Shown: piece by piece, positions 1 through 64,000 of the stretch
How the letters are laid out: each line of letters begins with the position of its first letter
How positions within the stretch are numbered: the first letter of the stretch is position 1
From: Callorhinchus milii
Taxonomy: Eukaryota
Length of the DNA stretch: 64,000 nucleotides
NCBI RefSeq assembly: GCF_018977255.1
Contig: NW_024704742.1
Coordinates: 38,132,001 to 38,196,000, forward strand
Direction: 5' to 3'
Position numbers and translations under genes: made by a program
Notes under the pieces: generated by a model
Told to the model about the DNA's origin: nothing
Seen by the model: the letters and a program-made list of their open reading frames with translations, nothing else
Databases searched by the model: none

Positions 1-899
1 ATTTAGTCAGCCCAGCTTCATCTCCCCGCCTCCTTCGCCAAGTTTTTAAGCTGCTCTCTGCAACTCTCTCTGAATCCCTCCATCTTTCTAAAAAACTACT
101 ATTTTGCCTGCACCTTTACGACCTCCCTCCTCACTCCTTATCTTCCACTCTGCTTGGGACCCCAGTTTGTTTCTACAAAACACTTTTGAGATGTGAGGTC
201 CAAGATTTGATTAAAAATCCATCAAGCAAACAAATTGATGTGGAAGAGACTGTGTTTTTAGCCGTTCAATTGTGCACTGATTCATTTCTGTGGATGGATT
301 CGCGATAGATAATAGATAGATATTGGAGTGCATTCCGTTCCAACAATTTATCTCAGGAATTTCCATGTGTTGATGGGATGCATGGAATTCTCAGCCTGGT
401 TTGCATACTCCTAAGAATGGTGATGGGTTTCTGCGTGTGTCAGACACCCAGCTGACCCACCCAAAAATAAACAATAAAGTATTTTCATTCAAGGTGAAAA
501 TTATTTGTAGCAACAGAAAGTCAACAGAGCAGTGAACTGCCCAAGCTGAGTAATATGATATTGCAGCTTAACATTCAGCTGAATGATATCTGCATGGGAA
601 CTTTCCAAGTCAAACTCCTTTTTAAAGTGTTTTAAGCCCAATTGAAAAGTTTGTTAAGAAATGACTAGCACCTTGTGTCACTAACTAATTCATTCACCTC
701 CAGGAATTATCTTTGAATACCTGTGCCTAACGCTTCCCAGAATTCGGTAAATTCTTTGAATTACAATTATACAGAGAATAGCTTCTGTCTATGTGAGACA
801 TGCCCACACCCCAGAAGGTTCCCGTATATAGGACTAATTACCCATGATAGCAATCTCACTCTGAGAGCTCATAAAAGCAGCATATTTAGCACAGAAATC

Positions 900-1452
900 T
901 TACACTGTTCAATAAGATAAATATTTACAGCAACATTGACCCAAGGGTGGGGTCGGGATTAGGAGGGGTGGAGGGCAGGGAGGGTAGGGGTAGGAGGGTG
1001 ACCAAAGGCACGGTCGAAGAGGAGGGTCATGTGAGATACCTTGAAGGGAGAGAGCAAGGCAAAGGCAATGGGGATAGAGTTCCAAAGGATGGGGGCAGGG
1101 AGGCTGAAGGTCTGACCGCTGATGGTAGGGTGGGCCGGGCAAGGGCCGTGGAGCAGGCCAGAGGCTGCTAAGCAGAGTGAGTGGACGGGTTGATGTGGGG
1201 TTAGCAGGTTAGAAGTAGGAAGGAACAAGGCCGTGGAGGGCCTTGAAGGTGAGGACGAGGATTTTGAATTCTATCCTGAGGGATGGGGAGCCAGTGGATC
1301 CAGGCGAGGGTGGGGGTGATAGGGTCATGGAGCCTGGTGCGGGAGAGGACATGAGCTGCGGAGTTCTGGATGAGCTGCAGCTTGTGGAGTGAAGAGTTGG
1401 AAAGGCTGACGAGTAGGGAGTTGCCGTGAGTCGGGATGATAGGGTCACTCAT
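900..1452 (-). mobile_element. L2-clade LINE 3' fragment (degenerate)
   Basis: Frameshifted peptide GNSLLVSL..LHKLQLIQNSAAHVL..HDPITPTLA.IHWLPI..RIEFKILVLTFKALHGL.PSY, typical of the L2 ORF2 C-terminus. Confidence 0.85.
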
Positions 1453-3036
1453 AAATGAAAATACAAAAAATAGTAATCAGAATTTACCTGAATTTTAGTT
1501 TTGCAAGAAATGGATCTGCATTGTTAATATACAATTGGGATTGTAGGAAAATTCATATTTATTTATCCAGCCTGAACTGTGGACCTGCATTAAAACTGTT
1601 GTATGTTTACACTGTTAAGACTGCTTGTCATCACCTTTCTCTTTACCCTTTCATCCTTTCATGATTCCTGTGCTCTTTGCCAAGAATATTCTTTCTATTG
1701 CTAATCCCAATAACCAATGTATAATCATAGATATTACAGCATAGGCCAGTTCGTCCATCAAGTCTAAGTTGATGCCCAGTAATAACAACGTAATAAAAAT
1801 ATAATGTAGCACATTATCACGTCTTTGAAACATCTCAAAGCACTTCACAGGATTTTACTGTAAAGTGCATTGACTGTGTATTTGTAAGTTAGGAACCCAG
1901 CTTCAATTTATGGTTCCTATTTGACATCTCTCATCTCTTCTATAATCTGAGTGAATCTCTTCCACACCCTTTGCATGGCTGCAATGTCTTTCTATAATGG
2001 GCTGCTCCTAAACAGGACATAATACTGCAGCTACTACCTAACCAATGTTCTGTACAAATCTGCACAAATAGTATTGTCTTATGCTCTCATATTCAATACT
2101 ACTATATATAAGTCACCTAAACAAGGGAGGAAAAAACTATAGGACACATTGTTCTGGTACATAGTTCTATTTTAGTACCTCTTTACATTTACTTTATGGC
2201 AGCTGGGATAACGTTGCCTCCTAAAAGTATTCCACTGCCTGCTTTTGCTAGAGCACAGAAAAAACAAAGGGAACAGCATTGAGTTACAGCTCAATCATTT
2301 CACAGGATTGAATTGAAATCCACAGGCACCTGGATCAACGTTGTCCCTGAGGGCCAAAGTGAAGGTGGACACTGTGTTAAAATTGTTCTCTGGCTACACT
2401 TTGAGTACCGGTGGGGTGGGTGTAAGGTTAGGTAAGTATTTGGAAGTCTCACTTAATTTACTTTGATAAATTTTACAATATTTTCCATCGGATTAAATGC
2501 GCTGAGTAGTTCATGGCAGGTTGCATTACACATTTGGTCTGTGGAAGTTATGAGTTAAATGGGACGAATTACCTTTTTTAAATGTCAAACATTCAAAAAT
2601 AATCCTTGCATTTAATACAGCACCTATAACATCAAACCATCTCAAAGCAGGACATTTGCTGTCAAGTGTAGTCTTTACCTATTTGCAGCCATACACGGTA
2701 GTCAATTTGCATGCAAGAGTTCCCCAAACAGTCATGAAGTGAATGAACAATTTATGTGGAGAATTGCTGAACAGAACACCAGGGAAACTCCCTTCTCTTT
2801 TTCAATAATACAATGGGATCTTGAATGCACGTCTGAATAGATAGGACTTCAGTTTAACAGCTCATGTGAAGGAAAGCATCTACGGCAACGCAACACTCCC
2901 ACAGCACTGCACTGATATCAGCCCACACTGCGGGCTCAAAGTCATGACATGGGGTTTGAGTGCACAATCATCTACCCAATGATGAGAGTGCAACCAACTG
3001 AACCAAGCTTGTCTACCTATATTCATAGATTTTTTT

Positions 3037-3830
3037 TCATAGAATTGTTATGGAACAGGAGGAGGCCATTCGGCCCATCGAGTCTGTGCCGGCTCTTTGA
3101 CAGAGCAAGTCACTTTCACTAACCCAATCACCAGCTTTCTCCTCGTAACCCTGCAAACCCGTCTTCCCCAGATACCTATCCAGTTCTCTCTTAAAAGCTG
3201 TTATCGAATCGGACTTCACTGCCCTTTCAGGCAGATTATTCCAAATTCGAACAACTCGCTGAGTGAAAAAATTTCTTCTAACCTCCCCTCTGCTTCTTTT
3301 GGTAGATATCTTAAGACTGTGACCACTGGTCACAGACACACCTACCAGTGGAAACAGCTTGTCCTTATCTCGCCTGTCGAAACCTTTCATCATCTTGAAG
3401 AGCTCTATCAGGTCCGCACGTAACCTTCTCTGCTCTAATGGGAAAAGTCCTAACTTCTCCAGCCTGTCCTCATAGCTAAGGTTCCCCATTCCTGGTATCA
3501 TTCTCGTGAATCTCCTCTGCACCCTTTCCAGTGCCTTAATGTCCTTCCTGAAGTAAGGTGCCCAGAACTGGATGCAGTACTCCGGCTGAGGCCTAACCAA
3601 TGTTTTGTACAGATTAACCATAACCTCCCTACTCTTATATTCTATGCCTACTAATAAAGCTCAGTACACCAAATGCCTTTTTTACTGCCTTATCTACCTG
3701 CCCCGCTACTTTCGCTTACTTGAACACCCGGATCTCTCTGTACATTCACCCCCCTTAAGATTGAACTACCAAGTTTATATTGCCTCCTATCATTTTTCCT
3801 ACCTAAGTGTATCACCTCACACTTATCCAC
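3037..3830 (-). mobile_element. CR1-clade LINE 3' fragment
   Basis: LYKTLVRPQPEYCIQFWAPY..ALERVQRRFTRMIPG..LEQRRLRADLIE..FFTQRVVRIWN, plus a CR1-type 3' tail. Confidence 0.92.
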
Positions 3831-4724
3831 ATTCAATATGTGGATATTGCACATCATTTCTGATAGTAAAAAGTGGCTAAAATGTTTCAAGTTAAAGCAT
3901 TTCAAGTTTTAATATATTTATATATAATTTTGAAGACTTGAAGGTAGTAATAGTAGTGTATTCAGTGTATTACAGAACATCCATTGTACTACATAAAACT
4001 GACAAAATGCATAATGTCAGACACTAGAAATACAATGCATTATTCTTTTTAATTAATCTACATTCAACCATTGGCAGAACCATACAAAATATAAATCAAT
4101 GATATAAAATAGTAAATAAAATAACCCTATTACCTCACTTTAACTTCTTCCCACAAGGTTACAATTGGAATGGAATTTAATTTGAACTGTTTACAAGTAT
4201 AGGAATATTATTATCCATACGACCATTATAATCAGACATTAATACATTCATTAATTTTTTACTGAAATTTAGTGCATATCAAGGTGAGGGTATCAGCCTG
4301 GTGGAAACTTAAATTGTTTCGCTTATGTGTCTGGTTACAAAACAAAGTTCCCTGCACTCTGCTTATCTGCACCAATCCATTGTTACACAGTTCCCTTTTG
4401 CATTTGTAAGCTTAAATAAGATTTTCTTTAAAAAAATTAAAATGACTCCCAGCAAATAATGATAAAGAAAGCTAAACTTTCTAATATAGATTGCTGATCG
4501 ATTGACAGTTTTAACATTTTAGATTTGAGATCTACACAAATGGCTACCTCAGCAAAGGTTAATTAGCAAATAAAGAATAATGTTATTTAGTATTAAGATT
4601 ATAGGCGTCGCTTACAAAAATACACAGTCACTACACTTTACAGTAAATCCTGTGTAGCACTTTGGGATGTCCTCCCAATGTGAAAGCCACTATAGAAAAT
4701 GCAAAGATTATTATTATTATTATT

Positions 4725-5112
4725 TGATTGTGTGGTATAGCGCCTTATCACACAATCAAAATGTTTCAAAGCTCTTCACTGTAAAGTATTTACTGTAAAG
4801 TATGATAACTACACAGTCAATTTATACACAGCAATGGCCCACAGACATGAAACGAATGACTGACTAATTTTATTTGGGTTGTATGAGCTATGACACTTGG
4901 AAAAATTTTAAATAGAGCCATGCGATTTTAACGTCCATCTGAAAAGGCAGAAGGGACCTCAGTTTAACATCTCACCTGAAGGATGACACCTCTGACAATG
5001 CAGGGTTCTCCAGTACTATATTGGAGGTCAGTCTAGACAGTGGGTCCTGATGTGGGGCCTGAACCCACTACCTTTAAACTTGGAGGCGAGTGTACCAACT
5101 GAGCCAAGCTGA
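4725..5112 (-). mobile_element. Older tRNA-derived Deu-domain SINE
   Basis: Similar to the copy at 25873-26300; tRNA-like head near 5060-5110. Confidence 0.7.
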
Positions 5113-6569
5113 CTACTGAGACAGGATGTGAAATAATGAAAAAANTTGCATTTGATATAGCCCCTTTCACATCGGGAGGAAGTTTCAATGTGCTTCAAAG
5201 AATATACTGTAAAGTGTAACGACCATGTATTTTGTAATCTAAAGTAAGAAAAAAAACACATTTTTATAGTGCCTTATCCCATAAAACATCTCAAAGAGAT
5301 TCAACAATAATTTTTGTCAAGTGTAGTGATTGCCAGCAAGATTCCACGTGTGATTTGGTGGATTGTTGGTCAGGACCCAGGGAGAAACTCCCAACTCCCT
5401 TCTCTTTTCATTCGATCTGTAGAGGCAATTGGGAATTATTCTCTGTCTCATCTGAAAGTTGTCACCTCTGACATTGGAGAACTTCTCCGGTATTAAAGTA
5501 TTACAGTAGAGTGTCAGCCTAGACTGTGAGCACAAATGCTCATAGCATAGTCTATCAACACCATTATATAATTTATATCATACTAGTCACTACAGCAAGT
5601 TCTCCTTTTCCAAACAACAGTCAAAGGAAGAGCTTTCGGCAAAGGAACTTTACTTCCACGTCCAGTGTTTTATATGCAAGACTGTAACTTCCCTGTATCA
5701 GAGTGAAAAACATCCAATATTGTTAGCCCTTTATGTCACAATAAAAGCATGGGGAACCGCAATGAGGATGCCATCACACCTGCAGTTCTCCAGGTGGCCA
5801 TTTGTGTGCCAAACCATCATTCCTTCAGTCACTTCCAGACTCCACAGGACCATAAAGATTTACAGAAATAAAGAAGCAACTTAAGTGGAAATAAACAAAC
5901 GATCCTGAAAATTAATGGGACGCAGGGGTAAGCACTCTGAGACGCTACCCTGCATGGAGGGAGCTATATAAGTGCAAGTTGCTATTGTTGTAAAGAGAAA
6001 AGACCTGCTTCTGACCTGATCAAGTGATCACTACTAGAATGTGTACATGTGCACACAGGATGGGCCTGGGGTGTCTCTTCCCTCCCCCCTCCTCCACATG
6101 CACACAATTCAAGGGACGGCCAGCACTAATGGTCCTGTCTTACACACAAAGAATGGTCACTTGGGTAAGGAACCAGAGAGCGCTCAGGACCTTTGGAACC
6201 ACATGCCCATGCTTCCCGGAGAGATGGGGAAGGGTGGAAATTGGGAAATAAACATATCAATACAGAAAAAGAACTGTTCTCACTTTGAACAGAATTATCT
6301 TAACATAAAAGTCTGGGCTTGCTGTGTTTACACCTGAACCTTAATTGATAAGATATTCCAACCCCGCTGCTAAATTCAAGTCAAAAGTAAATATTTTTGG
6401 AGTGCATAACTTTAAAACACATAAATAACTTGCTGAAACAAATTCTGTGATTTATAGGAAGGGATGGCGTTGGATAGTCTTGAATGCAGCTTTAAACCTG
6501 AGCCGGGTTCTCAATTCTCAGATGGGCTGCAAAGCTATGAATTTTCAGTTATAATCATAATAAACCATG

Positions 6570-6783
6570 CCTTGATTTGAATAGCATCTTATCATTCCCT
6601 TTATGCATCTCACAACGCTTCACAGGATTTACAGTGTAGTGCAGTATCTCTATTTTATGGACTAATGTGGTAGCCAATTTGCACGGAACAATAGCCCACA
6701 AACAGTCATGAAGTGAATGACTAATTTATATTGGAAGGGGGGGATTTGTTGGCCAGGACACTGGGAGAAACTCCCTTTCTCTT
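6570..6783 (-). mobile_element. 5'-truncated Deu-domain SINE abutting the SOWAHB stop codon
   Basis: Minus strand reads aagagaaagggagtttctcccagtgtcctggccaacaa...ctgtttgtgggctattgttccgtgcaaattggctacc, matching other SINE copies in the window. Confidence 0.8.
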
Positions 6784-9700
6784 TCAGTCATCTTCCTCGT
6801 CCTCCTCCCTCACTGCACTGAAGTGGTCCGAGTGGAAGTGAGAGAACTTTCTCAGAATTGGTGGGGATTTGAAGAAAGCGGTGAAGGAGGTTTTCCTGCT
6901 CACAGCACGAGAGGGTTGGTGCCTGTTCCTGCCGGCATCAGTGATTGGCTCATTCATGGGGGCGCCCAACAGCTGGCACACATCTGGGGGGGTCTCAGTG
7001 CTCAGGTACTGCCAAGGCTTCTTGCCGCTGTGGTCCCTTAAGCTGACGTTGGCTCCAGATTTTTTTACCAGGTATTGGATAACTTTCACCTGTCCGTGGA
7101 TGGCAGCTAAATGCAGGGGGGTGTATCCGCACGTGGACTTCACATCCATGGACAATGCAACCTTACGTTTTCTAGCCGCACGGAAAAACGCGGAGAGCGC
7201 AGTGCGGTTACCGTGCTTTGCTATCCAGTGCCACACAGTGTACCCAGAAATAAAGTCCTTTTCCATGGCCAAGCTGGGGTTTTCAGTAAACAAGTTGAAT
7301 GCCTCTTTAAACATGCCGAGGGCCGTTTTTACCATCCACTCGTGCCCTTTGACAACAAGCGTGGAGTTTGGGGAGGTTTCCTTGCTCTTCGGCTCAGCCT
7401 CTTGGCTGGTCTGCCTATGGCGCTGTGCTAGAGATGCCAGGTTTGTGCCCACATGCACACACTGACTGCTTTCTACCCGATTCCCCACCGACCTGACCAC
7501 CCCCAGCGACTGCCCCTCCGCAACCCTCTCCCCTTCGTTGCCAACCCGACCGTCCCGCTTTTTGGACGACTTATTGTGCCAGTTGGGAAACCAGCCGTCC
7601 GCTGGCACGGGGGCGCTCCGGATGGAAGCCTTGGTGCGCTGGGACGGTTTTCTCTGACCTTTGGCAGCACAGACCGCCGTGGTGGCACCTGCCGCTTCCG
7701 AGACCCCCCAAGTGGGTGACCCTGGCGGTAACACCTCCGACCTGTCCCGAGTGCTGGGCGATTGACCAGGTGGCACGGGCGCCTCACGGTTGCTGGCAGT
7801 TTTGCGCCGCTGAGCAGCAGGAGCCGGGACGTGGCGAGGCGGCCTCTGGGCACCTGGTATTGCCTCCTCAGCCTGATCCCTGGAGGGCTGGCGGTGAGGC
7901 TGTGCGCCTTGACAGACAGGCTGGGCAGGCAGGTGACAGACAGGCTCGGCAGGCAGGTGACAGACAGGCCGGGCAGGCAGGTGACAGTCAGGCTGGCAGG
8001 TGACAGTCAGGCGGGCAGGCAGGTGACAGTCAGGCCGGGCAGGCAGGTGACAGAGGCCGGTGTAGACAGGTGACAGACAGGCTGGGCAGGCAGGTGATAG
8101 ACAGGCTGGGCAGGCAGGTGACGGTCAGGCTGGGCAGGCAGGTGACAGACAGGCCGGGCAGGCAGGTGACGGTCAGGCCGGGCAGGCAGTTGACGGTCAG
8201 GCTGGGCAGGCAGGTGACAGTCAGGCCGGGTAGACAGGTGACAGACAGGCTGGGCAGGCAGGTGATAGACAGGCTGGGCAGGCAGGTGACAGACAGGCTC
8301 GGCAGGCAGGTGACGGTCAGGCCGGGCAGGCAGGTGACGGTCAGGCTTGGCAGGCAGGTGACGGACAGGCTCGGCAGGCAGGTGACAGACAGGCTCGGCA
8401 GACAGGTGACAGTCAGGCTGGGCAGGCAGGTGACAGTCAGGCCGGGTAGACAGGTGACAGACAGGCTGGGCAGGCAGGTGATAGACAGGCTGGGCAGGCA
8501 GGTGACAGACAGGCTCGGCAGGCAGGTGACGGTCAGGCCGGGCAGGCAGGTGACGGTCAGGCTCGGCAGACAGGTGACAGACAGGCTGGGCAGGCAGGTG
8601 ACAGACAGGCTGGGCAGGCAGGTGACAGACAGGCCGGGCAGGCAGGTGACGGTCAGGCCGGGCAGGCAGTTGACGGTCAGGCCGGGCAGGCAGGTGACGG
8701 TCAGGCTCGGCAGGCAGGTGACAGTTAGGCCGGGCAGGCAGGTGATAGACAGGCTGGGCAGGCAGGTGAGAGTCAGGCTGGGCAGGCAGGTGAGAGTCAG
8801 GCCGGGCAGGCAGGTGATAGACAGGCCGGGCAGGCAGGTGATAGACAGGCTCGGCAGGCAGGTGACGGTCAGGCTCGGCAGGCAGGTGACAGTCAGGCCG
8901 GGCAGGCAGGTGACGGTCAGGCTCGGCAGGCAGGTGACAGACAGGCTCGGCAGGCAGGTGACAGACAGGCTGGGCAGGCAGGTGACAGTCAGGCTCGGCA
9001 GGCAGGTGACAGTCAGGCTGGGCAGGCAGGTGACAGTCAGGCTCGGCAGGCAGGTGACAGTCAGGCAGGTGACAGACAGGCTGGGCAGGCAGGTGACAGT
9101 CAGGCCGGGCAGGCAGGTGACGGTCAGGCTGGGCAGGCAGGTGACGGTCAGGCCGGGCAGGGTCAGGTGGACAGGTCAGGCCGGGCAGGCAGGTGACAGT
9201 CAGGCAGGTGACGGTCAGGCCGGGCAGGCAGGTGACAGTCAGGCTGGGCAGGCAGGTGACAGTCAGGCTGGGCAGGCAGGTGACAGTCAGGCAGGTGACA
9301 GTCAGGCTGGGCAGGCAGGTGACAGTCAGGCAGGTGACAGTCAGGCCGGGCAGGCAGGTGACGGTCAGGCCGGGCAGGCAGGTGACAGTCAGGCTGGTGC
9401 CCGGCAGTGGGCGCCGTGCAGCGCGCAGCAGGCGGCGCCTGGCCAGCGGGCGGGTGGTGAGGAGGGGCGCCGGGCGGGTCGGGCGAGGCGGTGGGCGGTG
9501 CCCGCGGGGCCCCGCGGTCCGGGCCGCCGCCTGAGGAACAGTTCGGGCCGACGGGACCGCCGCCCGCGGGGTCGCCGCTTTCCCGGGGGAGACGGGCGGG
9601 GCGGCGCGGCTCGGGCTGAGCGGGAGCCGAGGGTCCTCCGCCCACAGCCCCGCGGGGCTCCCCACCGCCACCCGCCCGCAGGGCAGGAGGGCCCCGGCCC

Positions 9701-10155
9701 CGGGCTCCCGGCCCCGCGGGGACCCCTCCCGGGGCCGCTGGCGAGGAGGGGCCGACCACCCCCGGGGCCGAGGAGCGGAGGGCCCTCAGCTCCCGTGGCC
9801 GCTGAACGACGGCTGCCCGACCGCGGGCCCTCCCGGCCCTGTGCCGCCCCGTCCCGGGTCTCCGCCGCCGCTCCCGGGCGGAGGGGGAGCGGGAGAGGGA
9901 GGAGGCGGGGGCGGGTATCTCCTCATGGAGCAGCTCCTGGTACCTCGCCTTCAGGACCACCAGTTTGACGCCGGCGACCTCCCGCACCACCGCCAGGGAG
10001 TTGACGAACCTCTTGAAGCGCTCCCGGTTCGGCAGCCGCCCCTCGGGCTGCCTCAGGAGGTGCCCGAAGTGCCCGGTCAGCTCCGCGTTCCTCACCCGCC
10101 CGCCGTGCAGCAGCAGGAAGTCCAGCACCGACTCCTCGCTCAGGGTCGCGGCCAT
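6784..10155 (-). CDS. SOWAHB: Sosondowah ankyrin repeat domain family member B-like, apparently single-exon; frame interrupted in this sequence by two compensating indel clusters inside an internal tandem repeat
   Basis: ATG at 10155 opens [34 protein letters not shown]...[29 protein letters not shown], the SOWAH N-terminal domain. The 6784..7776 ORF has HEWMVK...[17 protein letters not shown]...[16 protein letters not shown]...[12 protein letters not shown], the SOWAH ankyrin region. Both parts are in the same minus-strand frame (span 3372 nt, divisible by 3). Head-to-head position next to SEPTIN11 matches known SOWAHB synteny. Confidence 0.88.
7911..9397. repeat. 24-bp minisatellite (about 60 units plus a few 15-bp short units) inside the SOWAHB coding region
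   Basis: Plus-strand consensus caggcaggtgacagtcaggctggg. The minus strand translates as [24 protein letters not shown]. Confidence 0.97.
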
Positions 10156-10220
10156 TGGCCCCGCATCGGGCGGTCAGTCCCGGGGGGTGGGGGGGGGGGG
10201 CGGTCACACGGCGCGAAAGT
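9400..10220. promoter_or_regulatory. CpG island over the SOWAHB 5' coding region and start
   Basis: Very GC-rich with dense CpG, unlike the CpG-poor remainder of the window. Confidence 0.8.
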
Positions 10221-10223
10221 CCA

Positions 10224-11000
10224 CCTTTCCCTCTCCTCTTCCTCTCCTCCTTCCCTTCCCTCATCCCCTCTCCTCCCTCTTCTCCTTCCCTCCTCCTCTC
10301 CCTCCCGCCCTCCTCTCCTCCCTCTTCTCCTTCCCTCCTCCCCTCTCTCCTCTCCTCCTCCTTCCTTCCCTCCCTCCCTCCTCTCCCTCCCTCCCTCCCT
10401 CTCCCCTCTCCCCTCCTCCCTCCCTCCCTCCCTCTCCCTCTCCCTCCCTCTCCCTCTCCCCCCTCTCTCTCCCCTCCCCTCCCTCCCTCCCTCCTCCTCT
10501 CCCTCCCTCCTCCCTCTCCCCTCCTCCTCTCCCTCTTCTCCCTCCTCCTCCCCTCTCTCCCTCTCCTCCTCTCCTCCTTCCCTCCCTCCTCCTCCCTCCT
10601 CTCTCCTCTCCCCTCCCCTCTCCCCTCCTCCTCCCCTCCCCTCCCTCCCCCTCTCCCCTCCCTCCCTCTCCCTCTCCCCTCCCTCCTCCTCTCCTCTCCC
10701 CTCCCTCCTCCTCTCCTCTCCCCTCCCTCCTCCCCTCCCTCTTCTCCTTCCCTCCTATCCTTCCCTCATCCCCTCCCCTCTCTCCTCTCCTCCCCTCCTC
10801 CCTCCCTCCTCTCCTCCTCCTCCTCCCTCCTCCCTCCCTCTCTCCTCCCTCCCTCCTCCCTCCTCCTCTCCTCTCCCTCCTCCCCTCCTCTCCCCTCCTC
10901 TCCTCCCCTCCTCCTCCTCTCCTCTCCCCTCCCTCCTCCTCTCCTCTCCCTCCTTCTCCTCCTCCCCTCCTCCTCTCCCTCTTCTCCTTCCCTCCTCTCC
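10224..11000. repeat. ~780-bp homopyrimidine/homopurine low-complexity tract upstream of SOWAHB
   Basis: Almost exclusively C/T on the plus strand (cct, ctc, ccct units) with only a handful of purines. Confidence 0.95.
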
Positions 11001-12439
11001 AGGGTTTTCCCAGCTTCACTCACACTCACCCCCCCCAGTCATTCCCAGTCTGGGCTCGGGCCCCGCCCCCCGTCACCTGTTGATGGTGGAGGGGTGTGTG
11101 TGTGTGGGGTGGGGGGAGAAATCTTACATCCGATTGGAGGATCGAGCTGTCAATCAACTGAAAGCTTTAGCTTCACTTTAGCTTCACTATGTTTCTTGAG
11201 TGCAATCAGAGACTCCTGACCGGAGGGAGGGAGGGAGGGAGGGCTGTTCTGCTCATCCAGGTAAACAACAACAACTTGCAGTTATTTTTTGAGGGGGAGA
11301 TCGTGTGTGTGTGTGTGTGTGTGGGGGGGGGGGGGGTCAGTCTGGTGTCTGACACACGTGGGAACCCCTCACCAGGCTTCAGGGTATCCAAACCAAGCTG
11401 AGAATTCCACACATCCCACCTCCACATGGCAATCCCACAGATGGATTGGTTGCAAAGGAATGCGCACTCTCTCCCTGGAGGGATGCCTCCCGCTGACCTC
11501 ATACCGTAAAGTATCAGGCTTCAGGGTGCATTTTTATACAGCACCCTGCGCGCGAGCTAGCGTCTCGGAGGGCTTAACAGCGGCAGAGCCCTGGCGCTGA
11601 GCCAGGGGGAGGTGACTGTAAGCTCGGTCGAAGGCGAAGATCTTCAGGGATCATCCGAAAACGGTGAAGGAGGGGGCAAGGTGGAAGAATTGAGAGAGTT
11701 CCAGTGCTTCGGGGCGTAGTGGCTGAAAGCACAGCCGCCGATGGTGGAGCAGAGGGGATGAGAGACAAGCAGGAGGCCAGAGCCAGGGAAGCGGAGGCAG
11801 CAGGTGGTGGGAGTGGGGAGTAAGCAAGTCGGAGAGGTAGGGAGGTGTCAGGGTATGAAGAGATTTGTAGACATGTGTGACGTACAGAAAATACAACATC
11901 CAGCACCACAATAGGAGATTAGGATCTCTTAATGACACACCATTACAATGCAAACATTTTTGTGTAAACTGTAGGGCGGACAAGTTGCTGATTAACAGCG
12001 ATCAAAACAAATTTAAAATGTGGTCAAAGAGTAGGTGTAATGCCATCCAACACAATCTGATGACATTAACCATAGGTGTTATTTATTACTGGTGATACCA
12101 CACCACTTTACAATCATTTCTGTGAACCACTTACGTGACAAGGCTCCACATCAAATGTAAGGATTATTATAATTTTTATCTTACAGTTTAATGATCTAGT
12201 AGGTAGAACTTTAGTACCTCAACATTAGCAGATAATTTACTTAACGTATTTTGACTTCTCTCATTTTTGCTTGTTTTCTCTTTGATTTTGGTTACTTTTT
12301 TGGCTGCCTCTCAACAGCAGTTTGCTTAAATGGTTATGATCAATAATGAACATATCATGAACAAACATATAACGTTTCAATCTTATTTTCTCTGTAGTTG
12401 GAGTTTAATCTCCAGGTGATTAGCTTTTATTTTTACATT

Positions 12440-12950
12440 GCCCTCCTCACTGGTCTCCCCAGTTCCACCATTTGTAAAATCCAATTAATTCAACACTCTG
12501 CCTCCATATCCTCATCTGTATAAACTTCCATAACCCCAGTCCTTGCCAACTTTCACTAGATCCCTATTCTATAATTGATCGATTTCAAGATACTCACACT
12601 CAGGTACAAATCAGTTCATGTCATGCCCCTTCCATACCCCTCTGACCCGCTCACACCCCACTCCTCTACCCACTCCCTTTGCTCAGCTGGCTCTGGCTTG
12701 CTGCATGACTCTCATCTCCTCTGCTGCACCAGCGGTGGCTGAGATTTCAGCCACTATGCCTCGAAATTCCTGAACTCTGACTCAATCCCTGCACCTCCTT
12801 GCCTGTCTTCAGATCACACCTGAAGACTTTCCTCTTCAACCATGCCTATGGTTACTTCCCCTCTCCCATCGTCAAGTTCCACCATTGTTAAGCACTCTGA
12901 GATGCTACCCCACATAAAGGGCACTATATAAATGCAAGTTGGTGTTGTTC
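12440..12950 (+). mobile_element. L2 LINE 3' fragment
   Basis: Degenerate counterpart of 900-1452, ending in gcactatataaatgcaagttggtgttgtt. Confidence 0.7.
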
Positions 12951-14962
12951 CCAACCCATCACCCCAATCCCCACTCGCCAATCAAGGTCTGTTTCACTCT
13001 GGAATGCAAGGAGCTGGAGTTTATTAAATAATAATACTTGCATTTGGTACAGTGACTTTCACATCGGAAAGTCATCTCAAAGCACTTCACAGGATCTACT
13101 GTAAAAATGTAGTGACTGTCTATTTTTAGGTGAATGCAGTAGCCCATTTGTAAACAGCCACCACAAGCAGACATGAAGTGCATGATCAATTTTATTTGGA
13201 GGATTATTGGACAGGACACTTGGAGAAACTAATTTCTCTTTTTGAATAGTGCCATGGGATCTTTAATGTCCATTTGAATGACATTCAGGACCTCGGTTTA
13301 ATGTCACATCCAAAGGATAAGTTATTCGCCTACAAATACACAGTTACTAAATGTTACAGTAGATCCTGTGGGACAATTCAAACCAGACTGAGAGTTTCAC
13401 ATAAAAGTGTGCCATCCACACATTAACATTTCTCTGTGTCTGGAATGGAATATGAACACTCCCTGAGTGAAGTACCTATACTCTGCACCTATGGTTCTGG
13501 GGACAAGGATTCTTCCCACTTGGCCCCTATTAACTGTGCAAGCCTAAACCCTAGGATTCCTAGCCAGATAAGTAGTGGTAGTCAGTCAATACTTGCAATA
13601 GCAAATTTTAGTTGGCTAAACTCCATCAGTACCCCCAATGCACACTCTTGGTTCCTAAAGCCTTGGCTCTTGTCCATCTGCTTTCCCACCTTTGAATATT
13701 TATTCATGTTAACCCTTGTAGATTCTTCCCTCCCCCCAGCGTCTGATACACAGGATACTATTATTTTCATATGAAACAGATAGCTTGAAAGTGTCAATAA
13801 CAAGTGCATATATTTGTATGTTTATAAAAGACTCAGCAGTGATAAACAGTACGTGAGCCTTTCTCTGTATATGTATGGGTATAACTGCTTTATCAGCTAC
13901 CATTTGCAGACAGAGATATAGGTGCACCAAAATGCTAGACAGGTTACCAGATTGAAAATCGGTTTGAATGATGAAGGGAGACAAATTGAGATATGTAATC
14001 CAATCCAGCACCTTGGGACATCCTCTCGATATGAAAAGCGCTATATAAATGTTGTTATTTGTTGTTGTTGTAATCAAAATAGATCATACCATACAAAAAG
14101 TGGATTTTATATTATATATTACACTATACAAATGCAAGCTGTTGCTGTTATTTGTTAACGTGTAATGCCTTACCACAAATGGCATTTGAAGCTGAGTCCA
14201 TAACAGCATTTAAAATTCATCTGGATATAGTTGTAATGAATATATAATATTTAAGGGTAGGGGAAAAGAGCAGGGAAATGGGATTAAAGGAGATTCCTCC
14301 AGTGGGGAAACTCAAACACAATGGCCAAATGATCACTTACTTTTCATGGCTCTGTATACTCAACCAGGAAAGACAGAGGGTGCAAAGTGGCATATTTGGA
14401 CTGATGGTATTGAGTGTTATGAACAGACTGATTAAATCTTATTCTTAAATAATTAAAACATTTGATTAATTTTTTTATGGAACTCCACCACGCCCCCCCC
14501 CCCCACCCTTGCCTCCTTTAAGGCCTATTTCAATATCTTCCTTTTCGACCGGGCCTTCGGTCATCTTCCCTCCTCCACTACCCTTGCCCTCCATCCCACT
14601 CTAATCCAACCCACCCAAGGGATGGAGGGCTGGACAAACCCCTCATTGTCCAGAGCCTTGGGACATCCTGACATGAAAGGCTCTATATAAATGCTATTTG
14701 TTATTATATGAATATATTATCTCTTAATATGATTGTAAGTGAATTCTTAATGTGTATATTTGATTTATAGTCAAAAACAAGCCTGTGGTTGTACCCTTCT
14801 CTGTTATATTGCTGCTGTGATAGTTTGATTGCAAACCAAGAAATGTGCAATTAAATTTAGATAATAAATATACATGAGAAAATATCTGTGACTTTTTGAC
14901 TTGTTGATATTGAAGCAAATTAAAAATTTGTAAAAAAAGAATGGTCTTTTTTCCTTGAATGA

Positions 14963-15276
14963 GGAGTCCTGTAGATCAAGTGGTTAGAGCACTTGACTGG
15001 CAAGCGAGAGACCTGGGTTCGATTCCTGGCAGGGCGAAACCTTGGGCAAGTTTCCTTACTCCACACGCATGATGATAATACCCTCAAGAAAAAAGGAATA
15101 ATAAATTGGTCACTTCAATCCACGACTGTTTGTGGAACACTGCTGTGCGCAATTAGCTGCCGTATTTCACCCACAAAGTATACAGTCAATTCACTTTACA
15201 GTATATTCTGTGAAGTGCTTTGAGACATCCAGAAAACATGAAAAGCGCTATATCAAATGCAAGGATTATTATTATT
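14963..15276 (+). mobile_element. Young tRNA(Ala)-headed Deu-domain SINE, full length
   Basis: A/B-box head, central ctgtttgtggaacactgctgtgcgcaattagctgccg domain, (att)n tail. Confidence 0.88.
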
Positions 15277-15669
15277 AAATGCACGGAATAATCTTGCTAC
15301 AACTGAAAAAATATGCCACAAACATAATATATGAACAATGCATTGGTACAATTTTCTGTTTACTCTCTCTCATAAGCTTATTTAATTGCCATGTAATTGT
15401 CTTTTGAGTTATATAGTTAATATCAGTTATAGTATGCACCCTCATAAGTACCAATATTGTAAAATGGTTGAATTGTGCCTGTGAGTTGATGTCACCCTCC
15501 ATGGCTATTGTTACTATTAACTATAGTTATTTCAATTTGTTCTCTCCTCTCCTGGAAATAATGTAATGAGTTATAGTCCTGTGGGAGCTGGCAGTCCTCC
15601 ACTACTTCATCAAAGAAACTATTCTTCATGTGTGAGCACAAGTAATGAATGTTGAACAGTTAACTTGCA

Positions 15670-15876
15670 ATAATCCCTCCAAAAAAAAACAATAATAAAT
15701 TGGTCATTTTCAATCTACGACTGTTTGTGGGACATTGCTGTGTGCAATTGGCTGCCGCGTTCACCCACAATTATACAGTCAATTCACTTTACAGTGTGTT
15801 CTGTGAAGCGCTTTGGGATGTCCTCCCGATATGAAAAGCGCTATATCAAATGCAAGGATTATTATTATTATTATTA
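15670..15876 (+). mobile_element. Young SINE, 5'-truncated
   Basis: Near-identical to 16745-16940. Confidence 0.88.
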
Positions 15877-16627
15877 TCTCTAGGGTTTTTAACATAGGGT
15901 GAATGTCTCAAAGTATTTCACAAAGACGGAGGGGAAGTGGGTGGAAGAGATGGAAGAAACCAGGCTTGGTCAAGAACAGGCAAAATAATAATTATATTAA
16001 TATTTTATTTGCATTTGATACACTGGAGCAACTATCATTTTAAGACATCTCAAAGTGCTTGACAGGGAACTGCTGACAAGAGTTGTGACTTAGTATTTAT
16101 AGGCAAACATGGCAGTCAATTTGCACACAGCAATGTCCCACAAACTAATTTGGTCCAATGCCAATTTAACTGGAGGATTGTTACAGGACAGGATGACCCT
16201 ACTTACTCTTTTTAATAATATCTTGGGATCTTTAACTTTAATCTAAACCACAATGACAGCAAATCAGCTGCAGAATTTGGTGTGGGATTTGAAAGAGAGA
16301 TGGGGTGTGGGGGGTGATGGTCAAACTGTCCTGCTCCACTTGATAATCCTGTCCATTTGGATGCAAGTCTTGGTGACTCCGGCGTGGAGGGTGCTATATA
16401 ACTCTAAGTTGTTGTTGTTGACTCTAAAAATTGAGATCATTGTTGTACTTCAATATGCTGGAGTGGACATTCTCTTGAATACACATAACATGTGAATTAT
16501 GAACTTGGTGTGAGTATACATTTTATTTGGTCAGCCAAGTGTCTGACACGTGCAGAAACCCATCACCATGCTTAAACGTTTCTAAACTAGACTGACAGTT
16601 CCACATTTGTATGCCACCTACATATGT

Positions 16628-16940
16628 GGAGTCCTGTAGCTCAGCGGTTAGAGCACTCGCTTTGCAAGCGAGAGACCTGAGTTCAATTCCAGGCAGAGGG
16701 CGAAACCTTGGGCAAGTTTCCTTACTCCTCACAGAGCCTAATAATAATCCCTCCAAAAACAAATCAATAATAAATTGGTCATTTTCAATCTACGACTGTT
16801 TGTGGAACATTGCTGTGCGCAATTGGCTGCCGCGTTCGCCCACAAATATAGTCAATTCACTTTACAGTGTGTTCTGTGAAGCGCTTTGGGACGTCCTCCC
16901 AACGTGAAAAGCGCTATATCAAATACAAGGATTATTATTA
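16628..16940 (+). mobile_element. Young tRNA(Ala)-headed Deu-domain SINE, full length
   Basis: A box tagctcagcgg, anticodon arm CTCGC-TTTGCAA-GCGAG (TGC), B box gttcaattcc, L2-like tail ending aggattattatta. Confidence 0.92.
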
Positions 16941-18000
16941 TATGGAAATGTCCTTGTGTCTGGACTGAAATGTGCACTTGCTCCCTACAGGGATTCATCC
17001 TGTTTGCCTAATTCTGGGAAGCATTAGACACAGGGATTCAACAACAGATCCTGGACGTGAAATGATTAGTTTTTTACCCAACAAGACAGTCATTTCATTC
17101 TGAACTTTTCAAATGAGGTCAAAATATTTCAAAAAGGGTTTTGACACCTCAGTTGTGAAAGTTTCATGTGGACTCCTTTCAGCTGCGAATGCCATATTCT
17201 ATGCATCCCACTTACACATGGAACTTTCCCTGTTTTAAAATAAAACAATAAAGTTGGCAGGAAAAGACCTCGGAACTAGTGTAAGGACTTGATCAGTTTT
17301 GGAGTGAAGGTGTGTGGGATTGTCTGAGCCTGACAAAACAGCTGGGGAACCTGGAGTCTCCTCATGGAACACAAATAGACCTGGTCTGACCAGTTGACAA
17401 CACAGCTGTATTTTTATCAGTTTCAGTACATTTTGAAAGGTGTTCAGCTAAGGGCACAAATCGTTCTATTTTCCATCTGCTTTATATAATATATTACTTA
17501 ATTTGTCAAATGTGTTTCAGCAAATAATACCCTATGTGGTTTGCCAATTAATCATTTGAATTAGACTTTCTATCCCACTTCCGACAGAATAGTGATGTAT
17601 ATAATAATCCTTACATTTGATATATACATATATATTTGATATAACATGTCATCAAAATGTCTCAAAGCACTTCACAGGACGTACTGTAAAGTGTTGTGCC
17701 TGTGTGTACTTTACTAGCGAATGCAGCAGTTTGTACACAGCAGTGCCCCACAAACAGCTATGAAATGAATGATCAATTTTATTTTGGGGGGTTGTTGGCC
17801 AGGACACCAGGAGAAACCCCTTTCTCTTTTCAAATAGTGCCCAGGGATCTTTAACATCCAACAGAACAGGCAGAAGGGACCTGGGTTTAACGTCTCAACG
17901 GAAGGACATAATTATTATAATTAGGATTATTATTATAATTAGGATTATTATTATTATAAGGACAACACCTCCAACAAATGCAGCACATCCCCAGCACTGA

Positions 18001-18273
18001 AATAATAATAATAGTCCTTGCCTTTGATATAGCGCTTTTCACGTCGGGAGGACGTCCCAAAGCGCTTCACAGAACACACTGTAAAGTGAATTGACTGTAT
18101 ATTTGTGGGCGAACGCGGCAGCCAATTGCGCACAGCAATGTCCCACAAACAGTGGTGGATGGAAAATGACCAATTTATTATTGTTTTGGGTTTTGGAGGG
18201 ATTATTATTAGGCTCTGTGTGGAGTAAGGAAACTTGCCCAAGGTTTCGCCCTCTGCCTGGAATTGAACCCGGG
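18001..18273 (-). mobile_element. Young SINE, head partly truncated
   Basis: Reverse complement of most of 16680-16940. Confidence 0.9.
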
Positions 18274-18408
18274 TCAGATGGGGTTGCTTTCCCCCAAATG
18301 AAACTACATTTCCGAACAGTGCTTTTTACTGCAAAGCAAAGTCCTTGTATAAATACCCACAATCATGCAATAAACCATCAGCACAGAGATAATACAAACA
18401 TCTGTTTA

Positions 18409-19500
18409 CCCCCCCCCCCCTCCCCCCCCCAGCCCCACCCCCAGCCCCACCCCCAGCCCCAGCCCCTCCCCCACCCCCAGCCCCTCCCCCCAGCCCCTCC
18501 CCCACCCCACCCCCCCACCCCCAGCCCCTCCCCCCACCCCCACCCCCAGCCCCTCCCCCCAGCCCCACCCCAGCCCCACCCCCCAGCCCCACCCCCCAGC
18601 CCCACCCCCAGCCCCCCCCCAGCCCCAGCCCCTCCCCACCCCACCCCCCAACCCCAGCCCCTCCCCCCCAGCCCCCCCCCAGCCCCCCCCCCACCCCACC
18701 CCCCCAGCCCCCCAGCCCCAGCCCCTCCCCCCCAGCCCCTCCCCCCCACCCCAGCCCCTCCCCCACCCCCAGCCCCTCCCCACCCCCAGCCCCTCCCCCA
18801 CCCCCAGCCCCTCCCCCCAGCCCCTCCCCCCACCCCAGCCCCTCCCCCCACCCCCAGCCCTCCCCCACCCCAGCCCCTCCCCCAGCCCTTCCCCCCAGCC
18901 CCAGCCCCTCCCCCCAGCCCCAGCCCCTCCCCCCCAGCCCCAGTCCCCTCCCCCCACCCCAGCCCCTCCCCCCCAGACCCTCCCCCAGCCCCTCCCCCCA
19001 GCCCCTCCCCACCCCCAGCCCCTCCCCACCCCCCAACCCCTCCCCCCCCCCCCCACCCCCAGCCCCCCAGCCCCAGCCCCTCCCCCCAGCTCCAGCCCCT
19101 CCCCCCCAGCCCCCCACCCCTCTCCCCAGCCCCTCCCCCCACCCCAGCCCCCTCCACCCCCTCCCCCCCAGCCCAGCCCCCTCCCCCAGCCCCTCCCCCC
19201 ACCCCCAGCCCCCACCCCTCCCCCCAGCCCCCCCCCCACCCCAGCCCCCCTCCACCCCCCCCCCCAGCCCCAGCCCCTCCCCCCCAGCCCCTCCCCCACC
19301 CCCAGCCCCCCACCCCTCCCCCCAGCCCCTCCCCCCCCCCAGCCCCCTCCACCCCCTCCCCCCCAGCCCCAGCCCCAGCCCCTCTCCCCCAGCCCCTCCC
19401 CCACCCCAGCCCCCCACCCCTCTCCCCAGCCCCTCCCCCCACCCACCCCCAGCGCCCCCCCAGCCCCAGCCCCTCCCCCCAGCCCCTCCCCCCAGCCCCA
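18409..19500. repeat. ~1.1-kb C-rich degenerate tandem tract (G-rich on minus) upstream of SEPTIN11 exon 1
   Basis: Repeated cccagcccctccccc / cccaccc units, nearly CpG-free. Confidence 0.95.
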
Positions 19501-19650
19501 GGGAGAGAGAGATGCCATATTGCCGGAGTGCAGAGCGAGGAGAGAGGTTGTAGCAGAGCTCACCTCCCGGGGACCAGCAGCAGCCACACACCCTCCTCTC
19601 TCCCACACACACACACACACAGTACCACTGAGCCACAGCTCCACACAGTG

Positions 19651-19677
19651 ATGGCTGCAGTAGTCGAAATGAAATCT
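19651..19677 (+). CDS. SEPTIN11: Septin-11 coding exon 1 (MAAVVEMKS)
   Basis: ATG in gtgATGG context, 9 codons, then a gtgagt donor in phase 0. It matches the 9-residue first exon recalled for SEPT11 (MAVAVGRPS) and is in frame with exon 2. Confidence 0.75.
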
Positions 19678-20416
19678 GTGAGTACATTTGTTATATATAT
19701 ATATGTGTGTGAGTGTGTGTTGTAATATATTTATATACTGTATATATATGTGTGTGATGTGTGTTGTAATATATTTATATATTATATATATATGTGTGTG
19801 TTGTAATATATTTATATACTGTGTATATATATGTGTGTGTATGTTAGAGAGGTTTATTATTTATTTTAAAATGTCTTTTGCGCAGAGATTATTTTTTTAC
19901 CCTAAAAAAAAATCCATCGCTGGTCAGAGGCTTCATTTTTTTGGGGGGAAATTGAAAAAAAAAACCTCCCCCCAGTAACGCCGAACTGCAAAAGTCAAGG
20001 CAGCAAAAAGGTTACAGCAAAAAGGTCTCTCTTTTTTTTCCTGCGTGACCTATTGCAACATACTAACGGTAAATGCAAATCCCTCTCCAGCCCTTAGTTA
20101 ATTCCTCTGGTGCTTTATATAATATATATATATATATACATATATTTATTTACGTTGAATTCACAGTTTGTATATATTATATTATATGCTGAATTCAACC
20201 GTTTTTTCTCTTTTTATTTATATATATATACATATGAAAGTAAGTGAGAGTGGTGCAGAAGTGAGTGAGTGAGTGAACCTTCTCTTGTTATTGTCAAATA
20301 ATACGTTGGGCCAAAAAAAAAAGGGGCTCAGGCGGCGGCTCGTGGTCAACAAGTGTCAGTCAGTGGCTGTTATTTGGGATGGTTCAGTCTGGGAGGGAAA
20401 CGTGTGTAACGTAGGT

Positions 20417-20570
20417 ATGTGTGTGTGTGTGTGTGCGTGTATGTGTGCATGTGTGTGTGTGCATGTACGTGCATGTGTGTGTGTACGTGTGTGTGTGTGC
20501 ATGTATGTGCAAGTGTGTGCATGTGTGTGTGTGCATGTATGTGCATGTGTGTGTGTGCATGTATGTATGT
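20417..20570. repeat. Degenerate (TG)n microsatellite
   Basis: gtgtgt/gcatgt units. Confidence 0.9.
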
Positions 20571-21419
20571 GCCAGAGTGAGAGCTGCAGAGGGGGGACCG
20601 GATGGGGGAGAGAGAGGGAGAGGGGATGGAGGGAGGGAGGGAGGGATGGAGTATCCTCGCTCTGCTCTGCTGTGCTCTGCTGTGCTGTGCTGTTGTGCAG
20701 AGCGCTGTCCTGCAGTCAGTCAGTCAGTCAGTCAGCACTGCAGCTCCGGCTCTCTCCTGTGCTGAGTGCCACCGACTCGCCAGTTCACCGCTGTGGTTTT
20801 CATCGCCAGTGCAATGAATCAGCCACTTGCACATTCAGATTTCCGGCCTCTCTCTCTCTCTCTCTCTCTTTTTAATCAGCTCCTCAATGGCCAATGCCCA
20901 CACCGTGGGGGTGGGGGGGATTCACGAGGAATAACGGTTGCGCTCCCAACTGAACTGCAGTGAGTCATTTCTACTCAGTTTGCAGACTCGCCCTCTTATC
21001 TTTTTCTTCCTTGAACGCAGAGCTGTTTCTGTTGAATTGCTTAATCTCCCCCTCCCCCCCTCCCCCCTCTCCCCCCCCACTGTTCCCCTGTTAAAGGGTT
21101 TGCCATGTGGCAGATGCAAACATCATGTCTGTCTTTTGGCGGAGGGGGGGAGGGGGAGGTGGGGCTTGTGTGTGTGTGTGTGTGTGTGTGTGTGTCTGTG
21201 GGTTATTTTTTTATTGCAGATCTCAAAAGTTGATGATCTACGAATGTGGGTTATAAAATACGACAGTTGAGGCCAGCACTGGAGAGATTCTGAGTACTCG
21301 GGGGAAACAAACTTGCAGCGCAGTGCAGGCCCAATAAACAGTGCCTTTATATGATCATACGCAGTGTTTTGTGATCAAAGTACAACATTTAAAAGAATAC
21401 CCCAAGATATGGCAATGCA

Positions 21420-21745
21420 AAGGCTCTGCTCGTGGCTTTACTCCCTAACCCATTATCTGTTGCCTCCGCTCGACTGGCTCCGACCTCCTGCTTGTTCCTT
21501 GCGCTCTTCGTTCCACCATCAGTGGCCGCACTTTTTCAGCTACTACGCCCTGGAACGCTGGAGCACTCTTCCCTCCGTCTTGTCACTTTCTTCCCCATCT
21601 TCAGATCGCGCTTGAAGATGCTCCTCTTCAGCCGTCCTTACAGTTACCTTTCCCCCCAGCTCGGCGTCATGCTCCGCCACTGTCAAGCGCTCTGGGACGC
21701 TACCCTGAGTGAGGTGCACTATATAATTGCAAGGTGTTGTTTTTA
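21420..21745 (+). mobile_element. L2 LINE 3' fragment
   Basis: Similar to 35585-35882; tail gcactatataattgcaaggtgttgtt. Confidence 0.7.
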
Positions 21746-22969
21746 ATACGGTAATCAGGTCTGAAGACGTGTGGTGAATCCTGGAGGACAAGATCATTGG
21801 TAGACCAGGAAATATTCCTTTAGCTCCCAAGGCATTTATCATATACTTTACTGTACTAACTACACGGTGAAAAGAAAATCAGAACTGTGTCCTTTTAGTT
21901 GAGGAAAACACGTTGCTAATCTGAGAGTATAATGAGATGGTTGTGACATCCTTGGGATAGAATGGCTGGGGGAGGGGCGATGATCTTATCTAGAAAGAGT
22001 GGAACAGGCTAAGTATCTGGTTGTGATCATGAGTTGTATAATTACTGGCCCATTGCTATTATCTGTAGCACCGCTGAGGTTTCCACTCAGAGAAGGCTTT
22101 CTCTGAATAAATTATTTCCTTTTTAATTTTACACAATTTGTAAATTATGCATTTTTTTTACACATGAAGCAGGTTTACATTTTGTAACGTTCAAATATTC
22201 AATATTCAAATATGACTCCTGCCAGAAATGTAGCTGAGCAAATATTTTTAAAACTGTGCTGATATTAGAAGATTATAAAACAAGACATTTATATACCAGT
22301 TTGTTAATGAACTATTTTGTGTGATTTGCAGTATACCCAGGGAATTTTCTATTATTTGGCTTGATAGAAGTACCACTATAATTGATTTTTTAAAGAGGGC
22401 AGGATAGTACGTCATTCAAAGTCGTGTTCACTGGATATGTGACAGAAGTGCTTTTAATTGCCATACTTGGTGTGGGTAATTTGGGACATGGAAATAAACC
22501 TAACCATCAAATCTCTTTTCTGTTTGAGAATCTGACCGTGAGATGCGATTTAATTTTGAAACCTTTCGAGGTCAGATATCAGAATCATGTAAGTAGATTC
22601 ACAACCGGTATCTTGAGGGTAGTCTTGAGAGAGGTCGCCACTCCTTTGACGGCCATTGCTTTTACAAGGGGCTTGATTGTCACAGGGTTGCTGGCCACTT
22701 GGCTGACTACCTCAGCAGTGTGTGTTTGTGTTCTCAAGTGGACTGTGGGATTCACCAACACAGAATGGTAAAGGATTGGATGACATAACCTGATTTGTCC
22801 CATTTGGGTGGTGCCATAATCTGTAACTGGAATGATTATTAAGGGACAGGGTCAGGGCATGTCCACAGGCAGATTGCTCTGTTCTGCTTTCCCATCGAAA
22901 ACGTGTAGTCTGGGACATCTGTATTCCCAAAGAAATAGGACTAATCCTTTCTATTAATTTTTTCTTCGA

Positions 22970-23352
22970 ATTTCTCCCTTCTCTTGGCTTGCATTGGGAT
23001 ATGGTTCTATGGGAGCAATAGTATGTACTTACCTTAATTCACCCAAATGGTCATTGTTCATGTCGAAGACATTAGTCCTGGCAGGCTATTTCAACTTTAG
23101 GCTATTTCAACTTTAGGCTATCATAGTGAGCCCAATATTTACTTTGCCTGATGTCTACGCGTGTAGGGATCACTGAATATTGATCAGAAATAGGTACTCC
23201 AGCTTATTTTTTGTCTCCCTAGTGATGCTAAAGACAATTGTGTAACCCCAAGCACTATTACTCTGATCAGCCAACTAAGCACATAATTTGATCCTTGAAC
23301 CTTCTTGGTGTATGTGCTTTAGATTATTATTAGCTGCTGAAATTACTGAGCT
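22970..23352 (-). mobile_element. Ancient AmnSINE2-like SINE relic (related pieces at ~35440-35555, 49810-50070, 61510-61830)
   Basis: Shared degenerate motifs gagttagctgatc, caattggcctcag, ggttcccactcctgatcgctatcca and ccacttgggcgaggtac across the copies, resembling the recalled AmnSINE2 consensus. Confidence 0.5.
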
Positions 23353-25872
23353 ACTGAGAGACTCCCTGCATATGCTGTTACATAATAGACATGCAGGAAT
23401 GTCAATTAATCATTAATCCTCTTAATGTTATACCCTTGTATAGTAAAGGAGCGGGAATGATTGTGTTGCTGGCTTTAGTGCCCTTGGTATGTGAAAAAAA
23501 ACAGAGAACTCAATTGAAATATCCATTGCAGTTATGTGATTGAAATTGCCATAGTAATGGATGCTTGGGTGGTCATTGGACTCTATTTATAATTTAGGGT
23601 TCCAATAATGGTTGAAAACATTCCTAGTTTGATATCTGAATCTTGACTCTAAATTTCAAGGTGGGAGGGAGAATTCCAATTAAAATATTCAGAATGTTAT
23701 ACCCTGCTTAGTTTCACTCAATTTAAAAAGAACAGTAAATCGTTATAAAGTTATTATGATTGTTCTCTGTTTCCGTAAACTACTTGTATCCAACAAGTCC
23801 TGATCAAATTGACTGACAAAGAAACAAAAACTTGATTATGATTGCGATTTCACAGCCTGCTCCACTGGATGACATTTCCTGCTGGCGGAAAGCATTCAGC
23901 TTATTATCCTCTGATCGAGGGGGATGGTCAGTCTTGACACTGGATATTTGATGCGATAGTGATGGTTGCTTTCATAGCTAGGCTATGGGAAAAGAGTGTA
24001 GGAGTGGGACTAATTGGATAGCTCTTTCAAAGGACCGGCACAGGCATGATGGGCTGAATGGCCTCCTTTTGTGCTGTAGGATTCTATGATTTTATAATTC
24101 AAATCCTAGCAGAAGTTAAAATTGCTGCAACTGAGAGATCTCTGCAGAGAGACATTCAACACATGACTGATCTGGTGCTGCAGAAGGAAAGCCTAGTCAT
24201 TTTTAATGGTATTTCAGTTTGTGTTTCTTTCCCCAGTCTTTCTTTACAAAATGTGGGAGTTGCTCCAATCTATTGCCTATTTGCTCTTCCACCGTCACGG
24301 GCTGGGAGCTGCACATTTTTATTAATACAAAGACCACAATGTTGTGTGATCTCTGAAGCTGTTCTGTTGATTGTTATAGAAGGAATCCTCTTCTTTCCCC
24401 CTCACCCACTTTAGTTTGTATTCATTCATTGTTGATCGCTTAAAAAAAAGTTTTGACTCAATTCTAGTATTTTATCATGAAAAGCTTTCTGAGGCACATT
24501 GATTGAGTAAGGAGGAAGTGGTGGAGGGGAGAGAAGGTGGCGAGAGGGTTTTGCTAATCTGTGAGTAGGTATAACCTCACGATTCTGGCAGTAACGCTTG
24601 CGTTACTTTAACCCCATGTGTGCTTGTTCCAGAGATCATCGGAAAGTGGATACTGCATCCATACAGAACTTAGTTGCACAGGATGACAACATTTTTTTTC
24701 TTTCTCTCTCCCCACTCCAACCTTAACTGTCGTCATACTCATCATCAATACATCGGTTGCCACAATTGCTTTACAATCAATCCTGCAAAGTGCTTTGAAG
24801 TGACCTCCTGACACGGAAGGCGCTATACCAAACGCAAAGGTTATTATACCTTTCTAGATAGCTGCAGAACTTCTTCAAGGCCTGCAAATAAATATTTTTA
24901 CGAGTACAATCTAAGCCCAATTTTGTGATCCATATAGTTTGAATGAAAGATTAAACCAAGATTCTGTCTGACAATTCAGGGTCTCATGTTGGAGAAAGGA
25001 GTTTCTGATGAGTGTCCTGGCAAATAATACTCCATGCTAATTGGTCATGCATTTCATGGCTGTTTGTGGGATAGTATTGTATAGAAAATAGCTGCACCAA
25101 CCTACAATAAGTCATTACATTTGACAGTAAATATTTATTTAGCACTTTTAAATGTTTTGATGTGTTAGATGATGTAATTTTGCATGTGCATTTTATCAAT
25201 TGCTTCGCTGGTGCCTCAGTTCAAATTGTGGGACTTCTGTGGATCCACAATTAATTACTGAAAGGCTGGTAGACTAACAAACAGGCCAACTTCCCGCATT
25301 TGCGCATCTTTATCAGTTATTGAGCTTGCAATGAGGTCTGCAAAAGGGATTGTATTTTTCAGGGTGAGCTATTACAGAAAAACAAATTAATTATTTTAGC
25401 TACATTTGAACTCACAGCTTGTTTATATACATTGACATCTAAAATAAGGTAATTTCTTGCTGTTTAGAGTCATGTTTTGAAACAATCCATTGCGAAGGCA
25501 CATGGGTTCTTTCTTGGTGAGAAAGTGAGTTTGAATGTGGTTCTTTTGAAACATCCCCAAAATAAGTTGATGCAAACCTCCTAAAGTGACTTTTGTTACT
25601 AATAATAATAATCCTATTATTATTTTTGTTACTTATGGTATTGCAAAGTAAGTTGGTGCAAACCTCCTAAAGTGACTTTTGTTACTAATAATAATAATCC
25701 TATTATTATTTTTGTTACTTATGGTATTGCTACAAGTGACCTTTACTATTATATGTTGAGCTTCTCCAAATTCCTTCTTCCATTTGTGTTTTCTGTGCAG
25801 TAGGAAGTGCTTGTTTTCTTCTGATGTTGTTGACATTGGGAGACTAACTGTTGTTCTATGTGGAAACATTGT

Positions 25873-26300
25873 GTCGGCCTGGCTCAGTTGGTAGCATTCT
25901 TGCCTCTGCGAGTCAGAAGATTGTGGGTTCAAGCCCCATATTGGGACTTGGACTCCCATAGTCGAAGCTGACACTCCAGTCCAGTGTTGGGATGTTCTGC
26001 ATTGTTGGAGGTGCCGATGAGACATTAAACAGAGGCCCCTTCTGTCTCTTCTGGTGGAAATTAAAGATCCCATGGTACTCTTTGAACAGAGAAGGGGGTT
26101 TCTCCTGGTGTCCTAGCCAACAATACCCCCAAATAAGAAAAAAATGACATTCACTTTATAGCTGTTTGTGGGATGTTGCTTTGTGCAAATTGGCTTCCAC
26201 ATTTTCCCACAAATACACGGTCACTCCACTTCATTGTATCCTGCGAAGCACTTTGGGACATCCTCCTGATGCAAAAAGTGCCATACCAAATGTAAGGATT
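25873..26300 (+). mobile_element. Older Deu-domain SINE, full length
   Basis: Head tggctcagttggtagc...gggttcaagccc, central Deu-like domain, tail ccaaatgtaagg. Confidence 0.82.
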
Positions 26301-26309
26301 CTAAATACT

Positions 26310-26600
26310 CCTTGCATTTGATACAGCTCCTTATCACATTGTTGATATGTCTCAAAGGCTTCACAGGACATGTTGTAAAGTGGAGTCGCTGAATTTTGTG
26401 GAACGAAACAAGGCAGACATTGCATAGAGCAATGACCCACAAACTGCCATGGAGTGAGTGACCAATTTTATTTGGGATTGTTGGCCAGGACACTGACAGA
26501 GAGAGAAATTCCTTTCTATTTTTGAATTGTGCCATGGGATCTTTAATTTGCACCAGAACAGGCAGAAGGGGCCTCTGTTTAACAGCTTATCCAAAGGACA
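26310..26600 (-). mobile_element. Older Deu-domain SINE, inverted, tail-to-tail with the previous copy
   Basis: Reverse complement aligns with 26015-26300. Confidence 0.82.
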
Positions 26601-29600
26601 TGATGAAATTTTAACAATATATACCAATTTCACCTGATGGTTGGTGGAAGGAGAAAGAATAGAAATGGGTGGAGATTTTTCCCCACCAGACCTACATTTA
26701 CACAGTAATTACACAGTTTTAATAGTTATAAATCTCAATTTTGCATAGCGCCTTACATGTTATCAAGGTCTGAGTGCTCCATAGAATTTGATGTGAATGT
26801 GATGCCCTACATCATGTGAACAGTATCAGGACAGCAGGTCATCCTGATTGGATCTGACTTCAATACAAATAGTTTATTGTGGTTGTCAAAACAATAGCCC
26901 TGTCTTATCATTATGTTACTATTTTGCATGATGGGAATTCTTGGCAGATACTCGGTGTCAAAGGTGATGGCTGGAAGTAAATGCAGCACTAACATTATTT
27001 AACATTATTGAAATAACATTATTTAATACTGATAAAATTATATGAGTACCAGATTTTACTTTTTTTCAAATAAAATTGGGTTGTAGAAATATCCTTGGAG
27101 GCTTTTTTACTCTACTCTTTGATTTCACAAGAAAAATAATGAAATAACACCATAAATAATCCTTGCATTTGATGTATCTCCTTTCATGTCAGGAGGATGT
27201 TTTGAAGTGCATCACATGATTTATTCTATGTAAAGCATGGTGACTATTGTGTAGGCAGAGTTGAGGGGGAAGTTAGATGAAACAGGAGAAACATTTTCAT
27301 TTAGACGGTTATAAGAAAGTGGAATGCTTTGCCATAAGCAGTTGTTTCAGCTAAGCCCACAACAGCATTTAAACGAAAATTTGATGAATATTTGAAGAAA
27401 AAAGGTATATTTATCAGAAAAGATTAGAGAATCATGATCAGAGTGGTTTGCTTCAGTAGAAATGCTGAAGCATTGACTAATACTTCCAGGAATTAGTTAA
27501 TAATAATGTTGGAGATTGTTCCTCTCTTCAGCCATCCCATGCATTTATATTTCTGAACATTGCCAGCACAGAAAGTAAACTTTTGAGGAATACAAATCTA
27601 AGACAGTCTGCATCGTCTAGTAGTGGTATAATTCCTTGCACGACAGGACATTTCAAATGTGTTACAGGATTTACTGTGAAGTGGATTTTCTCTGTATTTG
27701 TAGGCGATCATGGCAGCCCAGTTGTGAACAGCAATGTCCCGCAAACAGCCAAGATGTGAATGAACGGTTTTCTTTGGTGGATTGTTAGCCAGGACACTGC
27801 GAGAAACTCTTTTTGAGTAGTGCCATGGGATCTTTAATGTCCACCTGAATGGGGGGACAGGTCCTCAGTTTACCATCTCATCCGAAGGATGGTACCTCCG
27901 ACAATGCAATGGACCACCCCTAGCACTGCAATGGAGTGTTAGCTTAGATTATATGAGTTCAAGTCCCAATGCGGGGCTTGAACCCACATCCCCTGACCCA
28001 GAGGTGAGAGTGCTACCAACTCAGCCAGAGCTGATGCACAGCTAAGGTTGCTCATTCCATTCCAAACAAAGGGAAATTTGCATGAGCTTATACATGTACA
28101 TATGTGGAACTCTTCTTTGGATAATAACAATCATGGGTTTCTGCATGTCAGACACCCGACTGACCAAAAGCAATCTGAGTGCAAATTTGTATGGCAGCAG
28201 TGCAGTGAAGCTGCCTCTTGAGTTGTCCATAATTACTCAATTCCCCCCCCAGCTCAGATCCAAGGGTCAAAGGGTATGTTTTTCTCAGAGTTTCTGAGGC
28301 TTTTTAGGATTCCATTCATTACCAGACCACTACATGTGTTCATAAAGAACATGCTTCCAGAGACTTTGTTCTTTTGTTTAGTTATACCACTTGATTGTTT
28401 TGGAGTATTTTCATGAATGCTAACAGTGTGTATTGGGGCCCATTACTTGGCCCAGTTTTCCAGTTGCAAACTGCTGCTCCCTACCCAATTTGTGACTGAG
28501 GAATCCTGCTGGATCATGACCTCTTTACTGTAGTTCCTGTTTGCAATCTTTATCCCTGTCACTCAGAAACTAGCTGGGAAAACTGCGGGAGTGAGATTAT
28601 GTACTCTTTAGCAGCGTGCTAGAAAATATTTTGTCTCAATTTTATTCCTCAAATGTCTTCAACAAGAATGACTGGGAATGAGACCATCGTACTCAGGAGG
28701 ATTACCAACTGGTCACATAATAATGTGATTCAACCTTCCAGTGACTAGTTTTAGGATCGCAATTTCTCTTTATGCTTGTTTTAAAATTTGAGCAAACTTG
28801 TAAAAATAAATTTGTGATGTGAGCGAGTCTCATCAACTGTTGGATTTCTGCCTTTTGTGAAATTTTACTTTGTGCCCTCCCCTTCCAATTTCCACGTTTC
28901 CTGTCCTGAGGATGCTAAGGTTTTCTGAGTTACAGATCCTTAGATCTGGCACCTGAGCAGCCATTGTTCAAGTGTCTATGCAGTCAGCGTTTGCAGGCTG
29001 TGGGGCACATCGTATCTTAGCAGGATTTCGTCCTCACGTATCCTCGGTTCCAGCCGTGGGCACCGGATTATAGAGTGTCAGTGGATTCCTACTGGAAGCC
29101 ATTCAGTTCATGTTTGTGCCATTGACATCAATAGTAAATGCATTATATAGCTATCAAAAGTGGGAATGCTGGATAAGTTCTTGATTTAACCAGTTTAACA
29201 TGGAGAATTGTTGTTCAGTTTACGTGTTGGCCATGATCACTAGGTAACTAAAATTGCTGCTTGGTGCAGCATGAGGCAGTTAGCTTCAGCCCCAGCCCCC
29301 TTCTTGGATTAGAAACAGACAAACTGGTTAGAGTTGTTGATCACTAACCAGAGACTTATGCTGGATGGTACACTTGTGTGGACAGGATGTGTCTCTCCTG
29401 GGTGATGAAATAGCCTTTTACCTCGCACATAAAAAATGTCCACTTGGGGAGGGAAGTGATGTCCAAGGCCTTGGGTGGGCTGGGGGAAAATGGAGCTGTG
29501 TTTGGGCAGGAGTGGGGAAATGTGTAAAGGATAGGAAGTATAAATTGTTGACTGAGTCTTTTATCCTTTGCAGTAATAAAAATAAATGACTGTTTCTGAC

Positions 29601-30223
29601 AGCAATCTTCTAGAGACACTCTGATCCTCTGAAGAGCGCACTGGGACCTGGTTTACTGTGGTGTTGCTGATATGGGGGCTGCATTTGGCAGCAATTCAGG
29701 AATGTAGACGCAACATTTATCTGTTACGGTTCTGTGCATATTTTGCTTCTAATAGAAACATGATTTTGTATGTGCTGGGATGTCAATATGATTTCTAACA
29801 GTGTTACAACTGCTTTCCGAGCCTTTTTTCCCTATCTCGCTGCTCAGTATTTCCTCTGCATGCTTTGGAGCCTTGGAGAGGCTGACTTTGACTAATATTC
29901 CGTGGGAATTTGTAATGATGTAAATGTTTTAAGCATTCTTCCTCATGCTTCCCTTGACCTACATTGGTGTATTTTTTTGACTATGTAAACTGTCTTAGAT
30001 TTGCATTCCTCAGAGCTTACTCTCTGTGCTACACTGTTAGGAAATATGCAGGAATGCATGGGATGACTGAAGAGAGGAACAATCCCCAACATGTTTTTTT
30101 AAGAAAAAAACAGGGCTTTGGGAGAGGTCTTTTGGGATGGTTTTACTAGACCTAAGAAACTTAAGAGGCGACCTGGTTTCAAAGATTATGAAGGATTATA
30201 ATAGGATAAATAGGAATATTTTA

Positions 30224-30440
30224 CAGTAAACCCCATTATAAGGAGGTGCCCTGAGAATCCTAGGTTGTTTTTGACATGTGGACTGGCCAGCTTCCCACGT
30301 GCTAAATGGCCAACCTTCAGGTTGTCAGGTCACTGCGAACATCATTTCCTGTATGCTGCGCAGTGCAAAGGAAATACCTAATGGTGAACTGTGATGTTTG
30401 AATTTATGGACCTGAAACAGCGTGTTATACCAAGGTTCTG
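30224..30440. mobile_element. Tc1/mariner (Tigger-like) MITE relic inserted in a CR1 fragment
   Basis: ta|cagtaaaccccattataa ... gttataccaaggttctg|ta; degenerate CR1 3' sequence continues on both sides. Confidence 0.45.
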
Positions 30441-33400
30441 TATTCCACTGGTCGGCTGAAAGAGAGCACAATTATCAAAACGAATTAGAGGAAAGGTTAG
30501 TTAGGGGAAAAGCATTATTCTGGAATGTGGAATATTCTGACTGAAACCATAGTTGTAGCAGAGACCGTAAATTCCTTTTTAAAAAAAATTTGATGTTTGA
30601 AGAGGAAGAACAGCTCACACGTTTCCTATATGAAAATGACCCAAACACTTTACAGACATAACCTGGAAACCCACGAAGGCTGACAGTTTTTACTTCACAA
30701 TAATGAGATTAGTAAGATTTCAAATGTCCAGTTTACATTTGTGAATCCTGTCATTAGGTCAAGTAACAATTCTGCAATAGTTCTCTCTATACTGTAGAAC
30801 CTTTAGTTGCTGTCATTGCTCAAATGTTAACTAGATAGTACTGGTGCGTTGTCTTTCTCCCTGATCGAGTATGATCTTCTGGCATTGTCTTCAAATTCTT
30901 ACAGCGCATATATTTTAACTGAAATATGCTTTTCCTGCACTGCTACGACTACAGCATTTCCAGTCATTCTCTTTTCTCTGTAGAAAGGCTCTAGATTTTC
31001 ACACTTCTTGTTTTGATTAGTTACTTTAAATGGATGTCTTAAATCTTGTTCCTTCAAATTCTCTCTGCTCTTTCCTTTCTCTACTACAGGGCTACAGAGC
31101 TTTAGACTTTTTAAATCAACATCTTTGCTGAACTGAATGGAATTGGTGAACTGCACTCAATCCTGAAGAACCTTAACCTAAGCTACAAATATCTCACACC
31201 AGAAACATTTGGAAGTTAGTATTAAATGCTGACTCCTCCCTCCTTATGTAGGCCAAGATCTATAATTCAACCAACTGATCTTTCACCATAGCCCCTTTGT
31301 TAGAAATTGCAGCTGGTTTTAACACTATCAAACAATGTGTGATTTTTTTGTTTTTTTTTGCAAAAATGTCTAGAGTGGGGGAAGGGAGGAGAGGTTGTAC
31401 AAAGTTAATGTTATCTAAGATGATGCTATGGAGCTGTTTGTACATTGTGCTTATTCAGACAAAGTACAACCATGATTCTTTGCTCTTCACTCTTGGCTTA
31501 ATTTAACCGTTCATATACTGATGTGTTGTATCATACAAACATTCAACCAGGACTAGAAATTATGTCTGTCTGTCTCGACTTCACTCACAACAGATGTGGT
31601 TTGCATTTCCAAATCCGCTCTTATTTCAACGGTTGTTCTGCCTTCTCAGATTTCTAACCAAATTCATAAGTGATGATGATGAGGTTCATGTTCAGCGCCT
31701 TGGGACGTCCTCCCGACGTGAAAGGCGCTCTATAAATGGAATCTTGTTGTTGTTCAACATTAGGAGCCTTATGTTAAAAGTCCTGAAAAAATTACTTCTG
31801 ATTTGCTGTGGATTATAAAGTACTTTGGTCTTTTAAAGCTCCTTTTGGTGTCAAATTACATTTTCTCACATGAACATAACTAAACTGTACACACAAACTG
31901 CTGATCTGCCAAACACAATAATTAGTCAGTTGATTGGAAAGTATTCTACCCAATGCATCACTGAATTATTCGTTACATTCAGTCAGATTTTAATACCACT
32001 CTTGGGTTTAAAAAAAAATGGAAATGGATAATCCCACCCCGATTGTGATTTATTTATTCCCAGTTATTTATTTTAAGTGCTTGGAGACATTTACTTTACA
32101 TGTATGTTTCTAAATAAAAGCAAGTTTTGTCAGCGTTTTGGGAGGGACAGAAGAGAGCCATCATAGGAGGTACAGCAATCTCTGACCAACTACAAGTTCA
32201 GGTATTTAAAGTTAATGAATGGATTTGACAAGATATGAGGGGAACTCTCCAATAGAAATATTAAAAATAGGAGAGGTGGGTGGGGGACATGTGTAGTGTA
32301 TAGACCTCTTGCGGAAGAGTTGAGCCGAATATCCTGTTATGCACAGAACGATGATTGAGTCAGATCAGAAAGCATTTCATCACACACGTGGTTGTGAAAA
32401 TTTGATGTGCACTGCTCTGAAGACCACCAACATTGTTTGGGTTGTGAGAGAGTTGAAGTAAATGTGTTTATCAAGGATGCGGAGAAAAGGTAATGATATG
32501 GGACTAAAAGATGCTACTGTTGGAACAGGTTCAATGGACCAAATGGCTTCCTTTTGCTACTATGAACATTGCACTCTGTTGCATTAACATTTGTGTATTT
32601 CAAGCATTTGTGCTCTGCCCAGTGAGTTCTATGTTCAGGCCTCTCTGCCCAGTGAGCTCTGCATCCACCTGCACTGCAGGCAACTGTAGCCTGACACTCA
32701 CCTGTAAGTTGCTGACTTTCACTGCAGCAACACCTTGTGTCAGGCCAGGTCTCATTAGGTGATGATTTATTGTACAGTGGCTGAATCTGCTGGAGTCTGA
32801 AAAAGTGGTGGTGGTGGTTGTCCTTCATGGTGAAAAATTGTTTAGTTCTGGATGGCACCAAGTTGACCTACAGGTGTACATTAGGAGTCACCGGGGAATA
32901 ACAGTGTTTATCAGCAGAGGCAAATGGACTGCATGTTGTGACTTGAGTATGAAGAAGTTGCCTACAAAATACACAGTCACTGCACATTACATTAAAACCT
33001 CTGAAATGTTTTGAGAAGACCTGACGTGAGGCTGCATATCAAATGCAAGGATTATTTTGATTATTATTAATAATGTTTTTCTCTGCTCTGTTATGTTGCT
33101 TATTCATTGTATCAATTTAGATGAAATTTCAACCAGAATCTTTGGTTGTTCCCGCCACCTCACCAATCCTGTCAACTATTTTGCTGAGGCTCTTGGTAAC
33201 TCGCTCTCCTTAAATGCTTGTGAGTTGCACCTACCTTCCCTCATTGTTTTTCAAAATGTTTTTAATAAAAGCACTTGACTGCACCATGGGGCATCTCCTT
33301 TCTACTGCTGTCATTTCCCACCCAGTTCAAATTCCTATTCCATCTCTGTAAAGAACTTGAGACATTTAATTGTCTGAAGGATACGTTACATGTAGTTTTC

Positions 33401-35584
33401 TTGTGAAACATACAGTCTGCGCTGAAACTCCAATGTAATGCTGGGGGTATGGTGCATTGTTAATGGTGAGTCCTTCAGATGAGTTATTAAACCGTTTGCT
33501 GTTCACGGGTACATGCCGGTTGCTTAAGGAATCTTGATGCATTGTATTAAAAATAATAGGCATGTGATTTTATAAATGAAGTACAGTAATAATCGGAACT
33601 CGCTAATAAGGTCATCAAATGCACTGAGGCATTTTGACATTAGTGGTTGATTTTTATGGTGAAATTGTATTACTGTCATTTACAGGGGGGTAACAAAAAA
33701 ATACTAAATACTGGCCATGTTAGTTAGGCGGTTGTTTACACTAGTGTGGTGACCTGAAGGTGACTTTCCACTGTAGTTATAAAAGTAGAAAAGTGGAAAA
33801 AGAATGCTTGGTTTGTTCAAAGAATTGCAACTTTTTTTATTAGTCACATTCCCATTACTCTTATTTTAAAAAAATCAGTTGAGCAAGTACCAGTAATCAG
33901 GATAAGGAATTAAAAACAATGTTCTCACGTTGCTCTTTTGGGGAGGAAGACCGGTGTACTTACTTTACCATCATCTTTTTGCAAAGCAACTAGTGTCATT
34001 GCATCTTATTAGTTTTTGGCCACAGACACTTTGCAAATGCTGCACATGCCATTGCACTTTTTTTTAAAAAAATGAATTGGTGCACTAAATGACTCCAGTA
34101 TAACTTGTCTGGCTCCCAGTGATATAAAGGGGCTGAAAAACCATTTGATTTTGTGGGGGAGGGAAAGCCAATGCGAATGGCTTTCCCTCCGCAGCTTTCC
34201 TCACACCAGCAAAAGGATTAGGGACATCAGGGAACTTGGTTCACGTCATACTTATTTGGGAGTGTTCGGCACTGACTCTAGATTGCTCCAAGTGTGATTT
34301 CTCACAAGTCAACTTGATGTACATGAGATTCCTTGCAAGACACATAATTTACATTCCAAGTTGCTTTTCTCAGATAAGTTGCCATTTGTGCTTCTATTTT
34401 CCCATAAGCAACTCTCCAACTTCCAAGTTTTAAACATTCAATGTTTTCCTTTATTAAAAATCTCGTAAACATGAGGGGCCAATTATAACAAAAACGCACG
34501 GTGCTTTGATTATAAGTGGTGCTGAATTGAATTCACCTGGAACAAAGTCTTCTGTTTAATCTGGAAATTTTTAAAAAATGGTCTTTTCATAAGTCTGCAA
34601 TAATTGTGAATAAAATTTAGTTTAATTAGATAACTTGCATGCTTGACCTCTGTTTAAAACAAATACCCTACATTGACCACAAAGCCAGCTTTATTATCAC
34701 TGCCTCCTCCTGAACTGACGTTACTGGGTGAATGTGAAAATGTTAGCCCAGGCTCCAGCACAGCTGTAAAAACATCAGGGGAGGGGGAAGGGTCTGTGTT
34801 AACTCTCCTCTGACTCAACTGGTACTGATAATTATGTTGGAATTTGTGGTTTGCAAGCCTAAAATTCCAGTAAACAACAAAGGGGATGCCATGTCAGTCA
34901 CTCTACGTGCTTAAAAGGGTTGTGTGTGGTTTTGAAACTGTAGAACATGTGATAACAGTATCATGTTTTTTTTGTGAGGTTTAACGAATTCAAAAGCACC
35001 ACCGTTAAATTACAAGTTGTGCAATTTCCCAAGCTTTAAAGGTCAGGACCCTATAGCTCACTGCCAGGCAGAGCTTTCTTTCTTTATCAATGAAATGTAA
35101 ATCAAACCAGTACCAAAACAGTTGAAAGATTTATATGAAAAGATCTGCTGATTCCTCTTCCCTCCTGAAGGTGTACATATATTGACTCCTTTCAGTGGGC
35201 TAGCCTTCAGCTGTTCTGCTCTAGCCCTACAACTTCATCCTGGAATCCTCATGTCTTGCCCCGTCCCTTCCTACTTTCAAAATCTTAAGATCAAATTCTT
35301 CAACTGGGCTTTCAAACACCCATTTCATTCTCTTCCAGCCCAAGCTCAGGCTCCCGTTTAGTTGTGCTTTGTGCATTTTTAAGACATCCTCCTAATGCGA
35401 AGTGTGTTATATAAAAAAAATGTAAATTGTTTCTTTCCAGGGCAGTGATTGAGGTTGTATTTGGCTGTAATTGGTCTTAGAATTGGTCTTCGAATCCCTA
35501 TTTTAAGGAGAGGAAATCAACCTGAGACCCACTCCTGATCACTACCCACTATACAAAAACATTTGGTCACTCACGACAGTACCC

Positions 35585-35882
35585 ATTGCCTTTGTTCCTC
35601 CGGGTCTGGCCTCCTCCTCGTCCCCCAAGTCCTCCGCTCCATCCTCAGCGGCTGTGCCTTCAGCCGCTATGCCCCAAGGCTCTGGAACTCCCTTCCTCAC
35701 TCCCTTCGTCTCGCTCCCTCCAATCCCATTTTCAGGTCTCTGGTGAAGACCTTCTTTTCGACCACCCCTTTGGTCACCTTCCTCCCCCTCCCCCTGTCTC
35801 GGCCCTGGTATCTGTTACTGTAAAGCGCTCTGAGACGCCGTCTGGCGTGGAGGGCGCTATATAAATCCAAGTTGTTGTTGTT
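35585..35882 (+). mobile_element. L2 LINE 3' end
   Basis: LCSSGSGLLLVP...AFSRYAPRLWNSLPHSLR...FRSLVKTFF, plus a hairpin tail and (ttg)n. Confidence 0.88.
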
Positions 35883-38455
35883 GATTGTTGGTGAGACACT
35901 GCTGTGCACAATTGACTGTTGCATTTTGCCCACAAAATATCCAATCAATTCACTTGACAGTATATTCTGTGAAGAGTTTTAGACATTGCGAGGATGTGAT
36001 AAGGTGCTATATCAAATGCAAGGATTATTATTATTATTTCCATTTCTATTTAGGTGTGGGTACCCTCAGGTTCCTCACCACCAAGTGACCTTTGTTTAGG
36101 TGTGGGCCTTGATGGTCTGGGTGGGAGGTAATTACTTGAAGAGTGAATTCTATTGATCATTGCAGCTTTGCATCCGCTGAGAATCTTTGTTTTTAGGAGG
36201 TGTCATTTCCTGCAATGATGCTTCTCTGCTGTCTTCCTCCCCCACCCCCCACCTTATTGTTTGTAAGGTTGAGTCACCCGTGCAAATCAACTAGAGGAAC
36301 AACCTGAATAAATGAATGCATCAGAATTCACATACATTTATCAAACCTCTGCTATTGCCGCTGCCTTTCTGTCTGAGGATCAGACACTGGCAGTGGGGAA
36401 AGCCATGTCTGTGACTGAGCGTTCTGCACCTTTGAGGTTGGCCCCACTTTAAATTCTTCCATGCTCATTTGTCACAGCACAGCCATCGCAGTGAAGCTCG
36501 TGAGTCGCTCTGGAATGTACATCTGTTCCTCATTAACAGCTGATGTTCTTCTTTCGCTGTGGCCCAAGCAGTGATGTGTTGGCATTTGGAACTGTTTTCT
36601 AGCGCTTCAACCTTTCTCTTGTATCATTTGAGAGGAGGCTGTGCTGGTTTCACTTTCTCCTGGGGGCTGTTCTGTGTAGTGGTCGGCCTGGCTCAGTGGT
36701 AGCACTCTTGCCTCCATGTCAGAAGGTTGTTGGTTCAAGCCCCACGTTGAGACTTGGAATCACACAGTCTAAGATGACACTTTAGTGCAGTGCTGTGGGG
36801 GGAGAGAGTGCTGCATTGTCGGAGGTGAGACGTTCTGTCCTCAAAGGAATTTAATAATAATGGGTTCATCTTATGTCTGAGGTGGAGAGAGCGGTGACTT
36901 TGTCTCAGACTTGACGTTCAGACAGCTGCAAAGAAGTTAACAGTTCAGTGATTATTTGCCCTATGAAGAAGCACCAGTGGCTTGACATTTCTTATGTTTC
37001 CTTAAGATCAGGATGCTGCCGGTGCTCACACACTTTATTCAGAATTATATTACTGACCAAGAGGCTCACAACAAGTTCCTGGTACCTGCTATCCATCTCC
37101 TAGTTCAGGCTAAACCCATCCTTGTCTTTCCGATGTGAAGGTCACTGTATATGTGTAATTTGTTGTTGTTGGGTGTCTAATGATCAACTAGTATTTTATC
37201 TCCTTGGAGTGGTGAGGGGGTTGGAGAGATGTAAGTAGGGTCTCCGTTAGACTGAGTTGGCTCCAAAGTGATGGGCTTGGTAACAATGTTGGAATCAAGT
37301 CAATTTTCTGTGGCTGTCAGTAGTAGGTTCCTGAGCCAGGTGGGTCCACAGTACTTCAGGCACTGCTGATGGCATAGCGCCAGGCTCATTGGCAGGACTT
37401 GGAGGGGGGCTTTTTGCCACTCAGTTCTTCTTAATCCTCCAAACTAAACCCCTAACAGGTATCATGGTACTCACTGAACAAGCAGGGGAAAGCTTGCTAG
37501 ATAGTTCTGACAATGGCCAGCTATGTGGTTTTAAGTGGTTAAACTTCAACAGTACCCCATTGCTTCTGCCAGCCTGGAACCTCATTCTCTCTTATGACCC
37601 TACGTGAAATGACCCTGGTTCACACAGAACAGGTAGACACGGGGGTGGGGGAGGGGGGTGGTGTTGATTAAGCTGCTAAATACTCGCTACCATTGTGTTT
37701 GTAAAACATTTTGAATCAATGGCTGCATGTTATGTAATCACAACATGTCAATGGAACCAAATAAGTGGATAATAGGCCCTAGAGCTGCACAGTATTTAGG
37801 AGTTAATGCCCCGCATAAAGATTTGGTTGCTGCTTTGTTGTTTTAGAGAGAGAGAGATTTTATGTTAAAGTGTGCTATATCCATCTCTGAAAACAATTGT
37901 CAAAGCTTTTCAACGACCAAACAAAAGAATTCTAAACTAGCAATCGACCCACATAATAAGTAAAATCCCCTTGGGGCCTGGTTTTCAAATCAGCAAAGTC
38001 TGTGTTCCTAAGACAGTTATATTTATGAATAATTCACTTAGTTAAAGACTTGAAAGAACAAACATTCTGTGTGAAAGAGCACCGAGCAATAAATAATCTT
38101 GGCCAAAATGATGATCCTTCAAAGTTGATGGTTTGTAAGTTATGTAAGGACTGTGCTTATTTTAAGCAAAGCTGAATGCAGTTAGGCTTCTACATTAAGC
38201 AATCAGTTTGCCAAAATTCACTCTGGTACAAGATTTTCCACAAGTAACATACAAAAGATTGATAGTTTGCAGATGTCTCATTTCTGCTGCTTTGTCTCCC
38301 AACACTGAATTTGGCAGAACATATTTCGGTGTCTGGTCTTCCATTGCCTCGATATTTCAGTAACTGAGATTGTCACAAGACATTTTTAATGTTTATGGGA
38401 TTAATGTACTTGCACTACCCCACTCTCTGTACTCTCTGCATTACTACACTCTGCA

Positions 38456-39140
38456 CTAGGTTTCTATAAGATCACCTCTAATTCTTCTATATTCTAGAGG
38501 ATATAGGCCTAGTTTACTCAACCTATCCTCATAGGTCAACCCCCTCATCCCAGGAACAAACCTAGTGAATCTACCCTGCATTCCCTCTAAGGCGAGTATG
38601 TCCTTTGTTAAATAAGGAGACCAAAACGACACACAATACTCTAGGTGCAGTCTCACCAAGGCCTTATACAACTGCAGCAAGACTTCCCTACTCTTGTCCT
38701 CTAACCCTTTTGCAACGAACACCAACATGACATTAGCCTTCCTAGTTGCTTGCGTACCTGCTTACTAACTTTTTGTGACTGGTGTACAAGGACACCCAAA
38801 TCCCTCTGAACACTTACACTACCTAGTCTCTTCCCCCTCTAGAAACTAATTTGCTTTTCTATTTTTACTACCTAGGTGAATAACTTCACACATCCCCACG
38901 TTATACTTCATCTGCCACTTTCTTAGCCTGTCTATTTCCCTTTGCATTCTTCGTGTGTCATCTTCACAGCTTACTCTCCAACCTATCTTCGTATCGTCCG
39001 TGAATTTAGATATGTTAAGTTCTATTTCCTCATCTAAATCATTATATAGACTGTAAATAATTGAGGTCCAAGCACTGATCCTTGTGGCACTTCCACTAGT
39101 CGCATCCTGCCAATCTGAGAAGGATCCATTTATCCCTCAA
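38456..39140 (-). mobile_element. CR1 LINE RT fragment
   Basis: LLQLYKALVRLHLEYCVSFWSPY..RRIRGDLIET; a YADD-like motif region near 38985-39005. Confidence 0.9.
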
Positions 39141-39216
39141 TGAGCCAAACTGCTGTCACCTGTGCTATAAACGTCTATGAATCTTTGTTAATATATTATT
39201 TTTTATATAGCCGCAG

Positions 39217-39331
39217 AGCGAAGACCTACGAAACTTGAACCTTGCTGGCCATGTCGGATTTGATAGTCTCCCAGATCAGCTGGTCAACAAGTCAACAACT
39301 CAAGGGTTTTGCTTCAACATTCTGTGTGTGG
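39217..39331 (+). CDS. SEPTIN11: Septin-11 exon 2 ([38 protein letters not shown]), with an alternative acceptor at 39211
   Basis: cag acceptor, gtgagt donor, 115 nt; peptide is the SEPT6-group N-terminus. Confidence 0.95.
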
Positions 39332-39956
39332 GTGAGTAACAGCTTGCATTTATATAACACACATCAAGCAGGGCAGCTCTTCTGAGCACTTTGCGCCAAT
39401 TCACATCACATTTCAGCTGTTGTTGAAACTCTGCATTGAGTTTCAACATCGAACCTTCTTTGTGCATATTTTTAAATGTTCAGTGTGAGATTTGCATAGC
39501 GGGTACTCATCTGTTATTTATCGCTGTAACCAATCTGAGAAACATGCCTCCACCCAACTCAGCGTGGCGAGCAGTTGAACGGTGATTTATATCCAAACAC
39601 CCAGCTACTTCCAAAATGGATCTTTTAGTTGGATTTTTTTTCTCTCCTTTCAGCTGGTAAAACTGTTTTATGATGGTTTTACCAATGGAGAAAGTGGCAG
39701 CCAAAATCCTAGTCAAAGCCAGCCTGACTGTGAGGAAGCCTGCCGGTAAAAATTGCTGATAGACCTTTTGGTGTATAAGTGTGACAACAGACCAATATAT
39801 GCCCCAGACCTTTGCTAGTAGAGTTTGTGGAGTAAGGAAACTTGCCTAACATCTCGCCCTGCTAGGAATTGAACCCAGGTCCTCTCGCTTGCGAGGCGAG
39901 TGCTTTAACGACTACGCTACAGGGCTCCACATGCATTACAAGCACCTAAAGTGTTG

Positions 39957-40050
39957 AAAACAAAAACAGAAGTCACTGGGAACACTCGGGCAGCATCTAT
40001 GGAGAAAGTAAAGTGAATCAACGTTTCTGGTCCACGACCCTTTGTCAGAG
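39957..40050 (-). mobile_element. 94-bp Penelope-like terminal-repeat insert with a degenerate hammerhead motif
   Basis: Flanked by a perfect 11-bp direct repeat ctaaagtgttg (39946-39956 and 40051-40061). Minus strand reads ctgacaa-agggtcgtggacc-agaaacgtt. Confidence 0.7.
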
Positions 40051-43000
40051 CTAAAGTGTTGGGTGTTTCTCATGAGGAGTTCCAACTGGCTCTTGGTGAG
40101 GTAGTGCGTCCATAAAGATAAACTGTTGATTCCCGAGGTTCAGCATTTCGCCTCTTTAGTAGTGAAGCTGGGTTACCACAGTGATTGGTGTCAAACAGAT
40201 CAATCTTAAGGAAATCAATGCAGATGAAAGGTTGTAGAAATCTCTATCCTTTGAACTTTTTGTTGTGAATTCATTTCTTCCCTCATCACTCACCACTTGT
40301 GAGTGAATTTTTAAAAATAAAACTTATGAATATATTCTGCCAGCAAATGTTGATCTGTTAATTTCTGACTGGATTTGACTGTTGCTGTTAGGAAGGGATC
40401 CCTGGGCATGACATGACACGAGTGCCATGGCCTCAACCACCATTCCTGGTATTCTGTTTCAGTTATTTTGGTTAAGAAAGCCTTCCTGGTGTCAGTACTG
40501 AACTGCCTTTGCAACTCTAAACCTGTGTCCTCTTGCTCTGTATTGGTAAATGCAAAAGTATTAGATTACTCTTCCAACCTCATTTAAAATTTTGTGGATA
40601 TCCAGTTGTGTTTACTGACATTTCCAAGTGTTTGAAAAAATGAACCTTCTCATACTTGAATGAGACTCTGATTTGTGATTTGTTTGGGTTAATAAAGCTG
40701 TTGGAAAATGGAACATAAATTGTAGGTCTGTTCTGATCACGTTTTCTGCCGGCTCGTGTTGGAGGTTTGTCGTTGGCACAAGTTAAATCGGTCAGAAACC
40801 AGAGGGAAAATTTTACATTCCGGGAATGCTGCAGTACCTTGCTGTCTGCTGAACATCATGAAGGTGACTTGCCTTCATATACAGTTCAAGTTTTTTGATA
40901 TGATACAACCGTGGAGAGTGAAAATGCCCTGATGCAAATCTGTTCTACATTATAACGTATCTTGTTTAATTGTTTGCATTGGGCTTCACTTAGAGACAGT
41001 TTACTGAATCCTCTCAAGTCTGCAATGATCAGAAATGCAGTGGTTCCTTTGTCAGTGAGATACTGACATAGAGGCCTTGAGGTTTGCCCAGCTGCCTTTG
41101 TGGGATTTAAAGTCTGTTTTCAAGGGAGGAGGAACTGGATAAAGGACAGGTTAAACTTGTATGTACAGGAGATTTGTCCTTTTTGAGAGGTTTGTAATTG
41201 AAAAACATATTACTGACTGCCAAGTCCAATTTGCAGACATATTGAACAAAATTCAATGCGTTTAGTGTCTATTTGAAGGGAAAATGTTTATCAACCTGGG
41301 TTAAGAACAGTTTCAGTTTAACAAACAGTGACCAAACCTCATGATCAATTTGTAAACTCATGTGAGGACATCCCTAATGCACTGAGTCTCTGCGCAATGT
41401 TGTTTTGGATTTTACATGGTGTTTATTATTAATTGAAAATAATAATAATCTTTCCATTTGATACTTCAAGAGGATATCTCAAAATGTTTCAAATTTTACT
41501 GAAAGGTCCAGTGACTGTAGGGTGTGTATGTTTACATACATGATTCCTGTATGGACAAAACATGGTTTTAATTTCATGATTGTAAAAGGTGTGGTTAAAC
41601 CATCCATTTATACAGAAACATTCAATGACTGGTCATCGTGAGGGCATCTATCTTTTAAATGTTTTAAAACCAGTTAGCTGAAGCAGAATGGAGTTCTGTC
41701 GGAGCTGGTTTTACTACCATTTGCAATCCACATCTGCCTTCTCAACATTCCTTAAACCAGATGAAGATTGGAAGAGTTCAAGTGAGTGTAAAACTCCAAA
41801 GTCAATTCAGTTTAAATAACCAGATGGATGCTAGAAATCTGCAGCAGGTCAGTCAGCATCTGGAAGAGAAGCACATTTAACATTTTGTAGCATGAAGTTT
41901 TCATCAGAATGAAAATTGATTGTGAGTTTGTCTTAGGTTTTCAATACCTATGTGATTGTTCCTCATGACGGGAATTGACTGCCGAATAAAATCAATGTCT
42001 TGATGATTCCCATGAATCTAATGTCCGTAAGCCAATTCTAAAGGTCATGTTTGATTCAAGGCTCCAGAACACATCTTGTGCCAAAATAGCCTATGGTGTA
42101 TCGAAAGCCACAAAACAGTCCTCAGCATTTAGGTATCATGGTCCATCAATTGTGGCAGCTCATAGATTGGGATTATTGAAATTCTGCGTTCGATCCCGTG
42201 TTGGGTTCCAGTGCTGAAGTTCTGAGCTGGATTTTCTCGGTAGGTACTGGAATTATGATCTGGAATTGAAAGTGGGAATCTCCAGTTAAGTGGAAGCAAG
42301 ACTAAAATTGTGCTGTCCGTGGACTGAAACGTCTCTAGACTCTTACTACAATCAGATCACGAGCTCTGTAAACTTGGCCCCAGCACAGTGGTTAGTTTGT
42401 CAGTGAACTGCTGAAATAGCCAGTTTATGCTTTGTTCGATTGCTGCCTTTGTGGATTTTTTTTTTTTTAAAAAGTCTATTTAAATGGGGAGGGAAGGCTT
42501 GGCAGTTAGTTAAAGGAGTTCAGGAAACAGGACTTGGCCTCAGCTTCCATTTCATGACCTTTTCTTTATAAAGAAAAGCTTTTCTGTCGAATTTTTTTCC
42601 CAATTTGGAGTCAGATCCCCAGTTGTCTCTGCCTGCAGGAAATCCGATTCCATCATGGAAAAGAATGGCGTCAGAGCAACCAGACCTGGTGACGTTTCGG
42701 GAATGTGTGAACACTTTTGACATAATCCCTTGATTACGCAACATCATTGGACATGTGCTCATGTACGAAATGTCATTAGCAATTTATTTCTGCAATCTCT
42801 GCTACCCAAAGGCTGGTGGTGCAAAATGACCTGGTATTCTGGAACATCAGTGAAGGGAGTTTCTCCCTGCCTTCTGACCAACATTGCACCAAATAAAATT
42901 GATCATTCGCTTCATGGCTGTTGGACATTGCTGTGCGCACATTGGCTGCTGTGTTTACTCCAAAATACACGGTCACTGACTGCATGTTACAGTATATCTG

Positions 43001-44959
43001 TAAAGCCTTGAGACGGATGGCCTGTCAATGTGATACCTAATATAAATATTATTATATGGCTTGGGCTGCAATAATAATTTCTTCACCAAAGGTTTAATAA
43101 ATTGGTTACTCAATCCACGACTGTCTGTGGAGAAACTGCTGTGCGCAATCGGCTGCCACATTTCGCCCACAAAATATACAGTCAGTTCACTTTACAGTAT
43201 ATTCTGTGAAGCGATTTGAGACGTCTCGAAGATGTTATAAGGTGCTATATCAAATGCAAGGATTATTATTAATATTGTTTGGGTAACAGATCATAACACA
43301 CTCAAAAGGTGTTTCAAGTATGCAAGGATGTTTTCGTCGCAATACTTGCCCAATGGCACTGAGGTGTTGACCCATGTGCGGAAGTCCGCAGACAATGGAA
43401 GGCAGCGGTGGCTTGGAATTGCGGTTGCGTCTTTACTTTGGCACCGGATCTGGAATCCCCAGAGCTCCAGTGCTAAAATGGGATGAAAGAGGCGAGGAGG
43501 AGGGAAATGGTTGTGAGTGAGACTTCTGCAAATCACTTTGCAAAAAAAGAATAAATGCTACTGGGCCACTGCTGAGCGTAATTCTCCCTCGGGAATGTCA
43601 AACTGAAAGGCTGTGCAAAAGAAGTTGATTTTTTGCTTATATCTCCTGACGATGCAATTGGCAGGAGAGGATCTGAAGAGTAGCATTGTGCAAGAGATGT
43701 ACAGTACATACCTTGTATGTAATTCCCTTGCTCTTTATTAACAAAGAGGGTTCTTGTGGGTGAGCCATAATACATTTTGAGACTCAGGGCATCAATTGGT
43801 GAAATATGACCTTAGCTTAATTGTGGAATTTGTGTTGTATAAATAAGTGTTATAACAAAATGGATAACGTGAGCTGCATTCTGCCGAGCAACCAAATTAT
43901 TGTTAGCGAGCACGACCTCAATGTTTTTCTTAAACTTAATCATTTAATAATGATCCATCTGGGCAGGTGTGTGACCCCCAAGGTGGCCAACCTGCGGCCC
44001 GTAGGCTGAAAGTGACCTGGATAGCCTTCAAGAAGCAGCTGCCCGAACATTTGCACGAGTCTAGGTAGATCTACATTTGATCAGCAGTGTGTTTTCATTT
44101 TTTTCTTGATTGAATATTTCTTGATTTATGCCATAAATTAAGACATATTCAATCAAAATGTTATTTTGTTGACCAGCCATAAATGTTGGTTACCACTGTT
44201 CAGTAGAACAGAAATAACGCCTGGATATTAGTACAATGTTTTCACTTGTAGGCTATTTGTCTGCTGCTATCTCTGACATCAGAGGTGGTGCTCCAATCTT
44301 AACTGAAGTGATGCTCATTTTGCCTTCCAGAGTTTGTTTGTCCATCTCCTCAGGTCTTCAGCCCCCTCCTGAAGACAACAGCAACAACATATTATATTTG
44401 TATAGTGCCTTTCACGTCAGGAGGACCAAGTGCCTGGTGCAGGAAGGACCTTATGGAACCTCTGTAGCTGCCAAGTTTTCTTACTGGGGTTTGGCACAAG
44501 CATTTGGACCAGCGGTGAAGTTGGGGGAGGAGCAGGAGGAAAGCTTCCTGGAGGGAAAGTTGTAATTTAGAAACTCTTTAAATACGTTTCCATGGGCACA
44601 GGATTGTGTTGCCATTACTGCCTGTAATTCCATTAATGGATTATGAAGTAGTGTTAGGATGTACACTCTGAGTACATTGGCTCAATGCAGAATTTGCCAA
44701 TTTGCATTAGACTGCCAGGTTGGTAGTGGAGGGTGGGTGGGGTGGGGGAGTGATCAGACTTTTACAATATTATGAAACAAAATTTTTAAGAACAAAATAA
44801 ATGTTGGGAACCAGGACGGAAAGGTATTTGGTTCAACAAGATTCCTCTGTTCCCTCACTGTCAGAAATGTTTCACTTCCATTTACAAGTATAGTACAGAT
44901 ATTTTTTGAAAGTAGAAGATTGTTGAAATGCTTCAAGTGACGTACCGTGTATCTGAAAT

Positions 44960-47732
44960 TCAGAAAGATGCAAAGCCAATAGAGTAGTGATAATGGGGGA
45001 TTTCAATTATCCTAACATTGACTGGGAAAATAACAGCGTAAATGCCAAGGAGGGGGAAGGATTCATGAAATGTATGCAGGATAACTTTCTGGATCATTAT
45101 GTTTACAGCCCAACGAGGAAGAAAACAGTGCTGGATCTAGTTCTGGGGAATGAAGTAGGGCAAGTAAAGCAAATTTCAGTAGAAGAGCATCTGGACAACA
45201 GTAATCACAACATCATTAGGTTTAGAATACTTACGGAAAGGGACAAGGAGCAATTAAAGGTGAAGATACTCAACTGGAAGAGAGCTAATTTCAGTGAGTT
45301 AAAAAGGACCGAGCCAAAGGGGACTAGAAAGAAAGATTGGCAGGTAAAACAGCTAATGAGCAATGGGAAGCCTTCAAGGAGGAGATAATAATAATAATCC
45401 TTGCATTTGATATAGCGCTTTTCATGTCGGGAGGACGTCCCAAAGTGCTTCACAGAACACACTGTAAAGTGAATTGACTGTATATTTGTGGGCGAACTCG
45501 GCAGCCAATTGCGCACAGCAATGTCCCACAAACAGTCGTAGATTGAAAATAACCAATTTAATTATGGTTTTTGGAGGGATTATTATTAGGCTCTGTGTGG
45601 AGTAAGGAAACTTGCCCAAGGTTTCGCCCTCTGCCTGGAATTGAACTCAGGTCTCTCGCTTGCAAAGCGAGTGCTCTAACCACTGAGCTACAGGACTCCA
45701 GGTAGTTCGGGAATAGAACAAAAACGTTCCCACAAAGGGGAAAGGTAGGGCATCCAAACCTCCCTGGATGAGTAAGGAAATTGGGATTAAAATAAAACAG
45801 AGAAAGGAGGTTTATGATAAAGGTCAGGTCCAAAATACAGAAGGTAATCAAATAGAATATAGAAAGTAGCAAGGAAAACTGAAAAAGGAAATAATAGGGA
45901 CAAAGAGATTGAACGAGAAAAGATTAGCTGGTAACATAAAAGAGAACCCTAAGATATTTTATAAGCATATAAAGAATAAAAGGTTAGTCAAAGGTAGGGT
46001 CCAATTAAGGACCAAAGAGGAAATCTTCTTGTGGAGGCAGAGGACATGGCTGACGTATTGAATGAGTACTTTGTATCTGTCTTCACAAAAGAAGCGGATG
46101 CAGCCAATACCACAGTATCGGAGGAGAAAGTAGAGAAATTGGATAAGCTAAGAATAAACCGAGAGGAGGTACTAAAAAGGTTATCGGTGCTCATGGTAGA
46201 TAAGTCACCTGGTCCAGACTGGATGCATCCTTAGGTTACTGAGAGAAGTAAGGGTTGAAATAACGGAGGCTCTGGACACAATCTTTCAATCCTCCTTGGA
46301 CACCAGGGTGGTGCCAGAAGACTGGAGGGTTGGAAATGTTTCTCCCCTGTACAAAAAGGAGTAGAAGGATAAACCCGGGAACTACAGGCCAGTCAGCCTA
46401 ACATCAGTAGCGGGGAAACTTCGAAGAGACTATAATTCGTGACAAAATAAATTTTCACTTAGAAAAATATGGGTTAATAAAGGACAGCCAACACGGATTT
46501 GTTAAAGGCAAATCATGTCTAACAAACCTGATAAGAGTTTTTTAATGAAGCAACGGAGAGAGTGGATGAAGGCAGTGCAGTTGATGTAGTTTATATGGAT
46601 TTTCAAAATGTGTTTGATAAAGTGCCACATAAGGGTCTTGTAAGCAAAATAGAAGCCCATGGTATTAAAGGGACAGTGGCAGCATGGATACAGAACCGGC
46701 TGGAGACACGAAGCAGAGAGTGGTGGTCAACGGTTGTTTTTCTGATTGGAGGGAAGTGTGCAGTGGTCTCCCCCAGGGGGCGGTATTGGGATTACTGCTG
46801 TTTTTGATCTATATAAATGACTGGACTTGGGTATAGGGAGTACAATTTCCAAGTTTGCAGATGATACTAAGCTAGGAAAACTGGAAAACAGTGAGGAGGA
46901 TAGTAGCAGACTGCAAACAGATGTAGACAGACTGGTAGAATGGGCAGAAACTTGGCAGATGAAGTTTAATGTGGAGAAATGCAAAGTGATGCATTTTAGG
47001 AAGAGAGGCTATGTAAGCTAGATGGTACAATTTTAAAGGGGGTGAAGGAACAGAGAGACCTGGGGGTTCATATAAGTAAATCTTTGAAGGTGGCAGAAAA
47101 CGTAGTTAAAGCTGTTAAAAAAAGCATACAGTTTGCTAGGCTTTATAAATAGGGGCATAGAATACAAAGTCAGGAAGTTATGATGAACCGTTATAAAATA
47201 CTGGTTAAGCCTCAGCGAGAGTACTGTGTTCAGTTCTGGGCCCCACACTTTAGGAAGGAGGCATTGGAGAGGGTGCAAAGGAGATTTACCAGGACGGTAC
47301 CAGTAATGAGGGTCTTCAGTTATCAGGAGAGGCTAGAGTAGCCAGGATTATTCTCCTTGGAGCAGAGAAGGTTAAGAGGAGACTTAATAGAAGTTTTCAA
47401 AATTATGAGGGGATTTGATAGGGTAAACAAGGAGAAACTATTTCCACCAATTTAAAATAGTTGTTAAAAGAAATAGAGGGGAGATGAGGAGACTTTTTTT
47501 TACACAGCGAGTTGTTGGGATCTGGAATGCATTGCCTGAAAAGGTGATTCGATAACAGCTTTTAAGAGAGAGGTAGATAATTATTTGGGGAGGACAAGTT
47601 TGCAGGGCTATGGGGAGAGAGCGGGGGAGTGAGACTGATTTGGAAGCTCTTTTCAAAGAGCGGCACAGACATGATGGGCCAAATGGCCTCCTTCTGTGCT
47701 GTATAATTTTGTGATTCTTGATTCTATGATTC
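44960..47732 (+). mobile_element. Large degenerate CR1 LINE (endonuclease end, RT and 3' tail), interrupted by a SINE
   Basis: IMGDFNYPNIDW, VLDLVL, DKSPGPD, VDVVYMDFQ.FDKVPH and ISKFADDTKLG in several frames; tail ...gattctatgatt. Confidence 0.95.
45385..45699 (-). mobile_element. Young tRNA(Ala)-headed SINE nested in the CR1
   Basis: Near-identical reverse complement of 16628-16940. Confidence 0.93.
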
Positions 47733-48463
47733 TTGTCCGATTCCAGTAAAACCACAAAACAAATTCACAAATGTTTTATTTTCTGAAGATCAGTTTTAAA
47801 ATATACATAAGAGAAAAATGACGAGATGATTTCCTACAGCAGTGTCCTTCTTTAACAACACCCTGGAGGAAGCTTTGCCTCCACAAAGTCTGTTACTCAG
47901 GAGTTCAGCCTTGCTGTTCATCTTAAATTTACCGCAGGGAATTTCATTTTAAACTGCTTTTAACTATCGTGGTTAAGTGTCTGTCTGGAAAAAGGAATCA
48001 TTTTAAAATAACAGCTGGATCCTACTAAATCATACATGTAATGTGCCAAGAAATGTATCTTTGGATCAAGAATTCTACAAATGAGATTTAAAAAACTCCA
48101 GTTTGCAATTCTTTGTACCGCATCTTGTTTCCATCATCAATTCGGACTTTGATCAAAATGATTCTTGCCAATTTTCTCCCTTTTTCTCCAGATCTTTGGC
48201 TACTTTTCTTCCTCTCTGACACAGTTCCTCGGGGACCTCTAGTCCTTTGCCCAAGTGGTGATGGGAGGGTAGGCTTGAGGGCTGCACAACCCTGCCAAAC
48301 TCAATTTATCTCTACTGTACGTATGATTCCAGAAGGAATCTCTGGATAATGTGCCAGAGTGAGAACACCAGCTTCCCCCCACAACCACCCATACAGGGAA
48401 CTGAGGTTAAATCTATCACCCTGGTCAACCATTCTCACTTGAATCAGTGAACTCAGTACACAT

Positions 48464-48756
48464 GGAGTCCTGTAGTTCAGTGGCTAGAGCACTCACCTTG
48501 CAAGCGAGCGACCTGGGTTCGATTTCCTGGCAGGGCGAAAACTCCTCACGACTGACAATAATCCCCTCAAGAAAAAAACAATAATAAATTGGTCACTTCA
48601 ATCCACAACTGCTTGTGCGACACTGCTATGCGCCATTGGCTGCCGTGTTTCGTCCACAAATATACAGTCAATTCACTTCACAGTATATTCTGTGAAACGC
48701 TTTGAGAAGTCTAGAAGACGTGAAAAGTGCTATATAAATTCAAAGATTATTATTAT
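48464..48756 (+). mobile_element. Young-family SINE, near full length
   Basis: ggagtcctgtagttcagtggctagagc head and (att)n tail. Confidence 0.87.
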
Positions 48757-50624
48757 GACACCTGAGCCATTCTGTTCATGGCTCGGCTATTCCCTGAATA
48801 AAGTTGGGTCTTTATAAAACTATGTGCTTTATTACGCAGCAATTCTGTAATTCAGGCGAGGACTTTATTCCAATAACAGAAATATCTCGAGCTGGCTTCG
48901 AGGAACTCTGCTCCCAAAGTAGATTATGTTAGAAAGGAGTTTCCTGAGGCTTTCTGTTACCTGTATCTTGGTTTCCTTGTTTAGTAATCTAATAGTAATC
49001 TTCCTTTTTTTCGTAATAATTTTAGTTAATGATTCATATTAAATCCTTGCATTTGATACAGTGCCTTTTATTTACTTTGCCTTAAAGCACTTCACAGGGT
49101 TTATTGTGAAGTGACTGTATATTTTTTAGGTGAATACGGCAGTTGATTTTCACATAGTAATGTCCTGCATACAGCCAGTACGTGAATGACCAATTCCTTG
49201 GCCAGGAAACACTCCCTTTGTTTTTCAAATAGTGCCAGGAGATCTTTAGTCAGGCAGACAGGATCTTGTTTTAATATCCGAAGGATGGTGCCTCCAACAA
49301 CGCAGTGCACCCACAGCACCGCATTGCAACAACAACAAAATGACACTTATATAGCGAAGGTGACTCCGAGGTGACAAAATGAGCATCAGTCACATAAGCG
49401 ATCCAAGTTTCTAAAATCCCTGTTTCACACTGTATCCTGCTGCTGTGGTAAGACGCAAGTCTCGTGTAATTTCAGTGTGGTGGGAGACATTGTGGAAAGG
49501 TGTAATGTGAAAAATAAATCTTCTGATTAGAGATTGAATTTCTCAGAATCTGGTCCCATTCCTGGCCTATGTGGAATCATCAGATAATCGACTCTCACTA
49601 CGGAGAATGTGAAATAATCCACCTGGCTGAGAGGGAGAGCACGAGATTTAAACAGTCAGTGATGGTATCCGTTTCTGAACTCTACTGATGGTGTAGTGAG
49701 TAAAGACACCAGAAAGTCATAAGTATAATTCCCAGTTGTTAATTGCCACTTGAGCTAAGTGTTAAACTAAAACCAAACCACGAGGATTATTCCATGGTGA
49801 TTCCCATAGGCAGCAGCTGGATTGCTGCAATTGTCCTCAGCAGCTCAGTTAGGGAGCAGGAAAATTAATATAGGTTCCCACTCTTGATCTCTATCCAAAG
49901 ATCCCTGCTGGAAGACGGGGAGGATGAGATACTGCTTCAATTGTCGCACTTCCCTCTCCCCCCACAATACTCGCTATTGAAGCTGAACATCCACTTGGGT
50001 AAGGTATTACAGGGTGATAGAGTACAAGAGCAAAAGTACCAGTGGAAGAGGAGAGAGGTGATAAGAAAAATCCCGCTCTGCCCCTTTTCTGTTTTCCTTT
50101 GATGCCCACGCCCTCTCCTCAACAGTAAGTGCTTGCCCCACACGTCAAGGGTTGTCTGCAAGCCACTCATAGCCATGTATTTGATACCAAAGTGTTCCAT
50201 TAGGAGGGCGCATCACTGTGTAAAGTGATTGTCGTGCTGCAGTTATTGCAGGAAAAAACAATCTTGGAGGAACAGTGCAGGTTTTGGATTAATAATTTGT
50301 CTTTAACTTTTTCTACTTGAGTCAGAAATATATGATGAGAGTGCCTGGGGTGGTTTGGGATGTTGTAACTTAATGCTTGGATCAACTCTGTGTTTAGCAG
50401 AAGTGTGTGTGCACATACTATTATATGACCACTAAAAGCCTTGGATTCTGTAAACTTCAATTATAGATCTAGACGGAGAGACATCTGCAGGTAAGTCAGA
50501 CCTCTCGGGTATGGAACCTATTTCCGACTGGAAGGGATCAATTGCTTTTCATTTTGCTCTCCCAGAACTAAGAGAATTAGATGTATAAAACACAAATTTA
50601 AAAAAATTTCCTTTGTTTTTAAAG

Positions 50625-50820
50625 GTGAAACTGGTATTGGTAAATCGACATTAATGGACACGTTATTCAATACTAAGTTTGAAAACGAGCAGGCATCTCA
50701 CAACGAACCAGGCGTTCGGTTAAAATCGCACAGCTACGAGCTACAGGAAAGCAATGTTCGTCTAAAGCTCACTATCGTAGATACAGTGGGGTTTGGCGAC
50801 CAGATTAACAAGGAAGATAG
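50625..50820 (+). CDS. SEPTIN11: Septin-11 exon 3 (P-loop GETGIGKST ... [13 protein letters not shown])
   Basis: aag acceptor, gtgagt donor, 196 nt; G1 and G3 GTPase motifs; phase-compatible with both neighbours. Confidence 0.96.
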
Positions 50821-52948
50821 GTGAGTGTTTACATTTGAATGATCATCCAATATACAGTGACTAGAATGAAGAGACTACTTTCCTTTAAAAGATCAAGGAT
50901 GTGTTCTTTTAATGCTCATTAAGGTAAGGGATGTTAGCACTGGGGAACAGAACACTCCCCCATTTTGGACACTCCATGTTAGCATCCAGCTGTTCCCAGA
51001 TCTGGTTCACTAGTTGTCTGATCCAGATGTTGTGAACCAAATTGAAGAGAATATTAATCCAGAGTAGTTTGTGGAATTGTGCTCAGGTACACCTGTGGTT
51101 CATGGGTGTCAGCATCCCTCCTTAGTGGTTACGATCTTACTCTCGTTCACCAAATAGCAAACAGTTGCCATCGCTGCAATGTATAGGGATCCATGACCAT
51201 CTTTGTCTTTCCCCATCCCAACCTGGAAGCACTTGTGCTTGGCTGAGATTAATAAACTCAGCATGGACAAGGGATTGCACATGGAATATTGTGGGTCTGC
51301 TTGGCTCAACGCTACACTGAGGCAATCTCACCATGAACGCTTGCAGTGGGCAGGTGATCAGCACCGGGAGAATTTATGCTGAGCAGACAGGCAGGAGTAC
51401 TTACTGTGGACAGTGTGAAAGAAACTATGGTTGTACAGTTTAATGAGATGTGCTCTGTAGCCAAGAACATGCAGACTTCTTTTTAAGTAAATTTGACCTT
51501 TAGGAAAGGGAACTTGGTTCATTGAACTCCCGACCTAGTCTTTGCTTAGGAGACGGGCAGTCTACCATTTGAAACCAAGTCATCAGAGTTAATAGGATCG
51601 ATTATTTCAAATAACATCACATGATAAAAGATCAATGTTGGGTGTGAGCCTAATGTAGTCAGGCACCGTCTTGCTGCAAAATAATTTATCCATAGCTGCT
51701 GAAGTAAGGATCAATATATATATATTTTTTTAAATCCTGTAAAATGAATAGAAAAGTTGGTTTGAATAATTGCCTCAAATGTGACCATTTGTCTTGTTAT
51801 GACAGATGCTTCCTCCTCTGAAAATGATGGGTAGAGACTAAACAAAGCTGCAGAAATAATAATCCTTGCATTTGATAGCACTTCACAGAATATACTGTAA
51901 AGTGAATTGACTATATTTTGTGGGAGAAATTGTTCACTTAAGAAAGTTGTAAAAATAGCCTGGCAGCTAAGTCTCCTTTCTGCTATGATGTGGTCACATT
52001 GATCAGTGGGTACGTGACATGCCATGAAATTAACAAAGCTTCCCCTCTCCCAGTGAAGCATTAGGGCCATACAGGAAAGATTTAGGGTTTGAATCCACGT
52101 CTATGCTGAGTTAACTGATCAAAGCTGTGGTAGCAGGTGGTGTGTGACAAGATTTAATCTGAAGGCTTTCAGGAAATTTTTAAAGTTTTTTTTTAACCTG
52201 TGCCCACAATTCACATCAGCATAATTTGAACTAGGTCCTGCTTCAGGTGATGCCCTTTCTGCAAAGGGCCACCTTTACCACGATCTGCCTAATTTAGTCA
52301 AGGGAAGTATTGACATCTTGACATGGGTATTAGCCACACAAAATATTTATCAACAGAGATAGATTTAATTTTAAAAAGCTAGAAATAATACACAAACACA
52401 AAATAACAAAGAAATAAACAGTCCTTGAAAGGAATTCCATATAGAACGTAGAAAGAAGTCTTTGATGGCACAACACAGTACATCAACCAAGCACTTGCAT
52501 TGACTTGGAAGAGCTACCCCCTTTCCAACTAACAGTCACCAGTCGACTAAAGACAAATGTGAGTGAGAGTCGCTTCTTGAATCTGTAAATCTGGATCTCT
52601 TTGACCTTTAATCGCAGATAGAGTATAGAACAGGCATTGTTCCTAATCAAGTCACTGAGAACGAGAAGACAATCTTGCTTATTCTCAAGTGATGGTAATT
52701 CTTCAGTTTGTGTTCATTTTGGTTGGCATGGTCCATAGCCAGACATCTAGTTGAAAACAAAATCAGAAAACAACTTTGTAAATGGTCATGACGATGAACG
52801 TATTTTGAATAACAAGAGGAAAAAAATTGATCTTAAATACCATTTCTTACCTAAAATACCTAATGCCAGCCAGCCTGTGTTTAAAATTAATTGTTTTTCC
52901 AAGTTTGTCCAATAATGTTTCTAATCTGCTTTGTACTTCCCATTCCAG

Positions 52949-53135
52949 TTACAAGCCTATAGTTGAATACATTGATGCACAGTTTGAAGCCTATCTACAG
53001 GAAGAATTGAAAATCAAGCGTTCCCTCTACAATTACCACGACACCAGAATTCATACCTGCCTGTACTTCATTGCACCCACAGGACACTCGCTGAAATCTC
53101 TTGATCTTGTTACCATGAAAAANCTGGATAGCAAG
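52949..53135 (+). CDS. SEPTIN11: Septin-11 exon 4 ([26 protein letters not shown]...MKXLDSK)
   Basis: cag/gtaac boundaries, 187 nt; ambiguous base at 53123 in a Lys-like codon (AAN). Confidence 0.96.
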
Positions 53136-55188
53136 GTAACCAACTTATTTTATCAACCATAACATTATCACAGCACCATATAAAATAGTGATCAATTCTT
53201 AACAAACGTAAAGGTTACTGTGAGTTTCTGAAGGAATCAGTTATAACGCTCTTTAATTCTCCTTTAATACTGCCATGTTACGCTTGGCTGCAGAGCAGTC
53301 AATAAGCCTTGTAAATGCCTCGGTTCTCAAAGGATCACTAAAATAACTTTTCAGGTGTTCCTTCAGGTTTTTAATTCGAAAAGTTGCTTCAATTACTGTG
53401 TGGAAAATCAATAATCCAAGTCAATTCTTGCTGGTATTTTTATGAGCACGTCTTGTTTGTTTCAAAGAATCAGAGTTAAGCTTACCTAACAGTTTACTTG
53501 ATATACTCAGCAATGCATACCCAGATTGTGTTTACCTGGTCAGTGCTTCCTGAGTTGTTGTTTGAATGGGATTGGTTTTAGCTGTAATCCTTTCTACCAC
53601 CTCACCCCTGCAGTGATTAGTTGCTGCAACTCACTGTCTAGACTTGTTTATAAAGAGTAGTCATTTAGAGGAGTTAATGGAAGTGGTAGCATCCTCAGCG
53701 CCTTGGGACGTCCTCCCTATGTGAAAGGCCCTATACAAATGTAATTTTGTTGTTGTTGTAGTGCTGATGAGCCTGCACCCAAATGTGAATTTATCAGAGA
53801 AGTGAGTTTCTCCAAGAGTCCTGGCCAGCCATCTCCCAGATAAAATTGGCCAAACTTCATGCCTGTTTGCCAGACCCAACAGTGCGCTAATTGGTTGTCA
53901 CGTTCACCTAGAAATCCACACTCGCTACATTTTAGTGAAGTGCTTCAGACTGCCTCCCAGTGTGAAAGACACTATTATTAAATGCAGGGATCATTTATAT
54001 ATTATTAGAAAATGGGGCGACCATTATACTTGCTAACTGTGCTACTGAAAATCCATCCTAAATTATTTTTACTTTTACATAAAAGGAAACTACCAGCAGT
54101 TGGTTATATACAGTATAAGCTTTATGCTGCTGGGACTGGTCTTGATGGTCTGCTTACGCTACATATATGGTTTGGTGCCAAACCTCTTTCTTGATATAGC
54201 TTTCCTTGCAACAACACAGTGACATTGTTTAATTTTCAAACACAATTGTCAGGTCTCAGCTTTGGACTTCTTCATAATTTACAATGGTAGAAATCTGAAA
54301 GAAAATGACATCCTTGATATACCCAACAGATCGATCAATTGTTGAATATTTTCCAGCGTTCATTCTAGTTCTGTTAAAGTGCTGCAGCCGAAATGGTAAC
54401 CTTAAGAGAAGTTCCAAGGATTCTGAATAATGTGATGATTATTAATTTCCTGTTAAAAATACGATTCTGGAATGACATTCCTGTATTTCCTCTTGTTTCC
54501 TTGGAGGAGGTGCTGGAGAGGATGCAGATACCAGTGCTTCCTGCTGTAGCTGCTCAAAGGGAAATGACCAATGGTTTGACTGAGAAATGATGACTGGGTT
54601 TTGCCTGCAGGGTTTACCTGTTTGTTTGTTTGTTTAGACCATTGTTCTGTTCCAAATGAGAGACTACTTCCTAGAAACCCAGAAGCTATAGTTTAATTTG
54701 GATATTTGTGAATCGTTCTTTCGAGCTGAGAGGGTGTTCAGTGGATGTGTTAGAGTCCAGATAGAACGTCAGTGCAGTTAAATATTTGATAGTTAAATCT
54801 TTCACCCCATGTTTTTAGGAAACACGGCGGTGATAGTTACAATTGTTAAATAGCATCAAAAGTGTTGAACACTTGCATTACAAAAAATGAGCTTGTCAAT
54901 GCTGGCTTGGCTGCAATGTTTTGGATGTGGAGTCTCACTGCACTTTAGAGTATGTCCTGTGAAGATCTTTGGAATGTCCTCCCAACATGAAAGGCAATAC
55001 CACACCAAATGTAAGAGGTATTATTATGTTTGTGAACATTAATGGCACTTGAGGTAATTCTGAAGTCTCATCTACTCGAAAACCCAAATGCCTCAGGTTC
55101 AATGCGCTGTCTAAGGTGGTACCCTCATCTTTAGGTTAGAAGTTTGTGGAATCGAGCTCTAGTTGGGACTTCAGTTTATATTCTAAGC

Positions 55189-55435
55189 CAGTGGCCTCCA
55201 ACCTGTCAATCGCCACTAGGTGGTACTGTCATGCATGATCAAAAAGACAAAAGGAAGGAGCGAGAGTTATGTGAGTCCAATTAAAAACTAAGCCAGGTGT
55301 AGGAAATACTTTGTGCATCTTGAAATAAAAATATAAACTTTAATGTTAAATAGCAGTACATATCGCTCCTGCCTCTTTGTTTTTATTGAGCATACACGAG
55401 ACGCCACCTAGTGGTGATGGACTGGTTGGAGACTG
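55189..55435. mobile_element. hAT-type MITE with long inverted termini, nested in a SINE
   Basis: Left ctccaacctgtcaatcgccactaggtgg versus reverse-complemented right ctccaaccagtccatcaccactaggtgg (25/28 identical). The 8-bp flanks ttctaagc / gtcgaggc both resemble the host SINE site gtctaggc. Confidence 0.75.
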
Positions 55436-56197
55436 GTCGAGGCTGACACTTCAGTGCCGTGTCGGGGAGCACTGCATTTTCAGAGGTGTCATACGTCACA
55501 TGAGCTATCTATCTGCCTGTTCTTTGTGTGGGTGTCAAGGTTCTGCAACTCTCCTTCAAAAAAGTGAAGGAAGCCATGCAGCAGTTAAGCCACCAGAACA
55601 CTGTTCGCATTAGTCCAATAGCTCTAATGGTCTTAGCTTTATTACCATTTGTCTTCAAATTAAAATGCTGCCTTAATTTGAATTCAGTCTTAATTTAGGA
55701 GGCAGTAATGTCTTTGTAATGTGGAAATCTGTCTTCCAATTTAAGACATTTCCAACATTCTTTACAATCTTGAATGTTATGACTTGAGTCATCATTTCCA
55801 TCAGTAATTGCTTCTTACTTTCATAAGGCTAAGACTGTGAGGAATTTGGAGTCTCTGGAACCTTATCTAAGTGGCTCAGTGTTGCGCCAGATTGTGCATG
55901 AGCTATGGGGGTAGTCGGAAGGTAACGGCCTCAATTCATTTCCTTGAGCAGAGTATCGCTGATGTCCTCCAGGATCTCTGTTAAAACCACAGTAACTTTA
56001 ACTTGTGTTACACAGATTAACATCAATAGAAAATACAAATCTTGATTTTGAACCAGGTTCCAATGCTTCTCTGCAATTGTGTATATATTTGTAAAGAATT
56101 GACTTGTGAAGGGTTCTCCAGTATTCAGGTATTAGAATGTCTTAGGTACAAATAAAGCAAAGGTGTGAAGCCATGGCTTGCGGGTTGTGTTTTCCAG

Positions 56198-56359
56198 GTG
56201 AATATAATTCCCATTATTGCCAAAGCAGACACGATCTCCAAGAGCGAGCTGCATAAGTTCAAGATCAAAATCATGAGCGAGTTGGTCAGTAATGGTGTGC
56301 AGATTTACCAGTTCCCAACAGATGACGAAACTGTTGCAGAGATCAACTCAACAATGAAT
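56198..56359 (+). CDS. SEPTIN11: Septin-11 exon 5 ([12 protein letters not shown]...EINSTMN)
   Basis: cag/gtaagt boundaries, 162 nt; G4 motif AKAD. Confidence 0.96.
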
Positions 56360-56840
56360 GTAAGTCCCGATTCCTGATTTAATAGATTTTGTCATTTACA
56401 TGGGTTTAAAAGAATGCTACATTTCAGCATTTCATTTGAAATTAAGGGCATTGTACATAAGTTTTCTCCTTATTACATGCGTATCTCTTCCAATTCCTCC
56501 CCAACAGTTCTGTGATATCATTGTGAAATTTGTGTGCTCTATAAATCCTGTTCGTGTTTTTTATTTTTTCCCCCACACCCTGGTAGTGATTAACAGCAAC
56601 TTGCACCTCCTAGAGTCGCGCTACTGCGCGCTGCCTTTCATGCAGCTTAGCACTGTCCAATATTCTTTTACATCCTGAATGGACAACATATACTCACTCC
56701 CGCTCCTATGTACAAAAAGGACATTCTACTTAAAATTATCCTGTTTAATGAAGACCACAGTTAAGTATTGCTACCTTTCAGCCTGCAGCGACTGAGTAAC
56801 AGACTTGAGAACAACTTGTATTCTTTTTCTTGCTCTCCAG

Positions 56841-56937
56841 GGACATCTCCCATTTGCTGTTGTTGGAAGCACTGAAGAAATCAAGATTGGGAATAAAATG
56901 GCAAAAGCTCGGCAATATCCCTGGGGAATTGTGCAAG
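56841..56937 (+). CDS. SEPTIN11: Septin-11 exon 6 ([32 protein letters not shown])
   Basis: cag/gtatgt boundaries, 97 nt; [10 protein letters not shown] matches SEPT11 as recalled. Confidence 0.96.
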
Positions 56938-57867
56938 GTATGTCTGACTTGCAAGATGTACCTTTTATCTTACCTTTCAGATCTTAAGTGTGCTCAATAG
57001 TGTAAGAAGTTAGAAAACTTCTAAACCGATTTTCTTTGGACCTGTCTAGAAACTAAACAGTGTATTGTAAAATTTAGGGAAGGGCATCTTCCCCCATTCT
57101 TGCCCCACTCTGCTGCTCCTTATCCCGCAGCAGATAAAATTTACCCTTACCATCAAATGCCTCCATGGTCTCGGCTGTTAATACAATTGATATATTTGAC
57201 AATAATTACCTGTGAACCACTTTGAAACAGTTCAGTGCCTTTTCACATGCAAGCATTGTAATTATAATAAACGGTCTAAACAAGTTCATTTGCTGCAAAA
57301 TAATCACCATATAGTATATCCTGTAAAATGTTTTTGAGACGCTTTTCCGATGTGAAAGGCACTGTATCAAATACATGGTTATTTTTATTTTAACGTTGGG
57401 ATACGTTTATTACTTTATTAGTGGTAGTTAATAACGTACTATATAAATGCTAGAGAGGAGCTTATAGAGGTATAAGATTCTAAATGGGATAGAGAAATTT
57501 GATGCAGAACAAAACTTTCAGATATACCAAGGCAGCAGGACAAGGTTCACAGGTTGAGGGTTGTGAAGAACAATTTTAGGGTAAGACACCAGAAGTATAT
57601 TTTTACATAGTTTGATTATGACAATTATGCTCCTCACTCTTTCCCTGGCTTCATGGACTGTGCTGCTCAGGTTACATCCTTTCACAGATTAGGAGCATTA
57701 CCCAAAGGTGCCTCTTTCCCTGTCAATGATGAGATTTATTGCCATTTCAAAAGATGTGAAGAAATGCCTTCCTTTGAACTTCATGAACTGAAAAGTGTTT
57801 CTGCCAAAACAACTGTTTATTTCAGTTCTTTGTTTCCTTTTTTTTTAAAAAAAACCCACACTAATAG

Positions 57868-58036
57868 TGGAAAATGAAAATCACTGCGATTTTGTGAAAT
57901 TGCGAGAAATGCTGATCCGAGTGAATATGGAGGACCTGAGGGAGCAGACACACACACGCCACTACGAGCTATACAGACGGTGTAAGCTGGAGGAGATGGG
58001 ATTCAAGGACACCGACCCCGACAGCAAACCTTTTAG
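57868..58036 (+). CDS. SEPTIN11: Septin-11 exon 7 ([55 protein letters not shown])
   Basis: tag/gtaac boundaries, 169 nt; septin unique element. Not in the supplied ORF track; translated by hand. Confidence 0.95.
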
Positions 58037-59892
58037 GTAACAACTTTGGAGATTTGGCTTTGTGGAGCCAAGATAACTCGGGTTCTAAGTCACCCTGACT
58101 ACACCAAAGCCAAAGGTGTCAAGTCACCCCAGGGTGCACAACTGGCTGCAGAGTTTCTCTCACAAACTATATAATCAATCCACTTTACAAGATATTTTGT
58201 GAACCGTTTTGAGATGTTCTTAATGATGTGATAAGGTGCTAAATCAAATGCAAGTATTATTATTATTATTCTATAGACAATTGGCCAAATAAAGAATTGG
58301 TAGAAAGATCCCTAGAGATGCATTGTGCAGTTTCAGGGTTTATACAGATCAATTCAGATTTTTAAAAAAACGTAATATAGGTTATGTGCTAGTGGTTGAG
58401 GTCTTAATTACTGTGGTTTTTAAATTTCATTTCTGATGAACATTTTCTCCAATATGGCTCAGTGGTTGCTTTCTTAATCTTAGACAGACGCAGTGAGATT
58501 GAGCAGTATCCCTGGAGAAATTGGGTGCATGGGGGGGAGGCATGGGGAAGAGAGCATGAAAATTGGCTAGGCATTTGCTCGCTGCAAAGGGTCTATGCAC
58601 TTATTCACTTATGAGAACATGATTGAGCTTGGTTCCGATTTGTTTCAGTGACATTTGAAGCTTTCCATCCCACGCTTTCAAGACTCTGTTATTATAATAA
58701 TAATAATAATAATCCTTGCATTTGATATAGGATATCACATCTTGGAGACATCTCAAGAGCTCTGGGATGCCGCTTCTGCATGAGAGGCACTATATATATG
58801 CAAGGTGTTGTTTCAAAGGGCTTCATAGAATATACTGCAAAGTGAATTGACTGTATATTTTGTAATCTCACATGTGATGAAGACCGTTGTGCGGGGTCTG
58901 TAGGTGCTTCAGGAGTCCATGCCCCAAAACAATTACACTTTCAAAGAAGATACTTTGAGTTTAGTCTAGAGACTGACGTTTCACTGCGTTGTGGAAGGTG
59001 CCATCCTTCAGATGAAATGTTAGATCCAGGTCTTGTCTGCCTGGTCAGATGAACGTTATAAATCCCATGACACTATTCCCAAAAAGAGGAATTCCTCCCA
59101 GTGTCCTGGCTAACAACCTCCAGATGGATTGGTCGTTGAGTTTGCAGCTGTTTGTGGGACATTGCTATGTGCAAATTAGTTGCTGCTTTTTTCTACAAAT
59201 AGTCACCAGACTCGACAGAGATTCTTTGTGAACTGCTTTGACACTATTCAACATTCCAGGCATTACTTTGAATGTTTTTTTTGAAGGTGTAGTTGATTTG
59301 GGACATGGACTTCTGAAGCCTACAGTACCCTGCACAGGGGTCATCAACTACACTTGAGAGTCTTGAAAGCATTGTATCTAATGCCAGGATAATTATGGGA
59401 AGAAGAACGAAACAAATTGGCAGATGGAAAGATTGCTTGGAAAACTATATGGAAACCTAATGGTGTCTAATTTAGTGTGTAAAGAGTTAAAATCCTGTGC
59501 ATGCAAACCTCTATCAATGAGTATATTTCAGAATTGTTTTTGTTACTTTAGATCTTGAAACATCTATACATAAAATATGGGTTATCACATGGTAATGGAG
59601 GCTCAAGTGGTGCAAAAATTACAATACACATTTACATTTATATAGTGCCTTTCATGTTGGGAAGCCTGTCTAAGGCGCTGGACAGTTTAAGGTTTGCAGC
59701 CAAGCTGGGGTGGGAGCCAAGGGGAGGGGGGAAAGATTGTCATAGAGGAAGATCTTATTTTAAAATTTGAATTTGAAGTGAGAACACAAGTCAAGTCTTG
59801 CTCTTTGTTTCCAGGGCTGGAGGAGGCTACTTTCACAGTGTTGCACAGAAATGCAAACCAGACTCTGTTTTTATCCTGTATTTGTTTTTCAG

Positions 59893-60025
59893 TCTGCAGG
59901 AAACCTACGAGGCAAAGAGAAGTGAATTCATGGGTGAGCTTCAGAAAAAGGAGGAGGAGATGAGACAGATGTTTGTCCTGAGGGTCAAAGTGAAGGAAGC
60001 TCAGCTAAAAGAGGCTGAGAAAGAG
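59893..60025 (+). CDS. SEPTIN11: Septin-11 exon 8 ([44 protein letters not shown])
   Basis: cag/gtaaaa boundaries, 133 nt; coiled-coil region. Confidence 0.94.
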
Positions 60026-60074
60026 GTAAAAAAAAGTTGAGGTTTAAGTAAAAGCTGCTGCTGTTTCCCTAGGC

Positions 60075-60549
60075 CAGGGTGGTCCAACCTTTTTAGCTAC
60101 TGACAACAAAAAAAATTACACTTGTACAGCGCCTTATGGGTGGAGGCGCGGAGGGATGTTGGGGGCAGCAGAGGGGGGTGCGGAGGGTGGAGGAGACCAT
60201 GGGTGGGGGTGGGGGGCAGGGGGTGGAGGAGGGCAGGGGGTGGAGGAGGGCAGGGGGTGGAGGAGGGCAGGGGGTGGAGGAGGGCAGGGGGTGGAGGAGG
60301 GCAGGGGGTGGAGGAGGGCAGGGGGTGGAGGAGGGCAGGGGGTGGAGGAGGGCAGGGGGTGGAGGAGGGCAGGGGGTGGAGGAGGGCAGGGGGTGGAGGA
60401 GGGCAGGGGGTGGAGGAGGGCAGGGGGTGGAGGAGGGCCGGATGCCCCATTTGAGAAACGACTGCGGTCCCCATAAGCAATATTTTGGTGTTTTCCTTCT
60501 AGAAACGGCAGATGAAATTGGCCCGTGGGCCGCCAGTTGAACCACCATG
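60075..60549. mobile_element. hAT/Charlie-like MITE
   Basis: Termini cagggtggtccaac / gttgaaccaccatg (12/14 inverted match); subterminal ggcccgtgggccgcca motif. Confidence 0.6.
60216..60437. repeat. 17-bp G-rich minisatellite, 13 copies
   Basis: Perfect unit gcagggggtggaggagg at 17-nt period. Confidence 0.97.
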
Positions 60550-62024
60550 GCCTAAAGTAACTGGTGTTTTCAGTGATGTGTATTAGACTGTCAACAAAAT
60601 GTAACATCTCTTCAATAGAAGGGGGCTGCAATATTAACTGAGCTGTAAATATGAACAAAATTGTGGCTTATTCTCAGTGACCAATTGTCAAATGTAACTT
60701 CCCCCAGGGGCATTTTATTTTTTGCATTAATGTGGGAAGTGGTGCTTTCAATGCTACCTCTGAGTGTGCCAAGATTGTCTCCAGGCTGTTGTCTCCAGAG
60801 ATCCTGAACTGGGAATTTTGGCACATTCAGAAGTAGCATTGAAAGCACCGCTTCCCCCAATAACCTTTCAAGCTTATGTGCAGACACAAGCCGGAGATCA
60901 GGGAAGGGTCAGCAGCTAGAAATAACTCATAAAAGCAACTTTTAAATATGCACAGCTATTTGTTCTTTTCACTGGTACTGTGGAATTAGCACCACAGTCT
61001 TAAGTGGAATGAGGCCACCAGGGTATGACACTTAACCATGTAAAAGCAATGTAAGCGGTGCTGAATTGCTTTGTCCTCATTCCAGCATTAGTGTGGTTGG
61101 ATCTATGACCTCTTAATCTTTAATTATGTTGTGAAGATATTAACTGGGGTTTTCATAAATGGCTTGTCTCCAGTTTCACTGTAAATTGGGATTGGAGTTG
61201 CTATCTCAGTGGACTCTGGGCAATGACTGCAAGAGGTTGGGGAGAAAATAAAATGGAAGTGAATTGAAAAATGGAAAGGCTGGATCAAATGTAATAGAAA
61301 AATTAACATTTGACAACATGAAGATTTCTAAAGAGTTTTCTTTTGTGTCTATTGCTTTTGACATTTGCACTGATTAATCAGCAAATGATTGTTTTTCCAA
61401 TGCCCCTTTTCACAGCAACCAGTTTCTGTGTTCAGCAGAATGTTTTCGAAAATATCACGGTGAATAACTGCACTGCCTGATGCTGTCTTGAGCATATCAA
61501 GAGAGTCCCTGTGTGCTTCCTGTGTCAGTTGGTCTCAATTGGGCAGTGATGGGAGCACTGCATCTGGGCTCAGTATCACTGTTTAGGAAGTGAAAAGTCT
61601 CATTTTCCACTGATTTGCTGTCCTATCACTTCTACTGTTCAGTATTTTTTGAATTGTGTAGTGAAGATCAGGCCCAGTTGTAATATCCCTTTGTGGCCCA
61701 ATAATAGCCTGCTGGCCCCTACTACTGAACCTGACTTTGAGTGACCACTTGGCCTAGGTACTGAAGGTTTGCCATCACTCAGTGCGAGGAGAGTGGGGTA
61801 AGTGTGAGTCACCTTCAAGAGGAAAATGGGGGCGAAGAAGATGTGAACACTTGTCTTTAAATTTTGTGCTGATAAGTGACTATCAAGAGCTCTGGGACTC
61901 TATCTTGCATGAGGGGCACTATATAAATGCAAGTTGTTGTTGGCTCCCCTAATTCCTATGCATTGTGCTCTGGATATGTGAGCTCCATTAGTTTTCCCAA
62001 TGCCTGTGTGATGTGTCTCCACAG

Positions 62025-62212
62025 CTCCATGAGAAGTTTGATCACCTGAAGAAGACTCACCAGGACGAGAAGAAGAAGGTGGACGATAAGAAGAAGGACC
62101 TGGAGGAGGAATTGAACGCGTTCAACAAGAAGAAAGCAGCCGCTCAGCTGCTTCAGTCACAGGCTCAGCAAGCGGCCTCCCAGACCAGCAAGAAGGACAA
62201 GGATAAGAAAAA
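62025..62212 (+). CDS. SEPTIN11: Septin-11 exon 9 ([19 protein letters not shown]...[25 protein letters not shown])
   Basis: cag acceptor, AA|gtaag donor, 188 nt. [13 protein letters not shown]...KKDKDKK is SEPT11-like. Reading through the donor gives K then a stop at 62216. Confidence 0.93.
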
Positions 62213-62304
62213 GTAAGGCAGTGTTCTTTATATATAGAATTTTAACGCTTTCATCTGTTTATAATACAGTGGGCCAGGCTCCCTAGTCTAATTTTAACCC
62301 CTGT

Positions 62305-62780
62305 GTTAATATGGGAAGTCTTAGCTGAGGAGGAGAAACTGGATAAACTAGGGTTGTTTTCACAAGAACCGAGAACGTTAAGCGATCACTTTTCAGGGCC
62401 TTGGGATGTCCTTCCAATGTGAAAGGCGCAATATAAATATAATTTGTTGTTATAGAGGTGTTCCAGATTATGAGGATTTTGATGAAGTAAATGGGGAGAT
62501 GCTCTTTTCACTGATTTAATGAATTGATACCTAGAGGCAGTAAATTTAAGATGTTTACCAAAGAAAGAGAGGTTGGAGGAATTCTTTTTTTTACAAATGG
62601 TTAATAGAATACCATGCCAAAACGGTGATTATAGCAGAATTCATATCATCTATTAAAAGGGAATTAGACATGCATCTAAAAAGGATAACCATAAAAGGAT
62701 GTGGGTGGAGGGAAGAAAAGGAGAGCTTCCATAGGTATGATGGGCCAAGTGGCCGCCAACTGTGCTGAAACGTTCAAATC
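62305..62780 (+). mobile_element. Degenerate CR1 3' fragment with a nested 58-bp L2-type tail
   Basis: gaggagaaactggataaactagggttgtttt...atagaggtgttccagattatgagg...gatgggccaagtggcc. Confidence 0.65.
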
Positions 62781-64000
62781 CTTTGATGGGAACAAGAGAA
62801 CCTGGTTTGAGATCCAGATGTTTTGAAAGATTATTCATCTGGTTGTTTGTGTGAAACTGTCTGCCAGGCAAAAGTAAGCTTGTACGTTTTGAATCTCTAT
62901 GACCCAGCAATGCTCTGTGCTGACTGACTGATGTCTCGTGCTAGCCAGATTTGTTTTGGGATTTTTGAACTTCATTCTTTGGAAATTTCTGAACTGTGTC
63001 TCCCCATGTTGTCTGTGCTCTAAAGCAATGTGTTTCTCTTTAACGGTGAAGTTGATGACTTAAATCATCAAAATGCTTCACAGTATCTATGGGGATCACT
63101 AAGTGAGGGAGAAAAGGGAGGAGGAGATTGAGGGTGTTGACCAAGGGAAATTTTTAATAAAAAAAGACTATTTTGAATCGGGGTGAGAAGACGCAAGGCA
63201 GAAGCTGTTGGAAGAGTTTCAGTGAGAAGGGCTATTGTGGTTAAAGGATTAGCTACTGATGGTGAGATGGAGAGAGTTTGGAAAGAGCAATAGACTAGAA
63301 TCGGAAGAGCACATGAGAAATTGCATCTGAAACTAAAGTTAAAAGGGGCAAAACTGAACTCTGGGAGTCTGAAATTAAACCCTAAAATACTGGTGATCCG
63401 CAGCAGGTCAATCGACATCTGAAAGAGAAAGTCAGGTTAAGGTTTCGGCCAAACTCTTCACCAGAAGCAACAGTGGCGCCAAGCTGCATGGCAACCTTGC
63501 CCACCACCCCCTTGCCCTCCACCACTCTCGGCTCTAGTCTATAGCTAGGGTGAAAACCCTTGACTATCCAGCACCTTGAGACGTCCTCCTGACGTGAAAG
63601 GCGCTATGTAAATTCAATTTGTTGTTGTTACTAATGTAATTGAACACTGTTGCCCATTATCATACTATCTCTGAAGTTAGCTCTTGCATGTCAAGTCGCC
63701 AAGCCTTGCTTTCCAGTTTTTCTTGTGTCAGCCTCCCTGTCTTTCGCATTCTTTGACGAGACCTGATGAGGTCCCAGTGTTTTTACTAGTCACAGAATTG
63801 GATGTTTTTCATTGCGGATCATGTAGGTTCCTCAGCATCATGTTTGTATGGGACATCGCTGGTAGTTACGGAATTGACTATCCCATAAAGTTTACAGCAT
63901 GAGAGAGACTGTTCAACCCAATATCTCAGTGCTTCTGCTGGTCCCTCACTGCAGTTGTCTTATCTACTTCTGGCACGTTGTTCCCAAGGAACAGAAATTT

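Follow-up and report, generated by a model that had tools for sequence, protein, structure and literature searches.

The SOWAHB gene of the elephant shark, Callorhinchus milii, contains a 24-bp minisatellite of about 60 copies in the stretch that links its two conserved end domains. We assign a probability of about 0.6 to the reading in which a unit of 3n length was amplified in a linker of free length, under selection on the frame only, and encodes a disordered spacer, the five frame-breaking units of the assembled array being consensus errors. The window, to which all positions below refer, is the whole stretch analyzed, 64,000 nt of the Callorhinchus milii assembly.

Tandem Repeats Finder reported 61.6 copies of a 24-bp unit at 7910-9397, with 85% matches. 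Our parse of the minisatellite (7911..9397, − strand) resolved 63 units—54 of 24 nt, four of 15 nt, two of 26 nt, two of 23 nt, and one of 19 nt—which bears out the roughly 60 copies counted in an earlier note made from the sequence alone. A degenerate pattern for the unit matched 55 times in the window, every time within the array, and 0 times in 100 shuffles. At each edge of the array the gene frame is in the HLPA register, as the earlier note had described in the form P[DV][CRY]HLPA[QRE], and the repeat peptide in that register is HLPA[QRE]P[DV][CRYS]. Fifty-eight of the 63 units are 24 or 15 nt long, both multiples of 3; the claim that unit lengths are multiples of 3 therefore holds for these recurrent lengths but had overlooked five units (26, 26, 23, 23, and 19 nt). 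The array comprises 21 different 24-nt units and 611 unique 31-mers out of 1458, and the first non-unique 31-mer begins at 7910. It also has higher-order structure at 8217-8576, where the five-unit block at units 37-41 is repeated at units 46-50, and its 15-nt units are confined to units 3-15.

Homologue matches, an ankyrin-region tree, and a Septin-11 neighbor uphold the earlier assignment of the host gene to SOWAHB. The 375 aa downstream of the array gave SOWAHB proteins as their best matches, headed by those of sharks and rays (lowest E 1.3e-71). An independent database model from Callorhinchus milii, the UniRef record P0121, matched a 399-aa query at 100% over 93% of its length; it starts two codons after the array edge and lacks an initial Met. 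In the tree (30 rows, 145 columns), the window's SOWAH fell in a 9-row chondrichthyan clade (100/99) within a 16-row B clade (99/98), grouping with B and not with the A, C, or D paralogues, on a branch longer than those of the sharks (0.49). Full-length records were sought as well: none from the elephant shark appeared among the best 120 of 275 matches of 658-2000 aa, and the 330-aa N-terminal open reading frame used as query returned no match.

The coding span runs on the − strand from an ATG at 10155 to a stop at 6784 (6784..10155; 3372 nt, a multiple of 3) and is interrupted by the five non-3n units. An HMM of 120 homologue N-termini recognized the N-terminal SOWAH domain in residues 1-90 (9886..10155, − strand; E 4.7e-31), a domain named in homologue records as PF25877, winged helix-turn-helix; the same part compared with Pfam matched no family. 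A Pro/Gly/Arg-rich N-terminal linker follows (9398..9885, − strand), and the N-flank as a whole (9398-10155) is 79% G+C. Beyond the array lies the C-terminal half of the linker (7345..7910, − strand), whose alignment to the elasmobranch linker starts at the array edge. The ankyrin-repeat region comes next, at residues 190-323 of the C-terminal 375 aa (6943..7344, − strand; Pfam Ank E 7.6e-10, own HMM E 1.3e-64). The array thus sits between N-terminal domain and ankyrin repeats, where it had been reported. Near-invariant columns are retained at 21 of 24 positions in the N-terminal domain and 47 of 48 in the ankyrin region, all 375 codons downstream of the array are open, and the ankyrin part is free of stops and frameshifts both in the window and in P0121.

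The SOWAHB coding region appears to be a single exon, because both flanks are continuous open reading frames and Logan contigs of 2.1-3.6 kb contain skate SOWAHB in its entirety. Retrogene copies of Sowah are described for tetrapods in the excerpts of PMC5803294, and by analogy a retrogene origin might be carried over to chimaeras. At 7231-7233 (− strand), in the first ankyrin motif, the window encodes Trp where at least 95% of 120 homologues have Leu; P0121 has Trp there too, so the change is not an assembly error. Together with the long ankyrin branch, this Leu-to-Trp change could reflect relaxed constraint.

Comparison with orthologues places the array's origin in one lineage. Seventeen elasmobranch SOWAHB proteins measure 651-734 aa, the window's flanks without the array total 640 aa, and the array is absent from all 17, in agreement with the earlier claim of lineage specificity, for which an orthologue alignment had been proposed and was run here. 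More than one HLPA-type motif was found in none of 177 SOWAH homologues. Since the orthologues lack the array, it was added in the lineage leading to C. milii; among holocephalans, protein searches returned P0121 alone. The predicted length of about 1120 aa exceeds that of the longest of 120 listed homologues (966 aa).

Other repeats have arisen in the same poorly conserved linker, likewise with Pro-rich units and copy numbers that vary by species. Our own scan gave a tandem-repeat score of at least 10 in 11 of the 177 homologues. Four carpet sharks carry a 9-aa Cys-Pro repeat at residues 105-160, behind the N-terminal domain, in 6, 3, 6, and 1 copies (P0007, P0008, P0010, and P0012, respectively), and two Chiloscyllium species differ in copy number (3 versus 6). 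Further SOWAHB linker repeats have units of 23 aa in chinchilla, 11 aa in axolotl, and 10 aa in tammar wallaby. These units are unrelated to the elephant shark unit, the carpet shark repeat lies at a different place from the elephant shark array (near residue 255), and the longest of the other repeats spans 117 aa against ~490 aa in the elephant shark, which puts the latter at four times the length of any other repeat identified in the SOWAH family. Derivation of the unit from an ancestral linker motif was considered and found unsupported, as shuffles did as well against a linker HMM in 130 of 1000 cases; in a global alignment of the array-collapsed protein, the unit lay over shark residues of the PNC...QPV type, a site at which it matched best in only 3 of 12 orthologues.

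As assembled, no uninterrupted frame leads from the SOWAHB N-terminal domain to the ankyrins. Units 10 and 11, of 26 nt each (+2 nt), form a 5′ patch of breaks (9144..9195, − strand) that is the source of the first in-frame stop, at 9163-9165 (codon 331), after 330 aa. The middle block that follows (8073..9143, − strand) is clean, with 45 units, 357 codons, and no indel, but in the assembly it is out of the ATG register and reads in a PACPA* frame with 25 stops. A 3′ patch (7984..8072, − strand) then restores the register through units 57 (23 nt), 59 (23 nt), and 60 (19 nt). With the stop at codon 331 and 27 internal stops in all, this assembly holds no 1120-aa open reading frame, and the continuous repeat of ~500 aa proposed in the earlier note could not be confirmed.

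Several properties of the breaks bear on their origin. Relative to the nearest perfect unit, the five break units require seven separate small indels, and each of them occurs once. They cluster in the two patches (P = 0.007, for a statistic picked after inspection of the data), and intact copies of the unit seen damaged in unit 57 stand at positions 41 and 50, preceded by the same two units. Their offsets total −3, which has a 1-in-3 chance and lends support to nothing. The earlier note had also pointed out that no substitution creates a stop. This is true of the recurrent substitutions, yet the absence is uninformative because nonsense makes up only 2.8% of the possible single changes to the unit and three of the six frames of the middle block are open.

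Read literally, the assembly specifies a truncated SOWAHB of 330 aa—the N-terminal domain, the linker, ten units, and no ankyrins—in which at least the 5′ frameshifts would be real and the locus a null allele or a young pseudogene created by an unstable array. Real frameshifts in coding VNTRs do occur, with MUC1, CEL, and MUC21 named in the excerpts of PMC10338300. The longer ankyrin branch and the Leu-to-Trp change would also suit a decaying gene, as would the nine coding differences between the window and four sequencing runs at 7044-7818, of which six are non-synonymous, although none is a stop and seven lie in the linker. We nevertheless regard truncation as unlikely: The five break units are private, derive from one haplotype, and sit in two patches, none falls among the 45 middle units, where substitutions are spread, and the ankyrin part is intact in both the window and P0121.

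Comparison with sequencing runs supplies a further argument against truncation. We compared run contigs with the window over 5300-8030 for four of 24 runs listed (X1, X5, X7, and X8, from three studies). In unique DNA, within a run of C behind 6083, all four runs from the three studies carry an extra C, leaving the window one base short, and three long contigs starting near 6757 show a second gap (about 6757-6848). Both differences are probably assembly indels in unique DNA; deletions in G/C homopolymers are described as a typical long-read error in the portion of PMC8574707 consulted. One X5 contig has five extra letters behind 7994 that would turn unit 60 into a normal 24-mer, and X1, X7, and X8 lack them. 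We downgraded this as a direct repair of unit 60, the signal not being site-specific: Simulated interior fragments of the array reproduced it in 7 of 332 cases at 70 bases, 15 of 329 at 80, and 120 of 322 at 100, with 0 at 55 and 60. The frame breaks are probably assembly errors, judged from a run comparison that spanned 5300-8030 only, because they fall in two patches of private units, a base is missing from unique DNA relative to 4/4 runs, the end domains are conserved, and contigs cross the array edge. Between assembly error and real disruption of the frame, error is favored at about 4 to 1.

The run contigs also bear on whether the array is present in RNA. Three of the runs (X5, X7, and X8) are RNA by a tool's guess, and X5 and X7 come from one study. 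Unique-contig depth over 6864-7415 was 84 in X5, 68 in X7, and 16 in X8, against 5.2 in X1. A single 409-base X5 contig (7545-7953) aligned with all its letters and reached 42 bases past the array edge at 7911, and an X7 contig (7602-7939) with no loose end reached 28 bases past it; X8 did not bridge the edge, which is thus crossed in two of the three runs guessed to be RNA. Full alignment of the X5 and X7 contigs across 7911 argues against a main splice acceptor there. At 7947, the pile-up of array-like contigs reached 211 in X1, 463 in X5, 209 in X7, and 44 in X8, compared with 3.7-8 for unique contigs in X1 and with 36 in X5 and 23.5 in X7 beside the pile-up; this is a hint of many units in independent samples and gives no copy number.

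These observations also weigh on the idea that mature mRNA lacks the array, removed as a new intron, or that the assembly greatly overstates the length of the array, so that the protein would measure 650-730 aa. Such a protein would accord with the flanks, whose total without the array is close to the elasmobranch lengths, and with P0121, which starts just past the array edge; the 3′ end of the array is moreover pyrimidine-rich and followed by AG. Against it stand the X5 and X7 contigs that cross the edge and the array-like pile-up in all four runs. The many unique 31-mers and different 24-nt units are unlike simple over-expansion, and the nearest donor-like sites, at 9665-9759, lie ~270 or more bases upstream of the 5′ edge, none with a full GTRAG. 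We therefore consider loss or gross shortening of the array improbable. A single-exon mRNA would escape nonsense-mediated decay and persist despite an early stop, so expression is no proof of an intact frame.

The composition of the units speaks to what a translated repeat might do. Among the 54 full units we counted 11 distinct substitutions, of which 0 were synonymous in the gene frame compared with 23.6% of possible changes (P = 0.052). This test of synonymous substitution has low power, and within that power the expectation without selection is the same 23.6%; the outcome points away from purifying selection on the repeat peptide. His1 is present in 52 of the 54 full units, and Leu2 and Pro6 are invariant. 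Position 8, among the most variable, is Cys in 30 units, Arg in 16, Tyr in 6, and Ser in 2; Cys directly precedes His at the end of 34 of the 58 in-phase units. The description of the repeat as Cys/His-rich in the earlier note accordingly fits His, but Cys occurs in only 30 of 54. Pro accounts for 24% of the 357-aa middle block.

Two other frames were considered as possible targets of selection and rejected. TCLPSLTV and the antisense TVRLGRQV each show 6 of 11 substitutions as synonymous, but with P values of 0.085 and 0.069; neither array edge lies in either frame, and unit 58 would add a stop in a mixed path.

A more demanding proposal is that the array is translated and selected as a His/Cys polymer for metal or heme binding, redox sensing, or lipidation. 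The near-constant His1, the invariant Leu2 and Pro6, and the frequent Cys-His junctions invite it, as does the unrelated Cys-Pro repeat that carpet sharks gained in this linker. Invariant positions are, however, expected of any young homogenized array, all 11 substitutions are non-synonymous, and 24 of 54 units have Arg, Tyr, or Ser in place of Cys. CP, CxxC, CxxCH, HxH, and HxxxH are metal or heme ligand motifs, and the 357-aa middle block contains 0 of each. The repeat matched no Pfam family, and in a search of 1.84 billion proteins its 568 matches were led by unrelated repeats of period 8 or 16, with a SOWAH domain in 0 of the 150 matches listed. For 197 aa of repeat, AlphaFold predicted no secondary structure (pLDDT 50.6, pTM 0.13), a weak result from a single sequence; the ESM Atlas gave low recognition (795), a bacterial cluster as best match (0.92), and no lead.

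Selection for such a chemical role seems very improbable on these grounds, and the metal, heme, redox, or palmitoylation function suggested in the earlier note finds no support, given the lack of synonymous substitutions, the variable Cys, and the lack of CP, CxxC, and CxxCH. In its most elaborate form, which we rate as a long shot, holocephalan SOWAHB would be a translated protein whose ~490-residue His/Cys/Pro polymer acts as a metal binder or redox sensor and adjusts the spacing of N-terminal domain and ankyrins, the carpet shark Cys-Pro 9-mer being a second, convergent gain. A tolerated disordered spacer fits the observations better than a metal or heme module.

Under the preferred reading of a tolerated coding spacer, a 24-bp segment of the unconstrained linker of single-exon SOWAHB would have expanded in the elephant shark lineage into ~60 head-to-tail copies, presumably by the usual minisatellite processes of slippage, unequal exchange, and conversion. 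The array would be kept in the mRNA and translated in the HLPA register into a protein of ~1120 aa, in which an intact N-terminal domain and intact ankyrins flank a Pro/Leu/His-rich, probably disordered spacer of ~490 aa. Selection would maintain the frame and not the residues, leaving the repeat as a putatively neutral, tolerated spacer. The five break units would be consensus errors in a repeat of a kind that short reads cannot polish.

By unit structure—3n units inside a coding region, as judged from sequence—the array would be a member of the protein-coding VNTR class. The excerpts of bioRxiv 10.1101/2021.01.19.427332 list coding VNTRs in the human genes ACAN, MUC1, TCHH, TENT5A, and LPA, among them an ACAN repeat of 13-44 copies of 19 aa. 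As described there, these VNTRs share with the SOWAHB array an exonic position, a unit of 3n bases, the addition of hundreds of residues, and poor resolution by short reads. They differ in being conserved domains, whereas the SOWAHB array is missing from every orthologue examined, is known from one assembly, and is not known to carry a modification or to play a structural part. The model for a truncated SOWAHB is the MUC1 VNTR in ADTKD-MUC1, a G+C-rich coding array in which an indel within a single unit leads to loss of the C-terminal domain (PMC10338300, in excerpt). The MUC1 cases in that source involve one recurrent indel and an open shifted frame; SOWAHB has five private break units and a stop within two codons of unit 11.

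SOWAHB (ANKRD56) belongs to the sosondowah family, and the elephant shark gene shares the family's N-terminal SOWAH domain, ankyrins, conserved C-terminal tail, and septin 11 neighbor; it differs in its 1.5-kb linker array and predicted ~1120 aa. Titles and abstract openings of the SOWAHB/sosondowah literature, a set that covers few subscription papers, contained nothing on a linker repeat in the elephant shark, and the portions of PMC8255886, PMC12311624, and PMC8302217 consulted describe neither a SOWAH linker repeat nor a molecular function for one.

Coding minisatellites are a well-known class and the literature surveyed gives no established molecular function of SOWAHB, which limits what is gained more widely. 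If translation of the array does occur, a conserved vertebrate protein has nearly doubled in one lineage and the SOWAHB linker tolerates ~490 extra residues; from such tolerance it would follow that the end domains probably work independently of their spacing. Translation would also explain why the only elephant shark SOWAHB record found is a fragment. The array is a candidate polymorphic marker, and a caution attaches to this assembly, in which arrays can carry frame errors.

The neighborhood within the window matches the identification of the gene as SOWAHB. Five septin exons (50495..58037, + strand) lie divergent to SOWAHB; they were found among 300 of the 309 filtered open reading frames outside SOWAHB, and in both of two exons tested the best solved-structure match was Septin-11. 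We take SOWAHB to be linked to septin 11 in the human genome as well. An old interspersed repeat at 6551-6786, presumably SINE-like, has several copies of 69-82% in the window and very high contig depth, and it ends at the SOWAHB stop. A 760-base low-complexity tract of C and T only (10236-11000) starts ~80 bases ahead of the SOWAHB start codon, presumably within the promoter or 5′ UTR, and a 1.1-kb C-rich tandem tract (18408-19501) lies between SOWAHB and the septin exons. A second minisatellite, G-rich and of 17 bp, occupies 60185-60438; its ~15 copies include 12 that are identical and lack indels, and its unit length is not divisible by 3. Fragments of a non-LTR retroelement occur at 44957-47018 (+ strand), with endonuclease (E 3.2e-11) and reverse-transcriptase matches in separate open reading frames.
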